The position numbers were made by a program, and so were the translations under genes. From Syntrophomonadaceae bacterium (GTDB lineage Bacteria; Bacillota; Dethiobacteria; DTU022): a stretch of 62,037 nucleotides of DNA. The stretch is from assembly GCA_003554615.1 (NCBI GenBank), contig PWGX01000006.1, forward strand, positions 1 to 62,037, written 5' to 3'. The notes beneath the pieces are model-generated. The model saw only the letters and a program-made list of their open reading frames with translations, made no database searches and was not told where the DNA came from. Below, in pieces: positions 1-62,037 of this stretch (position 1 is its first letter; each line of letters opens with the position of its first letter).

Positions 1-1
1 C

Positions 2-238
2 AGCATCGGACTGGGTTTATCCAACCTGGTCACTTTGCTTAATCCTTCCTGCCTGGTTATCGGCGGAGGTGTGGCGGCTAACAGGGGGGACTTTATGAAC
101 AGGGTGGCTGAGAACATCAGAGAGCAGGCCATCAAGCCGGCTGTGGAAACAACTGCGCTGGAAATAAGGGCGGCTGCCCTTGAACCGGAAGCAGGTATAT
201 GGGGAATCTACAGCCTAATAACCGGTCGGGCGGAATGA
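2..238 (+). CDS. ROK family protein (sugar kinase/repressor), C-terminal part, truncated by window start
   Basis: Open frame from base 2 reads SIGLGLSNLVTLLNPSCLVIGGGV...AGIWG, the typical ROK C-terminal motif (N..N.LNP...viGGGv...AG..GA). Confidence 0.8.
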   Translation, partial: SIGLGLSNLVTLLNPSCLVIGGGVAANRGDFMNRVAENIREQAIKPAVETTALEIRAAALEPEAGIWGIYSLITGRAE

Positions 239-242
239 TAAA

Positions 243-995
243 ATGGAAACTATAGAGTTCTTAGAGCCTTTATATAAAGTTTTAGAATCCTTGATTTACA
301 GGTATGGTTCCCTGGGTATCGGGGTGGCTATGTTTGCCGAGAGCGCAGGCGTGCCCTTTGGTTCGGCGATCGTATTTTTAACCGCGGGGACCATGATTTT
401 ACGCGGTTCATATTCCTTCTGGTCAATTTTTATTTCCTCTACGATCGGTATTACCCTGGGCAGCATATTCAGCTATACTGTCGGGCTGCTCGGCAGCATG
501 CTCGGTAACGTCGTTAAGGGCAAATTTAATCGCGGCCATAACTTCTTCAACCGCCGCAGCCCAGACGCCGGAGCTGGCAGGTACCGCTCAAGAATTTTAT
601 GCTTGTTGGAAAGATACGGCAATTTTTCGATCTTCATGGGCCAGTTGTGGGGGTTCAGCCGCACGTTTATTTCTTTTCCCGCCGGAGCCATGCACATGAA
701 CTTCTTACTGTTTATCGTTTATACATTTCTCGGCGGGGCATTGTTCAGCCTGATGACCATCGGGGCCAGTCTAGTCTTAACCGGAACCATGAGCATTATG
801 CTCAGAACCCTTAAGACCATGTTTGATTTTTCGCCCTGGCTGCTTTTAATCCCAGCCGCCCTGCTGTTAATATTCATTTACTATTACCGCCGCCGGGGCT
901 GGAAAATGAATTTTTCATTGATCACTGACTATTTAAGGATTTATTGGGGCAGGTTAAAAAGAGCAATTAAGTACATTACCAGGAGGAGCTTTTAA
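243..995 (+). CDS. DedA family (VTT domain) membrane protein
   Basis: AMFAESAGVPFGSAIVFLTAG and ERYG..SIF...SRTFISFPAGAMHM motifs, several hydrophobic helices. Confidence 0.85.
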   Translation: METIEFLEPLYKVLESLIYRYGSLGIGVAMFAESAGVPFGSAIVFLTAGTMILRGSYSFWSIFISSTIGITLGSIFSYTVGLLGSMLGNVVKGKFNRGHNFFNRRSPDAGAGRYRSRILCLLERYGNFSIFMGQLWGFSRTFISFPAGAMHMNFLLFIVYTFLGGALFSLMTIGASLVLTGTMSIMLRTLKTMFDFSPWLLLIPAALLLIFIYYYRRRGWKMNFSLITDYLRIYWGRLKRAIKYITRRSF

Positions 996-1052
996 CTGCT
1001 GCTGGTTTGACCGCACAGCACACAAGGTATATTATTAAAAGGGGTATTAATA

Positions 1053-1322
1053 ATGAGCAAAGCAAAATTCAACTTAAAAGTTTACAGTGAACGATGCAAA
1101 GATTGTGGTATATGTTTCGAATTTTGTCCCAAAAACAACCTGAAGCCCGGGAAAGACGGGGCCCCGGAAATGATTGATCCAGAGGCCTGCACCGGCTGCA
1201 AGCTGTGCGAATACCTGTGCCCCGATTTTGCCATCCAGGTCTGGAAAGACGAACCGGAAGAAAAAGAAAAACAGAAGGAAAAGGGGAAAAGCAGCAGAAA
1301 AACATCCCAACATGGAGGTTGA
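1053..1322 (+). CDS. 2x[4Fe-4S] ferredoxin, resembling 2-oxoacid:ferredoxin oxidoreductase delta subunit
   Basis: CKDCGICFEFCP and CTGCKLCEYLCPDFAI (two CxxCxxCxxxCP motifs), Lys-rich tail. Confidence 0.9.
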   Translation: MSKAKFNLKVYSERCKDCGICFEFCPKNNLKPGKDGAPEMIDPEACTGCKLCEYLCPDFAIQVWKDEPEEKEKQKEKGKSSRKTSQHGG

Positions 1323-1325
1323 ATT

Positions 1326-2432
1326 TTGGTCGAAACAATAATCAGAAGCGCTGAAAATATTACCTCCGTTCCTTTTAGCGCTGCCCAACAGTACAGCGAA
1401 AATAAGGAAAAATTGGTTGCTGAAGTTAATCAAACTTTGACTTCCAACCCGGAGATATATGACTTAATCGGTCACAACCCATTATCTGTCCTTTACGATA
1501 ATCACACCAACCATGCCAGCTTTATGAGCAATGTTTTTAAGTTTAACGATTTTCACCTCATGGCCAGGGTAATTCTATGGGTTTACAGGGTTTACAGCAA
1601 CCATAATTTTTCTTACCACTATTTTCCTGTCGCCATGGAAGCCTGGATCAAAGCAATCCGCAATAATCTTGATTCCAATAAAGCGGAACCGATCATCAAT
1701 GTTTACCATTGGATTATAAATAATCACGAACAAATCATTGAGGCATCAAAGGAAATAACTGAACCGCCACAACTCTCCGATGAAAAGTGGCAAAGGATTT
1801 GTGAGTTTTTCCTCTCATCTTTGCTTGAAGGAGACCATAAACAATCACTTAAATTGGCCGATCAATCAATACACTCCACGGCCGATCTGAGCAATTTTTA
1901 CTTGCAGGTAATTCAACCGGCCATGTACAAGATCGGGGCTCTTTGGGAAAAAGGAGAAATATCTGTCGCCAAGGAACATCTGGCCTCAGCCATAGTATCC
2001 AGGGTAATGGCCTCACTTTATTCTCGCTTTATGATGGTTGAACAAGACAAAGGTACGGGAGTAGTTACAGCTGCCCCCAATGAATTCCATGAAATAGGCC
2101 CCAGGATGGTGGCTGATCTGCTTGAAATCAACGGCTGGGATATTGATTACCTCGGAGCCAACACTCCTACTCATGAGTTGGTTGATCTTTTAAAAGGCAA
2201 ACCTCCTTTTTTCCTGGCGATCTCCGTGGGGATGCCTTTTAATATTGATCGCGCCCGAGAAATTATAACCGCAGTAAAAGGAAATCCTTCCCTGAAAGAA
2301 ACCAGGATTATGTTAGGCGGCCACTTCCTCTCGTTGAATCCTCAAATAAAACAGAAGGTGGGAGCCGAAGGCGTAGGTAGCTCAGCCAGGGAAGCGGTCC
2401 TGTTGGCCGAAGAGTGGTGGAGCAATGCTTGA
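1326..2432 (+). CDS. Cobalamin (B12)-binding domain protein with N-terminal helical domain, CarH-type signatures
   Basis: Cap domain WEKGEISVAKEH (W-x9-EH) and Rossmann domain EFHEIG...LGANTP (ExHxxG); TTG start with GGAGG at the end of the ferredoxin gene. Confidence 0.85.
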   Translation: MVETIIRSAENITSVPFSAAQQYSENKEKLVAEVNQTLTSNPEIYDLIGHNPLSVLYDNHTNHASFMSNVFKFNDFHLMARVILWVYRVYSNHNFSYHYFPVAMEAWIKAIRNNLDSNKAEPIINVYHWIINNHEQIIEASKEITEPPQLSDEKWQRICEFFLSSLLEGDHKQSLKLADQSIHSTADLSNFYLQVIQPAMYKIGALWEKGEISVAKEHLASAIVSRVMASLYSRFMMVEQDKGTGVVTAAPNEFHEIGPRMVADLLEINGWDIDYLGANTPTHELVDLLKGKPPFFLAISVGMPFNIDRAREIITAVKGNPSLKETRIMLGGHFLSLNPQIKQKVGAEGVGSSAREAVLLAEEWWSNA

Positions 2433-3369
2433 TATGAATTTTTTTCAAAAGAACTGTTCCGTTTTTCTTGACTACCTGAATTATTCCCGCAGTATCTGCA
2501 TTGTAACCTTCGACAGCGATTTGAACATACTGGATTGCAACTTATTTTTCATGAGCCTCATAGGCCTTGACCAAAAGCCGATTAATAGAAACTTGAAGGA
2601 ATTCTTATCTCTTCAAGACCAGGATTTGTCCTTCGATCCGAAGGAAAACAATGGCCAAACCCTTCGTTTTAACCTTATAAACTCCCGCCGGGAGTTAAGC
2701 GCTATAACCGGGTATGTTTATAATACCAATGGAGTCTATGTTTTGTTTGGTGAAAGAGCATGGATTGCCGATCACGAAATAATCCATGAAATCTCCAAGT
2801 TGAATAACGAGCTTGCCAATATGGCCAGGGAACTGAACAAAAAAAATATCGCCCTTGAAAAGGCCAATGCCACTATCAACGACCTGCTTAAAGTAGATGC
2901 CCTGACCGGTCTTGCCAGTAGGCGTTATTTCCTGGAATATTATCAAAAGATGCATGCCCAGGCTCTCCGACATAACCTGCCCCTGACCCTGGTTATGTCC
3001 GACCTGGATTTATTTAAAACTGTCAATGATAATTACGGACACCAGCTTGGGGATCAGGTCCTGATTGAATTTGGCGGGCTTTTAAAAGAAAACTGCCGGA
3101 AAGAGGATCTGGCTGCCCGTTTTGGTGGCGAAGAGTTTATTACTTTGCTGGTCCATACTGACCTTGATACGGGGACTAAATATGCTGAGAGGATACGCAG
3201 CATGCTGGAAACGATAGAGGTAGGGGCGGAGAAGTTAAAAATCACAGCGAGCTTTGGGGTAGCTGCCCTGAAAAAGGGAGAAGAAATGGATTCATTAATC
3301 AAACGGGCTGACGATGCTTTGTATGAAGCCAAAGAAAAAGGGCGAAACATGGTTAGGCGGTCCCGGTAA
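2425..3369 (+). CDS. Diguanylate cyclase (PAS-like N-terminus, coiled coil, GGDEF domain)
   Basis: DALTGL, DLDLFKTVNDNYGH..GD, RKED I-site and RFGGEEF active site; overlaps the upstream gene by 8 bp. Confidence 0.93.
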   Translation: MLDMNFFQKNCSVFLDYLNYSRSICIVTFDSDLNILDCNLFFMSLIGLDQKPINRNLKEFLSLQDQDLSFDPKENNGQTLRFNLINSRRELSAITGYVYNTNGVYVLFGERAWIADHEIIHEISKLNNELANMARELNKKNIALEKANATINDLLKVDALTGLASRRYFLEYYQKMHAQALRHNLPLTLVMSDLDLFKTVNDNYGHQLGDQVLIEFGGLLKENCRKEDLAARFGGEEFITLLVHTDLDTGTKYAERIRSMLETIEVGAEKLKITASFGVAALKKGEEMDSLIKRADDALYEAKEKGRNMVRRSR

Positions 3370-3385
3370 AGATAGAGTTGTAGTT

Positions 3386-4177
3386 ATGAAAAAACCAACC
3401 TGGTCTAAATGTGCAATAAAAAACAGGGAAGGACAGAATTTGTCAGCCATACTTTGCCGCGGCAGCGAAGCAGGATCCCATTGCTTGGAGACCGAAGGTA
3501 ACCCGGTAATCATAGTCTGTCACGGTTTTACCGGTTCAAAAGAAGGCAGTGGGAGAGCCGTGGCCATGGCCGAAAAACTGGCCCTTTCCGGATTCAGGAC
3601 CCTGTTGTTTGACTTTGCCGGCTGTGGGGAAAGCGAAGGTCGATGGGAAAACATTTCCCTGTCCGGGCAGATTGCCGATCTCGGCGCGGTTGTCAGCTGG
3701 TGCCGCCGGAAGGGATTTGACAAAATAATATTAAACGGTAGAAGTTTTGGCGGAACCACGGTTTTATGTTATGCCGCCAGCGACAAAGAAGTTGATGCCG
3801 TATGCACCTGGGCCGCGGTAGCCAGGCTGCACAACCTGTTCAATAGAAGGGCTGCCGCCAACGAAGCGCTAGAAGGCAGCCCGGAGGAATTGTTAACCCT
3901 GGAAGGCGAAGAAGGTACGGTCACTTTAAAACGAAATTTTTTTTACGATCTAAACAAGCACGACCCCGTCGAAGCAGCAGCCAAGCTGGCGCCGCGCAAC
4001 CTTCTATTAATTCACGGTTCAAATGATCAATCAGTGCCCGTTGAAGATGCTGAACTCCTTTATAAGAGAGCCGGGGAGCCCAAAAAGCTGGTTATTATTG
4101 ACGGGGCCGACCACCGGTTTTCAGAACACCTTGAAGAGGTTTGGGAAACTTGTTTTGACTGGCTGCGCAGCCTTTAG
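3386..4177 (+). CDS. Alpha/beta fold hydrolase
   Basis: HGFTG, GRSFGG nucleophile elbow, HGSNDQSVP and GADHRF (Ser-Asp-His); start placed at the ATG after the DGC stop. Confidence 0.88.
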   Translation: MKKPTWSKCAIKNREGQNLSAILCRGSEAGSHCLETEGNPVIIVCHGFTGSKEGSGRAVAMAEKLALSGFRTLLFDFAGCGESEGRWENISLSGQIADLGAVVSWCRRKGFDKIILNGRSFGGTTVLCYAASDKEVDAVCTWAAVARLHNLFNRRAAANEALEGSPEELLTLEGEEGTVTLKRNFFYDLNKHDPVEAAAKLAPRNLLLIHGSNDQSVPVEDAELLYKRAGEPKKLVIIDGADHRFSEHLEEVWETCFDWLRSL

Positions 4178-4285
4178 CCCCGGCCGGAAACCCGGGGCCA
4201 GTTGTTTTTCGGATTGCCTTTTAATTACACCTCTTTAAACAGGTGTTTTTTTGATATAATGAGGGGAGATAGGAGTGATTAGGAA

Positions 4286-5662
4286 TTGCAGTACCGGCAA
4301 GCTGAAACTTTAAACCAGCCCCCTCGCTTTGGCGAAGGTAGGCAGTATTGGATCAATACTTTTGGTTGCCAGATGAATGAACACGATTCTGAAATCATAG
4401 CCGCCCTGGTGGAAAACCTCGGGTATCGTCCCGCTGCAGCACCGGAAGAGGCGGACCTGGTGATAATAAATACCTGCGCCGTGCGCAAAAAACCTGAAGA
4501 CAAGGTTGCCTCGATGCTGGGAAAATTGTACACCCTGAAAGAAAAACGGGATGATTTGATAATTGCCGTGGGGGGCTGTATGACCCAGCAGGAAGATCTG
4601 GCCAGTTATATTAAAAACCGTTTCAGGCAGGTGGACCTCGTATTTGGCACTCACGCTTTACCCCGCCTGCCCGATTTACTTGACCGGGCCCGCCGGGAAA
4701 AAGAAACCGTGGTCGATATCGAAGAAGATTATTCAGGGCGGGAAAGCCTGCCGGCCACCCGGGCCAGCGCTTTCCACGCCTGGCTCCCTGTTATTTACGG
4801 CTGCAACAACTTTTGCGCCTACTGTGTGGTACCCTTTGTGCGCGGCCGCGAACGCAGCCGCCACTTTGAAGATATAATTTCCGAAGCTTCTGTTCTGGCG
4901 GAAAAAGGGTACCGGGAAATAACCCTGCTCGGCCAGAATGTGAACTCTTACGGTCACGACCTTCCGGAAAAACCATCGTTTGCTTCCCTGCTGGCAGAGC
5001 TGGACCAAATTGAAGACCTGTCCAGGATCCGGTTCATGACCTCTCATCCTAAAGATTTATCGCCGGAGCTGATTGATACCGTGGCCCGGGGCAAAAAGAT
5101 ATGCGAACACTTTCATCTGCCGGCCCAGTCCGGAAGCAACCGGATTCTAAAAAAAATGAACCGCCGCTATACCCGCGAGCAGTACCTGGAATTAGCGCTA
5201 ACAATTAAAGAAACCATCCCGGATGTATCCATCACATCCGATATTATCGTCGGTTTTCCCGGAGAAAAGGAAGAGGATTTTGCCGATACCCTGGACCTGC
5301 TGGAACAGGTCCGGTTTGACAGCGCTTTTGCTTTTATCTATTCGCCCCGCCGGGGTACAAAAGCCGAGCAATTTGGTGATGAAGCTATCTACGAGGAAAA
5401 GGAAAAAAGGCTGCAGGCTTTAAATAAAATCCAGCAGCGAATCAGCCTGGAAGAAAACGAGCGCCTGGTCGGCACTTCCCGGGAAGTGCTGGTTGAAGGG
5501 CCGAGCAAAAACAATCCGGAACTGCAAACCGGCCGGGCCCGGACCAACAAGCTGATCCACTTCCCAGGACCGGAACATTTGACCGGGAAGCTGATCCGGA
5601 TCCGGATTACCGAAGCACGAACCTGGAACCTGTTTGGAGAAGCGGAAGGAGAGCCCTATTGA
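4286..5662 (+). CDS. miaB: tRNA-2-methylthio-N6-dimethylallyladenosine synthase MiaB
   Basis: TFGCQMNEHDSE, NTCAVR, GCNNFCAYCVVP radical SAM motif, C-terminal TRAM domain. Confidence 0.95.
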   Translation: MQYRQAETLNQPPRFGEGRQYWINTFGCQMNEHDSEIIAALVENLGYRPAAAPEEADLVIINTCAVRKKPEDKVASMLGKLYTLKEKRDDLIIAVGGCMTQQEDLASYIKNRFRQVDLVFGTHALPRLPDLLDRARREKETVVDIEEDYSGRESLPATRASAFHAWLPVIYGCNNFCAYCVVPFVRGRERSRHFEDIISEASVLAEKGYREITLLGQNVNSYGHDLPEKPSFASLLAELDQIEDLSRIRFMTSHPKDLSPELIDTVARGKKICEHFHLPAQSGSNRILKKMNRRYTREQYLELALTIKETIPDVSITSDIIVGFPGEKEEDFADTLDLLEQVRFDSAFAFIYSPRRGTKAEQFGDEAIYEEKEKRLQALNKIQQRISLEENERLVGTSREVLVEGPSKNNPELQTGRARTNKLIHFPGPEHLTGKLIRIRITEARTWNLFGEAEGEPY

Positions 5663-8292
5663 ACCGCACCAGCCCGATGATGGAACAATACAAAGTCGTC
5701 AAAGAGCAGCATCCGGACAAACTGCTAATGTTCCAGGTGGGCGATTTTTATGAGCTGTTTTTTGAAGACGCCGAGGTGGCAGCCAGAGAGATGGAAATTG
5801 CCCTTACTTCCAGGGATGCAGGCAGTGAAGATCCGATTCCCCTGGCCGGCGTGCCCATCCATTCCGCCGAAACCTACCTGAACCGGCTGCTTGGCAAAGG
5901 CTATAAAGTAGTTCTGTGCGAACAGGTTGAAGATGCAGGCCAGGCCAAGGGGCTTGTGAAGCGGGAGATAACCCGCATCCTCACACCCGGCACCATCACG
6001 GACCCGGAGATGCTTGAAGAAAGCCGCAATAACTACCTGGTCACCGTGATAGACCGCGGCGGAGACTATTACGGCCTGGCCGCGGTGGACATCTCCACCG
6101 GTGATTTCCAGGTCACTGAGCAAAAAGGAGAAGGGGCCTGGGATAATATTGCCGACGAGCTGTACCGGCTGCAACCTTCCGAACTGCTCTGCGGGTCCCA
6201 GGAAACTGAACAGCTCTGCCGCAGGCTGTTTGCTCTAAAAAACAGCAGCCTCATTGAACAGCTTTCACATACTCCAGGCCTTGAAGAAGCCGAAAAACTG
6301 ATCCGGGAGCAATGGGAGGATCATACCTGGCAGGATCTGGATCTTAACCAGTATCCGCTTGCCGCATCAGCCGGGGCGGCAGCACTGGCTTACCTGCAGA
6401 TACTGCAGCAGCTTCCCGTCGGCGAAAAGCATTTCCGGCGCCTTAATCTATACTTTAACAACCGCAATATGATTATCGATAACGTTACCAGCCGCAACCT
6501 GGAGCTAACCCAATCTTTGCGCGAAGGCGGCAGACAGGGCAGCCTGCTGGGCCTGCTCGACCGCTGTATGACAGCCATGGGCAGACGCCTCTTAAGACGA
6601 TGGATCGAACTGCCCCTGATTCAAAGGAAAATGATTGAAAAAAGACTTGATGCTGTCGAAGAATTGATCCAAAAACCGCTGCAGAGAAAAGACCTGCGCA
6701 AATTACTGCAGGATGTATTTGACCTGGAGCGATTCTGCAGCCGGCTTTCCTACCAGCGTATAAATGCCAGGGACCTGGTTTCACTCAAGGAAACCCTGGC
6801 CCAGATTGAAGCTCTGAAAAAGAAATGCACTGACCTGGAAGCCCCGCTGCTAAAAGAAATCAACACCGGTATCCCGGACTTCAGCGAACCGGCGGCCTTA
6901 ATCGACAGGGCCCTGGTAGAAGACCCGCCTCTCTCCCTGAAAGAAGGGGGCCTGTTTAAAAGCGGATATAACGAAGAAGTGGACCGTTTGAAATCATTTT
7001 CTGAAGAAAGTAACACCCTGCTCCTTGACTTTGAAAAGAAAGAACGGGAGCACACAGGCATAAAGTCCCTGCGAATAGGATACAACCGCAATTTTGGCTA
7101 TTATATCGAAGTTACCAAAACGAACCTCAACCTGGTTCCGCCCGAATACCACCGCAAGCAAACCCTGGTCAATGCAGAACGGTTTACGACCGAAGAGCTG
7201 CAGCGGATGGAAGAACAAATAACCGGGGCCCGTGACAAGCTGGCCCACCTTGAATACACCCTGTTCGAAGAATTGCGGGAAAAAATTGGCACCTATACCG
7301 ATCAACTGCTTTCCGCTTCTCACAATTTGGCCCGGCTGGACTGCCTCCAGGGCCTGGCCGAAGCATCCGAAAGGCACAGTTACTGCAGGCCTGTATTTTC
7401 AAACGGTAAAAAGATGAATGTCCGGCAGGCCCGCCACCCGGTGGTGGAGCAAACGGTTTTTGAGCGATTTGTGCCCAATGATATCCACATGGACAGAAAA
7501 CATTACCTGCTGGTAATTACAGGCCCGAACATGGCCGGCAAAAGCACCTATATCCGCAGTGCCGGCCTGCTGTCGATCATGGCCCAGATGGGCAGTTTTG
7601 TGCCGGCAGATGAGGCCGAACTGCCGGTTTTAGACCGCATTTTTGCCCGGGTCGGGGCCAGTGACGACCTCAGCCGCGGCCAGAGCACTTTCATGGTCGA
7701 AATGCAGGAAACGGCAGCTATCCTGAAAGAAGCGACCCCGGACAGCCTGATCATCCTTGATGAAATCGGCAGGGGAACCAGCACCTACGATGGAATGAGC
7801 ATAGCGCGCAGTGTCCTGGAGTACATCAGCCGGGAAATCAAGGCCAAAACTCTCTTCTCAACCCATTACCATGAACTGACCAACCTGGAAGGAGAACTGC
7901 CCGGGGTTAAAAACTATACCATTGCCGTCAAAGAAAAAGGTAAGGAGGTAATTTTTCTGCGCCGCCTCTTGCCCGGAAAAGCGGATAAAAGCTACGGTAT
8001 TAATGTGGCCCGCCTGGCCGGAGTGCCGCTGGAGGTGCTGATCAGGGCGGAAAAAATACTTTACGAACTGGAAAATGCGGCTTCCACGGCCGGGGACCGG
8101 CAGCTGAGCCTGCTGCCGATGGTTTCAGAGCCGGTGTCCGCTTACAGCCGGGAACTGGATGTAGTGGAGCAGGTTAAAGAACTTGATTTAAACCGGACTA
8201 CACCCCTGGAAGCGCTGCAAAAGCTTTTTGAGATGCAAAAACAGCTCCTGGATTACGAACAGGAGGATTCGGAAAAGGAGCCTGATCAATAA
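5659..8292 (+). CDS. mutS: DNA mismatch repair protein MutS
   Basis: SPMMEQY...FQVGDFYELF, GPNMAGKST, LDEIGRGTST, FSTHYHEL. Confidence 0.97.
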   Translation: MNRTSPMMEQYKVVKEQHPDKLLMFQVGDFYELFFEDAEVAAREMEIALTSRDAGSEDPIPLAGVPIHSAETYLNRLLGKGYKVVLCEQVEDAGQAKGLVKREITRILTPGTITDPEMLEESRNNYLVTVIDRGGDYYGLAAVDISTGDFQVTEQKGEGAWDNIADELYRLQPSELLCGSQETEQLCRRLFALKNSSLIEQLSHTPGLEEAEKLIREQWEDHTWQDLDLNQYPLAASAGAAALAYLQILQQLPVGEKHFRRLNLYFNNRNMIIDNVTSRNLELTQSLREGGRQGSLLGLLDRCMTAMGRRLLRRWIELPLIQRKMIEKRLDAVEELIQKPLQRKDLRKLLQDVFDLERFCSRLSYQRINARDLVSLKETLAQIEALKKKCTDLEAPLLKEINTGIPDFSEPAALIDRALVEDPPLSLKEGGLFKSGYNEEVDRLKSFSEESNTLLLDFEKKEREHTGIKSLRIGYNRNFGYYIEVTKTNLNLVPPEYHRKQTLVNAERFTTEELQRMEEQITGARDKLAHLEYTLFEELREKIGTYTDQLLSASHNLARLDCLQGLAEASERHSYCRPVFSNGKKMNVRQARHPVVEQTVFERFVPNDIHMDRKHYLLVITGPNMAGKSTYIRSAGLLSIMAQMGSFVPADEAELPVLDRIFARVGASDDLSRGQSTFMVEMQETAAILKEATPDSLIILDEIGRGTSTYDGMSIARSVLEYISREIKAKTLFSTHYHELTNLEGELPGVKNYTIAVKEKGKEVIFLRRLLPGKADKSYGINVARLAGVPLEVLIRAEKILYELENAASTAGDRQLSLLPMVSEPVSAYSRELDVVEQVKELDLNRTTPLEALQKLFEMQKQLLDYEQEDSEKEPDQ

Positions 8293-10127
8293 TGTGTATC
8301 AAACTGCTCGACAAAAGTACGGCCGAGCAAATAGCCGCCGGCGAGGTAATTGAAAATCCGGCTTCTGTAGTTAAAGAACTGGTGGAAAATGCCCTGGATG
8401 CAGGAGCCGACAGGATAGATATAGCTATTGAAAACGGCGGCAAGGGTTTGATCAGTGTTACCGACAACGGATCCGGTATCGAAAGAGACGATCTGCCGCT
8501 TGCCTTTAAACGCTTTGCTACAAGCAAAATAGCCAACCTGGAAGATCTGGAAAACCTGGCCAGCCTTGGTTTCCGGGGCGAAGCACTGCCCAGTATTGCT
8601 GCGGTTTCCCGGGTGAAACTAACTTCCAGGACTGAAAAATCCCTCTCTGGAATCCAAATAATGGTAAATGGTGGAGAGGTGGAAGAAGCAGAAGAGGTGG
8701 GCGCTCCATCCGGGACCAGGGTGGAGGTCCGCGATCTCTTTTATAACACTCCGGGCCGCCTCAAGTTTCTTCGGGCCAGTAACGTGGAGACAACCCGGAT
8801 CAGCACTCTGGTCTCTGAAATGGCCCTGACCAACCCGGGAGTGGCTTTTAACCTGAAGAGCGGAGGAAGAACCCTGTTTAGCTCTTCCGGGGACGGGATC
8901 CTGCTCCACGTGATCGGCTCACTCTACGGCAGTGAAACCGCAGAGGCAATGATTGAGCTGGATCGGAAGGATATTAGTACCGGTTGTAGTATAAGCGGAT
9001 TTATATCTGCCCCTCATTTAACCAGGTCTTCCAGGCGCTGGATAACCCTGGTAGTCAACGGGCGTCTGGTCAGGGATCCGATGATTGTCAATGCCCTGGA
9101 GCGGGGATATGAAGATCTCCTGCCCAGGCAGCGCCACCCGGTGGCTATTTTAAAATTGACCGTTTCGCCCGATGCCATCGATGTCAACGTCCACCCGGCC
9201 AAAATTGAAATTCGCTTTCAAAAACCGGAAGTTATAAAGGGGTTGACCTTTAAAGCGGTTAAAATGGCCCTCCAGGGGGCCAGGAAAACTCCCGGCTGGC
9301 CAGAGGAAAAAACTTTTCCCGGTTACAGGCCCCAGGATAGATCTTCACCGCCACCAACAGGCAGGCAGGCTGTATGGAAAACCGAACAACTTTTCAGGCA
9401 GCCCGGCAGCGCTAAGCAAAGCGATTTCAGGCCTTCCACCCCGGGACAGGACGAACAGGCTGAAAAAGCGCCGGCCCGGGAAATCCCCCCGGCCAGATCC
9501 GGGCAAGTGGAGGAGAAAGCTGCAGGCCCTGCCGGTGGGCTTCGCTTAATCGGCCAGTTCATGCAGAGCTACCTGGTGGCCCAGAAAGACGATCAGCTCC
9601 TGCTTATAGATCAGCACGCCGCCCATGAGAGGATCAACTACCATCAGCTAAAAAACCAGGATTATCATTCTTCGGGTACAAACAAATCCCAGCTGACCAT
9701 TCCACTGACCATCGATCTGCCCCCGGCCTGGTGCGAAAGGCTTCCGCTTTTGCTGCCCCTGCTGGAGCAATCGGGCTTTAAACTGGAACCGGCTAATGGT
9801 AACAACTACCAGGTTAGGGCAGTTCCTTTTGCTTTCCGGGAAAATGTTAACCGGGCCGATATATATGACCTGCTGGAAGATTTAATTACAGCCGACAACG
9901 AACCGGAACAAGACCCCCGGGATGCCATTTTGATTACCATAGCCTGCCACAAATCTATTAAAGCCGGTCAGGCCCTGAGCAGAGAGGAAATGGAGCAGCT
10001 GCTGAGACAGTGGGAAAAAACCCCGCAGGCCGGTTACTGTCCCCACGGTCGTCCCACGGTAATCAGTTTTGAACGCAGCGAACTCGACAAAAGTTTCCAC
10101 CGCAGCGGCTGGGGAGGAGGGGATTGA
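8292..10127 (+). CDS. mutL: DNA mismatch repair endonuclease MutL
   Basis: IAAGEVIENPASVVKELVENALDA, GFRGEAL, DQHAAHER, CPHGRP. Confidence 0.97.
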   Translation: MCIKLLDKSTAEQIAAGEVIENPASVVKELVENALDAGADRIDIAIENGGKGLISVTDNGSGIERDDLPLAFKRFATSKIANLEDLENLASLGFRGEALPSIAAVSRVKLTSRTEKSLSGIQIMVNGGEVEEAEEVGAPSGTRVEVRDLFYNTPGRLKFLRASNVETTRISTLVSEMALTNPGVAFNLKSGGRTLFSSSGDGILLHVIGSLYGSETAEAMIELDRKDISTGCSISGFISAPHLTRSSRRWITLVVNGRLVRDPMIVNALERGYEDLLPRQRHPVAILKLTVSPDAIDVNVHPAKIEIRFQKPEVIKGLTFKAVKMALQGARKTPGWPEEKTFPGYRPQDRSSPPPTGRQAVWKTEQLFRQPGSAKQSDFRPSTPGQDEQAEKAPAREIPPARSGQVEEKAAGPAGGLRLIGQFMQSYLVAQKDDQLLLIDQHAAHERINYHQLKNQDYHSSGTNKSQLTIPLTIDLPPAWCERLPLLLPLLEQSGFKLEPANGNNYQVRAVPFAFRENVNRADIYDLLEDLITADNEPEQDPRDAILITIACHKSIKAGQALSREEMEQLLRQWEKTPQAGYCPHGRPTVISFERSELDKSFHRSGWGGGD

Positions 10128-10130
10128 TCC

Positions 10131-11126
10131 ATGCCGCGTAAAAAGGCCGGTGAGCAGTTAAACAAAGACCGTAACATTCCCCTGCTGGTCATGGTCGGCC
10201 CAACCGCCGTCGGTAAAACCGCCCTGGCGGTGAAAGTGGCCCAAAAGCTGCAAACCGAAATCATCAGTGCCGATTCGGCCCAGGTCTACCGCTTTTTGGA
10301 TATAGGGACCGCAAAACCTGCTGAAGAAGAAAAAAAAGCCGCACCCCATCACCTGATTGACCTGGTTGAACCCGACCGGGATTTCAGCGTGGCCGATTAC
10401 CAAAAAGAAGCGGTCAAAATTATTGAAAAGCTATGGGGGGAAGGCAAGCTGCCTGTCCTGGTTGGGGGAACCGGCCTTTATATCAACTCCGTAATTGAGG
10501 GCTATGCCTTCGGCCAAAAAGGGGCAAACCGCAAAATCCGGGATCATTATGAGCAGCTTGCTTTAAAAGAAGGCCTGGAAAATGTTTACGGTAAGCTTAA
10601 AGAGATCGACCCGGAAGCAGCCTCAAGGATTCATCCCAACGACCGGCGGCGCATTATCAGGGCCCTGGAAGTCTATGAGCTGGAGGGCCGTCCAATATCA
10701 GAACAGGTAGCCAGGACGGCAGGAAAAGAATCACCATACCGGATTTTAATTTTCGGGCTTTACATGGATCGGGATACATTATATGAAAGAATCGAAAAAA
10801 GGGTTGATTTAATGCTCGCCGCAGGATGGCTTGAGGAAACCCGCCGCCTTCTTGAACAGGGTTACCGGGACACCGACCCGGGGATGCAGGTCCTGGGTTA
10901 CCGCCAGCTGCTTGATTACCTGCAGGGCCGGATCGGATGGGAGTATATGGTAAAAGAAATAAAAAAACAAACCCGTAACCTGGCCAAGCGCCAGTTAACC
11001 TGGTTTCGCCGCAATAAGGACATAGAATGGTTGAAAATAACCGATCAAACTGCAATTGATCATTTAACAGAAAATATTTGCTTCAAAGTGCAGGATTTGG
11101 CACCGAACCGGGCGAATATCTACTGA
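10131..11126 (+). CDS. miaA: tRNA dimethylallyltransferase MiaA
   Basis: GPTAVGKT, ISADSAQVY, GGTGLY, AKRQLTWFR. Confidence 0.96.
   Translation: MPRKKAGEQLNKDRNIPLLVMVGPTAVGKTALAVKVAQKLQTEIISADSAQVYRFLDIGTAKPAEEEKKAAPHHLIDLVEPDRDFSVADYQKEAVKIIEKLWGEGKLPVLVGGTGLYINSVIEGYAFGQKGANRKIRDHYEQLALKEGLENVYGKLKEIDPEAASRIHPNDRRRIIRALEVYELEGRPISEQVARTAGKESPYRILIFGLYMDRDTLYERIEKRVDLMLAAGWLEETRRLLEQGYRDTDPGMQVLGYRQLLDYLQGRIGWEYMVKEIKKQTRNLAKRQLTWFRRNKDIEWLKITDQTAIDHLTENICFKVQDLAPNRANIY
11090..11117 (+). promoter_or_regulatory. sigma-H-like promoter upstream of hfq (inside miaA 3' end)
   Basis: GCAGGATT-N16-GAAT fits the sigH consensus AGGAWW...GAAT. Confidence 0.45.
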
Positions 11127-11168
11127 AGAGTTTGATAAATAGAGAAAGAATAGAAGGGAGCCCGATCT

Positions 11169-11459
11169 ATGAAAGGCGCAATCAACTTGCAGGACACTTT
11201 TTTGAACCAAATTCGTAAGGAAAACATGCTGAGCACGGTCTTTTTAATCAACGGCTACCAGATCAAGGGGGTTGTTCGCAGCTTCGACAGCTTTACTCTG
11301 CTCCTTGAAGTAGACGGTAAGCAGCAGTTGGTCTATAAGCATGCCGTCTCCACCATCATTCCCATGCGTAATATTAACCTGAGGCAGGAAGAAACCGAGG
11401 CGGAGGAGAAGGAAAAAGAAAAAGGTACGCCTGTAGTGGATCCAGGCGCTTCTGAATAA
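11169..11459 (+). CDS. hfq: RNA chaperone Hfq with acidic C-terminal tail
   Basis: [33 protein letters not shown]. Confidence 0.97.
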
Positions 11460-11482
11460 TTATTTATTAGAGGTGTGAAAAT

Positions 11483-12736
11483 CTGAAGCAAAGAGAAAAA
11501 GCAATCCTCGTCGGACTGGATCTTAACCAGCCCGGTGAAGATATCGATCGTTCCATGGAAGAACTGGCCCTGCTGGCTGAAACAGCAGGGGCGAAAGTAG
11601 TGGAAAGGCTGATCCAAAAAAGGGAAGCCCTTGATCCGGCTAACTATATTGGAAAAGGAAAGATAGAGGAGCTGTCCGCTCTTGTAGACAGGCACAGCTC
11701 CGAGATGGTTATTTTTAACGACGAGCTTTCACCATCACAGATCAGGAACCTTGATCAACTTATTGAGGCCAAGGTAATTGACAGGACCAATCTGATTCTT
11801 GATATATTCGCCCGCCGGGCCCTCTCAAAAGAAGGCAAACTCCAGGTTGAGCTGGCCCAGATGCAGTACCTGCTACCCCGCTTGATTGGCCTGGGCAACC
11901 AGCTTTCACGGCTCGGCGGTGGGATCGGAACCAGGGGCCCCGGAGAAACCCAGCTCGAAGTAGACAGGCGCGTGATCCGAAAGCGGATCAATGACTTGAA
12001 AAAAGAAATCAGCTCCCTGCGCAAGCACCGGGCCCTGCACCGGCAGCGCAGGAAGCGCAACCGGCAAAATATTGTCAGCCTGGTCGGCTACACCAATGCC
12101 GGAAAGTCAACCCTGCTCAATGCCCTGACCGGAGCCGATCTTTATACCGAAGACAAGCTGTTTGCCACCCTTGATCCCACTGTGCGGCGTGGAAACCTTA
12201 ATGGTGGTAAAGAAGTGCTTTTTACCGACACGGTCGGCTTCATAGAAAAATTGCCCAAGCAGCTGATTACCGCTTTTCAGGCCACGCTGGAGGAACTGGT
12301 TGCCGCCGACGTGCTCCTGCATCTAGTGGATTTAAGCCACCCGGAATACCTCCGGCAGATTGAAATTGTCCGCAGCCACCTGGCTGCCATTGATCCGGAA
12401 TATTACGGGCATGAAATACTGGTTTTCAATAAGATCGACCTGGTTGACGCCATTTCTGAAAAAGCATTTTTAAGGAGGGAATTCCCCTCGGCCGCTTTTA
12501 TTTCTGCCCTGACTGGAGAGGGAATCGGCAGTTTAAAAGAAAACATCACTGATTATCTTAATAATCAGCGATGTAACCTGAAACTTTATCTGCCTTATAG
12601 TGAAGGGAAGCTTTATTCTGAGCTTCAGCAGTACGGAGATGTGCAGAGTGTAATTTCCAGGCCGGATCACCTGGAGATAATAGCGGCAGTTGATCCCGAA
12701 CTGGCCAAAAAATTAGATCCCTATATCGCTTCATAA
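11483..12736 (+). CDS. hflX: GTPase HflX (conserved N-terminus begins upstream of the first ATG at 11555; probable CTG start at 11483)
   Basis: EKAILVG upstream of ATG; DIFARRA, GGGIGTRGPGE, GYTNAGKST, DTVG, NKID. Confidence 0.93.
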   Translation: MKQREKAILVGLDLNQPGEDIDRSMEELALLAETAGAKVVERLIQKREALDPANYIGKGKIEELSALVDRHSSEMVIFNDELSPSQIRNLDQLIEAKVIDRTNLILDIFARRALSKEGKLQVELAQMQYLLPRLIGLGNQLSRLGGGIGTRGPGETQLEVDRRVIRKRINDLKKEISSLRKHRALHRQRRKRNRQNIVSLVGYTNAGKSTLLNALTGADLYTEDKLFATLDPTVRRGNLNGGKEVLFTDTVGFIEKLPKQLITAFQATLEELVAADVLLHLVDLSHPEYLRQIEIVRSHLAAIDPEYYGHEILVFNKIDLVDAISEKAFLRREFPSAAFISALTGEGIGSLKENITDYLNNQRCNLKLYLPYSEGKLYSELQQYGDVQSVISRPDHLEIIAAVDPELAKKLDPYIAS

Positions 12737-12754
12737 ATGCTTTTTTCAAAAACC

Positions 12755-13375
12755 CTAAATCCGGCGGAATAAACCGACTACCCTGCCCAGGATTTCGACC
12801 TCCCGGCTTATGATGGGCTCATAAGCATCGTTTTCAGGCTGAAGCCGGTAACCGTCTTTCTCTATATAAAAGCGTTTGACCGTTGCTTCATCTCCAAGCA
12901 GAACGGCCACTATTTCCCCGTTTTCGGCACTGTTTTGCTGCCTTATAACCACATAATCGCCGTCGTTGATCCCGGCCCCAAGCATACTTTCTCCCGCCAC
13001 CCGGAGGACAAAACAGTTCTCATCATTCGATATAGTTGAAGGGATAGGAAAAAAGCCTTCCTTGTTCTCTTCGGCAAGGATCGGCTGGCCGGCTGTGATT
13101 CTTCCAACAAGAGGAGCAAAAATACAATTTTCTTCCGGGTCCGCTATAACTTCACCAGCAGCGCTTTTAATCAATTTAATCGCTCTCGGTTTGGTTGCCA
13201 TCCTGGAAATATAACCCTTGCTTTCAAGGGTGTCCAGGTGCCCGTGTACAGTTGCAGTTGAGCTTATATTGAGGGCTTTGCATATTTCGCGCACAGAGGG
13301 AGGATAGTTCCAACGCCTGACTTCCTGTTCAATAAACTCCATCACCCGCTTTTGCTTCTCCGTTAACGATTCCAA
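12755..13375 (-). CDS. lexA: SOS repressor LexA
   Basis: PPSVREI...TVHGHL HTH, VGRITAG cleavage site (A-G), GESM catalytic Ser, ATVKRF catalytic Lys. Confidence 0.96.
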   Translation of the reverse strand: MESLTEKQKRVMEFIEQEVRRWNYPPSVREICKALNISSTATVHGHLDTLESKGYISRMATKPRAIKLIKSAAGEVIADPEENCIFAPLVGRITAGQPILAEENKEGFFPIPSTISNDENCFVLRVAGESMLGAGINDGDYVVIRQQNSAENGEIVAVLLGDEATVKRFYIEKDGYRLQPENDAYEPIISREVEILGRVVGLFRRI

Positions 13376-13408
13376 AGAATCACCCTTTCAAGAAGAAGTA
13401 TTTTTTAG

Positions 13409-13448
13409 ATTATAGCATCATTTGTCTGATAAAACAAACGATTGTTTG
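13409..13448 (-). promoter_or_regulatory. lexA sigma-A promoter with overlapping SOS-box-like palindrome
   Basis: Minus strand TTGTTT-N17-TATAAT with extended TG; palindrome CAAAC-GATT-GTTTG at 13435-13448 over the -35. Confidence 0.55.
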
Positions 13449-13476
13449 TCTGTTTTTCAGTTTAAACCCCGTATTT

Positions 13477-15036
13477 TTAACCGGCCCCGTTAATTTTCAG
13501 CAGTTTATTAAGCCCGTTTAAATAGGCCTTGACGCTGGCTTCGATAATATCCGTGCTTGTCCCCCGGCCGGTAATGCTCCGGTCCTGGTAAGAGAGGTTG
13601 ACCTGGACTTCGCCGAGCGCATCGCGGCCCTGGGTTACGGCATTAATCCTGTACTTTTCCAGTCCGACATTCAGGCCTGTGATCTTGTTAATGGCGTTGT
13701 AGGCGGCATCGATAGGGCCGGCCCCGACGGCGACTTCTTCGATGGTGTTCCCGTCTTCTTTCATGAGGCGGATGACAGCCGCCGGGATGCTCTTACTGCC
13801 GCTGACTGTCTGCAGGTAATCAAGCCTGTAGCGCGGCTCGGTAGCGGAAATATGATCAAGGACCAGGGCTTCCAGGTCTTCCGGATAGACTTCTTTCTTT
13901 TTATCGGCAAGATCGACAAAATGTTTATAGATCACATCCAGCTGTTCTTTAGTTAAAGTAAACCCAATTTTGTTCAGCTGGTCGAGCACGGCGTGCCTGC
14001 CGGAGCGGGCGGTCAGCAGCATCCTGGCGGCGCTGCCCCCGATTAATTCAGCATCGATTATTTCATATGTTTCCTTGTTTTTTAAGACTCCGTCCTGGTG
14101 GATACCGGACGAATGGGAAAAGGCGTTCAGGCCGACCACGGCCTTGTTGACCGGGATGGAAATACTGGTCAGCTTGCTTACCAGGCGGCTGGTCCGGTAG
14201 ATTTCGGAAAAATTAAGATCGGTATAATAGGGAAAATGATTTTGCCGGATCCGCAAAGCTACTGCTATCTCTTCCAGGGCGGCGTTACCGGCCCTTTCCC
14301 CGATACCGTTTATATTACATTCCACCTGGCGGGCCCCGTTTTTAACCGCTTCCAGGGAATTGGCCACGGCAAGCCCCAGGTCATTGTGACAGTGCACGCT
14401 GATCATGGCCCGGTCCATGTTACTCACGTTTTCCCTGATCCGGCGGATCAGCCCTCCAAACTCTTCCGGTACGGCATACCCAACCGTATCGGGAATATTG
14501 ATTACCGTGGCTCCGGCGTCGATAACGGCTTCGATCATCCGGTAGAGATATTCCTCGTCGGCCCGGCTGGCATCTTCCGGGGAATACTCGAGGTCATCGG
14601 TAAACCTGCGGGCATATTTCACGGCATCAACGGCCTGCTCCAAAATCTGAGCCGGCTCCTTTTTAAATTTGTGCTGCATGTGGATGGCGGAAGCACCCAA
14701 AAAAACATGGAGGCGGGATTGCTCTGCTTCTTTGATCGCCTCCCAGGCTGCGTCAATATCTTCTTTGACCGCCCTGGCCAGGCCGCAAATAGTCGGGCCC
14801 TTGACCTGCCTGGAGATTTCCTTTACCGCTTTCATTTCACCAGGTGAGGAAACCGGGAAACCCGCTTCAATTATGTCCACATTAAGGCGGGCCAGCTGGC
14901 GGGCTACTTCAACTTTTTCATCATAGTTTAGGCGGGCGCCGGGAGTTTGTTCCCCGTCACGCAGGGTGCTGTCGAACAGGTATATCTTTTCAGCCCCTCC
15001 AGAATTGTTTACATCCACTTGATTATTCATTGCCAT
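13477..15036 (-). CDS. leuA: 2-isopropylmalate synthase
   Basis: [43 protein letters not shown]-terminal regulatory domain GAGPIDA; preceded by a Leu T-box. Confidence 0.93.
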
Positions 15037-15069
15037 CTCCTCCAGTGTGTTAAAGTTATCAGGTTAATA

Positions 15070-15320
15070 ATAAAAAAACCTTCGCCACAGAGACGAAAGT
15101 TATTTTCGCGGTACCACTCTTCTTGGCGGCACAACATCTACCGCCCACTCTTTAAGATAACGGAAGTCTCCGGCCAATCCTACTTTTAGCTGTCATGCCA
15201 ATTTCGGTTGGCGGCTCACGGATGAGTTCACAGGATCCGTCATACCGCCTTGCACCAGCCGGCGGCTCTCTGCAGATGGCTTAACCTGTTACTGCTTCCG
15301 ATCACAGCCTTTTGCCTGAT
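15070..15320 (-). promoter_or_regulatory. T-box riboswitch (Leu specifier CUC) upstream of leuA
   Basis: Minus strand: AGUA and AG boxes, GGUGCAA, specifier GAA-CUC (15224-15226), T-box AGAGUGGUACCGCG (15107-15121), terminator hairpin with U-tract. Confidence 0.92.
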
Positions 15321-15331
15321 CAATTAGTGTA

Positions 15332-15360
15332 AGATTACCTAAAAAAAAGGTTACTGTCAA
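15332..15360 (-). promoter_or_regulatory. sigma-A promoter of the leuA T-box leader
   Basis: TTGACA-N17-TAATCT on the minus strand. Confidence 0.75.
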
Positions 15361-15629
15361 GTAAATTTTTGCTAGTTTTTTTCTTGAGCATCAATAACAC
15401 GTTTTTTTTTACTGTTATGATTAAGTAGTGTTATGGTCGCTGCCTGGGTCCGGGGAAAAGGGGGAAGGAGCATAGATGAAGGACTGATTGGGTTTTATTT
15501 AGATAAAGTACCGTTTTTGCTTGACAACCAGGCCATAATAGGTCAGAATATACATATAATTCCGTAATTAATCAGATCGTCTGTAATACCATATAATATT
15601 TTATGGGTACTGAATAAGCGGTGAATACT

Positions 15630-16733
15630 ATGAACTCACCCCGGGAAAAAACAGCAGTCTTGAGCAGCAGTGAGCAGGCGGCCTTGTTGAGGATTCCCAA
15701 TCCAAAAGCGCCAACCGGCCTGCGTAATCTCTGTATGATGATGCTTATGCTCAGGGCGGGACTGCGCGCCGGGGAAATCCTGGATCTCAAAGCTGAAGAT
15801 ATCAACTGGAATGAAGGCAAAATCCATGTCGCAGAAAGCGGGGCCGCCAAAGAACGCACCTTATGGCTTGATGATGAGCTCCTTGCCCTGCTAGAAAATT
15901 GGCACCGGATCCAACCGCCCGGAAGCAGCTATTATTTTAGCACCCTTAAAGGGGGACGCCTTAAAGATCGCTACCTGCGGGAAATGGTCAAGCGGACGGC
16001 CCGTAAGGCTGGCATAAACAAAGATGTCCATCCACACCTTCTGCGCAGCACCTTTGCCGTCAACATCATTAAAGAAATGAATGATATCCGCCTTGCTCAA
16101 AACGCCCTGGGCCACAGGGACGCAACGACAACCCAGGCCTATCTCAAGCACCTGTTCGAAGAGCACAGCATGACTTATTACGACATCCTTGGCTACAGGA
16201 GAAGCGGTATTCCGGCCGCTGCCCCAGCCGGAGCTGCTAAACAAGATTTTGGAGAGGAAAACCATGATCAAAATCAGGGGGATCGCTCCGCCGAAATAAG
16301 CCCCCGGGAAAGTGGAAGAGAGGAGGAAAGAAGGGATGAGGCCGAACTGTCAAACTATTTAGGAAATGAGAATGACAGGAATAATATAGAAGAAGAGAGG
16401 CAGAATCCGGTTAATAAACCTGAAAAGGCGGTTAATAATGGACCCGGTTCAAGCAGATCCACCGGCCCAGATGCTTTAAAAGGCAGGGAGGGAACTGCAG
16501 GTAAAGGCGAAGGAGCAGGCGGCAGGGGGCCGGAAAAAGGAGATCCGGACAGCGGCCCTTTCCCGGAACAGCCTCATATGCCGGGTAGAGGCGCTGAAGA
16601 CGCCGACCGCGGGAAACCGATCCCGGCTTTGAAGTGCAGTCGCTGCACTTATATTCTCAGGCACCATGAAGACTGCCCGCAGTGCGGCGCTACGTTTGCT
16701 TCTATTCTTGAACACTGGAGAAGAAATGTGTAA
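15630..16733 (+). CDS. Tyrosine recombinase catalytic domain, low-complexity linker and C-terminal zinc ribbon; no N-terminal core-binding domain
   Basis: GLRAGE (Arg), HPHLLR (HxxR), LGH and TQAY (His, Tyr); C-terminal CSRC...CPQC; alternative GTG start at 15621. Confidence 0.88.
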   Translation: MNSPREKTAVLSSSEQAALLRIPNPKAPTGLRNLCMMMLMLRAGLRAGEILDLKAEDINWNEGKIHVAESGAAKERTLWLDDELLALLENWHRIQPPGSSYYFSTLKGGRLKDRYLREMVKRTARKAGINKDVHPHLLRSTFAVNIIKEMNDIRLAQNALGHRDATTTQAYLKHLFEEHSMTYYDILGYRRSGIPAAAPAGAAKQDFGEENHDQNQGDRSAEISPRESGREEERRDEAELSNYLGNENDRNNIEEERQNPVNKPEKAVNNGPGSSRSTGPDALKGREGTAGKGEGAGGRGPEKGDPDSGPFPEQPHMPGRGAEDADRGKPIPALKCSRCTYILRHHEDCPQCGATFASILEHWRRNV

Positions 16734-16803
16734 GGGCCAGGTCTCTGGTCAGGGAAGAGGGGGGGCAGGTGCTTCTTTTTGGTCCTTATGATAATATGAA
16801 TTA

Positions 16804-16831
16804 ACTTCCGATAATGTATCTTATGTAAACA
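16804..16831 (+). other. Chromosome dimer resolution site dif (XerCD type)
   Basis: ACTTCCGATAA-TGTATC-TTATGTAAACA closely matches B. subtilis dif ACTTCCTAGAA-TATATA-TTATGTAAACT; lies where gene orientation switches. Confidence 0.9.
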
Positions 16832-16842
16832 AAGAGGGGGGA

Positions 16843-16880
16843 GCCTTTACATTATAACGCCGCCTTTACCTTATAACACC
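16843..16880 (+). repeat. Tandem 19-bp direct repeat next to dif
   Basis: GCCTTTACATTATAACGCC followed directly by GCCTTTACCTTATAACACC (2 mismatches). Confidence 0.85.
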
Positions 16881-16943
16881 CTTGTATATTAGGTCTGCTA
16901 CTAAACCAGCATGACAGCGCTGCAAAGAATTCTTTCTACAACA

Positions 16944-16979
16944 ATTTCGCTTACTTGCTTGATTTCGCTTACTTGATTG
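16944..16979 (+). repeat. Tandem 18-bp direct repeat overlapping a sigma-A promoter
   Basis: ATTTCGCTTACTTGCTTG then ATTTCGCTTACTTGATTG; TTGATT-N16-TATAAT with extended TG (16959-16986). Confidence 0.85.
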
Positions 16980-17058
16980 ATATAATTACATTTAACAGCT
17001 ATAATATCATTTAATAAATATTTTTGCTTGTTACTGCTTTTACCGCGGAGGTTATTTA

Positions 17059-18069
17059 TTGATAGGCTTACATATTAAACAAAACAGCTCTGCCTGCCGC
17101 TCACACTGCGGAGCTTATAGAATAATCTTCCTGGTTGCGGCCCTTTTTATTTTCATCACCTCCTCCCTGCTTTTTACTTCCTGTACAGGCGAAAATCCAG
17201 ATGAAAACCCTCAAGCGGGCACGGTGGCAGATAACAGTGAAGAACCAGCTGCTCAGGATGATGACGAGCTGCCGGCAAACAGTGGTTCAACGCCGCTTCC
17301 GGACGAATTTGAACCGGGACCTGATCAAAACAGCTCAAAAACTGAATGTAATATTATGGAAATTCCGGAGGATCCCGAACTTCCTCGTGTTGGGCTTTAT
17401 GCCGGCAAGGGAAGCTGGGGCGAAAATGTTGAAGTTATCGGCCACTTTCTTGATCACCACGGCTTTAAGTGGTCGGTATTCGATGAAAATGAAGCTGTAA
17501 AACCCGGGCTTGAAGAACAATATGACCTGCTGTGGTTTCCGGGCGGCTTTGCCGCGGAGTATAAAAATTTTATCAGCGATCATAGCATCATCCGTGACTT
17601 TGTTAATGACGGCGGCCTCTTTATTGGCAGCTGTGCTGGAGCATATTATGCTTCCCGTATCCTCCGCTGGGAGGGTGCTGACCATGAATATCCCCTGGAA
17701 CTGTTTAAAGGAAAAGGAGTCGGGCCTCTGTCCGGGCTGATTGGATGGGGTAAAACCGGATCCATCGAGCTTATGGAAGGCCATCCCGTCAACCACGGTT
17801 TCAACCCGGAAAAAGAGATGTACTATTTTGACGGCCCTTATTTCGAACCGGACGAAGAAGAATCGGTAACGATCCTGGCCCGGTACCAGGCAAACAATGA
17901 ACCTGCCGTTATTGCCGGAACAAGCGGGGGCGGTAAATACTTACTGCTGGGGCCCCATCCTGAAATCGGCGGGTACAGCGAACAGTCACCTCAATTCAGC
18001 CCGGAAGGAGAAGACGGTGCCCAGTGGCCCTGGTTGTACCGGGCCATATTGTGGTTGGGGCAGCGCTGA
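17059..18069 (+). CDS. Putative lipoprotein with BPL_N / class I glutamine amidotransferase-like domain
   Basis: Hydrophobic signal ending LLFTSC, acidic linker, VGLYAGKG, LWFPGG, FIGSCAGAY, GPHPE; GGAGG before TTG. Confidence 0.75.
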   Translation: MIGLHIKQNSSACRSHCGAYRIIFLVAALFIFITSSLLFTSCTGENPDENPQAGTVADNSEEPAAQDDDELPANSGSTPLPDEFEPGPDQNSSKTECNIMEIPEDPELPRVGLYAGKGSWGENVEVIGHFLDHHGFKWSVFDENEAVKPGLEEQYDLLWFPGGFAAEYKNFISDHSIIRDFVNDGGLFIGSCAGAYYASRILRWEGADHEYPLELFKGKGVGPLSGLIGWGKTGSIELMEGHPVNHGFNPEKEMYYFDGPYFEPDEEESVTILARYQANNEPAVIAGTSGGGKYLLLGPHPEIGGYSEQSPQFSPEGEDGAQWPWLYRAILWLGQR

Positions 18070-18154
18070 TCTGCTGATCTTTCCGGGAGTACAGTCTTAA
18101 TGACCCTGCAAAATAGACTCTATGTTATAATTAAAACAATAATACCATGGGACG

Positions 18155-19543
18155 GTGAGTAAAACTTTGCGCCGAATCTATTTCATTATATTGGCCCTGA
18201 TCCTGCTGACCCTGTCATTTAATATCGGTACCCGGGCCGGAGGCATTTATCCACCGGGAGAGCTGTTTGACCTGGTTGTAGAAAATATCGGCCCCGGCGA
18301 GCCGGACGAAGAAGAAGCAACCGAACTCGCAGAGGAAGAAATAGATCAACAAGAAATTGAAGAGGCTCCAGATGAAGATGAACCTGATGAGCCTGATCTG
18401 CGTACGGTAAACCTGATAGTAGCCGGTGACATTACCGCCCATGTACCTCAGATTGAACAGGCTCACCTGGGCGAAGATAACTATGATTTTACCCCCAGCT
18501 TTGAAATTATCGAACCGTACCTGCGAGAAGGCGACATAACAGTGGGAGACCTGGAAACATCCCAGGCCGGCCCGGAAGTTCGTTCAGTGGCCTGGGGAGT
18601 GACCGGTTATACCGGTTTTCCGGAATTTAACGCACCCCAGGAGTTTTCTGAAGCCCTTAAAAAGGCCGGGTTTAACGCCCTGACTATGGCCAATAACCAT
18701 ACTTTGGACCGGGGCTATGAAGGGCTGATGAACAGCCTTTCTCATGTCAGAGGCCTGGGCATCGAAACTTTCGGCGCTTACAAGGGCCCGGAAGAACAGG
18801 ATACACCTACCATCATCGAACATGACGGGATTGAAATCGCTTTTATCGGCTATACTTACGGCCTGAACGGAATCCCCGTCCCCCAGGGACATGAGTACTG
18901 CGTCAATTATGCCCCGGACTTTGAAGATATTACTCCTGTAATTGAGGACATCCAAATGGCCAGGGAACACGGCGCTGACCTGGTGGCTGTATTTCCACAC
19001 TGGGGCAATATGTACGTCAGTGAACCGCAGCCTCAGCGCCTGCGCGATGTGGCCGCCCGGATGGCGGCAGCGGGGGCCGACCTGATCATGGGTGGGCATC
19101 CCCATTATATCCAGCCCCTGGAATGGTTTTTTAATGAAAACGAGGACGGCGAAGAACGGGCCACCCTGGCCATATACTCACTGGGGAATTTTTTGTCCAA
19201 CCAGCATTATCCCCATAACCCTTCATCTTTCGTGGAATACGGCGCCCTGCTTGACATTGATTTGACTAAAAACAAGGACTCCGGGGAAGCCTGGATCAGC
19301 GGGGCGGATTATGAAATAACCTGGGTTCACCGTGACTGGCGCCACCGCATCCTCCCTCTTTCCGAAGTATTTACCGGTTCTCTCGAGGAGTACAACTTAA
19401 GCCAGTCCAGGGTGGATGAACTGAAAAAATGGAACCAAAAAAATATTGAAGTCCTTGAAATGTATGGGCACGCTGAAGACAAGGCCCGGGCCATGGAAAT
19501 ATCCAACCGGCTTTACGAACGGGCCCATGAAAACCAGCAGTAA
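18155..19543 (+). CDS. CapA / PGA_cap family metallophosphoesterase, membrane anchored
   Basis: N-terminal TM helix; GD, ANNHTLDRG, HWG, GGHPHYIQP, YSLGNF motifs. Confidence 0.9.
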   Translation: MSKTLRRIYFIILALILLTLSFNIGTRAGGIYPPGELFDLVVENIGPGEPDEEEATELAEEEIDQQEIEEAPDEDEPDEPDLRTVNLIVAGDITAHVPQIEQAHLGEDNYDFTPSFEIIEPYLREGDITVGDLETSQAGPEVRSVAWGVTGYTGFPEFNAPQEFSEALKKAGFNALTMANNHTLDRGYEGLMNSLSHVRGLGIETFGAYKGPEEQDTPTIIEHDGIEIAFIGYTYGLNGIPVPQGHEYCVNYAPDFEDITPVIEDIQMAREHGADLVAVFPHWGNMYVSEPQPQRLRDVAARMAAAGADLIMGGHPHYIQPLEWFFNENEDGEERATLAIYSLGNFLSNQHYPHNPSSFVEYGALLDIDLTKNKDSGEAWISGADYEITWVHRDWRHRILPLSEVFTGSLEEYNLSQSRVDELKKWNQKNIEVLEMYGHAEDKARAMEISNRLYERAHENQQ

Positions 19544-19567
19544 TAATACCAGGGAGGGTTTAATAAC

Positions 19568-20746
19568 TTGAAAATAGGCATATTCACGGACAGCTTCCGC
19601 CCCTATACCAGCGGCGTAGTCAGGTCGATTGAACTGTTTTCGCGCGAATTCTGCAACCACGGTCATGAAGTTTACATATTCGGCCCCGATTACCCCCTTC
19701 TTCAGCCGCCAAAAGAAGAAGGTGTTTTTCGTTTTATTTCTGTACCGGCCCCGACCATGCCTGATTTTGCCCTGCCCATCCCCATATCAGCCCAGCTGGG
19801 AAAAACTATAAAGCACATCGGGTTGGACATAATTCATAGCCATTCCCCTTTCCTGCTGGGCAGAATGGGTGCTCGAGCTGCCCGGCGTTACAAGCTGCCC
19901 CTGATTTTCACTTTCCATACCCTTTATGATCAATACGTCCATTACTTTCCTTTTCCCCGGCAGGCTTCAAAGCAATTTGTCCAGAGAGTCAGCCGCAATT
20001 TCTGCAACCGCTGTAATCAAGTAATTGCGCCTTCCCAGATGATTGTTAGCTACCTTCAAAGGATCGGGGTCAAAACCTCGATTGTCAATATTCCCACCGG
20101 GGTCGATTTAGAGGAATTTACCGATTTAAACCCTAACTGGCTGGAAGAAAATTACGGCGTAAGCCCTGATGAAAAAGTTCTCCTGTTTGTAGGGCGCCTG
20201 GGTCAGGAAAAGAATGTTAACTTCCTGATCAAAGCCTTTCATACCGTGCAATCCAGTTATCCTAACTGCCGCCTGGTCATGGTCGGCAAAGGCCCCCAGG
20301 AAAATGCACTGCGCAAGATGACCCGGGAGTTGGGGATCCAGGATAAGGTTACTTTTACCGGAGTCCTGCCCCGCCAAAAAATAGTCCACTGCTATGCCAG
20401 CTCAGACCTGTTTGTTTTCCCGTCGGTTACAGAAACCCAGGGGCTGGTGATCGGGGAAGCCAAGGCCGCCGGCCTGCCGGTAGTTGCCATTCGCGCTTTC
20501 GGGCCGGCAGAAATAGTTCATCATGGCGAAGACGGCTTTTTAACCGACCCCTCCCCCTCCTCTTTTACCACTGCCATCCTGGATCTGCTGGAAAACAGGG
20601 AATTATACGATCAGATGAGCAAAAAGGCCTACAATAATGTGTCCTTTATTTCTTCATCACATTGTGCCGAAAAAATGCTGGAAGTTTACCAGGAACTGAT
20701 CGATCAAAAAGCTTATGCTCCCCGGTACCGTTTTTTTACCGGTTGA
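19568..20746 (+). CDS. Glycosyltransferase family 4 (glycolipid synthase-like)
   Basis: MKIGIFTDSFRPYTSGVVRS, HSHSPF, FVGRLGQEKN, ETQGLVIGEA. Confidence 0.9.
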   Translation: MKIGIFTDSFRPYTSGVVRSIELFSREFCNHGHEVYIFGPDYPLLQPPKEEGVFRFISVPAPTMPDFALPIPISAQLGKTIKHIGLDIIHSHSPFLLGRMGARAARRYKLPLIFTFHTLYDQYVHYFPFPRQASKQFVQRVSRNFCNRCNQVIAPSQMIVSYLQRIGVKTSIVNIPTGVDLEEFTDLNPNWLEENYGVSPDEKVLLFVGRLGQEKNVNFLIKAFHTVQSSYPNCRLVMVGKGPQENALRKMTRELGIQDKVTFTGVLPRQKIVHCYASSDLFVFPSVTETQGLVIGEAKAAGLPVVAIRAFGPAEIVHHGEDGFLTDPSPSSFTTAILDLLENRELYDQMSKKAYNNVSFISSSHCAEKMLEVYQELIDQKAYAPRYRFFTG

Positions 20747-20782
20747 TCACGCCTGCTTAAATAGTTATAATAAATAATGCGG

Positions 20783-20856
20783 TGCGGGATGGTGTAGCGG
20801 CAGCACGGGTGACTCTGGATCACCAGGCCCAGGTTCGATCCCTGGTCCCGCAGCCA
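20783..20856 (+). tRNA. tRNA-Gln (anticodon CUG)
   Basis: Acceptor TGCGGGA/TCCCGCA, anticodon stem GGTGA-CTCTGGA-TCACC, T-loop GGTTCGATCC, encoded CCA. Confidence 0.97.
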
Positions 20857-20860
20857 CGCG

Positions 20861-20896
20861 AAAACCCCCGGCCAGATGGCTTACGGGGGTTATTTT
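20861..20896 (+). terminator. Intrinsic terminator after tRNA-Gln
   Basis: AACCCCCG...CGGGGGTT stem followed by ATTTT. Confidence 0.75.
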
Positions 20897-20912
20897 AATA
20901 CCTGCTCCGCGG

Positions 20913-21092
20913 GTGGGGGGTTGTTTTATTTTAAGCTGGTTTTTGGCCCTGTTTTTCCTGATAGTTATCCTTATGCTGTCCCGGACGTATCCGGGGGTAA
21001 GCATCTGGATTTGGGTTAGCATGTACCTGGCCCTGTGGAGCGTCAGCTTCATTGAGGTTAAAACGTATTTTTCCCGCTTCCATGATCAGTAA
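20913..21092 (+). CDS. Possible 59-aa two-helix membrane protein (not in the ORF track)
   Basis: MGGCFILSWFLALFFLIVILMLSRTYPGVSIWIWVSMYLALWSVSFIEVKTYFSRFHDQ; start codon and RBS uncertain. Confidence 0.4.
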   Translation: MGGCFILSWFLALFFLIVILMLSRTYPGVSIWIWVSMYLALWSVSFIEVKTYFSRFHDQ

Positions 21093-21137
21093 GAACTGCG
21101 GCGAAACTGCTTATATAAAGCCCCGGGCCATAGTTTT

Positions 21138-21440
21138 TTAGCTATTGCCGTGGTGGAAGATTTTTTTGCCGCTGTTATGGTTGCTGCAAACGCCCAGAAT
21201 TAACCGTGTCCCAGGGACAGAATGGGGTGAAAGGTGTTCCAGTTTGCTTGACATTAACCTGGCTTTGAAACCATAACCACTAAAATGTTTTACATACAGC
21301 CCGCCGTACAGATCCCTGCAGGCTTCCCTGCCGTTTTCGGCAGCATATACAGCCAGCGCTTTTATAAATGGATGCCGGTTATAAGCTGCTATAATGTTTC
21401 CTTTTACTTCTTCCCACTTTTCTCCGGTGTCAATAACCAT
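21138..21440 (-). CDS. Hypothetical protein (100 aa)
   Basis: ATG preceded by GAAGG; strong upstream promoter TTGACA-N17-TATTAT (21541-21513); no recognisable motif. Confidence 0.4.
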   Translation of the reverse strand: MVIDTGEKWEEVKGNIIAAYNRHPFIKALAVYAAENGREACRDLYGGLYVKHFSGYGFKARLMSSKLEHLSPHSVPGTRLILGVCSNHNSGKKIFHHGNS

Positions 21441-21512
21441 CCTTCTTACCCGCTTTCTTGGTAAGGTTAATTAAGGTTAATATTAATAACCATTATTAGT
21501 ATTGATAATTTT

Positions 21513-21641
21513 ATAATACTTATTTAAGATTAATCTGTCAAGGGTTATTTACCGGTTGTTTACAATACTGCACAGCGGTTATCAGGCCTGATATATGCCG
21601 CTTTAACGGCCCTTGACAACCGGCAGGTTCTAAAATATGAT
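21513..21641. promoter_or_regulatory. Divergent sigma-A promoter pair
   Basis: Minus: TTGACA(21541-21536)-N17-TATTAT; plus: TTGACA(21613-21618)-N17-TATGAT. Confidence 0.65.
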
Positions 21642-21755
21642 CCTGTTATGATTGTAAGACTTTGAATCAAATATAATCGAGTGGATTTAAAAACCCGCCG
21701 TTGGCGATGCTAACAGCGGGCTTTATTAATAACTATTTCGGGGGGGCATAAATTT

Positions 21756-21893
21756 ATGTGGCAGTTAATATCCGGAATTGTCCTGATCGGTATTTTTTTT
21801 ATTCTCGTAATTATGCTTAAAAGAGGCTACCAAATTAAAGAGGATCAAGAAAGAGAAAAACAGGACCAGAATCCGGGGAAAAAAAATAAATAG
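21756..21893 (+). CDS. Small single-pass membrane protein (45 aa, not in the ORF track)
   Basis: MWQLISGIVLIGIFFILVIMLKRGYQIKEDQEREKQDQNPGKKNK; GGGGGG RBS, TM helix then charged tail. Confidence 0.65.
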   Translation: MWQLISGIVLIGIFFILVIMLKRGYQIKEDQEREKQDQNPGKKNK

Positions 21894-21928
21894 CCTTCAA
21901 TCCTGTTATTCTTGAATCTTTGGTACAT

Positions 21929-23389
21929 TTACTTCTGCGGCAGGTTTTTTTCGATATAGTCGGCCGCCTTCTTCAGCCTTTCAACAGTCCTTTCCCGGCC
22001 CAGCAGGGCCATGATCTCAAAAATGCCAGGCCCGGCTGTACGGCCGGTAATTGCCAGGCGGGTCGGATGTATGAGGCGGCCGGTGGATATGCCGAGTTCT
22101 TCACTCAAAGTCCGGTACAGGTTCTCAATTGATTCCTTTTCGTAAGGTTCAAGCTTTTGTAATTCCTCTGCCGCCTTCAGGATATGTTGGGCCGCATTTT
22201 CTTTATAGAAATGCTTCTGGACCCCCTTCTGATCATATTCAAAGCGGTCATGATAGAAATAGGTGGAGATATCGGCCATTTCTACCAGTGTCTTGGCCCT
22301 TTCCCTGACCGCTGCGATAACCTGCTTTAAGTAATTGTATTCTTCATTGTTTAATGGCGCCTCAACCAAACTTTTTTGTTCAAAAAATGGTACTGCCGCC
22401 TCGGTCAGCCTGTTTAGGTCATATTCCCGCATATAGTGGCTGTTCATCCAGCTCAGCTTGGTAACATCATAAACAGCCGCTGTTTTGGTCACCTTGTATA
22501 AATCAAACCGGTTTACCATTTGATCCAGGGAAAAAATTTCTTCTTCTCCTCCGGCATCCGGAGACCAGCCCAGCAAGGCCATATAATTGACCAGCGCTTC
22601 CGGGAGGTAACCTTCAGAATAGAATTCTTCCACCGATGTGGCACCATGCCTCTTGCTGAGTTTGCTGCGATCGGGGGCCAGGATCATGGGCACGTGGGCA
22701 AACTTAGGCAATTCATAACCTAAGGCAAGGGCACAGAGCTGTTGGCGGGGAGTGTTGGAAAGGTGCTCTTCGGCCCGGATTACGTGGGTAATATCCATTT
22801 GCAAATCGTCTACCACGCTGGCAAAGTTATAGGTGGGCAGCCCGTTGGATTTAATAATAATGAAATCGTCTAGATTGGCGTTTTCAAAACTTACTTCTCC
22901 CCTAATTTCATCCCGGACCACCGTATTACCCTGATCGGGGGTCAAAAGCCTGATTACCGGCACCCTGCCTTCTTTCTGAAAAGCTTCTTCCTGCTCCGCG
23001 GTCAGCTCCCGGCAGGTGCCGGGGTAGAGGTAAGCCTTGCTTTCCTTACGGGCTTCGGAACGTCCCTCCGCCAGCATTTCAGCGCTGCAGTAACAGCGGT
23101 ATGCTTTATTTTCTGCAAGCAGCCGTTCAGCTTCCCCGGTATATTTATCCAGCCTCCTGGACTGGTAATAAGGTCCTTCATCCCATTCCAGGTCCAGCCA
23201 GTGCATGGAAGCGATCAATTTATCAATGTAATCGGAACGCGACCTTTCAAGATCTGTATCGTCGATGCGGAGCACAACCTTACCGCCCTCACTGTAGGCA
23301 AACAGGTAATTAAACAAGGCCGTCCTGGCTCCGCCGATATGCAGTTCTCCAGTCGGGCTTGGAGCAAACCTAACTCTTACCCCTGGCAA
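21929..23389 (-). CDS. gltX: Glutamate--tRNA ligase
   Basis: RVRFAPSPTGELHIGG, RIDDTD, KLSKRHG. Confidence 0.97.
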   Translation of the reverse strand: MPGVRVRFAPSPTGELHIGGARTALFNYLFAYSEGGKVVLRIDDTDLERSRSDYIDKLIASMHWLDLEWDEGPYYQSRRLDKYTGEAERLLAENKAYRCYCSAEMLAEGRSEARKESKAYLYPGTCRELTAEQEEAFQKEGRVPVIRLLTPDQGNTVVRDEIRGEVSFENANLDDFIIIKSNGLPTYNFASVVDDLQMDITHVIRAEEHLSNTPRQQLCALALGYELPKFAHVPMILAPDRSKLSKRHGATSVEEFYSEGYLPEALVNYMALLGWSPDAGGEEEIFSLDQMVNRFDLYKVTKTAAVYDVTKLSWMNSHYMREYDLNRLTEAAVPFFEQKSLVEAPLNNEEYNYLKQVIAAVRERAKTLVEMADISTYFYHDRFEYDQKGVQKHFYKENAAQHILKAAEELQKLEPYEKESIENLYRTLSEELGISTGRLIHPTRLAITGRTAGPGIFEIMALLGRERTVERLKKAADYIEKNLPQK

Positions 23390-23440
23390 ATTTACACCTC
23401 ATTTCAAATCCGGTTTCATAAGGAAAAGCTAAGCCTGTTG

Positions 23441-24571
23441 TTATCCGAGAATTGAAAGCAAGATTCCTGCTGCTACAGCAGAACCGATTACACCGGCCAC
23501 ATTCGGGCCCATGGCATGCATCAGCAGGTAATTGTTCGGGTTTTCTTCCTTGCCTACAAACTGAGAAACCCTGGCCGCCATGGGAACGGCGGAAACCCCG
23601 GCTGAACCGATCAGGGGGTTAATTTTACCACCGGTTATATAATAAAGCAGCTTACCCATCAGGACGCCGGTGGCGGTCCCGAAAGCAAACGCGCCCAGGC
23701 CCAGCAGTACAATTTTTATCGTATCCGGGGTTAAAAAGTAAACGGCGTGGGCCTTGGCCCCGACAGTGAGACCCAGGAATATAACCACGATGTTGTTCAG
23801 TTCGTTTTGAGCTCCCTTGCTCAGCCGCTCGGTCACGCCGGTTTCCCTGATCAGGTTGCCGAACATCAGCATGCCCAAAAGCGGCAGGGCGGCGGGAAGC
23901 AGCAAACCGGTTAAAAGGATCACAATAATCGGGAATAATATCTTTTCCTTTTGGGACACCGGCCGCAGCTGCTCCATCATCACCTGGCGTTCTTTCTTAT
24001 TGGTAAACAACTTCATGATTGGCGGCTGGATAATCGGCACCAGGGCCATGTAAGAATAAGCGGCAATAGCAATCGAGCCTAACAGTTCGGGGGCCAGGCG
24101 GCTGGCAATAAAAATCGCCGTCGGGCCGTCCGCTCCGCCGATTATCCCGATGGCACCCGCTTCAGGGGCTGTAAAACCCAGGAACATTGCTCCCATAAAG
24201 GTCAGAAAGATCCCAAACTGGGCTGCTGCACCGAGCAGCAGGGTGATCGGGTTGGCAATAAGGGGCCCGAAATCGGTCATTGCTCCAACACCCAGGAAAA
24301 TTAAAGGCGGATAAATACCCAGATCCAAACCGAGCGACAAATAATAAAACAGCCCGCCTACATCACCGGCGGAACCCGGATCCATCAGGTCGCCCAGCGG
24401 CAAATTTACCAGCAGGACACCGAAGGCAATCGGGACCAGCAGCAGGGGCTCGTACTTCTTCGCTATCCCCAGGTAAAGCAGGATACAGGCTATTACAATC
24501 ATTATTATTTCGTTTATTTGCAGGTTATAATAGCCGGTGCTCTGTAAAAACTCAATCAATAATTCCGTCAT
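23441..24571 (-). CDS. Na+-translocating decarboxylase beta subunit (OadB/MmdB/GcdB family)
   Basis: [56 protein letters not shown]. Confidence 0.95.
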
Positions 24572-24623
24572 CTTGGCTTAACCCCTTTCAAGTTCATCGG
24601 ATAGTCTCTTATAAATAGTTTCT

Positions 24624-25049
24624 TTAAGATAGCACAACCAAGGGGTCTCCACTATTAACCGAATCGCCTTTTTTGACCAGGAGCTGAGATACGGTACCCG
24701 GCTGTGAAGCGGTAAGTTCATTTTCCATTTTCATGGCTTCCAGAACCAGTAGCACGTCCCCTTCTTTTACTGAATCTCCTTCACTTACTTTTACCTCCAG
24801 AACCGAACCAGGCATCGGCGCTTTTAAGCTATAGCCTTCGCCCGCCGACGGTGCCGGTTTGGGAGCTTCTTCCTGTTTTTGCTCAGCTGGCGGTGTTTCT
24901 TTCTGTGGGGATGGTGAAGGGCTTTCAGCAACAGCCTGTGACTCCGGATTACTGCCGGTATTTTTGGGTTCCTGGTTCGAGTTCTCCGACACTTCTTCCA
25001 CTTTTACGGTATAGGTTTGATTGTCTACAGTTACCTTAAATGTTTTCAC
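24624..25049 (-). CDS. Biotin carboxyl carrier subunit of Na+-translocating decarboxylase
   Basis: APMPG and EAMKMENE biotinylation motif, Pro/Ala-rich linker. Confidence 0.93.
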   Translation of the reverse strand: MKTFKVTVDNQTYTVKVEEVSENSNQEPKNTGSNPESQAVAESPSPSPQKETPPAEQKQEEAPKPAPSAGEGYSLKAPMPGSVLEVKVSEGDSVKEGDVLLVLEAMKMENELTASQPGTVSQLLVKKGDSVNSGDPLVVLS

Positions 25050-25437
25050 GTTTTTTCTTCCTCCTAATATTTTCTAACTCCAAACTGCTTTCAAGCAGTT
25101 CTTTACGGCCTATATATTTCCAGCCGCCGCCCCTGACGCCGCCAGAAGGTTGAACGGCAATACTTAAAGGGCCGCTAAAAGGTTTGGCATGCTCAATTTG
25201 CATATACTGGTATACGGCAGCCTGGATGGCTGCAACTACGCGCCCGTTATCTTCAGATTCACTTACAGCCTGGGATGGCTGTGGTTCTGCGGCGGGTTTA
25301 GACTCAGCAGGCGCAGTGGCAGGCTGGTATAAAAGCCGGTTAAATAAGATTAGAATTCCATAAAGACCGAAGAGGGTTACCAGAACAACTAAAAAGCCGA
25401 GAACGAGGACCTGTAGTGCAAAGTCTAGGTTTTCCAT
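25036..25437 (-). CDS. OadG/MmdD family decarboxylase membrane anchor subunit
   Basis: N-terminal TM helix, VVAAIQAAV motif, C-terminal W...GR, position before the carrier and beta genes. Confidence 0.8.
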   Translation of the reverse strand: MENLDFALQVLVLGFLVVLVTLFGLYGILILFNRLLYQPATAPAESKPAAEPQPSQAVSESEDNGRVVAAIQAAVYQYMQIEHAKPFSGPLSIAVQPSGGVRGGGWKYIGRKELLESSLELENIRRKKKRENI

Positions 25438-25696
25438 TCAGTACGTTTACCTCCATTTCTCCATCTGAGCATATTCTATATTGTAGCACTTTATAATAGG
25501 GATGTAAACGCAAGAAACCTGCAATAAGAGGGAATATTAGTCTTAAAAGCACCTGGGTTTTGCAAAAACATCAAAGGTCGGCTGTAATTATTGGGCAGGA
25601 TTTTACAATTTGCATTAATAAAAAATCTGATCCATAATTATGCTAGTTTCATATTAATATTTGTAAGGAGGCAAATCCGCATCAAGCGGGAATAAA

Positions 25697-26173
25697 ATGG
25701 CAAAAATTTTGGTAATCTATTACAGCAGAAGCGGAAACACCAGGAAAATGGCCGAAGCAGTTGCTAAAGGCGCCAAAGACGGTGGAGGAGAAGTTACCCT
25801 GAAAGATGTAAAAGAATGTGAGCCCAAAGAACTGCTGGAATACGATGGCATCATTGCCGGTTCACCAACTTATTACGGCATAGTTGCCGGTGAAATGAAG
25901 AACTTTTTTGATCGCAGCGTCAAGCACCACGGCAAGCTGGAAGGAAAAGTAGGCGGAGCTTTTGCCAGCGCCATGGCCCTGGGCGGAGGCAATGAAACGA
26001 CGGTTATGAGTATTCTTCAAATGATGCTTGTCCACGGCATGATCATCCAGGGCAAAACCAAGAAAAATCATTACGGGGCCGTTTCGATCAACGCCCCCGA
26101 TGAGGAAGCCTGGGAGGAATGCCGGCAGGTAGGAATCAGGGTCGCCACCTTATCCGGCAAACTTTTTGAATAA
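25697..26173 (+). CDS. Flavodoxin / WrbA-like NAD(P)H-dependent oxidoreductase
   Basis: YYSRSGNTRKMA, GSPTYYG, GKVGGAFAS...GGNET. Confidence 0.88.
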   Translation: MAKILVIYYSRSGNTRKMAEAVAKGAKDGGGEVTLKDVKECEPKELLEYDGIIAGSPTYYGIVAGEMKNFFDRSVKHHGKLEGKVGGAFASAMALGGGNETTVMSILQMMLVHGMIIQGKTKKNHYGAVSINAPDEEAWEECRQVGIRVATLSGKLFE

Positions 26174-26191
26174 CCTGGATAAAAAGATGCT

Positions 26192-27034
26192 TTAAGTTTT
26201 TGAAACAGCCTCTTTTAGCCTGTCCAGGTAATGGCCTTCTATAGCCAGGCGGGTTGGATACCCGGATGTACGCTCCCGGTCGCCGTGATAATCTGAGCCA
26301 CCGGTTATCAGGAGCCTTTTTTCAATGGCCATTTCATGATAGAACTTTGTTTGGGCTGTGCTGTGGTCGGGATGGAAAACTTCTATTCCCTGCAACCCCG
26401 GGGGCATGAGCCGTTCAATAAGGTCTTTTCCCAGTGCACCGGGGTGGGCAATAACCCTGATTGATCCCACCCCGGCCAGCAGCTCCATGGCTCTTTTTAA
26501 AGTCATAAGCCGCCTTGGCACATGAGCTCCCCGATCGGGGTTAAGGTAAAGCGAGAAAGCTTCGTTTAAGGAATGGACATATTTTTTTCGCAGTAAGATC
26601 CTGGCTAAATGAAGCCTGCCCGGAGCAGAATCACCGGCTTCGGCCAACACTTCTTCAAGCTTAACCTTAAACCCCAGCTGCTTTAATTTATCAACAATTT
26701 TATCCATGCGGCTATACCGTTCTGCCCGGATATCCTCGAGCTCCGCATTCAATCTTTTCCTGTCGCGGGGATAATAGCCCAGGATGTGAATTTCCTTATT
26801 ATCCTCCCAAACACTGATCTCTACGCCGGGGACAAGTTCCAGGTTGCATCGTTCCGCCGCCCTGAATGCCTCCGGCAGGCCTTTCACCGTATCATGATCG
26901 GTCAACCCGACTGCGGACAGCCCGGCTCTACCAGCCATTTTTAACAGCTCCGTAGGACTGTGAATGCCGTCTGAAGCGTTGCTGTGCATATGGAGATCAA
27001 CTAGTTTACCGGTGTACATATTGCCTGCTTTCAT
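26192..27034 (-). CDS. PHP domain metal-dependent phosphoesterase
   Basis: DLHMHSNASDG, LTDHDT, EIHILGY, AHP, GGSDYHG. Confidence 0.92.
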   Translation of the reverse strand: MKAGNMYTGKLVDLHMHSNASDGIHSPTELLKMAGRAGLSAVGLTDHDTVKGLPEAFRAAERCNLELVPGVEISVWEDNKEIHILGYYPRDRKRLNAELEDIRAERYSRMDKIVDKLKQLGFKVKLEEVLAEAGDSAPGRLHLARILLRKKYVHSLNEAFSLYLNPDRGAHVPRRLMTLKRAMELLAGVGSIRVIAHPGALGKDLIERLMPPGLQGIEVFHPDHSTAQTKFYHEMAIEKRLLITGGSDYHGDRERTSGYPTRLAIEGHYLDRLKEAVSKT

Positions 27035-27093
27035 TTTTCTTTAAGATTTGCTTTTACTTTCTATATTATACCAGCTACAGCTACAATAAGCAC

Positions 27094-27134
27094 AAAAAAA
27101 CACCCTTGAGAATGTTTATAGCAAAAGGGTGTTT
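27094..27134 (-). terminator. Intrinsic terminator after spoVS
   Basis: AAACACCCTT...AAGGGTGTTT inverted repeat with A-run giving a U-tract on the minus strand. Confidence 0.7.
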
Positions 27135-27171
27135 GGTGCAATAGAGCAGGCTGATTTGGTTGCCCCACACT

Positions 27172-27432
27172 TCAGCGAGGTTCGATGATCAATTTAATTG
27201 CAGTGCGCTCCTCCCCGTCAATCTCGATATCCGTAAAGGCCGGAATGCAAATCAGGTCGATTCCGCCCGGTGCGACAAAACCCCGGGCAATTGCTACTGC
27301 TTTTACAGCCTGGTTGAGAGCTCCAGCTCCAATAGTCTGGACTTCTGCTGCTCCTCTTTCTCTAAGTACTCCTGCCAGCGCTCCTGCTACTGAATTGGGA
27401 TTAGATTTTGCTGAGACTTTTAATACTTCCAT
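27172..27432 (-). CDS. spoVS: Stage V sporulation protein S
   Basis: MEVLKVSAKSNPNSVAGALAG...GAGALNQAVKAVAIARGF. Confidence 0.96.
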   Translation of the reverse strand: MEVLKVSAKSNPNSVAGALAGVLRERGAAEVQTIGAGALNQAVKAVAIARGFVAPGGIDLICIPAFTDIEIDGEERTAIKLIIEPR

Positions 27433-27467
27433 TTGTTGTGATCCTCCTTTGCGGATTTGTTTATATT

Positions 27468-27494
27468 ATTCGACTTTAGATAAAAAATTCCTGC
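27468..27494 (-). promoter_or_regulatory. sigma-H-like promoter of spoVS
   Basis: GCAGGAAT-N15-GAAT; spoVS is sigH-controlled in B. subtilis. Confidence 0.65.
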
Positions 27495-27524
27495 CAGAAT
27501 TATATGAATAATTTGATATAATCT

Positions 27525-28304
27525 TTATGTTAATTTGCATAACCGCCTTATGGATAAAGCTTCTCCGCTGTTTTCGTCAATTTCAAGGTCTACAGCATTA
27601 AAAACTTCTCTTCCCTTAGATATTTCCAGCTTGTGAGGAAGCTGGGTCAAAAACCGTTTCAATGGCCCCGCCCTGTCTACTCCAAGTATGGAATCATAAA
27701 GGCCTACCATGCCCACGTCTGTAATATAGGCTGTTTTATCCGGCAGGATTCTTTCATCGGCCGTCTGAACATGGCTGTGAGTTCCGATTACTGCACTGGC
27801 TTTGCCGTTTAAAAACCAGCCCATGGCCTGTTTTTCCGAAGTAGCTTCGGCATGCATATCCACAATTACGATCGAGGCCTGTTCTTTCAATTCGGGCATT
27901 ATCGCTTCGACGGTTCTGAAAGGGCAGTCGACAGCATCCATGAAAATTCTGCCTATCAAATTAATTACCGCCGCTTTTTTCCCGTTTCGTTCAATTACAA
28001 CGTAACCTTCACCGGGGGTGGTGGCGGGCGGGTAATTTAAAGGTCTGATCAACCCCGGTTCATGATCGATAAAATTAAATACGTCTTTTTTATCCCAGAT
28101 GTGGTTACCGCCTGTTAAAACATCAACTCCTGTCTCTCTTAACTCATAAAAAACTTTCTCTGTTATTCCGGTTCCGCCGGCGGCATTTTCACCATTGGCG
28201 ATAATCAGGTCATACTGGTTTTCGTTAATCATTTTTGGCAGTATCTTTTGCAGGCAATTCCTCCCCGGTTTCCCGACAACGTCGCCAATAAATAATATGC
28301 GCAT
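27525..28304 (-). CDS. ymdB: YmdB family metallophosphoesterase (TIGR00282-like)
   Basis: ILFIGDVVG, NGENAAGG, GNHIWD, DMHAEATSEK, GTHSHVQTADE. Confidence 0.93.
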   Translation of the reverse strand: MRILFIGDVVGKPGRNCLQKILPKMINENQYDLIIANGENAAGGTGITEKVFYELRETGVDVLTGGNHIWDKKDVFNFIDHEPGLIRPLNYPPATTPGEGYVVIERNGKKAAVINLIGRIFMDAVDCPFRTVEAIMPELKEQASIVIVDMHAEATSEKQAMGWFLNGKASAVIGTHSHVQTADERILPDKTAYITDVGMVGLYDSILGVDRAGPLKRFLTQLPHKLEISKGREVFNAVDLEIDENSGEALSIRRLCKLT

Positions 28305-28389
28305 GACATCTCCCCATGACTGTTAACTTGCCGCTCATAATGCATAATGCTTAGAATTTAAAACTAGACAAACTTTTCTCTATATACAT

Positions 28390-28417
28390 ATTCTTTTATC
28401 TACCGGATGATTCCTGC
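28390..28417 (-). promoter_or_regulatory. sigma-H-like promoter upstream of ymdB
   Basis: GCAGGAAT-N16-GAAT. Confidence 0.45.
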
Positions 28418-28551
28418 AAAAAAAAGTACCCATCATAATAAATGAATATTATTTGGGTACTTTAAGCTATTAATAAGGTTTGCAGGGCCTGTTTTACTTA
28501 AACAGGTTGTTTCAGGCACGCCTTATGGTTGGATAACCGTTGTCTCGCCTG

Positions 28552-30096
28552 TTATTTGGCGTAATCAACCGCCCTTGTTTCCCGGATTACAGTGACCTTA
28601 ATCTGTCCGGGATAATCAAGCTCATTCTCTACTTTTTTAACTATATCCCGGGCTACTTTAATCGATGAGTAGTCATCAACCCGGTCTGGTTTTACCATGA
28701 TCCTGATCTCCCGTCCGGCGTGGATGGCATAAGCTTTTTCCACGCCTTCGAAAGAGTCGGCAATGTTCTCCAGTTTTTCAAGCCTCTTGATATAAGCTTC
28801 AAGAGTTTCTCGCCTGGCTCCGGGCCGGACAGCGGAAATAGCATCCGCAGACTGAATTAAGACTGCTTCCAGGGTATTGAAGTCCGTATCGCCGTGATGG
28901 GCTTCAACGGCGTTGGCAACTACCGACGATTCTTTGTATTTCTTAGCCAGGTCCCCGCCTATCTGAACATGGGAACCTTCTGTTTCATGGTCAATGGCTT
29001 TACCGATGTCATGCAATAGGCCTGCCCGCTTGGAAAATGTGATGTCAAGTCCCAGCTCGGCGGCCATGATTCCGGCCAGGTGGGATACTTCAATCGAGTG
29101 CTGCAGAACGTTTTGCCCGTAGCTGGTCCGGTAGCGCAGTTTACCCAGCAGGGTAACCAGTTCCGGGTGCAGGCCATGAACCTTGGTTTCGAAGGCAGCC
29201 CGTTCTCCTTCTTCTTTGATCTGGGCATCGATTTCTTTCCTGGCTTTTTCTACAATTTCTTCAATCCTGGCCGGGTGGATCCGTCCGTCGCTGACCAGTT
29301 TTTCGAGGGCGATGCGGGCGACTTCCCGCCTGATGGGATCAAATCCGGAGATTATAACCGCTTCAGGGGTATCATCAATAATTAAATCAATCCCAGTTAG
29401 TGTTTCCAGGGCCCTGATATTCCTTCCTTCCCGGCCGATTATCCTGCCTTTCATCTCATCATTGGGCAGTGAAACGACAGAGACAGTAGACTCGGAAACG
29501 TGGTCTGCGGCACATCTCTGGATGGCCAGGGTAACAATTTCCCTCGCCTTCTTCTCTCCTTCTTCCCGGGCCTGGTTTTCCATGTCCTTGACCATCATTG
29601 TTATTTCGTGGTCTATATCTTCCCGCACCCTTTGCATTAATACATCTTTTGCTTCGTCTGAAGTCATGCCGGATATCTTTTCAAGTTCGGAAAGTTGTTC
29701 CTGGTGAAGCTGTTCCAATCTCTCTTCAGTTTTCCGGTTTTCTTCTTCCTTCTTGCGAAGTTCTTCTTCCTTTTTTTCAACATTGCTTATTTTGCGGTCA
29801 AGACCCTCTTCTTTCTGAAGCAACCGGCGCTCCATTCTCTGCAGTTCTGAACGTCTTTCTTTGCTCTCTTTTTCAATTTCGTTCCTAAGCCGGTGAGTTT
29901 CTTCTTTTGCCTCCAGTTCCTTTTCTCTTTTCAAAGCATTGGCTTCTTGAGTGGCTTCCTCAACTATTCGTTTTGCCGCGGCTTCGGCAGAAGAAATCTT
30001 GGCTTCAGCAATTACTTTGCGAATAATATAGCCAAGCCCTACTCCTGCCAGTGCGAAAGCTGCAATTATCAAAATCGTATTGGGCACATTAGTCAC
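28552..30096 (-). CDS. rny: Ribonuclease Y
   Basis: N-terminal TM helix, coiled coil, KH motif [14 protein letters not shown] motif LLHDIGK. Confidence 0.97.
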
Positions 30097-30388
30097 CTCC
30101 GTTTCATTGATTGGGCTGAAACTGTTTTGCTCTGTACACTGCTCTTAAAAATAAGATAAGCTGCGTCCAGGACACAGCTTAAAGAGAAAGGCCAGAAAAG
30201 GGTACAGTTTTCCCCCTTCTGAAAATTTGCATTATACTTTTTTATCTATCCGCAGTGCTTATAAGCACCAAGGGCTTTCTCTTAACAGTTATGTACTGAA
30301 CTGAGTCAGTCCATACATATTTTCTATTTTTCAATTTAATTTTAGCTTTTATAAAATATTATGTCAAGATAACGTCATAAAATATATA

Positions 30389-30877
30389 TCATTCCGCCGG
30401 ATCAAAGCCTTTCAGGGCTTTCATGATCAGGTTGTCTTGAAATCCGCGGCGCTTTAAAAAAGCGACCTCACGCCTCAAGCGGCGTTCTTTTTCTTCACCA
30501 GGTTCCTCCAGTCTTGCTGCCCTGGTCCTACGCTGCTCCAGGATTTCCTTTATCCTGGCCAGATCCTCATCCGGATCAAAACTAGCGGCGACTTTCTGAT
30601 CGATAAGCCCTTCGTCAATCCCCTTCATATACAGTTCATACCGGACCTTCTTGATTCCGTGACCGCGTGCTTTTCTGCCGGCGATAAAATCTTCTGCAAA
30701 CTGCTCGTCATTAATGTAGCCGTAATCTTCCATCTCCTTGACGATGGAGCTGCATATTTTCTCAGAAAAACCTTTCCTCTTCAGGTAATCAAAAGCTTCT
30801 CTACGGCTGCGGGCCCGGAAAGTGAGCAGCCGCAGGATCATATTGCGTGCTTTTTTTAGGGCTTCCTCTTCTTCCAA
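30389..30877 (-). CDS. recX: Regulatory protein RecX
   Basis: LLTFRARSRREA, GYINDEQFAE, FLKRRGF; directly downstream of recA. Confidence 0.9.
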   Translation of the reverse strand: MEEEEALKKARNMILRLLTFRARSRREAFDYLKRKGFSEKICSSIVKEMEDYGYINDEQFAEDFIAGRKARGHGIKKVRYELYMKGIDEGLIDQKVAASFDPDEDLARIKEILEQRRTRAARLEEPGEEKERRLRREVAFLKRRGFQDNLIMKALKGFDPAE

Positions 30878-30892
30878 CCGGTTTCAGCTCCG

Positions 30893-31996
30893 TTAAGACT
30901 GTTTTTTCTGGTTTTGGCCGGTCTTGTTGTCTGCTTCTGCCTTCGCCGATCCTTCCATCTTTGCATTTCCGTCCTCGCCGGAACCTTCTTCTCCCCTGGC
31001 TGGTACTGCCTGGGGCAGTCCGGCCAGTTCACGGACTTTCTTCTCAATTTCCTGCTGGATATGGGGATTTTCAATCAGGTATTCCCTGACATTTTCGCGG
31101 CCCTGGCCCAGCCTTTCATCACCGTATGAATACCAGGCCCCGCTTTTATTGATTACTTTATGCTCAAGTCCGAGATCAATCAATGACCCTTCTGCCGATA
31201 TGCCTTTGCCGTAAAGAATGTCAAATTCGGCCACTTTGAAAGGAGGTGCCACCTTGTTCTTGACTACTTTTACCTTGGTCCGGTTGCCGATAATTTGATC
31301 GGATCCAACCTTTAATGATTCAATCCTTCTTACTTCCATCCTGACCGATGAATAAAACTTCAAAGCCCGTCCGCCGGGGGTCACTTCGGGGTTGCCAAAC
31401 ATCACGCCTACCTTCTCCCTGATCTGGTTGATGAATACGGCGCTGGTTTTAGATTTGCTGATTACACCGGAAAGTTTGCGCAGGGCCTGGGACATCAACC
31501 TGGCCTGTAAACCAACATGGGAATCGCCCATTTCCCCTTCAATTTCGGCTCTGGGGACCAGGGCGGCCACGGAATCGACTACCAGGACGTCAATGGCACC
31601 GCTCCTGACCAGCGCCTCGGCAATTTCCAGGGCCTGCTCGCCGGTATCCGGCTGGGAAACCAGGAGCTCATCAAGATTAACACCCAGGTTGGTAGCATAC
31701 TGAGGGTCGAGAGCATGTTCGGCGTCTATAAAAGCAGCAAAACCGCCCCGCTTCTGTGCTTCAGCAATAATATGCAGCGCTACGGTGGTTTTTCCTGAAG
31801 ATTCCGGGCCGTATATTTCCACCACCCTGCCCCGGGGTACTCCCCCTACCCCGAGGGCCGCATCTATGGCCAGGCAGCCGGTAGGAATAACCGCTACTTC
31901 CGCTATAGCATCCTGGCCCAGTCTCATAATTGAGCCCTTGCCGAATTGCTTTTCAATTTGCAGCAGGGCTGATTCTAAAGCTTTTTCTTTTTCCAA
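30893..31996 (-). CDS. recA: Recombinase RecA
   Basis: [39 protein letters not shown]. Confidence 0.98.
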
Positions 31997-32039
31997 TTTA
32001 TGTTAGCCTCCTTAACAGGTCCATCCTATTTCCTCATTA

Positions 32040-32098
32040 ATTCTGTTTAAAAAGCTGTTTTCCTGCCGGTTATATAGTTAAAATATATAATAACTTCA
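32040..32098 (-). promoter_or_regulatory. Tandem sigma-A-like and sigma-H-like promoters upstream of recA
   Basis: Minus strand TTGAAG-N17-TATATA followed by GCAGGAAA-N15-GAAT. Confidence 0.45.
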
Positions 32099-32099
32099 A

Positions 32100-32708
32100 T
32101 TAATCGGAGCCATCTCTATTATCTTTAAAAATGTTTTTATGCGCTTCGGCAGGCAAAAAAGCCCTGTGACGGACTATATACGTGGCGCCCTGCGGAGATA
32201 ATTTGCTTTCATATAAAGTAATTCCATCGTTAGTGGATGAGGACGTGCTAAAAGAAGCCTCCTGCTCCAGGTAAAGATGAATCACTTTTCCAGGTATTGA
32301 ACCGCGAACCCTGCCGATAGTTAAGTGGGGTGTATAGCTGCGTTTTTCCGGCTCGAAACCGATCGCTGTTAGGGAACGGTCCACCCTGGCAGCAAGATTG
32401 CACACTTCTTCATTCCCCTCCCGGAGACCAATCCAGATCACCCGCGCTTTTCGGGGTGAAGGGAAAACACCGCTTTTACCACAGGTAATATCAAACCGCT
32501 TTACAGCTGAAACAGCTTCATCCAAACCTTTTTTTATCTGCTCGATTCGGGTTTCTTCTGTTTCCCCTAAAAACTTCAGTGTAAGGTGCAGGCCTTCCGG
32601 TTTAACCCAGCGGATCCCGTCCATGTATCCTTTTATTTTTTCCTGGAACGCGGCAACCTCGTTTTTTTGCTGATCGGAAAGATCAATTGCTATAAATAAC
32701 CTGGCCAA
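32100..32708 (-). CDS. thpR: RNA 2',3'-cyclic phosphodiesterase (2'-5' RNA ligase family)
   Basis: RLFIAIDL, HLTL and PHLTI (two HxT motifs). Confidence 0.92.
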   Translation of the reverse strand: MARLFIAIDLSDQQKNEVAAFQEKIKGYMDGIRWVKPEGLHLTLKFLGETEETRIEQIKKGLDEAVSAVKRFDITCGKSGVFPSPRKARVIWIGLREGNEEVCNLAARVDRSLTAIGFEPEKRSYTPHLTIGRVRGSIPGKVIHLYLEQEASFSTSSSTNDGITLYESKLSPQGATYIVRHRAFLPAEAHKNIFKDNRDGSD

Positions 32709-32751
32709 AACAAATGAACCCTCCCATTTCGCCTTATTCTTACATGCTTTT

Positions 32752-33996
32752 TTACTGCTGTCTTTTTACACCCAGCGCTTCTCTCCTGATCATATCCAGG
32801 GCCACCTGGGCCGTCCTCTCCTTGACCGCCAGCCGTCCGCCGCCCAGGTTTAACTTTTTGCAATAGCATTCCCGTCCGTTGTCCAGGGCGATATAAACCA
32901 GGCCGACCGGTTTCTGGGGTGTGCCGCCGTCCGGCCCGGCAATCCCGGTAATGCCCACCGCCAGATCGCTACTGAATTTTGCCCTGGCGCCAGTGGCCAG
33001 GGCCATGGCCACCGGTTCGCTGACCTGACCTTCCTTAACCATGAGGCTCTTATCCACTCCCAGACCGCCCCGTTTTGCTTCCCCGCTGTAGGCTACCATT
33101 CCGCCAACGTAAAACATTGAACTGCCTGGGATATCTGTGATCAGGCTGGATAGCAGCCCGCCGCTGCAAGACTCTGCCAGGGACAGGGTTATATTTTGAC
33201 CGGTCAACAGTTCAGCCACTTTTCCGGACAGGGTATCGTCGTCGCTGCCATAAATATGATCTCCGAGCAGCTCTCTGAGCCTGTTTTCCGCTTTTTCAAT
33301 AGCAGCCGCTGCTTCTTCTTCGCTGCCCCGTCCCTTGATCTGCAGGTGGACTTCATACCCCCTGGCCACATATGAGATTGGGGGGAGACCCCACTCCCCG
33401 AAGTTTTTAATTTTATCTTCCAGGCTCGATTCGCCTATGCCGCAGCATTTAAGAGTTTTTAACCTGCTCAAACTGCCCCGGTTGAAATCTTTCAAAACCG
33501 GCAGGACCGAATGATCGAACATGGGAATTAATTCATTCGGCGGGCCGGGCAGCATGACAATTAGCCTGCCCTCTTTTTTTATTATTGAACCCGGCGCTGT
33601 TCCGCCATGATTTTTCAGTAAGGTGGCTCCTTCCGGAATCATGGCCTGCTTGCGGTTATTGTCGGTCATTTTGAGGCCCCGGCCGCTGAAAAATTTCTCG
33701 ATCCTTTCCAGCCAGTTCCGGTCCAGAGCAAGCCTGAGGCCGAGGGCAGAAGCAACTGCTTCGCTGGTCATATCATCATCGGTCGGGCCGAGCCCCCCGG
33801 TGATGATCACGATTTCGCTGTTTTCAAGGGCCCTTTCCAGAACCGTGTTAATTGCCTCCGTGCTGTCAGCCACCACCGCCGCTTCACGGACTTCGATTCC
33901 CGCCGACCAGAGCCTCCTGGCCAGAAAACCGGAATTGATGTTTTCTATTAATCCGGTCAGCAGTTCATTTCCTACACAAATCAGGTCAGCCTGCAA
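32752..33996 (-). CDS. cinA: Competence/damage-inducible protein A (NMN deamidase)
   Basis: VGNELL, TGGLGPTDDD, LPGPPNE, AESCSGG, GITGIAGPDGG. Confidence 0.94.
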   Translation of the reverse strand: MQADLICVGNELLTGLIENINSGFLARRLWSAGIEVREAAVVADSTEAINTVLERALENSEIVIITGGLGPTDDDMTSEAVASALGLRLALDRNWLERIEKFFSGRGLKMTDNNRKQAMIPEGATLLKNHGGTAPGSIIKKEGRLIVMLPGPPNELIPMFDHSVLPVLKDFNRGSLSRLKTLKCCGIGESSLEDKIKNFGEWGLPPISYVARGYEVHLQIKGRGSEEEAAAAIEKAENRLRELLGDHIYGSDDDTLSGKVAELLTGQNITLSLAESCSGGLLSSLITDIPGSSMFYVGGMVAYSGEAKRGGLGVDKSLMVKEGQVSEPVAMALATGARAKFSSDLAVGITGIAGPDGGTPQKPVGLVYIALDNGRECYCKKLNLGGGRLAVKERTAQVALDMIRREALGVKRQQ

Positions 33997-34022
33997 TGTT
34001 TTTCACCCTTCGCAAAATCTAT

Positions 34023-35363
34023 TTATCGGGGCAGTCGATCAATTAACAGCGGTTTTGCCGCCAACAGGTTGTAAGGCCCGGCAGCTTTTATTTCAGCCGA
34101 AACCCAGGACCCCGGCTTCAGCTCTTCCACTGAACGAAAATAAACCAGGCCATCCACTTCCGGGGCCTGGTATTCAGTCCGGCCGTAATGCCAGCTGACG
34201 CCCGTTTTCACTTTCCCTTCGACAAGGATTGGCAGCCTCAGACCCAGGTATTTTTGGTTGATTTGGCGGACCACCCGTTTTTGTTTCAGCATTAACTCTT
34301 TGAAGCGTTTCCTGCCAACCCGGGCGGGAACCTGCTGCTCCAGGCTGCCGGCAGGGGTTTCTTCCTGGCGGGAATACGTGAAGGCACCGAGGCTTTCAAA
34401 GGGATGCTCTTTAATAAAGTTGAGCAAATCCAGGAAATGCCGTTCGGTCTCCCCGGGATAGCCGACCATCACGGTGGTCCTCAGGGCCAGGTCCGGAATC
34501 CTGCGGCGCAGTTTTGCAAAAAGTGACCGCAAATTTTCCTGCCTGTAATGCCTGCCCATCTGCTTAAGAATATAGTCACTGCCGTGCTGGATGGGAATAT
34601 CCAGGTAATTGCAAATCCTGTTTTCTTCCCGGATCAACTCTATTAAACTATCATCGATCCTGGAAGGATAAGTATACATAATACGGAGCCGGAAATTGCG
34701 ATCAAGCTGCAGTATTTGTTTGAGCAGACCGGCCAGGTTGGGCCGCTCTTCCAGGTCTGTGCCGTAGGCGGTGGTATCCTGGGCAATCAGGTTTATTTCA
34801 AAAGCTCCACGATCAAGCAGATCCTCTACTTCAGCCACGATCTCTTCGGGAGCCCTGCTCCGGTACGGGCCCCTGATTGAAGGAATCATGCAGTAATGGC
34901 AGCGGTTATCGCAGCCATCGGCGATCTTTACGAAAGCAGTGTGAACGGGAGTAGTTAGAACCCGGGTAGAAAGTGAGCTATACTCGCTTGAGGGGGCACT
35001 TTTAAGCACCGGGCGCTTGCCGGAAAAAAGTGCTTCCATAAACTGATCCAGTTCCCGGTAACTGTGCACCCCGATTGCCCCGTCAAGCTCCGGAATACTG
35101 TCCATAATCCCTGCGCCGTAAACTTCAACCAGGCAGCCGGCGGCAATCAGTTTAGGACGTTCTGAGCCTCCGGTATCGACCATTTCCAGGATCGTATTGA
35201 TCGATTCCTGCTGGGCATCCTCTATAAACCCGCAGGTATTGATAAAAATAACATCAGCCGAATCATAGTGGTCGGTTAATATATATCCGTTTTTGGCCAG
35301 GTAGCCAAGTACTTCTTCTGTATCGATCCTGTTTTTGGAGCAGCCAAGCGATATCGCGGCCAC
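34023..35363 (-). CDS. rimO: Ribosomal protein S12 methylthiotransferase RimO
   Basis: SLGCSKNRIDTE, INTCGFIEDA, KIADGCDNRCHYC, APEVDG. Confidence 0.94.
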   Translation of the reverse strand: MAAISLGCSKNRIDTEEVLGYLAKNGYILTDHYDSADVIFINTCGFIEDAQQESINTILEMVDTGGSERPKLIAAGCLVEVYGAGIMDSIPELDGAIGVHSYRELDQFMEALFSGKRPVLKSAPSSEYSSLSTRVLTTPVHTAFVKIADGCDNRCHYCMIPSIRGPYRSRAPEEIVAEVEDLLDRGAFEINLIAQDTTAYGTDLEERPNLAGLLKQILQLDRNFRLRIMYTYPSRIDDSLIELIREENRICNYLDIPIQHGSDYILKQMGRHYRQENLRSLFAKLRRRIPDLALRTTVMVGYPGETERHFLDLLNFIKEHPFESLGAFTYSRQEETPAGSLEQQVPARVGRKRFKELMLKQKRVVRQINQKYLGLRLPILVEGKVKTGVSWHYGRTEYQAPEVDGLVYFRSVEELKPGSWVSAEIKAAGPYNLLAAKPLLIDRLPR

Positions 35364-35514
35364 TTTAATTCCTGCCGGATCTCGTTCCGGGTTGTCAGTG
35401 CTGTTAGAATAACGGATAATATCATTCCCCTGCTTTCTGGCAAAATACGGGTCGTTGTCAAAAATAATCTAAAATTGCTCTCAGGGTTAAGCGAGCTGCC
35501 GTGTGCCAAAACTG

Positions 35515-37836
35515 CTAATCATTTTCCTGTTTGCTTTCTTCGCAAATTTTAGCCGCCTGCTCCGGGGTGACCAGGATTTCCCTGGGTTTGCTTCCTTCAA
35601 ACTGCCCCACAACGCCCTTTCTTTCCAAGTCGTCAATCAGCCGCGCCGCCCTGGTATACCCAATCCTGAACCTTCTTTGGAGCAGCGATATTGAAGCCTG
35701 GCCAGTCCTTACCACCAGGTCAACGGCTTCGGCAAAAAGGGCATCCGTTTCTTCTTCTTCAACTTCTTCCGGAGTTTCAAGGAAATTGCTCCCGTTTTCT
35801 TGCTCCACCAGTCCCTGTTCTTTTATGAAATCGGTAATATTTTTGACTTCCTCTTCGCTGATGAAGGCGCCCTGGACCCGGAAAGGCTTAACCGCCCCGA
35901 CGGGGTAAAAAAGCATATCGCCGCGGCCGAGCAATTTTTCCGCCCCGGCCATGTCCAGAATCGTCCGGGAATCGAACTGGGAAGAAACTGTAAAGGCAAC
36001 CCGGGAAGTGATGTTGGCTTTTATAATACCGGTTAGGACATCTACGGAAGGCCTTTGAGTGGCAACAATAAGATGTATTCCGGCTGCCCGTGACATCTGG
36101 GCCAGCCTGGCAATGGCATCTTCCACTTCACCGGGTGATACATGCATCAGGTCGGCCAGTTCGTCGATAATGATCACGATAAAGGGAAGGTTTTCCAGCT
36201 CATCATCCCTGGACGCCATCTCGTTGTATGTGCTGATATCGCGAACCCCAAGGCGGGCAAAAAGATCATAACGGCGTCCCATTTCCCGGACCATGTTTCT
36301 TAAAGCCAGCGAAGCTTTGCGCGGGTCGGTCAGGACCGGCATTAAAAGGTGAGGGATACCGTTATAAGCACTGAGTTCGACCACTTTCGGGTCGATCATC
36401 ATAAACCGCAGCTGCTCCGGGTGCGCTTTATATAAAATACCGGTGACAAGGGTGTTAAGGCAGACGCTTTTACCGGATCCTGTCGCTCCGGCAATTAAAA
36501 GGTGGGGCATTTTAGCCAGGTCGGCGATTACGGGCCCCCCGGTTATATCCTTACCCAGGCCGATGGTCAACGGGGAAGCACTCTTCTTAAAGTTATTTTC
36601 TTCAATCACTTCCCTTAAATGAACGAGTGAGATAATACTGTTCGGGACTTCGATGCCAAGGGCCGCTTTGCCGGGAATAGGAGCTTCGATCCTGACCAGC
36701 GGGGCGGCCAGGTTTAGGGCCAGGTCGTCAGAAAGGCCAATAATTTTACTTACTTTAACCCCGGCTTCCGGCTGGACTTCGAAGCGGGTAACCGTCGGTC
36801 CGGCCTGAACATGGGTTACCCTGGCCTGCACTCCGAAATTTCGGAGGGTATTTTCCAGTTTCCTGGCTCTATCCCTGCTGTTCTTTAACTGGTGATCGCC
36901 GTTAGAGCGGGGCAGAGATAGCAGTTCCAGCGGGGGATAAATATAGTCGGAAAAAGATTTACCTTTTTTACCCACCACGGCCGGCAGATCACCCGCGCCA
37001 TTTTCCCTTTGCGGCTCGTTTATGTTAAGCTGCCTTTCTTGCTGGTAACTCCCGGTTTCCGCTGCCGCCGTTTGTCCGGCAGGATCATTCCAAACCTGGA
37101 CCGGCGGCGCAGGCGGTTGATCGGGTGCCGGCTGTTCCGGCAGGGCCTCGGCCGAGTTTATTTCAGCGGCGGCCTTCCTTTTCTCGGCGGCATCTCTAAT
37201 TTTCTCCTTAGAACCGGCCACTCCTTTTCCGGCCACTCCGGACAGCCCCCGAAACAGCTTTTTCAAGAACTCGTAAACTCGCTCCAACATCCGCAGGAAA
37301 ATATTGAGAAGCCGGTTAACCGAAATATCAACTACCATGAGAACAGAAATCAGGGCCAGGGCAAAAAGCAAGATCCGGGTCCCGGTAATTCCGATCGAAA
37401 AATACAGGGCCACCGCAAAGGCTGCTCCAATTGCCCCTCCTCCTTCGCCCTGCAGCCCCGGCAAAAAACTGCCCATGATTAAGTCGTTTGCCGGCAGGTA
37501 AGCCAACCTGCCGATAATATACTGCAGGTGGATCCAGATCATGGCCAGGACCGAAAGGATTAACAATCCGGTCATTCTAGACTTGACATTAAAATTTTCA
37601 CCGGGAATTATTAAACGCAAACCCAGAATCCCGATAAATAAAGGCACTACTACTGCCGCTTCGCCGGCCATAGTTCTTAATACGGTGCTGACAACCAGGC
37701 CCACTCCTCCGGTTTGGTCGGTTTGGACCAGGCCGACATAACAAAATACGGCCAGGGCCACCAGTAAAATGCCCTTAACCTGACCCTGCATCTCCTGACT
37801 GGAGCGCTTTTTACGTTTTTTGGCCAAAAAAAACAA
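35515..37836 (-). CDS. ftsK: DNA translocase FtsK/SpoIIIE
   Basis: N-terminal TM segments, GPTVTRFE, PHLLIAGATGSGKS, ATQRPSVD, gamma domain IGYTRAARLID. Confidence 0.96.
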   Translation of the reverse strand: MFFLAKKRKKRSSQEMQGQVKGILLVALAVFCYVGLVQTDQTGGVGLVVSTVLRTMAGEAAVVVPLFIGILGLRLIIPGENFNVKSRMTGLLILSVLAMIWIHLQYIIGRLAYLPANDLIMGSFLPGLQGEGGGAIGAAFAVALYFSIGITGTRILLFALALISVLMVVDISVNRLLNIFLRMLERVYEFLKKLFRGLSGVAGKGVAGSKEKIRDAAEKRKAAAEINSAEALPEQPAPDQPPAPPVQVWNDPAGQTAAAETGSYQQERQLNINEPQRENGAGDLPAVVGKKGKSFSDYIYPPLELLSLPRSNGDHQLKNSRDRARKLENTLRNFGVQARVTHVQAGPTVTRFEVQPEAGVKVSKIIGLSDDLALNLAAPLVRIEAPIPGKAALGIEVPNSIISLVHLREVIEENNFKKSASPLTIGLGKDITGGPVIADLAKMPHLLIAGATGSGKSVCLNTLVTGILYKAHPEQLRFMMIDPKVVELSAYNGIPHLLMPVLTDPRKASLALRNMVREMGRRYDLFARLGVRDISTYNEMASRDDELENLPFIVIIIDELADLMHVSPGEVEDAIARLAQMSRAAGIHLIVATQRPSVDVLTGIIKANITSRVAFTVSSQFDSRTILDMAGAEKLLGRGDMLFYPVGAVKPFRVQGAFISEEEVKNITDFIKEQGLVEQENGSNFLETPEEVEEEETDALFAEAVDLVVRTGQASISLLQRRFRIGYTRAARLIDDLERKGVVGQFEGSKPREILVTPEQAAKICEESKQEND

Positions 37837-37876
37837 CCACCTTGATAAATTTTACCAATTTTTCCTGCTACAGAGC

Positions 37877-37905
37877 ATTATAAAACACTTGTTCAAGAAA
37901 GTAAA
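37877..37905 (-). promoter_or_regulatory. ftsK sigma-A promoter with SOS box in the spacer
   Basis: TTTACT-N17-TATAAT; spacer contains GAAC-AAGT-GTTT (37894-37883). Confidence 0.6.
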
Positions 37906-37926
37906 GGTTTAAAACAACCCTTGTAA

Positions 37927-38823
37927 CTACACATCAGCCCTTTTATTGCCTGTTAATACGGTCATACCTCGCGGTTCGATCGTAAAATGCATGCTGTCGC
38001 CGTAAAATATTTCTCCTTCCATGTGCATGGGCCGCCGCTCACTAAAGTGGATTGTTACTTCCCCTGTCCGGTACATCGAAGCCTGCTTCAAATATTTTAA
38101 CTTGCCGGAAAATACTTTGGGGAAATGATAAACCAGCTCCAGGCGGTTCATGCTGTCATCGAACACGCAGACATCAAAAAGGCCGTCGTCCTGGACGGCA
38201 TCGGGAACTATTTTCATTCCACCGCCGTAAGCCTGACCGATGCCAACCGCTACCAGGAGGGGTTTTAATTTTAAAGGGCCGTTGCCCGTATCAATCATCG
38301 CTTCAACCGAACTATAAGAAAGAAGCTCTTGCAAAAAGGCGTAAATGTAAGCGCTCGCGCCTCTAAACATCTTGATCCTATTGTTGGCTCTCTCGGCTAC
38401 GGAGGCATCAAATCCAATCCCGACGGAATTGATAAAATAACGATCCAGCACCCGGCCCAGATCGATAGCCCGGGTATTGCCCTCGATCAGGGACCGGCAG
38501 GCTGATTCAATATCGCGCGGCATTCCCACAGCCGTGGCAAAATCATTGCCTTTACCGCCGTGCACCGCCGCCAGGACAGCTCCCGTGCCCACTATTCCGT
38601 TCAGGACCTCGTTAACCGTTCCGTCCCCTCCCACAGCAACGATAACTCTAAATCCCTGCTCGGCCGTTTTGCGGGCGGCCTCAATACCATCGCCCCGGCC
38701 CGTGGTAAAGTAAATATCAAATTCCACTCCGTGATCTTTAAATACCCGTTCAATGACCGGCACCAGTTTTTTGGCTTTTCCGCCCCCGGCAACCGGATTT
38801 ACTATGAACTTGTAATTGTCCAC
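37927..38823 (-). CDS. Diacylglycerol kinase family lipid kinase (YegS/BmrU-like)
   Basis: IVNPVAGGG, VGGDGTVNEV, GKGNDFA, YGGGM, DDGLFD. Confidence 0.92.
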   Translation of the reverse strand: MDNYKFIVNPVAGGGKAKKLVPVIERVFKDHGVEFDIYFTTGRGDGIEAARKTAEQGFRVIVAVGGDGTVNEVLNGIVGTGAVLAAVHGGKGNDFATAVGMPRDIESACRSLIEGNTRAIDLGRVLDRYFINSVGIGFDASVAERANNRIKMFRGASAYIYAFLQELLSYSSVEAMIDTGNGPLKLKPLLVAVGIGQAYGGGMKIVPDAVQDDGLFDVCVFDDSMNRLELVYHFPKVFSGKLKYLKQASMYRTGEVTIHFSERRPMHMEGEIFYGDSMHFTIEPRGMTVLTGNKRADV

Positions 38824-38923
38824 CTTTTCCTCTTCCCTTCATTGGCCGTGGTATATTTTACTCAACAGGGCTGCCCGGTGAGGCAGCCCTGCATACCAGT
38901 TCTATGTATGCTGATTATAGCAT

Positions 38924-40018
38924 TTAACAGGAAAATTTACTGTCCAGCTTTTTCATGGTTTCGACTATACCCCCGTACTCCAGTTCCGAGTAATGCAGCA
39001 TTGCCGGGCCGGAAAAGCCCTGTTCTCTCATATCAAAGGCTTTACGGGACACTTTATCCCTGACATAGTCCCAGTAGGGATGATCAAAACAGTCCACCGG
39101 TTCCGTCAGCTTTCCGTTATGGACACAGAATCCTGCCGCGCTAACAACCGGCGGCCCGTCGAAATAAGAAATACTGCAACCCATCTGGGCCGGCATTAGC
39201 GGGCCGGTATGGCTGCCCCGCATGAAACCGGCCACGTAATGCCCGATACTGTAGGGCGAAAGGATTTCCCCGGTGGCCGGAAAATCACCCTGACAGCGGG
39301 CCAGCATAACCGGATCGTCTTTGCCGGTATAGGTTCCCGCTATATTGTGCAGGCGGGTGGTGCTGGCTGCTATGGCCCGTTCGCCGGTGGCCCGGGAATA
39401 AATAGCCGAAACCACAAAGCGTTCGTTGTCACGAAGCAGCGCCGCAATATCATATGTTTCTTCGGGAGTGCAAAGTTCTATAATCCGATCCTGTTCTGTA
39501 TGCCCCACATCCAGGATCACAAACTTAAATCCCTGGCTGATTTTGGGTGAAAGGATTAGCCCGGAACAGTGCATCGGATCGGCAAAACTTAAATATAATG
39601 GCAAATTGTAAGCACCCGGATCGGTTTTATCTGCAGTAAACAACAAAAATGGTTCCGCTTTTCGCTCTTCTATTTCCATTTCCGCCACGGCAGGTCCCAA
39701 GCCTTTGACGTTGCCTGAAAAAGCGTCTGCCAGCAGATCCTGGCCCGCTCCGTACAAGCCCTGTTCCTTGGCCTTCTCGGTCCCGCAGATAAATGCATCC
39801 CAGGCCAGCTTGTGCAATTCCGTGCACCCTTCTCCATGAGTATGGCAGAACAGGATCGCCACATCGTCACCGGTGCTGCCGACATAGTAATCAGTTATCA
39901 GTTTGCCCAGTTCCCGTTCAATGCAATCTTTAACCGCCTCGATTAAAGCTCCGCTAGGCCTGATATGACCGGCTATGCTGCCGACGTCGGCCTTAATAAC
40001 ACTCAAGGTGGTTTTCAC
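38924..40018 (-). CDS. fbp: Bifunctional fructose-1,6-bisphosphate aldolase/phosphatase
   Basis: SVIKADVGS, GDD, LYGAGQDLL.DAFSGNVKG, DKTDPGAYN, YTGKDDP, RGSHTGPLMP. Confidence 0.95.
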   Translation of the reverse strand: MKTTLSVIKADVGSIAGHIRPSGALIEAVKDCIERELGKLITDYYVGSTGDDVAILFCHTHGEGCTELHKLAWDAFICGTEKAKEQGLYGAGQDLLADAFSGNVKGLGPAVAEMEIEERKAEPFLLFTADKTDPGAYNLPLYLSFADPMHCSGLILSPKISQGFKFVILDVGHTEQDRIIELCTPEETYDIAALLRDNERFVVSAIYSRATGERAIAASTTRLHNIAGTYTGKDDPVMLARCQGDFPATGEILSPYSIGHYVAGFMRGSHTGPLMPAQMGCSISYFDGPPVVSAAGFCVHNGKLTEPVDCFDHPYWDYVRDKVSRKAFDMREQGFSGPAMLHYSELEYGGIVETMKKLDSKFSC

Positions 40019-40159
40019 TTTTTTCCCTCCTCGTTAGTTAAATGCCCTTGCCCCTTCGATTCGGTTCGATTCAATACGAGATCTCCGCTATAGCTATATT
40101 TCCTGATTGTTTTCCTGGTTATTTATTTTCTACTACTTCAATAAAAATCCTTCATAGTC

Positions 40160-40190
40160 AAAAAAATAAAGGGAGCGCTGCAGCGCTCCC
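40160..40190 (-). terminator. Intrinsic terminator after rnj
   Basis: GGGAGCGC-TGCA-GCGCTCCC perfect stem flanked by A-runs. Confidence 0.8.
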
Positions 40191-40215
40191 AAAAATTGAA
40201 TCCTGCGGCCGGTGC

Positions 40216-41916
40216 TTACTTTTTAGGATCCCCATTGGAAGGAACATCAATGATTATGGGCAGGATCATCGGCTTGCGGCCGGTACGGTTGTAAAAATAA
40301 GTTCCGGCAGAATCCCTGATCCTGGATTTAATCTTGTTCCACTCCTGGATCTTTTGGCGGCTGATCCGGTCTATAGTTTTGTTCAGTTCTCCTTTTGCCC
40401 CTTCCAGCATATCTTCCGATTCGCGGACATAAACAAAACCGCGGGTGATAATCTCGGGGCCGGATAAAATTTTATTTTTATCGGGATCAATGGCCAGGAT
40501 GATGATCACGATCCCGTCTTCCGACAGCATCTGGCGATCACGGATCACCACTTCACCGACATCTCCAACGCCAAAACCGTCAACCAAAACCCTGCCCGCT
40601 GAGACTGAGCCGGACATCTTGCCCCAGCCGTTCGAAAACTCCATTACATTACCCGGTTTTACCAGGAATACATTTTCCTCAGGGATGCCCACTTTGCTGG
40701 CGATCTTGGAACATTTAGCCTGCTGGCGGTACTCTCCGTGAACGGGAATAATATATTCCGGGCGGAGCATGTTGAGCATCAGCTTAATTTCTTCTTCGCT
40801 GCCATGGCCGGAGACATGGACACCGGAAACAGGTTTATAGATGACATCCGCTTTTAGCTGGAACAGGTTATTCACGGTCCGGGCTACCAGTTTTTCGTTT
40901 CCGGGAATCGGGTTGGCGGCAATGATTACCGTATCGCCCGGCTGGATTTGGACCTGGCGATGTTCGGATTGCGATATCCTGGTCAGGGCCGACATCGGTT
41001 CGCCCTGGCTGCCCGTGGTAATCAGGGCCACTTTTTCAGCAGGAAAATCAGAAACCTTATCGGTGTCAATGAGAAGGCCTTTCGGTATTTTCAGGTAGCC
41101 CAGCTCGCTCGAAATATCCACCGAATTGACAATACTCCTGCCGACCACGCATACCTTGCGGTCGTAACAGACCGCCGCGTCAATTACCTGCTGGATGCGG
41201 TGGATATTGGAAGCAAAAGTGGCCAGGATAATCCTGCTCCGGGAAAGGCGAAAGATCTCGTTTATGCTTTCGCCGACTTCTTTTTCCGAAAAGGTATAGC
41301 CGGGGCGGTCAGCGTTGGTCGAATCGATCAAGGCTGCCACGACTCCTTTTCGGCCCAGTTCAGCCAGCTTGTGATAATCGGTAATTTTGCTGTCAACCGG
41401 GGTCTGGTCAAATTTGAAGTCGCTGGTATAGACCACTGTGCCAACCGGTGTTTCAACTGATACGCCCACCGAATCGGGGATACTGTGGTTGGTCCTGAAA
41501 AAGTCAAGTTTAAAATTATCGGACAGGATCAACTTCTGATCGGGATTGATTTCATTCATTTCGATGTCGCCGACCGGGTTTTCCATAAACTTGGCTTCAA
41601 GCAGGCCCAGGGTCAGGCGGGTTCCGTAAATCGGAGCCTTGAGCTCTTCGATAATATATGGAATTGCCCCGATATGGTCTTCGTGCCCGTGGGTGAGGAT
41701 AACCCCCAGAATATCAAGATCCTGCTCCAGCAGGTACGAAATATCGGGAATTACTATGTCTACCCCCAGCATTGCTTCATCCGGAAATTTTAAACCGGCA
41801 TCCATGATAATGCACTCTTTGCCGTATTGCAGAACAAACATATTTTTACCGATCTCGCCAACCCCTCCGAGAGGGATTAGCTGTATGTTTTTACTTTTTT
41901 TACTTTTTTTCGCCAA
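40216..41916 (-). CDS. rnj: Ribonuclease J
   Basis: LGGVGEIGKNM, THGHEDHIG, DFKFDQTP, TGSQGEP, HVSGH, PVHGE. Confidence 0.97.
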   Translation of the reverse strand: MAKKSKKSKNIQLIPLGGVGEIGKNMFVLQYGKECIIMDAGLKFPDEAMLGVDIVIPDISYLLEQDLDILGVILTHGHEDHIGAIPYIIEELKAPIYGTRLTLGLLEAKFMENPVGDIEMNEINPDQKLILSDNFKLDFFRTNHSIPDSVGVSVETPVGTVVYTSDFKFDQTPVDSKITDYHKLAELGRKGVVAALIDSTNADRPGYTFSEKEVGESINEIFRLSRSRIILATFASNIHRIQQVIDAAVCYDRKVCVVGRSIVNSVDISSELGYLKIPKGLLIDTDKVSDFPAEKVALITTGSQGEPMSALTRISQSEHRQVQIQPGDTVIIAANPIPGNEKLVARTVNNLFQLKADVIYKPVSGVHVSGHGSEEEIKLMLNMLRPEYIIPVHGEYRQQAKCSKIASKVGIPEENVFLVKPGNVMEFSNGWGKMSGSVSAGRVLVDGFGVGDVGEVVIRDRQMLSEDGIVIIILAIDPDKNKILSGPEIITRGFVYVRESEDMLEGAKGELNKTIDRISRQKIQEWNKIKSRIRDSAGTYFYNRTGRKPMILPIIIDVPSNGDPKK

Positions 41917-41988
41917 AATTAACCTCCATTATTAACTGGTTCAATTATTTAACAGCTTCAATGTATACACCGGGTTGGGCTTACCCCC

Positions 41989-42447
41989 TCAAGAACTGCC
42001 GGTGTGGCCAAAGCCCCCGTCGCTGCGATCGCTGTCCGGCAGCTTTGAAACTTCTGTTATTTCCGCCCGTACCACGGGGCATAAGACCATCTGGGCGATC
42101 CGGTCCTTCCTTTTAACCGTAAAAGGTTCCGGGCCCAGGTTGATCATGATCACCTTGATCTCACCACGGTAATCGGAGTCAATTGTGCCGGGTGAATTTA
42201 AGATGCCGATCCCGTTTTTGGCAGCCAGTCCGCTGCGGGGCCTGATTTGCAGTTCATATCCGGGAGGAACAGCGGCCCTCAGGCCGGAGGGAATCAAGGC
42301 CAGTTCGCCGGGGTTGATGGTCTCCTCGCTCTCAACCGCAGCATAAAGATCCATGCCCGAGGCACCTGCCGTCATATAGCGGGGCATAGGTATATCCGCT
42401 GTATGTTCAGCCCGCTTCAGGGGGAGAACTACCGGTTCCTTGTTCAA
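41989..42447 (-). CDS. dut: dUTP diphosphatase (trimeric)
   Basis: GMDL, RPRSGLA, GTIDSDYRGE, RIAQM, GGFGHTG. Confidence 0.96.
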   Translation of the reverse strand: MNKEPVVLPLKRAEHTADIPMPRYMTAGASGMDLYAAVESEETINPGELALIPSGLRAAVPPGYELQIRPRSGLAAKNGIGILNSPGTIDSDYRGEIKVIMINLGPEPFTVKRKDRIAQMVLCPVVRAEITEVSKLPDSDRSDGGFGHTGSS

Positions 42448-42519
42448 TTATTTCTCCCTTCATTATACCTTTGCAGTAAAAAAGCGCATCTTTCAGCATC
42501 TGTTCACGATGGATCACCT

Positions 42520-42546
42520 AAAAAACCCTAGCAGCTAGGGTTTTTT
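42520..42546 (-). terminator. Bidirectional-type intrinsic terminator after pnp
   Basis: AAAAAACCCTAG-CAG-CTAGGGTTTTTT. Confidence 0.85.
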
Positions 42547-42566
42547 AATCCTTGTTGCTATCAGTT

Positions 42567-44705
42567 TTAAGAACCGGGCTTACCTCGGCCCCGCGGAGGC
42601 CTTCCACCGCCGCCATCGCCGCTTCCGGCCGGCTTTTTCAGCAGGGCCTTCCTGGACAGGTCAATTCTTCCCCTGTCGTCAATATCCAGCACTTTGACTT
42701 CGACTTCATCGCCGAGGCTGAGCACATCCTCTGTTTTATCCACCCGGTGGTGGTCAAGGTTTGATATATGCAGCAGTCCTTCCTGTCCGGGGAGCAGTTC
42801 GACGAAGGCCCCGTACCGTTCGATCCGGGTAACTTTCCCCATGTAGATCTCACCTGGCTCGATTTCTTTAACCAGGTTTTCAATAGTTTCCTTCGCCTTT
42901 TGGCCGCCTTCAGGGTCAACCGAAGCGATAAATACCCTTCCATCCGGCTCTATATCGATATCAACACCGGTATCGGCAATGATTTTGTTAATCATCTTGC
43001 CGCCCGGGCCGATAACATCCCTGATTTTATCAACCGGGATTTGGAGCCTGATCATGCGCGGTGCATTCGGCGACAGTTCGGGCCGCGGTTCGCTGATCAC
43101 TTCATTCATTTCATTTAAGATATATTTATATCCAATATCGGCCTGCTCCAGGGCTTCCTGCAGTATTTCCCGTGAGATACCCTTGATTTTTATATCCATC
43201 TGCAGGGCGGTAATGCCCTGCTCGGTTCCGGCCACTTTAAAGTCCATATCTCCCAGGAAGTCTTCAACGCCCTGGATATCGGATAGGATCACCACATCAT
43301 CCTCTTCCTTGATCAGGCCCATGGCGATACCGCCTACTGCCCTTTTAACCGGGACCCCGGTATCCATCATTGCCATTGAAGACGAACATACACTGCCCAT
43401 GGAAGTAGAACCGTTTGATTCAAGCACTTCTGAAACCAGGCGCACGGTGTAGGGGAATTCGTCTTCTGAAGGAACAACCGGCTCCAGAGCCCTTTCAGCA
43501 AGGGCGCCGTGTCCGATTTCCCTCCGCCCGGGACCACGCATAAAACCGGCTTCCCCGACACTGTAGGGCGGGAAATTATAGTGGTGCATAAAACGCTTTG
43601 ATTCTTCCAGGCCCAGCCCGTCAATGATCTGTACGTCCCGCAGAGCGGAGAGGGTGCAGATGCTGAGGACCTGGGTCTGGCCGCGGGTAAAAATGGCCGA
43701 ACCGTGGGTCCGGGGCAGCACCGATGCTTCGCAGGTTATCGGCCTGATCTCTTTAGGTTTTCGTCCGTCGGCCCGCAGCTCCTGGTTAATAACCATCTCG
43801 CGCAGGGTTTCCTTGAGGACTTTTTCAAAAACCTTGGCCAGTTCCGCTTCGTTTTCCGGGTATTTTTCCAGGTAGTTTTCCACAATTTCATTTTTAAAAG
43901 CAGCCAGCCTGTCTTCACGTTCCTGCTTATCGGCAATCTGAAGGGCTTCGCTGATCCCTTCCTTGATAGCCGGTTCTACTTCTTCAGCCATTTGTGCTGG
44001 CAGCTCTGCTTCGGGGACTTCCATTTTTTCAGTTCCCCAGTCATTAACCATCTGTTCTTCAAGGGCTACAATTTCTTTGATCCCCTCATGGCCGGCCTCG
44101 ATGCATTTCAACACATCTTCCCTGCTGATCTCCTGGGCACCGGCTTCTACCATCATTACAGCATCTTTGGTCCCGGCCAGCATCAGGTGCAGGTCGCTCT
44201 GCTGCAGCTGCGCCTGGTCGGGGTAGACCACCGGCTCACCGTCGATCAAACCGACTATAACGGCGGCCACCGGGCCGTCAAAAGGTATTTTCGATATGGA
44301 CAGGGCTGCCGAAGCCCCAATAATGGAAAGTGATTCCGGGGGGCAGTCCTGGTCCATGGACAGGACAGTACTCACTATATGGACTGAATTGCGGAAACCT
44401 TTGGGGAAAAGCGGCCGCAGGGCCCGGTCGGTAAGGCGGCATCCTAAAATTGCCCTTTCTGTCGGGCGTCCTTCTCTCTTGATGAAACCACCGGGGATCC
44501 GGCCCACGGCGTAATGCCTTTCCTCGTAATCAACAGTCATCGGGAAAAAATCCACACCTTCACGCGGCTCATCGGAAGCAGTGGCCGTAACCAGGACCAC
44601 CGTGTCTCCGTACCGAACCAGGACGGCTCCGTTGGCCTGCTTGGCCAGCCTGCCAGTTTCAAGAGTCAGGGTTTTCCCCTGCAGTTCCATGGTATAAGAT
44701 TGCAT
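42567..44705 (-). CDS. pnp: Polyribonucleotide nucleotidyltransferase
   Basis: [43 protein letters not shown] and S1 domains. Confidence 0.98.
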
Positions 44706-44745
44706 ATACTAATACTCCTCTCAACTGCTCAAGTTTTACAACTGA

Positions 44746-44769
44746 AACACGGGGGCAAGCCCCCGTGTT
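44746..44769 (-). terminator. Hairpin/terminator between rpsO and pnp
   Basis: AACACGGGGGC-AA-GCCCCCGTGTT. Confidence 0.7.
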
Positions 44770-44779
44770 AAATACTCCA

Positions 44780-45046
44780 CTATTTCCGCAAGCCCAGTTT
44801 ACTTAAAATTTCCTGGTAGCGTTCGGGAGATCGTTCGCGCAGGTAATTAAGCAGACCTCTTCTCCGGCCTACCATTTTCAAAAGCCCGCGCTGGGAATGA
44901 TAATCTTTCTTATGGGTTTTCAGGTGTTCGGTAAGGTAATTAATTCGCGCTGTCAGCAGCGCAATCTGAACTTCCGGAGAACCTGTGTCCCCTTCATGCC
45001 TTTTGTACTGATCAATGATCCCCTGCTTCTGTTCATGCTCAAACAT
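44780..45046 (-). CDS. rpsO: 30S ribosomal protein S15
   Basis: [13 protein letters not shown]...[16 protein letters not shown]...LGLRK. Confidence 0.98.
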
Positions 45047-45051
45047 TCCAT

Positions 45052-45123
45052 AATCCTCCCTTTTTATTAATCGCCGCTTGCCAAGTACAGCGCCGGGAAT
45101 TCGCCATACCTAGCCAGCGGTTC
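45052..45123 (-). promoter_or_regulatory. Firmicutes-type S15 (rpsO) autoregulatory leader RNA
   Basis: GAACCGCUGGCUAGGUAUGGCG...CGCUGUACUUGGCAAGCGG folds into nested stems ahead of GGGAGG. Confidence 0.65.
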
Positions 45124-45126
45124 TGA

Positions 45127-46122
45127 CTAAAGCGATCTTAGCACATTACATCCGGCTTGTAAAGAATTGCTCCTGCCGCTTATTTCCTGGTTTAGTTTTT
45201 CGATTATTTCCCGCCCTTTTTCTATATCTCTGCCGATCTGCTCTTTAAGCTGGCGGGGCGATGTAAATGTTTTTGTATCCCTTAATTTATAGAGGAAGCA
45301 GATCCGAATTTCATAGTTATATATAGTGCCGTTAAAATCCAGGATATGAGTTTCCACGGAAGTGCCGTGATCGGAAAAGGTGGGCCTGGAACCGATGTTG
45401 GTCACCCCATAATAGATCCCTTCATTAAGGTTGTCAACGGAGGTTAAATAAACTCCTCTGCCGGGCCACAGCAGGCGGGAAGAAGAGGCAATATTGGCCG
45501 TCGGGTAGACCATTTCCCTGCCGATACCGTATCCCCTTACCACTTTGCCCTGCCGAAAAAAATAATAGTTGAGGAGGTCGGCCGCCTCCCCAACAGCGCC
45601 CGAAAGGAGCAGGGATCTGATTTTTGAACTGCTTACCTCTTTACCCATATAGCGCAGCATGGGAATGACATGCACTTCAAAACCCAGCTCCCGGCCCCAG
45701 TAGACTAATGTCTCGGCACTGCCGGTACCCTGCTTGCCAAAAGAATAGTTTTCTCCGACAAACACACCGCTGGCCCCAAGTCTGTTAATCAGAATCTTAC
45801 GGATAAACTGTTCCGGGGTCAGGGCCGCCAGCTCGGCAGTAAACTGTTCAACAATAAAATAATCCAGGCCCAGCTCGGACATTATTTCAGCCCGGTCTGC
45901 TATATCGGTCAGTAAGGTCAGCGGATGCTCCGGCCTGAGGGCAATCAGGGGATGAGGATCAAAAACCAGGGCGGCGCTTGAACCTCCGGCTTCCCTGGCC
46001 TTTTCAACGGCCGCTTTCAATATTGCCTGGTGCCCCCGGTGAACACCATCGAAATTACCAAGTGCTATGTAATGGGGACGCCCTTCTTCGGGAAGGCGGC
46101 CTGCGCCGTTAATCAACTCCAT
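45127..46122 (-). CDS. ribF: Bifunctional riboflavin kinase/FAD synthetase
   Basis: GNFDGVHRGH, SSSKIR, PTAN, NIGSRPT, ETHILDF. Confidence 0.95.
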   Translation of the reverse strand: MELINGAGRLPEEGRPHYIALGNFDGVHRGHQAILKAAVEKAREAGGSSAALVFDPHPLIALRPEHPLTLLTDIADRAEIMSELGLDYFIVEQFTAELAALTPEQFIRKILINRLGASGVFVGENYSFGKQGTGSAETLVYWGRELGFEVHVIPMLRYMGKEVSSSKIRSLLLSGAVGEAADLLNYYFFRQGKVVRGYGIGREMVYPTANIASSSRLLWPGRGVYLTSVDNLNEGIYYGVTNIGSRPTFSDHGTSVETHILDFNGTIYNYEIRICFLYKLRDTKTFTSPRQLKEQIGRDIEKGREIIEKLNQEISGRSNSLQAGCNVLRSL

Positions 46123-46167
46123 ATCCGATCACCTTTCTGCGATACCTAACCAATAATATAACACAAT

Positions 46168-47103
46168 TTACGATGACAGGTATTTTAATGTCTTCAGCCT
46201 GGCTTCAGCCCCGGATTGCTCCAGGCGGGCAATGGCTTTAAAATTACCCTGCTGATCATAAACCCTGACTTTATCCCTGTCCTTATCTTTTCTTTCGCCC
46301 AGGTCCGTCTGCTTCTGGATTTCATTGCTGTCAAACCTGATAACCCGCCCGTTTTTCAAAGCGCCGACAAGGGCATCATTCAGGGATAATGCCGGCAGCA
46401 TGGCCAGGGCGGAATCCATGGGCCTGATCAAGTCCCTGTACTGCTCATGCCTGCCCAAAGTTTCTATCTCAGGCAGGGAATGAGAATGTTCAAGGACGAA
46501 AGGCCCCACTGCCAGCCTGGCCAGGGAATCAAGATGCCCACCACAACCGAGCGCGTTCCCTATATCTACTGCCAGGGTCCGGATATAGGTCCCCTTAGAA
46601 CATTCCACATCGAAAATCAGCTGTGGTTCGCGATCCGGGTTAAACTGCAAAAGTTCAATCCTATATATCTCAGCCCTGCGGGTTTTCCTCGGCACATCTT
46701 TACCTTTTCTGGCCCAGCTGTACAGGGGTTTCCCCCGGTACTTAACCGCTGAATATCGAGGCGGCAGCTGTTCTATGCTCCCTTGAAACCCGGCTAACAA
46801 AGATTCGACCCGGGACTTTTCCAACCCGGGAACCGACCTGGTTGCGGTTACCTTTCCCGCGGAGTCATCAGTGTCGGTAGTTTTACCCAGGGTTACCGCA
46901 GCCCGGTATACTTTGGGATGTTCAATAATATATTCAACAATCCTGGTTGCCCGACCCAGGCAGACTGGCAGGACCCCAGTTGCAATTGGATCCAGGGTTC
47001 CGGAGTGGCCTGCTTTCACTCCGGGGAAAAGCCGCCGCACCGCCTGGACCGCCTGGTGTGAAGTAGCACCGTATGATTTGTTGATTACAATTATTCCATC
47101 CAC
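46168..47103 (-). CDS. truB: tRNA pseudouridine(55) synthase
   Basis: GHSGTLDPIATGVL, PPRYSAVK, CSKGTYIRTLA. Confidence 0.96.
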   Translation of the reverse strand: MDGIIVINKSYGATSHQAVQAVRRLFPGVKAGHSGTLDPIATGVLPVCLGRATRIVEYIIEHPKVYRAAVTLGKTTDTDDSAGKVTATRSVPGLEKSRVESLLAGFQGSIEQLPPRYSAVKYRGKPLYSWARKGKDVPRKTRRAEIYRIELLQFNPDREPQLIFDVECSKGTYIRTLAVDIGNALGCGGHLDSLARLAVGPFVLEHSHSLPEIETLGRHEQYRDLIRPMDSALAMLPALSLNDALVGALKNGRVIRFDSNEIQKQTDLGERKDKDRDKVRVYDQQGNFKAIARLEQSGAEARLKTLKYLSS

Positions 47104-47115
47104 TGCGCCGCTCCT

Positions 47116-48090
47116 TTATTCCGGTTGCTGTCCCAGCATTTTAAAAGCTTCGGCAAGCACTTTTCTTTTTACGGTCTGGTAATCCTCATAAAGGCGGCAT
47201 CCCGCCGCCCTGGCATGCCCGCCTCCGTTTAATCTGCCGGCCAAAGCACTAACATCGACCGTTTTTGAGCGAAATCCAACCTTAACTTCGCTCCCATTTT
47301 CCACGTAAAACAGGATCCCCAGTTCTACGCCCTCGATATTGCGGGTATAGTTGACGATCCCTTCCAGTTCGTCCGAAGAAGCTCCGCTGCGCTGCCTGAT
47401 ATCACGGCTCAGGGTCATCACGGCTATTTTCCTGTTTTCATAGATTTCAAGGCTGGAAATAGCTTCTTTCAACAACATATAAAAAGACATAGGCCGCTCA
47501 TCAAAGACCCGCTGGGAAAGAGTCCCCGGGCTTAAACCCTGTTTTAGCAGTTCAGCAGTTACCCGGTGAGTTGCTGGAGTAGTGTTGTCATATTTAAAAG
47601 AACCTGTATCGGTAGAAATGGCCACATAAAGAGATTCGGCAATACTGTAATCCAGCTGGACCCCGATTTCATTCAAGAGGTGGTAAATTATCTCACCGGT
47701 AGCGGAGGCGTCCGGATCGATCAGGTTCAGTGTCCCATACCCCTGGTTGGTAACATGGTGGTCGATATTGACTATCGTGCGGCACTCCATGAACGATTCT
47801 TTAAGAATACCCATCCTTTCCGCATCACTGCTGTCAAGGATCACTGCCGTTACTTCCGGATCGCAGTCGGCGATATCATTTTCCACCTGATCGGCTCCGT
47901 TTAAAAAGCTGTATTTGCGGGGGATGAAGCCGGGAGTAAACATCCTGACCTCTTTCCCGATGCTTTTCAGGCCTTCACCCATGGCCAGCAGGGAGCCAAT
48001 ACTGTCGCCGTCCGGCTGCATGTGAGAGATCAGGTAAAAACGATCTTCTCCTTTTAATACTTCAATAATCTTGTCCCGATCCGCTGTCAT
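47116..48090 (-). CDS. nrnA: DHH family bifunctional oligoribonuclease/PAP phosphatase NrnA
   Basis: HMQPDGDSIGS, NIDHH, TDTGSF, GGGHARAAG. Confidence 0.9.
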   Translation of the reverse strand: MTADRDKIIEVLKGEDRFYLISHMQPDGDSIGSLLAMGEGLKSIGKEVRMFTPGFIPRKYSFLNGADQVENDIADCDPEVTAVILDSSDAERMGILKESFMECRTIVNIDHHVTNQGYGTLNLIDPDASATGEIIYHLLNEIGVQLDYSIAESLYVAISTDTGSFKYDNTTPATHRVTAELLKQGLSPGTLSQRVFDERPMSFYMLLKEAISSLEIYENRKIAVMTLSRDIRQRSGASSDELEGIVNYTRNIEGVELGILFYVENGSEVKVGFRSKTVDVSALAGRLNGGGHARAAGCRLYEDYQTVKRKVLAEAFKMLGQQPE

Positions 48091-48448
48091 TGCTATCATT
48101 CTCTTCTTCTTTTAGTGATCTTATTACGCTTTCAATGTAGGCCCCGTATTCAATGGAATTATCAAGCCGGAATTTGATTTCAGGGGTGTGCCTTAACCTG
48201 ATCCTTTTGCCTATTTCAGTGCGTATAAACCCGGCCGCCCTGTTCAGGGCCTGCAGGGTTTCTTCTTTCTCTGAATCGCTGCCATAAATACTGACATAAA
48301 CTGAGGCATGTCTTAAATCCTTGGACAGGCTGACGTCGGTTACGCTTGTAATCCGCGCCACACCCGGATCTTTTATTTCATAGTTGATAATCCCGCCAAT
48401 ATCTTTCTTTATTTGCTCGGCAACCCGCCGTACTCTGTTTTCTGTCAT
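48062..48448 (-). CDS. rbfA: Ribosome-binding factor A
   Basis: RVRRVAEQIKK, SKDLRHA, IRLRHTPEIKF. Confidence 0.96.
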   Translation of the reverse strand: MTENRVRRVAEQIKKDIGGIINYEIKDPGVARITSVTDVSLSKDLRHASVYVSIYGSDSEKEETLQALNRAAGFIRTEIGKRIRLRHTPEIKFRLDNSIEYGAYIESVIRSLKEEENDSNDSGSGQDY

Positions 48449-48494
48449 GACTTAAACCTCCCGGTAGCACAATAGACGGCGAATAAATTAAAGC

Positions 48495-50633
48495 CTAGCG
48501 AGCAACCTGCTCCATTACATAAGCTTCAATAATATCTCCTTCTTGCAGATCATTAAAGTTTTCCAGCAAAATACCGCATTCATAGCCGGAAGAAACCTCA
48601 CGAACATCATCTTTATATCGTTTAAGCGAGGCAATACTGCCCGAATCATGGACAACAGTACCGTCGCGGATAACCCTGACCATTGAATTGCGGGTAACTT
48701 TTCCTTCAAGCACATGCGATCCGGCAATGTTGCCCAGCTTTGAGGCCTTGAAGACCTGCCTCACTTCAACCTGGCCCTGGATAACTTCTTTCATTTCCGG
48801 TTTGAGCATCCCTTTAACCGCGTTCTGGATATCTTCAATCGCTTCGTAAATAATTCTATAGAGGCGGATATCAACCTGGTTCTTTTCAGAAAGTTTGCGG
48901 GCATTGCTGTCGGGCCGGACATTGAAACCGATTACGATGGCGTTGGAAGCGGAGGCCAGCATAATATCCGACTCGTTAATGGCACCGACACCGGTATGGA
49001 TAATTTTAATCTGCACTTCATCCAGGCTGAGTTTGGCCAGGGCGTCTTTTAACGCTTCCACCGAACCCTGGACATCGGCCTTCAGGATCAGGTTGAGTTC
49101 TCTAACCTCGCCCTCCTGGATTTGCTTAAACAGGTCTTCAAGAGTAACCCGCTGTACCTTCCGGCTGGCTTCCTTGATCTTTTCAGCCCGTTTGTCCGCA
49201 ACATCCCGGGCCACCCGTTCGCTGTTCACCGCCTGGAAACCATCCCCGGCCATGGGCACATCATTTAGCCCCAGGATCTCGACCGGTGTTGCCGGGCCTG
49301 CCGATTTAACCTTTTCGCCGTGTTCATTAAACATGGCCCTGATCTTGCCGGCGATGGATCCGCAGATAATCGGTTCCCCCACGTGCAGGGTCCCGTCCTG
49401 GACCAGAATAGTGGCTACCGGGCCGCGCCCTTTATCGAGGTTGGCTTCGATAACAGTTCCCCGGGCAACACGGTCAGGCGATGCTTTAAGTTCGCAGACT
49501 TCGGCCAGCAGAGTCACCATCTCTAACAGCTCTTCCAGGCCCTCTCCCTTGATAGCGCTAACCGGGACCATGATCGTGTCCCCGCCCCATTCTTCCGGAA
49601 CCAGCTCATGTTCAGCCAGCTGCTGCTTGACCCGATCGGGGCTGGCTTCCGGTTTATCCATTTTGTTGATGGCCACCATGATCGGCACTCCGGCCGCTTT
49701 GGCGTGGTTAATTGCTTCCACGGTTTGGGGCATCACCCCGTCATCGGCAGCAACGACCAGGATCGCTATATCGGTGACCTGTGCCCCGCGGGCCCGCATA
49801 GCGGTGAACGCTTCATGGCCCGGAGTATCTAAAAAAACAATCTTTTTATCATTGACATTAACCTGGTAGGCCCCAATATGCTGGGTTATTCCCCCCACTT
49901 CACCGGAGATCACATTGGCGCTCCTGATGGCGTCAAGCAGCATGGTTTTGCCGTGATCGACGTGTCCAAGGACGGTAACCACCGGCTTACGCGAACTCTC
50001 TTCCAGATGGGCATCTTCTTCGCCTTCACGTACGGCCAGCAGTTCTTCTTCCAGTTCATCTTCCATATAATCGACCTCATAGCCATGCTCTTCGGCCACC
50101 AGTTCGACTGTTTCAGGGGTCAAGGGCTGGTTGATATTAGCCATAACGCCCATTTCCATCAATTCGGTTATTAACTGTGAAGGAGCTATATCCAGGTGGG
50201 AAGCCAGCTCTGCTACTGTAACCTGGCCTTCAAGTTTAAGTTTCGGCTTCTGGGCTTTTAGCATTGCCGCTCTCTTTTCTTCCTGGATCATTTTCCGGGC
50301 TTTCCGCCCCATGCTTTTCTGTTCCTGATCACCGGCTTTAGCTTTGTCTTTAACACCGGCCTTTTCCTTCTTTTTGCCGGTATCGGTTTCAGGAGCCCTG
50401 GATTCCGGTTTTTGTTTCTCTGAACCTTTCTTTCCGGAAGCCTTTTTATCATCTACCGGTTTTTCCCCTTCGCTTTTGCCGGTCAGGATGGACATAACCT
50501 TTTTTGCCTCTTCGTCGGTCAAGGTGCTCATATGATTGTTAACTGCTATGTCCATATTTTCCATAACTTCAATCAGCTTCTTGCTGGTTGTTCCCAACTC
50601 TTTGGCCAGCTGATACACTCTAACTTTGCTCAC
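48495..50633 (-). CDS. infB: Translation initiation factor IF-2
   Basis: [31 protein letters not shown]. Confidence 0.98.
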
Positions 50634-50665
50634 CTATAACACCTCCATAAAGTAAGCCCTCCCTG

Positions 50666-50947
50666 TTACAATTCGCTTTCTTTTTGTTTTAATGTTGCTG
50701 CTATTTCAGAAATCAGCTCCGAAGTGATCGGCTGCTGCAGGTTTCTTTCCAGGCGCTTGCCTTTTACCGCCTTTTTAAAACATTCTTCCCGCAGGCAGAT
50801 ATATGCCCCCCTACCGGGCTTTTTCCCGGTCGTATCGAGCATTATTTCGTTTTCCGGGGTTCGGACAATGCGCACCAGTTCTTTTTTGGGCATTTTTTCC
50901 CGGCACCCGATGCAAATCCGCAGAGGGACTTTTTTCTTTTTACTCAT
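50666..50947 (-). CDS. ylxR: YlxR (RnpM) family nucleic-acid-binding protein
   Basis: PLRICIGC...KKELVRIV...GRGAYIC. Confidence 0.93.
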   Translation of the reverse strand: MSKKKKVPLRICIGCREKMPKKELVRIVRTPENEIMLDTTGKKPGRGAYICLREECFKKAVKGKRLERNLQQPITSELISEIAATLKQKESEL

Positions 50948-52247
50948 CTTGCCGCGGCTCCTCTTCCGACGGTACTTCTTCGGGCTCTTCCGGCGACTCT
51001 TCTATTTCAACTCCATCTCCGGATTCAGTTTCCTGATCGGCACGAGTTTCATCGTCACCTTCGCCATCGCCCTCAGCCACTGCTTCACCATCCGCGGCGG
51101 CAGGTTCGTCATCCCAGTTCAGGGCTTCCATAAGCCCGGCTCCCTCTTTGCTTTCTTCTTCATCGTCCGGCTCTTCAGCCAGGCCCATGGCGGAAAAGCT
51201 TTTTTCCGCATACTGGGTTTCACTGGAAATATCAACTTTCCACCCGGTTATTTTGGCCGCCAGGCGGGCATTCTGACCTTCTTTGCCGATAGCCAGCGAC
51301 AGCTGGTTATCCGGTACAACCACCGTCGCTGCTTTGTTTTCCGAGTCGATATTTACTGATGAAACTTTAGCCGGGCTGAGCGAATTGGCAATATATTCTT
51401 CCGACTCTTCGTTCCACTTAATAATATCAATTTTTTCGCCCTTCAGCTCGTTGCTGATCGCCTGGACCCGGCTGCCCTTAGGGCCAACACAGGCTCCGAC
51501 TGGATCAATATCGCTGTTGGCTGAATTTACGGCCAGTTTGGAACGATAGCCCGCTTCGCGAGCGGCTGCCTTAATCTCTACGATACCCTCGTAGATTTCG
51601 GGAACTTCCATTTCAAAAAGCCTTTTTAAAAAACCGGTATGAGTGCGGGATACAATAATCTGGGGGCCCTTGGTTGTTTTCTTGACCTCCATAATAAAAG
51701 TCTTTACCCGTTCGCCCTGGCGGTAACGTTCATGGGGAATTTGCTCTTCAACCGGCAGAATCGCTTCAGTCCTGCCCAGATCGATAATTACATTTTTATG
51801 CTCAAAACGGCGCACCAGGCCGGTAATTATTTCTTCGGTCCGATCGGTGAAATCCTCGTAGATCAGTTCCCTTTCCGCTTCCCTGATCCTCTGGATCACA
51901 ACCTGCTTGGCTGTCTGGGCCGCAATTCTGCCAAACTCCTTAGGAGTCACTTCCATTTCAATCATATCGCCTAGCTGACAGCGCGGTTCATAGACCCTGG
52001 CTTCATACAGGCTGACTTCCTGATCCTCTGATTCCACCTCTTCAACCACTTTAAGCTGCGAAAAAACTTTAATTTCGCCGGTTTCCCGGTCAATGCTGAC
52101 TCTCACCGCGGGTGATGACTGGAAGTTTCTTTTATATGCTGAAACAAGCGCAACTTCAAGGGCTTCAAAAAGCACTTCCTTGCTGATCCCTTTTTCCTTT
52201 TCTAGCGATGAAATCGCTGCAAACAGATCTTCATTCACCTTTGACAA
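50940..52247 (-). CDS. nusA: Transcription termination factor NusA with acidic C-terminal extension
   Basis: FGRIAAQTAKQV, DPVGACVG, LAIGKEGQNARLAA. Confidence 0.97.
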   Translation of the reverse strand: MSKVNEDLFAAISSLEKEKGISKEVLFEALEVALVSAYKRNFQSSPAVRVSIDRETGEIKVFSQLKVVEEVESEDQEVSLYEARVYEPRCQLGDMIEMEVTPKEFGRIAAQTAKQVVIQRIREAERELIYEDFTDRTEEIITGLVRRFEHKNVIIDLGRTEAILPVEEQIPHERYRQGERVKTFIMEVKKTTKGPQIIVSRTHTGFLKRLFEMEVPEIYEGIVEIKAAAREAGYRSKLAVNSANSDIDPVGACVGPKGSRVQAISNELKGEKIDIIKWNEESEEYIANSLSPAKVSSVNIDSENKAATVVVPDNQLSLAIGKEGQNARLAAKITGWKVDISSETQYAEKSFSAMGLAEEPDDEEESKEGAGLMEALNWDDEPAAADGEAVAEGDGEGDDETRADQETESGDGVEIEESPEEPEEVPSEEEPRQDE

Positions 52248-52272
52248 AACCTCCTTTCCTGTTTAATTAGAC

Positions 52273-52764
52273 CTACTTATCTTTTAGCAAATCATCTTTA
52301 TCCGGTTTGGGATACCAGAGATTTGCCCTGGCAATCAAGGCCAGAGGTATTTCCACGTCTCTGCCTTCTTCAAGGGCGATGATAATTGACTCTTCCCTGG
52401 TGCCGGCCAGGGTGCCGCTGAAATTTTTACGTCCTTCGATTTCTTCGGAAGTTTTTACTTTTGCTTTTTCACCCTCAAAACGTTCAAAATGTATTTTTTT
52501 GGTAAGCGGTCGCTCCAGGCCCGGCGAGGAAACTTCCAGGGTATAGGCATGAGCAATGGGATCGTGGTAATCAAGGAGATCCGAGACAGCATTGCTGATT
52601 AATTCACAGTGATCAATCGTCACGCCACCTTCCCGGTCTATATACAGGTCAAGTTTGCCTTGCTTACCGGGCCGGTAATTCAACTTGACCAGTTCGAACC
52701 CCTTGCTTTCTACCAAAGGTTCAATCAGCTCAATTAACTTAGCCCTTGTGTCTTCCCTGCTCAT
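52273..52764 (-). CDS. rimP: Ribosome maturation factor RimP
   Basis: LYIDREGGVTIDHC, YTLEVSSPGLERPL. Confidence 0.95.
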   Translation of the reverse strand: MSREDTRAKLIELIEPLVESKGFELVKLNYRPGKQGKLDLYIDREGGVTIDHCELISNAVSDLLDYHDPIAHAYTLEVSSPGLERPLTKKIHFERFEGEKAKVKTSEEIEGRKNFSGTLAGTREESIIIALEEGRDVEIPLALIARANLWYPKPDKDDLLKDK

Positions 52765-52840
52765 AAAAACCCTGAACCTCCACAGGGCTAATTAGTGGGT
52801 ATCGTTACATCGGCAGCCCTTTTAAGCCCTTATTAATATG

Positions 52841-52864
52841 AAAGAGTGGGAACCACCCACCCTT
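52841..52864 (-). terminator. Leader hairpin upstream of rimP-nusA (probable NusA-responsive attenuator)
   Basis: AAGGGUGGGU-GGU-UCCCACUCUUU with short U-tract, downstream of TTGCGT-N17-TAAATT; a comparable weak leader terminator autoregulates nusA in B. subtilis. Confidence 0.55.
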
Positions 52865-52965
52865 GACAAGAAAAACCCTATCATCTTAATTAATTTATCA
52901 CAAATATCACCGCTACGCAACACTGTGAAACGCCGCGCGATCGAAAAGCTGTGGGCTTACAATCT

Positions 52966-53613
52966 TTACTTGGGATTGGTATCGATTCGGGTTACATACT
53001 TGAAAATCTCCCAGTACATTTTAGCCCTGGCCGATACTCCTTTCCAGAAGCCCAGTTTTTCCTCTTTCATAACATGCGAAAGATCGGGCAGCTGGACCAC
53101 AGCCGCTTCTATTTCGTTGTCTTCCACGTATTTATGAAGGGCCATTTCAATCCCGAAACGGGAAAGATCAAGGTCGGATATATTTTCCAGGAGCTCTCGC
53201 CTCAAGGCTCTCTGGCCGGATAAAAAAGGGGCCATCCTCTGGGCGAAATCGGTTGCCATCCGCCCTTTTTCGAAGATGCCTACCGACATGAGAGCTTCTT
53301 TTTCCCGGACCGGTTTTAACAAAGCTTCGACATGTTTGACGCTCAAACCGATCAGGTCGGCATCCAGGATTAAAATGATTTCTGAGTTGCAGCGATCCAG
53401 GCCCGCTTTTATTGCTCCTCCTTTGCCCCTGTTGTCAAGCAGATCAATAACTTCCACATTGTCATAATTGAGGGCCGATTTGACCGTCCCGTCCTCTGAA
53501 CCGTCGCTGACCACGATAATCCGGTCCACGTCCGGTGTCTGCTGCAGGGCGGAGATTACATCGCCGATCGTTTTTTCCTCATTATATGCCGGTACTATAG
53601 CCGCTACTTCCAC
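52966..53613 (-). CDS. Glycosyltransferase family 2 protein
   Basis: IVPAYNEE, VVSDGSEDG, NRGKGGA, LDADL; GTG start after GGAGGG. Confidence 0.9.
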   Translation of the reverse strand: MEVAAIVPAYNEEKTIGDVISALQQTPDVDRIIVVSDGSEDGTVKSALNYDNVEVIDLLDNRGKGGAIKAGLDRCNSEIILILDADLIGLSVKHVEALLKPVREKEALMSVGIFEKGRMATDFAQRMAPFLSGQRALRRELLENISDLDLSRFGIEMALHKYVEDNEIEAAVVQLPDLSHVMKEEKLGFWKGVSARAKMYWEIFKYVTRIDTNPK

Positions 53614-53614
53614 T

Positions 53615-54706
53615 TTACTTTCCCTCCTCCCGCCTTTCTCCACGGTCTGCCGCTGCTTCCAGCTCTTCTTTCAGGGCATCCAGTAAAGAGTCAAGGCCCA
53701 CGGTCCGGATTACCTGGCCGTGGCTGAATACAATACCGTGTTTCTTTCCAGCGGAAATGCCCAGGTCGGCTTCCCTGGCTTCCCCGGGTCCGTTAACCGC
53801 ACAACCCATTACCGCTACTTTAAGCGGCAGGCGGTAACCCTCCAGCATTTCTTCCGCTTCTTTGACCAGCGCAACCAGGTCTACCGAACAGCGCCCGCAG
53901 GTGGGACAGGAAATCAGCTCAGGGCCATACCTGTTCATTCCCAGCGATTGCAGGATCTGCTTCGCCGCCCGGACTTCTTCTACCGGGTGGGCGGTTAGCG
54001 ATACCCTGATCGTATCGCCAATTCCTTCCGCCAGCAGGGTTCCGATGCCAATTGCTCCCTTGATCAGGCCGGACCGCAGGGGGCCCGCCCCGGTAATTCC
54101 GAGGTGCAGGGGATATGGTTTTTTTTCGGAAAAGCTCCGGTAAGCTTTTATAGTCGTTACTACATCGGAAGCCTTTAGGGATACCACGATCCTGGAAAAA
54201 CCAGTCTCTTCAAGAACATCCAGGTAGCCCAGGGCTGACTCGACCAGGGCGGCGGCGCTTGCGCCTCCGTGTTTTTCCAAAATCTTTTTCTCCAATGATC
54301 CGGCATTGACCCCGATCCTGATCGGCACCGTGAGCTGTTCCGCCCTCCTGGCCAGCTCAATCAGTTTGCTCTTCCCCCCGATGTTTCCCGGGTTTATCCT
54401 TATTTTTGAAGCCCCGTTTTCCATTGCTTCAAGGGCCAGCCGGGCGTCAAAATGAATATCGGCAACCAGCGGCACCGGGCTCTCACGGGCCAGGTCTTTA
54501 AATGTTTCGGCCGCTTTCCGGTCCGGAACGGCCAGGCGGACCAGTTCACAGCCGGCTTCAGCCAGCTGATTAATCTGTTCCATGGTTGCCCCTGAGTCGG
54601 TTGTTTTTGTATTGGTCATCGACTGGATAACTACCGGCGCACCGCCGCCGATGGTCACCCCGCCGATCTGGACCGGATCGGTTTCTTTTCTTTCTATTAT
54701 TTCCAT
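53615..54706 (-). CDS. ispG: HMBPP synthase IspG (with two unusual active-site substitutions)
   Basis: QSMTNT, ADIHFD, RINPGNIG, CPTCGR, GCAVNGPGE. Confidence 0.94.
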   Translation of the reverse strand: MEIIERKETDPVQIGGVTIGGGAPVVIQSMTNTKTTDSGATMEQINQLAEAGCELVRLAVPDRKAAETFKDLARESPVPLVADIHFDARLALEAMENGASKIRINPGNIGGKSKLIELARRAEQLTVPIRIGVNAGSLEKKILEKHGGASAAALVESALGYLDVLEETGFSRIVVSLKASDVVTTIKAYRSFSEKKPYPLHLGITGAGPLRSGLIKGAIGIGTLLAEGIGDTIRVSLTAHPVEEVRAAKQILQSLGMNRYGPELISCPTCGRCSVDLVALVKEAEEMLEGYRLPLKVAVMGCAVNGPGEAREADLGISAGKKHGIVFSHGQVIRTVGLDSLLDALKEELEAAADRGERREEGK

Positions 54707-54767
54707 CTATTCAGCACCATATCAAGTATTTAATTCCACTCTGCAGATCAAACAAGTTCCGACCGGG

Positions 54768-55784
54768 CTAATTGCTCGGCGCAAAGAACAGGCGCAAAAC
54801 ATCCTGGTAGGTAATAAACAAAATCAGGGTGATCAGCAGAGCAAACCCCAGGAAATGGATAAAACCTTCTTTCTCCGGTTCAATGGGGCGGCCGCGAACT
54901 GCTTCGATAACCAGGAACATGATCCGCCCCCCGTCTAAAGCCGGGACCGGGAGCAGGTTGATAATGCCCAGGTTAATGCTGATCAGTGCTGTCAGCATCA
55001 GCAGGTTGACAAACCCGGTTTGGGCCACTTCACCGATCACGTGGACGATGCCCACCGGCCCGGCTACATCAAGAGGCGCCTGGCCTGACAGGACGTGATA
55101 AAAAGAAGCCAGGATCATTCCAAACTGCCGGAAACTGTTTTGAACGGAAGGAACAAAATTGTACCTGTCCAGCATCTGGCCAATACCGATAATTCCCCTT
55201 CCGGTACCGGGCTCCTGCTCGGCAGTCACCAGGTAGCTAAATTCTTCGCCGTTTCTTTCTACGGTAATCGGAAATTCTTGCTCTTCCCGAACCGATACAA
55301 CAGCAATAACATCATCAAAAGTTTCTACCGGCTCGTTGTCGATGTTGATGATCCTGTCGCCAACCTCCAGGCCGGTTTCTTGGGCAGGAGAATCTTCCAC
55401 GATATAACCAATTTGCGCTGTATCAGTCGGTGTGCCTATGATAAAGAAGAAAATCAAAAAGAAAACCAGGAGGGCCAGGACCAGGTTCATTCCCGAGCCG
55501 GCCAGCAGGACCGCCATCCTGCTCGTAATCGGCTTTTGGGGGAAGCTGTCGGGGTCGTCGGCTTCTTCCGGATCTTCGCCCATCAGGCGGCAAAAACCGC
55601 CCAGGGGCACCGCCCGCAGGGAATAATCAATTCCCGATTTACTCCAACCTACCAGCTTCGGGCCAAATCCGACGGCCAGTTCCAAAACCCGGATCCCGGT
55701 CAGGCGTGCAACAAAATAATGGCCTAACTCGTGAGCCAGGATCAATAAACCAAACACTAATATGGCAGCAATTAAAGTTTGCAT
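54768..55784 (-). CDS. rseP: RIP metalloprotease RseP/RasP
   Basis: HELGH, PDZ domain, NLLPVPALDGG. Confidence 0.94.
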   Translation of the reverse strand: MQTLIAAILVFGLLILAHELGHYFVARLTGIRVLELAVGFGPKLVGWSKSGIDYSLRAVPLGGFCRLMGEDPEEADDPDSFPQKPITSRMAVLLAGSGMNLVLALLVFFLIFFFIIGTPTDTAQIGYIVEDSPAQETGLEVGDRIINIDNEPVETFDDVIAVVSVREEQEFPITVERNGEEFSYLVTAEQEPGTGRGIIGIGQMLDRYNFVPSVQNSFRQFGMILASFYHVLSGQAPLDVAGPVGIVHVIGEVAQTGFVNLLMLTALISINLGIINLLPVPALDGGRIMFLVIEAVRGRPIEPEKEGFIHFLGFALLITLILFITYQDVLRLFFAPSN

Positions 55785-56954
55785 TTAACTCATCCTTCCC
55801 GTCTGCGCGTCTATTATCTGCGCCGCTTTTCGGCGAGACCACTGATCGGCACTGACCACGTCGTCAATGCCGGGATTTTCAACATTTGTATGGCTGCTCA
55901 TTACGCTATTAATAACCTCCGGGATGGCGTTAAACCCAATCCTGCCGCCAATGAATTCCGCCACGGCGATCTCATTGGCCCCGTTAAGGACAGCCGGCAT
56001 GGTGCCTCCCAGTTCTGCCGCCCGGTAAGCCAGCTCCAGGCAGGGAAAATTATCCCGGTCGGGCGGGTAAAAGTCAAGCTTTTTTCCAAAAGGATCAAAT
56101 CGATCTACCCGGCTTTCTGTGCGTTCCGGGTAAGTCAGGGCGTGCTGGATAGGCAGCCGCATATCCGGCACACCGAGCTGGGCAATTATTGATCCGTCTA
56201 TATATTCTACCATAGAATGAATAATACTTTGCCTATGGATGATTACTTCTATCTGATCAAGATCGAGACCGAACAACCATTTAGCTTCGATCACCTCAAG
56301 GCCCTTATTCATCATCGTGGCCGAATCAATCGTAATCTTGCGGCCCATCTGCCAGTTGGGGTGTTTCAGGGCCCGGGCGGGCGTAACAGACGCAAGCTCC
56401 TTTTTTGTGCACCCGAAGAAGGGGCCTCCTGAAGCAGTCAGGAATATGCGGGAGACTTCTTCAGAACCGCTGCCTCCCAGGCACTGCCAGATAGCTGAGT
56501 GCTCGCTGTCAACCGGCAAGATTTTTTTTCGGTCAAGAAGCCCCATCTGCTCCAGGATTGTCCCACCGATGACCAGTGATTCCTTGTTGGCCAGGGCAAC
56601 CATTTTCCCCTGCTTCAGGGCGGCCACCAGGGGGCTAAAACCGCTGAACCCAACCTGGGCCATTACCACCAGATCGGCCTGCGGCCAGGTGGCGGCGAGA
56701 ACCTGCCCCTCTTCACCGGATTTGACCGTGCATCCAGTGGTGCCGATTTTGCCGGCAAGCCTCTCGGCGGCTTCAATATTGCTCAAAACGGCCAGCTCAG
56801 GCTTAAACTCCCTGACCTGTTCTTCCAGCAGGATGTCGTTTCCGCCGGCAGTAAGGGCAACTACCCGGTAACCCTCGCCCAGGGCTGCAATTACTTCCAG
56901 GGTTTGTTTTCCGATTGAGCCTGTCGATCCCAGTATAGCAATTTTCTTTTCCAT
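55785..56954 (-). CDS. dxr: 1-deoxy-D-xylulose-5-phosphate reductoisomerase
   Basis: GSTGSIG, LANKESLV, PVDSEHSA, HPNWQMG, NKGLEVIEA. Confidence 0.97.
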   Translation of the reverse strand: MEKKIAILGSTGSIGKQTLEVIAALGEGYRVVALTAGGNDILLEEQVREFKPELAVLSNIEAAERLAGKIGTTGCTVKSGEEGQVLAATWPQADLVVMAQVGFSGFSPLVAALKQGKMVALANKESLVIGGTILEQMGLLDRKKILPVDSEHSAIWQCLGGSGSEEVSRIFLTASGGPFFGCTKKELASVTPARALKHPNWQMGRKITIDSATMMNKGLEVIEAKWLFGLDLDQIEVIIHRQSIIHSMVEYIDGSIIAQLGVPDMRLPIQHALTYPERTESRVDRFDPFGKKLDFYPPDRDNFPCLELAYRAAELGGTMPAVLNGANEIAVAEFIGGRIGFNAIPEVINSVMSSHTNVENPGIDDVVSADQWSRRKAAQIIDAQTGRMS

Positions 56955-57040
56955 TTTACTACCTGTCCAAAGGCCTTAAAAATTATTTCTGTTCCCGGCC
57001 GGGCCTTTTTCTGTATTATTGTGGCTCTCCCCGCTTTCGA

Positions 57041-57859
57041 TTAACCGGCATGTAACATGCCGATCAGCAGGAAGAAGTAATAAACAAACGGGGCGGAAAG
57101 CATAACACTGTCAAAGCGGTCCAGGACCCCCCCGTGGCCTGGAACAATAGCCCCGGAGTCTTTAACCTGCATTTGCCTTTTCAAAGCTGATTCCATCAGG
57201 TCACCCAGCTGGGCAAATACTGATATCCCGAGGGCCAGTATAACCGCACCCAGGGGTGAAAGTGTAAACAGCTCCGGGAAGAGGATCGAAACCGAAAAAA
57301 AGATCACGATCGTCCCTCCCAGCCCGGCCAGGGAACCTTCCACAGATTTTTTCTGGCTAATCTGGGGCGCAAACTTGCGCATTCCCCATTTGGAGCCGAT
57401 TGCGTAAGCCGCAGTGTCGTGGATCCAGATCCCGGCAAAAAGGGTATAAGTAAATAAGGCCCCGTCGGGCTGCAGCCGCAGCATCAACAGGTATCCGCAA
57501 AGGACGCCGATATAGACAACTCCCCACAGGGCCATCGCCGATTCGGTAATGCTTAACTTCTCCTCAATCTCCATGTTAAACAGGGCCGAAACAAACATTA
57601 TAAAAAACAGGATCAAAAACAGGGGAATGATCAGCAAATACTGTTCTAGTAAAATAATAATGATATAAAAACTAACCCCCAGGTGGCCGATCACAGCCAG
57701 GAAACTGGAATTGCCAATTTTTATGATCTGGTTATACTCAAATATGCCCACATTAACAATTACCAGTAGAAATATCGCAAACCAGGGGCCACCGTAGTAG
57801 ACGGCCGCAATCACGATTGGTACGCCAACGAGGGCCGATAATATTCGAAGTAACAGCAT
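57041..57859 (-). CDS. cdsA: Phosphatidate cytidylyltransferase
   Basis: DTAAY..G, ISQKKSVEG, GDLMESALKR...KDSG..PGHGGVLDRFDS. Confidence 0.95.
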   Translation of the reverse strand: MLLLRILSALVGVPIVIAAVYYGGPWFAIFLLVIVNVGIFEYNQIIKIGNSSFLAVIGHLGVSFYIIIILLEQYLLIIPLFLILFFIMFVSALFNMEIEEKLSITESAMALWGVVYIGVLCGYLLMLRLQPDGALFTYTLFAGIWIHDTAAYAIGSKWGMRKFAPQISQKKSVEGSLAGLGGTIVIFFSVSILFPELFTLSPLGAVILALGISVFAQLGDLMESALKRQMQVKDSGAIVPGHGGVLDRFDSVMLSAPFVYYFFLLIGMLHAG

Positions 57860-57878
57860 CAATAACCACCTTTGAATG

Positions 57879-58637
57879 CTACAATTTACCGAACCGCCTC
57901 TTACGCATCTGGTAATCATGCACCGCTTCCATTAAATGCAGTTTTGAAAAGTCGGGCCAGTAAACGTTGGTAAACCAGAGCTCACTGTAGGCCAGCTGCC
58001 ACAGCAAAAAATTGCTGATCCTTTTTTCTCCACTGGTTCTGATCAACAGGTCGGGATCGGGCAACCCGGCGGTATAAAGGTAGCTGGAAAAAGTCTTTTC
58101 ATCGACCTGCCCTTTTACCTTCCCGGCCGCTGCCTCTTTGATCAGGTTGTTTACCGCTCTTAAGATCTCGGACCTGGAACCGTAATTTAAAGCGAAATTC
58201 AAGATCATCCCGGTGTTGTCCCTGGTTGCTTCCGAGCCGTCTTCAACTGCTTTCCTTACCTTGCGGGGCAGCCGGGCCGCGTCTCCGATCAACCTGACCT
58301 GGACATTTTTGCGGATTAATTCCGGCAGTTCGGATTGAAAATATTTTTCGGGCAAGCTCATCAGATAATTAACTTCCCAGGCCGGGCGCTGCCAGTTTTC
58401 CGTGGAAAAAGCAAACAGGGTCAGAATACTTATACCCAGCTTCTCGGCGCACCTGACGATGTCCCGGACTGTTTCCACGCCTTGCCGGTGACCTTCCTGC
58501 CTGGGCAGCCCTCTTTCTACAGCCCAGCGTCCGTTGCCGTCCATAATAATGGCTATATGACGGGGGACCTTTTCCGGGTCAATTTTCCTTGTAAGCTCTT
58601 TTTCTCTAATGGTAGAATCCAAAACCAAACCCCACAT
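57879..58637 (-). CDS. uppS: Undecaprenyl diphosphate synthase
   Basis: HIAIIMDGNGRWA, FSTENW, RTSGEKRISNFLLWQ. Confidence 0.97.
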   Translation of the reverse strand: MWGLVLDSTIREKELTRKIDPEKVPRHIAIIMDGNGRWAVERGLPRQEGHRQGVETVRDIVRCAEKLGISILTLFAFSTENWQRPAWEVNYLMSLPEKYFQSELPELIRKNVQVRLIGDAARLPRKVRKAVEDGSEATRDNTGMILNFALNYGSRSEILRAVNNLIKEAAAGKVKGQVDEKTFSSYLYTAGLPDPDLLIRTSGEKRISNFLLWQLAYSELWFTNVYWPDFSKLHLMEAVHDYQMRKRRFGKL

Positions 58638-58640
58638 TTC

Positions 58641-58679
58641 AAAAACAACGGCTCCCCCTTACCGTGTCAAGAGAGAGCC
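58641..58679 (-). terminator. Terminator-like hairpin between frr and uppS
   Basis: GGCTCTCTCTT-GACACGGT-AAGGGGGAGCC followed by GTTGTTTTT on the minus strand. Confidence 0.65.
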
Positions 58680-58775
58680 GCCTCTGGTTTGTAACAATAG
58701 TTATCACATTCAAGGAACGAAGCGGTTCTTGTTCAGACGCAGCTCAATGTTTACCGGGTTACGAACCGCCGCCTG

Positions 58776-59336
58776 TTAAACTTCCATTATTTCTGATTCT
58801 TTGGCTTCCAGGATCTTGTCTATCTCTTCTATCTTCTGATCGGTAAGTTCCTGGATGCTGTCCTGGGACCGCCTGCTTTCATCTTCAGAAATATCGCTGT
58901 TTTTTTCTAATTTTTTAATCTCATCGTTGGCGTCACGGCGAATATTGCGCACAGACACCCTTCCTTCTTCCGCTTTTTTGCGGACATACTTAACCAGCTC
59001 TTTGCGACGTTCCTCAGTTAACTCCGGAATATTCAGCCTGATCACGTTGCCGTCATTGCTCGGCATCAACCCGAGATCAGACTTCATGATCGCCTTCTCA
59101 ATTTCAGGCATAGCCTGTTTGTCCCAGGGCTGAACCACCAGCAGCCGCGGCTCAGGAGCGCTAATCCCGGCCAGCTGGTTTAACGGTGTCTGCACACCGT
59201 AATAATCAACCTCAATCCGGTCCAGCAGCGAAGGTGTTGCCCTTCCCGCCCTCAGTGTCGACAGTTCACGCTGAAAAGCGGCAATTGCTTTTTCCATTTT
59301 TGCTTCGGCATCAGCATAAATATCATCTGTCATCAA
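58776..59336 (-). CDS. frr: Ribosome recycling factor
   Basis: [31 protein letters not shown]. Confidence 0.97.
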
Positions 59337-60074
<738 letters not shown>

Positions 60075-60141
60075 TTAAAGGTTCGACAAATCACCATGTA
60101 ACCCTTCAACCTCCACAATTTTTTTGGAACTGACAATGCGT

Positions 60142-60172
60142 AAAAAAAAGAACACTTTGCAGTGTTCTTTTT
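60142..60172 (-). terminator. Intrinsic terminator after tsf
   Basis: AAGAACAC-TTTGCA-GTGTTCTT flanked by A and T runs. Confidence 0.75.
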
Positions 60173-60178
60173 CCCTGT

Positions 60179-60808
60179 TTAATTTTCGCAGCCGTCTGAG
60201 CTGTCCGTCTCCAACCCCTCGCCGACTTCGAAGCGGCTGAAACGCTTGATCACTATATTTTCGCCGATCCTGGCGATTAAATCAGTTAAGAGCTCGCTGA
60301 TCGTAATATCTTCATTCTTGACATAGGCCTGCTCCAGCAAACAGTTTTCCTTGTAATACTTGTCAATCCGGCCATCGACAATTTTATCAATCACTTTTTC
60401 GGGTTTGCCTTCATGCAGGGCCTGGGCTTTGATGACCTGGCGTTCACTCTCCAGCACGCTTTCCGGAACGTCTTCCCTGCTCAGGTAAGACGGATTTGTT
60501 GCCGCTACCTGGAGGCAGATGTTCCGGGTGAACTCGCGGAAATCATCGTTGCGGGCCACAAAATCTGTTTCACAGTTCACTTCCACCAAAACCCCAATTT
60601 TGCCGCCTAAATGTATGTATGAGTCAACAATCCCCTGGTTGGCAGCCTTGCCGGCTCGCTTGGCAGCCTTGGCCAAACCTTTTTCTCTCAGGGCGTTTAC
60701 TGCTTTTTCTTCGTCTCCACCGGCTTCCTGCAAAGCTTTCTTGCAGTCCATCATTCCGGCGCCGGTTTTTTCACGCAAAGCTTTGACTACCTGGGCATCG
60801 ATATGCAT
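60179..60808 (-). CDS. tsf: Elongation factor Ts (short form)
   Basis: VKALREKTGAGMMDCKKAL, EVNCETDFVA; start placed at MHIDAQ. Confidence 0.96.
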   Translation of the reverse strand: MHIDAQVVKALREKTGAGMMDCKKALQEAGGDEEKAVNALREKGLAKAAKRAGKAANQGIVDSYIHLGGKIGVLVEVNCETDFVARNDDFREFTRNICLQVAATNPSYLSREDVPESVLESERQVIKAQALHEGKPEKVIDKIVDGRIDKYYKENCLLEQAYVKNEDITISELLTDLIARIGENIVIKRFSRFEVGEGLETDSSDGCEN

Positions 60809-60830
60809 CAAGTCACACTCCTCTATATAA

Positions 60831-61760
60831 TTACTTTTCTTCTTTTTCGCCGGGTCCCTCTGTTTCAGCGCTTTCGTCGGTTGTTTCTTCCTGTTCGGGT
60901 TCTTCAACTACCTGGGCAACAGGAATGGCTGAAATGTCTTCATCATCCACCGATAATTCCACTGCTTCTCTGTCCGGTTCCGGCTCCGGACCTTCGGCTG
61001 ATTGATCTGAACCACCAGTAGCCGTTATTTCTTCTTGTTCACCTGGGTCCTCTTGATCTTCCGCTTCCGGCTGTTCGCTGATCTGTTTACCTTCCAGTAC
61101 GGCATCGGCCATTACCGAGGTAATCAGCTTGACCGCCCTGATGGCGTCGTCGTTACCGGGGATGATGTAATCAATTTCATCGGGATCGCAGTTCGTATCT
61201 ACAATAGCTATAACCGGAATATCAAGTTTCCGGGCTTCAGCCACGGCAATTTTCTCTTTCCGCGGATCGGCAACATAAATGGCATCGGGAAGCTGCCTCA
61301 TATTGCGGATGCCGTTTAAAAACTTGTGGAGCCTCTCTTTTTCATTCTGCAGGGTGAGTACTTCTTTTTTGGTCAGGCGTTCGAAAGTACCGTCCGTTTC
61401 CATTTCTTCAAGCCTGAGCATGCGATTAATCCTTTTGCTGATCGTGTTGAAGTTGGTCAGCATCCCGCCCAGCCAGCGGTGATTCACATAGTGGGCTCCG
61501 CATCTTTCAGACTCAAAGCGGATCGATTCCTGGGCCTGTTTCTTGGTGCCGACAAATACGATGTTTCCTCCTTCGGCAACCAGGTCGCGCACAAAGTTGT
61601 AGGCCGTATCCAGAAGCCTGACTGTTTTTTGAAGGTCGATAATGTAGATTCCGTTTCGTTCGGTGAAGATATAATTCTTCATCTTCGGGTTCCACCGGCG
61701 GGTCTGGTGCCCGAAATGGACCCCCGCTTCCAATAACTGTTTCATACTTACTCTCGCCAC
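60831..61760 (-). CDS. rpsB: 30S ribosomal protein S2 with acidic C-terminal extension
   Basis: [37 protein letters not shown]. Confidence 0.98.
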
Positions 61761-61769
61761 AATAAGTTC

Positions 61770-61855
61770 CTCCTTTTGTTTTTACCGCCGCCCGCGTCAT
61801 AACCGTCATCCAAGCATGAAGCCAACCGGATCCGGCCTCGGCGAACGTGAGTATT
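61770..61855 (-). promoter_or_regulatory. rpsB (S2) leader RNA
   Basis: ACUCACG...GCGGGCGGCGGUAAAAAC before GGAGG resembles the S2 autoregulatory leader; upstream promoter TTGCCA-N17-TATACT (61900-61872). Confidence 0.55.
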
Positions 61856-62037
61856 TAAAATTACCAGAGGTAGTATAGCACAGTTCCTACAACATGGCAA
61901 TGCAAAAGTCAATCTTTCAGTTCTGACGCATGAAACTCTTTTAAGCAAGCGCAATCCTTGCGATCACCCTTCATGATAGCAGTAATTTCCAATTATTTCA
62001 CTTTATCCTTTCTCAACACTCTTTCGTGAAATCACTC

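What the first reader, a model, noticed from the sequence alone, without database searches (positions are those of the whole stretch)
15630..16831. Atypical tyrosine recombinase (catalytic domain only, plus zinc ribbon) encoded 70 bp from chromosomal dif
Seen: the protein begins directly at the catalytic fold, lacking the ~100-aa core-binding domain of XerC/XerD. It retains R, HxxR, H and Y, then runs through ~140 aa of G/E/R/P-rich low-complexity sequence to a terminal CxxC-x9-CxxC. By eye the beta2-beta3 loop reads VAESGAAKER where GKGxKER is usual, so the catalytic Lys may be lost. Established: dedicated dif-adjacent recombinases exist (XerS, XerH) but act on non-canonical dif sites and keep both domains; FimB/FimE-type enzymes are catalytic-domain-only; elements that exploit Xer integrate at dif. 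Inference: a possibly undescribed terminus-associated factor, for example an Xer modulator, an FtsK-independent activator or a dif-binding protein using the zinc ribbon as a tethered second module.
Basis: partly seen in the sequence, partly recalled or inferred. Interest (0 to 1): 0.78.

Follow-up and report, generated by a model that had tools for sequence, protein, structure and literature searches.

The report
Half-size Xer-like recombinase beside dif
A cut-down relative of the enzymes that unlink replicated chromosomes, carrying a zinc-binding tail and its own small target-like DNA palindrome, sits 70 bases from the chromosome's normal unlinking site (dif) in one lineage of soda-lake bacteria that also keeps the standard machinery; it probably came from a mobile element and now serves as an extra recombinase or regulator at the replication terminus, though nothing yet shows that it acts on dif.

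Summary
ORF 15630-16733 (+) encodes 367 aa: a tyrosine-recombinase catalytic domain with no core-binding domain, a ~130-aa disordered linker and a C4 zinc ribbon. A 28-bp dif starts 70 nt after the stop. It is the only dif in the genome and lies where GC skew and gene strand switch.

The gene is real and under purifying selection (dN/dS 0.06-0.15 in the catalytic domain). In 36 of 38 related loci dif lies 41-169 bp downstream. These are not independent cases: the whole region is syntenic and a LeuA tree puts all carriers in one clade, so this is one insertion followed by vertical descent. XerC, XerD and FtsK-gamma occur throughout the order with or without the gene, so it is an addition to the standard machinery.

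Two new points:
- It belongs to a large unnamed family of ~190-aa catalytic-domain-only recombinases. Many are in prophages or other mobile elements, and these keep the canonical GKGxK loop.
- Family members carry a dif-like palindrome just upstream of their own gene, here at 15586-15610, as xerS does with difSL.

Best reading (0.42): a domesticated gene-plus-site module at the terminus that regulates itself and may also bind the XerC arm of dif. Action at dif is not shown.

The parts
15508..15513 (+). GTACCG half-site-like hexamer, 7 nt upstream of the -35 box
   Evidence: An RTWCCG hexamer sits at this fixed position in 14 of 30 family loci.
15521..15549 (+). Sigma-70-type promoter TTGACA-17 nt-CAGAAT for the recombinase gene
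   Evidence: Consensus scan gives 10 of 12 matches. TTGACA and CAGAAT are conserved in nearly all family loci.
15543..15564 (+). Conserved operator-like 22-mer TCAGAATATACATATAATTCCG overlapping the -10 box and the likely transcription start; it ends in an ATTCCG half-site
   Evidence: Present in about 30 family loci. It is unique in the own genome and absent from relatives that lack the gene.
15586..15610 (+). Palindrome ATACCA-N13-GGGTAC in the 5' leader, 20 nt before the ATG; the probable cognate binding or core site of the recombinase
   Evidence: 27 of 35 family loci score at least 10/12 against RTWCCG-N13-CGGWAY, versus 5% of shuffles. The same palindrome lies beside distant members L045, L111, L113, L114, L115, L117 and L120. 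Other viral members have other dif-like palindromes at -55 to -70.
15630..16733 (+). CDS of 367 aa: catalytic-domain-only tyrosine recombinase, then linker, then zinc ribbon
   Evidence: dN/dS is 0.06-0.15 in the catalytic domain.
15660..16160 (+). Catalytic domain (aa 11-177) with R46, E49, H136, R139, H162 and Y171; its beta2-beta3 loop AESGAAKE lacks the canonical GKGxK
   Evidence: PF00589 E 3e-34. pLDDT above 90. Foldseek top hits are XerA, XerH, IntI and XerD. Loop alignment.
16197..16217 (+). Conserved RRSGIPA motif (aa 190-196) directly after the catalytic domain
   Evidence: G193 and P195 are invariant and R191 nearly so. The model shows a beta-bridge at residue 195 with pLDDT ~73. 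Short relatives end at the equivalent FFRxG motif.
16230..16604 (+). Disordered low-complexity linker (aa ~201-325), variable in length and sequence
   Evidence: pLDDT below 50. Unalignable between homologues. dN/dS 0.3-0.6.
16605..16730 (+). C-terminal zinc ribbon plus helix (aa 326-367): IPALKCSRCTYILRHHEDCPQCGATFASILEHWRRNV
   Evidence: Invariant I, P, K, four C, P, G and W. pLDDT ~94. The profile finds it only in this family among 1.84e9 representative proteins.
16804..16831 (+). Chromosomal dif: XerC-side arm ACTTCCGATAA, centre TGTATC, XerD-side arm TTATGTAAACA
   Evidence: Unique in the genome. One copy per genome in 52 of 61 relatives with 0 control hits. Lies at the skew and strand switch. 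The same site occurs in relatives without the gene.

Best explanation
The gene encodes a working member of an undescribed family of compact Xer-like tyrosine recombinases that consist of the catalytic domain alone. Like xerS/difSL or cre/loxP, family members come as a gene-plus-site module: a dif-like palindrome (consensus RTACCGTWWA, about 5-6 bp, inverted copy) lies a few tens of bases upstream of the start codon. Many members are carried by prophages and other mobile elements.

In a lineage labelled Dethiobacteria or Syntrophomonadaceae in public records, the enzyme gained a C-terminal zinc-ribbon partner. This partner is a separate or frame-shifted ORF in some relatives and is fused here through a disordered linker. 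The same lineage lost the canonical GKGxK loop.

In the ancestor of one clade, the whole module (promoter, operator, palindrome, gene) was inserted once between the leuA leader and the chromosomal dif, on the XerC-arm side. It has since been inherited vertically under purifying selection, alongside intact XerC, XerD and FtsK.

Inferred mechanism: a dimer binds the palindrome in its own 5' leader and the flanking half-sites around the promoter. This gives autoregulation and possibly slow strand exchange at that site. Because the TxCCG core of the palindrome arms also occurs in the XerC arm of dif (CTTCCGATAA), the protein may also occupy that arm 70 nt beyond its own stop codon. It would thus act as an auxiliary recombination or regulatory module at the replication terminus. 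The zinc-ribbon module would substitute for the missing core-binding domain or for the C-terminal trans-contact helix.

Shown: architecture, conservation, selection, position, single origin, co-occurrence with XerCD and FtsK, and the recurrent palindrome. Inferred: DNA binding, autoregulation, any catalysis, and any action on dif.
For: - The family and its architecture are conserved, and selection is purifying.
- dif lies 41-169 bp downstream in 36 of 38 loci.
- dif is single-copy and lies at the terminus.
- The region is syntenic and the insertion has a single origin. Relatives without the gene have leuA directly next to dif.
- XerD and XerC are in the own genome, two Xer genes are in all 61 relatives, and FtsK-gamma is in 58 of 61.
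- The protein is only 29% identical to the genome's own XerC and XerD.
- The broad family has more than 2400 hits, of ~190 aa, with a GKGxKDR loop. Members occur in mobile-element and phage contexts.
- The zinc ribbon is split from the recombinase in some relatives and fused in others.
- The palindrome lies upstream of the gene in 27 of 35 clade loci versus 5% of shuffles, and beside distant members.
- The promoter and a genome-unique operator are conserved. Half-sites recur at fixed positions.
- The literature describes gene-site adjacency for xerS/difSL and xerH/difH (PMC5357621).
Against: - There is no direct evidence of binding or catalysis.
- The general-acid lysine is not conserved: 11 K, 7 R and 6 other residues out of 24. 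In Cre, replacing this lysine with arginine leaves only very weak activity (PMC2943603).
- The window's own palindrome is a degenerate copy scoring 10/12, with a one-base asymmetry. About a quarter of clade loci have only weak copies.
- No palindrome was found beside several sister homologues: L099, L100, L102 and L108.
- The resemblance of the arms to the XerC arm is modest (5.5 of 10 positions) and partly built in by the pattern used to find the sites.
- dif has the same sequence in genomes with and without the gene, so it shows no co-evolution with it.
- Adjacency to dif is one historical event within a syntenic block.
Confidence: 0.42

Rival explanations
1. The gene is a relic of a mobile element that targeted dif. 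A minimal recombinase cassette or a larger element integrated beside dif, through its own enzyme or through XerCD, and the rest decayed. The position records history only. The gene persists as an autoregulated, largely selfish or neutral passenger with no role in chromosome biology.
For: - Close relatives of the catalytic domain sit in prophages and mobile-element regions, and PHROG integrase families match the protein.
- In prophage locus L115 the gene is flanked by two palindromes, at -48 and at +70 after the stop. That spacing matches palindrome-gene-dif here.
- There was a single insertion event.
- The insertion lies exactly at the XerC-arm side of dif, where elements that exploit Xer integrate (established knowledge of such elements).
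Against: - Purifying selection is strong on both the catalytic domain and the zinc ribbon across a clade whose LeuA proteins have diverged to ~80% identity.
- Catalytic residues and the four cysteines are invariant, and the gene is single-copy in 14 of 15 genomes of the genus.
- No second dif-like junction was found at the left border and no other mobile-element genes are present.
- The promoter-palindrome-gene order is the unintegrated configuration.
Confidence: 0.25
2. The protein is a non-catalytic or barely catalytic dif-arm binding factor, a pseudo-recombinase. It occupies the XerC half of dif and, through the tethered zinc ribbon, recruits or blocks XerC/XerD, FtsK or SMC. Possible roles are Xer modulation, exclusion of elements that integrate at dif, or organisation of the terminus.
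For: - The canonical GKGxK loop is lost in this clade, although the wider family keeps it.
- The lysine is essential in Cre, Flp and Xer (PMC2943603).
- The TxCCG core is shared by the palindrome arms and the dif XerC arm.
- The gene lies on the XerC side of dif in all loci.
- Earlier agents reached this reading on orthologues; that is not independent evidence.
Against: - R46, E49, R139, H162 and Y171 are invariant, which argues that active-site chemistry is still under selection.
- dif is unchanged between carriers and non-carriers.
- No interaction data exist, and the zinc ribbon occurs in no other protein context that could hint at a partner.
Confidence: 0.18
3. The neighbourhood is coincidental. 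The recombinase acts on a target elsewhere in the genome, for example an inversion or excision switch, and being next to dif has no meaning.
For: - Sister homologues with the same design are not adjacent to dif.
- Distant homologues have no dif nearby.
- All neighbouring genes are equally linked to dif by synteny.
Against: - The only conserved palindrome with family-type arms is in the gene's own leader.
- The operator is unique in the genome.
- No inverted promoter variants are seen in about 30 loci.
- In family f3 genomes G045, G056 and G057 the homologue still lies in the terminus region, 25-35 kb from dif and between dif and ftsK.
Confidence: 0.1

Closest known systems
XerS/difSL (streptococci, lactococci) and XerH/difH (epsilon-proteobacteria): single-recombinase Xer modules
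   Same: It is a Xer-type catalytic domain. The gene is encoded immediately beside a dif-type site as one module (PMC5357621). The site lies just upstream of the gene, and the module sits at the replication terminus.
   Different: Those enzymes keep both domains (356-363 aa), replace XerCD, and act on an atypical dif. Here the core-binding domain is missing, a zinc ribbon is added, the canonical loop lysine is lost, XerC and XerD plus a canonical dif are all present, and the XerS model scores 55 against a cut-off of 267.
XerC/XerD (CodV/RipX) with dif and FtsK
   Same: Same fold and active-site residues R, E, H, R, H and Y. XerA, XerC and XerD are the best-scoring curated models, and structural hits include XerA, XerH and XerD. 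The gene lies beside the canonical 28-bp dif.
   Different: Only 29% identical to the genome's own XerC and XerD. Scores of 101-104 bits fall far below cut-offs of ~330. There is no N-terminal domain, the tail is a zinc ribbon rather than the usual C-terminal end, and the loop is ESGAAxER rather than GKGxKER.
FimB/FimE-type tyrosine DNA invertases
   Same: They are short recombinases that align to this protein along their whole ~200-residue length and are encoded next to their DNA target.
   Different: The model scores 58 against a cut-off of 221. No invertible segment was found, and the promoter has the same orientation in about 30 loci. The zinc ribbon and linker are absent from FimB/E.
Cre/loxP of phage P1, and integrative elements that exploit Xer at dif
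   Same: It is an element-borne recombinase with an adjacent palindromic core site, and the insertion lies exactly at dif. From my own knowledge, not checked here: Cre/loxP placed at the terminus can replace dif/XerCD in E. coli (Leslie and Sherratt 1995).
   Different: Cre has two domains. Elements that exploit Xer encode no recombinase of their own and leave a second dif-like junction, which was not found here.

Membership tests
XerC/XerD (TIGR02224/TIGR02225) | Score at or above the curated equivalog cut-off | tested here: not met
   103.7 against 335.15 and 101 against 329.6 bits. The genome's true XerD scores 391 and its XerC 334.5.
XerC/XerD (TIGR02224/TIGR02225) | N-terminal core-binding domain plus C-terminal catalytic domain | tested here: not met
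   Only PF00589 is found, at aa 11-177. The alignment starts at about XerD residue 109. The start codon and promoter are conserved.
XerC/XerD (TIGR02224/TIGR02225) | Full catalytic set R-K-H-R-H-Y | tested here: inconclusive
   R46, H136, R139, H162 and Y171 are present. The XerD K172 position is S70. K74 aligns with XerD K175 and is not conserved: 11 K, 7 R and 6 other residues out of 24. Placing this lysine in a variable loop is known to be uncertain (PMC2943603).
XerC/XerD (TIGR02224/TIGR02225) | Recombination at the 28-bp dif, activated by FtsK-gamma | not testable with these tools
   dif and FtsK-gamma are present, but no activity data exist.
Single-recombinase Xer modules (XerS/difSL, XerH/difH) | Recombinase gene adjacent to its own site | tested here: met
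   The palindrome ends 20 nt before the ATG and dif begins 70 nt after the stop.
Single-recombinase Xer modules (XerS/difSL, XerH/difH) | Replaces XerC/XerD in the genome | tested here: not met
   XerC and XerD are present in the own genome and in all 61 relatives.
Single-recombinase Xer modules (XerS/difSL, XerH/difH) | Sequence membership (NF003462 XerS) | tested here: not met
   55.3 bits against a cut-off of 267.
FimB/FimE-type invertases (NF007370/NF007371) | Score at or above cut-off, and an adjacent invertible segment bounded by inverted repeats | tested here: not met
   58.7 and 58.1 bits against cut-offs of 221 and 222. The promoter has the same orientation in about 30 loci.
Integrative elements exploiting Xer at dif | Element flanked by dif and a second dif-like junction, with no recombinase of its own | tested here: not met
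   The second-best dif match in each locus has at least 9 mismatches, and the insert encodes a recombinase.
Archaeal XerA (NF040815) | Score at or above the equivalog cut-off | tested here: not met
   130.5 bits against 220. It is the best model and the best structural match, but only over the catalytic domain.
Unnamed compact catalytic-domain-only recombinase family (this report) | Catalytic domain of ~190 aa without a core-binding domain, strong mutual similarity, and a palindrome with TxCC(G) arms upstream of the gene | tested here: met
   48% identical over 182 residues to the f3 homologue, which in turn is 50-64% identical to the ~190-aa members. Palindrome data. The window's clade differs in having a fused zinc ribbon and lacking GKGxK.

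The most novel reading that the evidence does not exclude
The module is a second, self-contained terminus recombination system living beside XerCD/dif. A core-binding-domain-less recombinase with a zinc-ribbon tail would either act on its own palindrome, giving FtsK-independent back-up dimer resolution or decatenation in the way Cre/loxP can replace dif at the terminus. Or it would pair with XerD on dif by occupying the XerC arm, acting as an alternative XerC or as a guard against elements that integrate at dif.
Probability: 0.22. Interest if true: 0.82.

Novelty: new variant of a known kind. Interest (0 to 1): 0.6.

Why it matters
Chromosome dimer resolution is thought to use either XerCD/dif or a single replacement recombinase such as XerS, XerH or XerA. 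A third recombinase that has lost a domain, gained a zinc ribbon, lies a few dozen bases from a canonical dif, and is conserved in genomes that keep XerC, XerD and FtsK would be a new layer of that system. Alternatively it would be a clear case of a mobile-element mini-integrase domesticated at the terminus.

It also defines a large unannotated family of ~190-aa recombinases with their own dif-like sites. That is useful for annotating prophages and for asking how little protein a tyrosine recombinase needs. The carriers are uncultured, so testing would rely on heterologous expression.

Tried and rejected
- LexA/SOS control: the lexA promoter carries ACAAAC-N4-GTTTGT. No such box, and no GAAC-N4-GTTC, lies near the recombinase promoter.
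- Invertible promoter of the FimB/E kind: AGTACC and GGTACT flank the promoter, but all of about 30 loci show the same orientation and the segment is only ~95 bp.
- Excision between the leader palindrome and dif: the central regions differ (AATATT-like against TGTATC), so productive exchange is unlikely.
- Second dif-like junction at the left border: none has fewer than 9 mismatches.
- dif next to distant homologues L045-L086: none found.
- Defence-system models: no PADLOC hit.
- Zinc ribbon in other protein contexts: none; the remaining hits are Cys-rich repeat proteins.
- G-rich box after dif and the TAA flank: also present in genomes without the gene, so they are not part of the module.
- Compensation for a missing Xer or FtsK-gamma: rejected, because both are universal in the order.
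- Exact look-up of the window's LeuA to find empty-site variants: nothing on record.
- RTWCCG palindrome in 30 viral loci as a set: 10 hits against 6 expected, not significant. Only L117 and L120 have it at the expected place. A search for any palindrome at -140 to -1 was significant.

Full report
**1. What is there**

ORF 15621/15630-16733 (+) is the only long frame in the region. ATG 15630 follows a GGTG by 7 nt.

The 367-aa product has one Pfam domain, PF00589, at aa 11-177 (E 3e-34). No curated NCBIfam model reaches its cut-off:
- XerA 130.5 against 220
- XerC 103.7 against 335
- XerD 101 against 330
- FimB/E-type 58 against 221
- XerS 55 against 267

Alignments to solved Xer proteins begin at about XerD residue 109, so the core-binding domain is absent.

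AlphaFold2, run with a 24-sequence alignment, gives:
- a confident catalytic domain (pLDDT above 90)
- a disordered segment at 201-325
- a confident zinc ribbon plus helix at 326-367 (pLDDT ~94)
- a beta-bridge at residue 195 in the conserved RSGIP motif

Foldseek ranks XerA, XerH, IntI4 and XerD highest.

**2. dif is real**

It is unique in the 0.98-Mb, 71%-complete assembly.

The degenerate pattern occurs exactly once in 52 of 61 related genomes and never in the reversed control. Cumulative GC skew peaks at 10-19 kb. Large ORFs are on + up to 12.7 kb and on - from 21.9 kb.

The genome also encodes:
- XerD (391 bits, above cut-off)
- XerC (334.5 against 335.15, downstream of topA as in B. subtilis)
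- FtsK with a gamma domain, in this window at 35515-37836

**3. The family, and what the dif linkage means**

About 97 close homologues share four features: the catalytic domain, an RSGIP motif, a linker that cannot be aligned, and an invariant IPxxKCxxCx(9)CPxCGxxFxxIxxHW tail.

In 36 of 38 genome loci, the best dif match lies 41-169 bp downstream of the gene on the same strand. The two exceptions are cut by contig ends.

These are not 36 independent observations:
- Every locus has the same order: lexA(-), leuA(-), recombinase(+), dif, BPL_N-like gene, capA-like gene, glycosyltransferase.
- A LeuA tree places all carriers in one clade with 100/99 support. Non-carriers of the same family fall outside it.
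- In non-carriers, the leuA leader abuts dif directly.

So the module was inserted once beside dif and then inherited. Selection is purifying: dN/dS is 0.06-0.15 for the catalytic domain, 0.05-0.4 for the zinc ribbon and 0.3-0.6 for the linker.

Two full-length Xer genes and FtsK-gamma are present across the order whether or not the gene is there. dif has the same sequence in both groups. The protein is only 29% identical to the genome's own XerC and XerD.

**4. The catalytic lysine**

PMC2943603 lists XerC/D K172 as the general acid. It also notes that this lysine is hard to align and that its replacement abolishes activity almost completely.

Here the loop is AESGAAKE, two residues longer than the XerD loop GKGNKE. 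In the alignment K172 falls opposite S70, and K74 falls opposite K175. Across 24 homologues the K74 column is K in 11, R in 7, and S/N/M/Q/G in 6. R46, E49, R139, H162 and Y171 are invariant.

The wider family keeps VRQGKGxKDR. Loss of the canonical loop is therefore a derived trait of the chromosomal zinc-ribbon forms. I read this as altered or slowed catalysis, not proven inactivity.

**5. The wider family**

Sister genomes of the order encode homologues with the same design but a different zinc ribbon (KCxCG...CPGCG...RVNF). These lie 25-35 kb from dif, between dif and ftsK, or on other contigs.

A search with one of them finds more than 2400 proteins, mostly of 185-200 aa.
- In relatives labelled Dethiobacteria in public records, the short gene lies downstream of surE and deoC. 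It is followed by a zinc-ribbon ORF that is separate, or open in the +1 frame from an AAATTTTTTCG run that overlaps the recombinase stop.
- More distant members lie beside phage lysis genes, other integrases, a hipBA-type toxin-antitoxin pair or transposases. Fifty loci were recovered from viral contigs.
- No dif lies near these distant homologues.
- The zinc-ribbon profile of the window's clade hits nothing outside that clade in 1.84 billion representative proteins.

**6. Cis elements**

The gene has a conserved promoter, TTGACA-17 nt-CAGAAT. The promoter overlaps a 22-mer, TCAGAATATAnATATAATTCCG, that is unique in the genome and absent from non-carriers.

Between this 22-mer and the start codon lies a palindrome, RTWCCG-N13-CGGWAY. 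27 of 35 loci score at least 10/12, against 5% of shuffled controls. The window's copy is ATACCAtataatattttatGGGTAC at 15586-15610.

The same palindrome lies next to unrelated, distant members:
- L045 at -54
- L111 at -49
- L113 at -200
- L114 at -480
- L115 at -48, and again 70 nt after the stop
- L117 at -89
- L120 at -53

Other viral members carry different but clearly dif-like palindromes at -55 to -70, such as CCACCTATAA-tatgta-TTTTAGGTGG. 10 of 24 have at least 9 of 10 complementary arm positions, against 4% of shuffles. This is the gene-plus-site arrangement described for xerS/difSL and xerH/difH (PMC5357621).

Extra RTWCCG hexamers sit 7 nt upstream of the -35 box (14 loci) and at the operator's end (22 loci). 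The density is 14 per kb against 2.1 per kb elsewhere.

The arm consensus RTACCGTWWA shares its TxCCG core with the XerC arm CTTCCGATAA: 5.5 of 10 positions, against 3.2 of 10 for the XerD arm. Part of that match is imposed by the search pattern.

**7. Reading**

The shown facts fit a mobile-element-type mini-recombinase module that was domesticated at the terminus of one lineage. It probably binds its own leader palindrome, giving autoregulation and perhaps recombination. It may also bind the XerC arm of dif.

I cannot distinguish an auxiliary recombination role from a regulatory or guarding role, or from a selfish relic. Odds are given with each. Earlier agents' notes on orthologues reach similar conclusions and are not independent evidence.

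Noticed in passing
L108:10550-10860 and L111:10560-10976: In short (193-196 aa) relatives, the zinc-ribbon peptide is encoded in the +1 frame. That frame opens exactly at a shared ATGAAATTTTTTCG run, ten codons before the recombinase stop. The cause could be a conserved programmed frameshift or slippage, an old frameshift that split a fused gene, or a homopolymer assembly error. In L111 a separate GTG-started 111-aa ORF was called.
   Followed up: partly
window 35515-37836 (-): ftsK, with its gamma domain at 35566-35754, lies only 19 kb from dif. Wherever ftsK and dif lie on the same contig in relatives of the order, they are 14-63 kb apart.
   Followed up: partly
window 15086-15314 (-): T-box leader (139 bits) in front of leuA. 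Its promoter lies back-to-back with the recombinase promoter.
   Followed up: yes
window 13400-13450 (-): The probable LexA box of this organism, ACAAACAATCGTTTGT, lies upstream of lexA. It is a CAAAC-N4-GTTTG variant of the Gram-positive GAAC-N4-GTTC box.
   Followed up: partly
window 16843-16880 and 16944-16979: Two pairs of tandem direct repeats lie just beyond dif: 19 nt, GCCTTTACATTATAACGCC / GCCTTTACCTTATAACACC, and 18 nt. The first pair contains TTTACAT, the reverse complement of part of the XerD arm. Their meaning is unknown.
   Followed up: no
own genome contig C26:829-3187: Three tyrosine-recombinase genes lie in tandem, an arrangement like recombinase-in-trio elements, on a 3.5-kb contig.
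   Followed up: no
L026 (DATIKA010000106.1, 2363 bp): A contig binned as Candidatus Limnocylindrales carries this clade's gene, operator and dif. It is most likely a mis-binned contig, not a transfer to Chloroflexota.
   Followed up: no
L115:5953-5978 and 6640-6665: In a prophage-borne 189-aa relative, the gene is flanked by two family-type palindromes, 48 nt before the start and 70 nt after the stop. A further AGTACCG half-site follows the stop directly. This looks like a possible minimal excisable cassette.
   Followed up: partly
L088:1975-4011: In one relative without the gene, a 678-aa ORF ends inside dif: its stop is at 4011 and dif starts at 4001.
   Followed up: no
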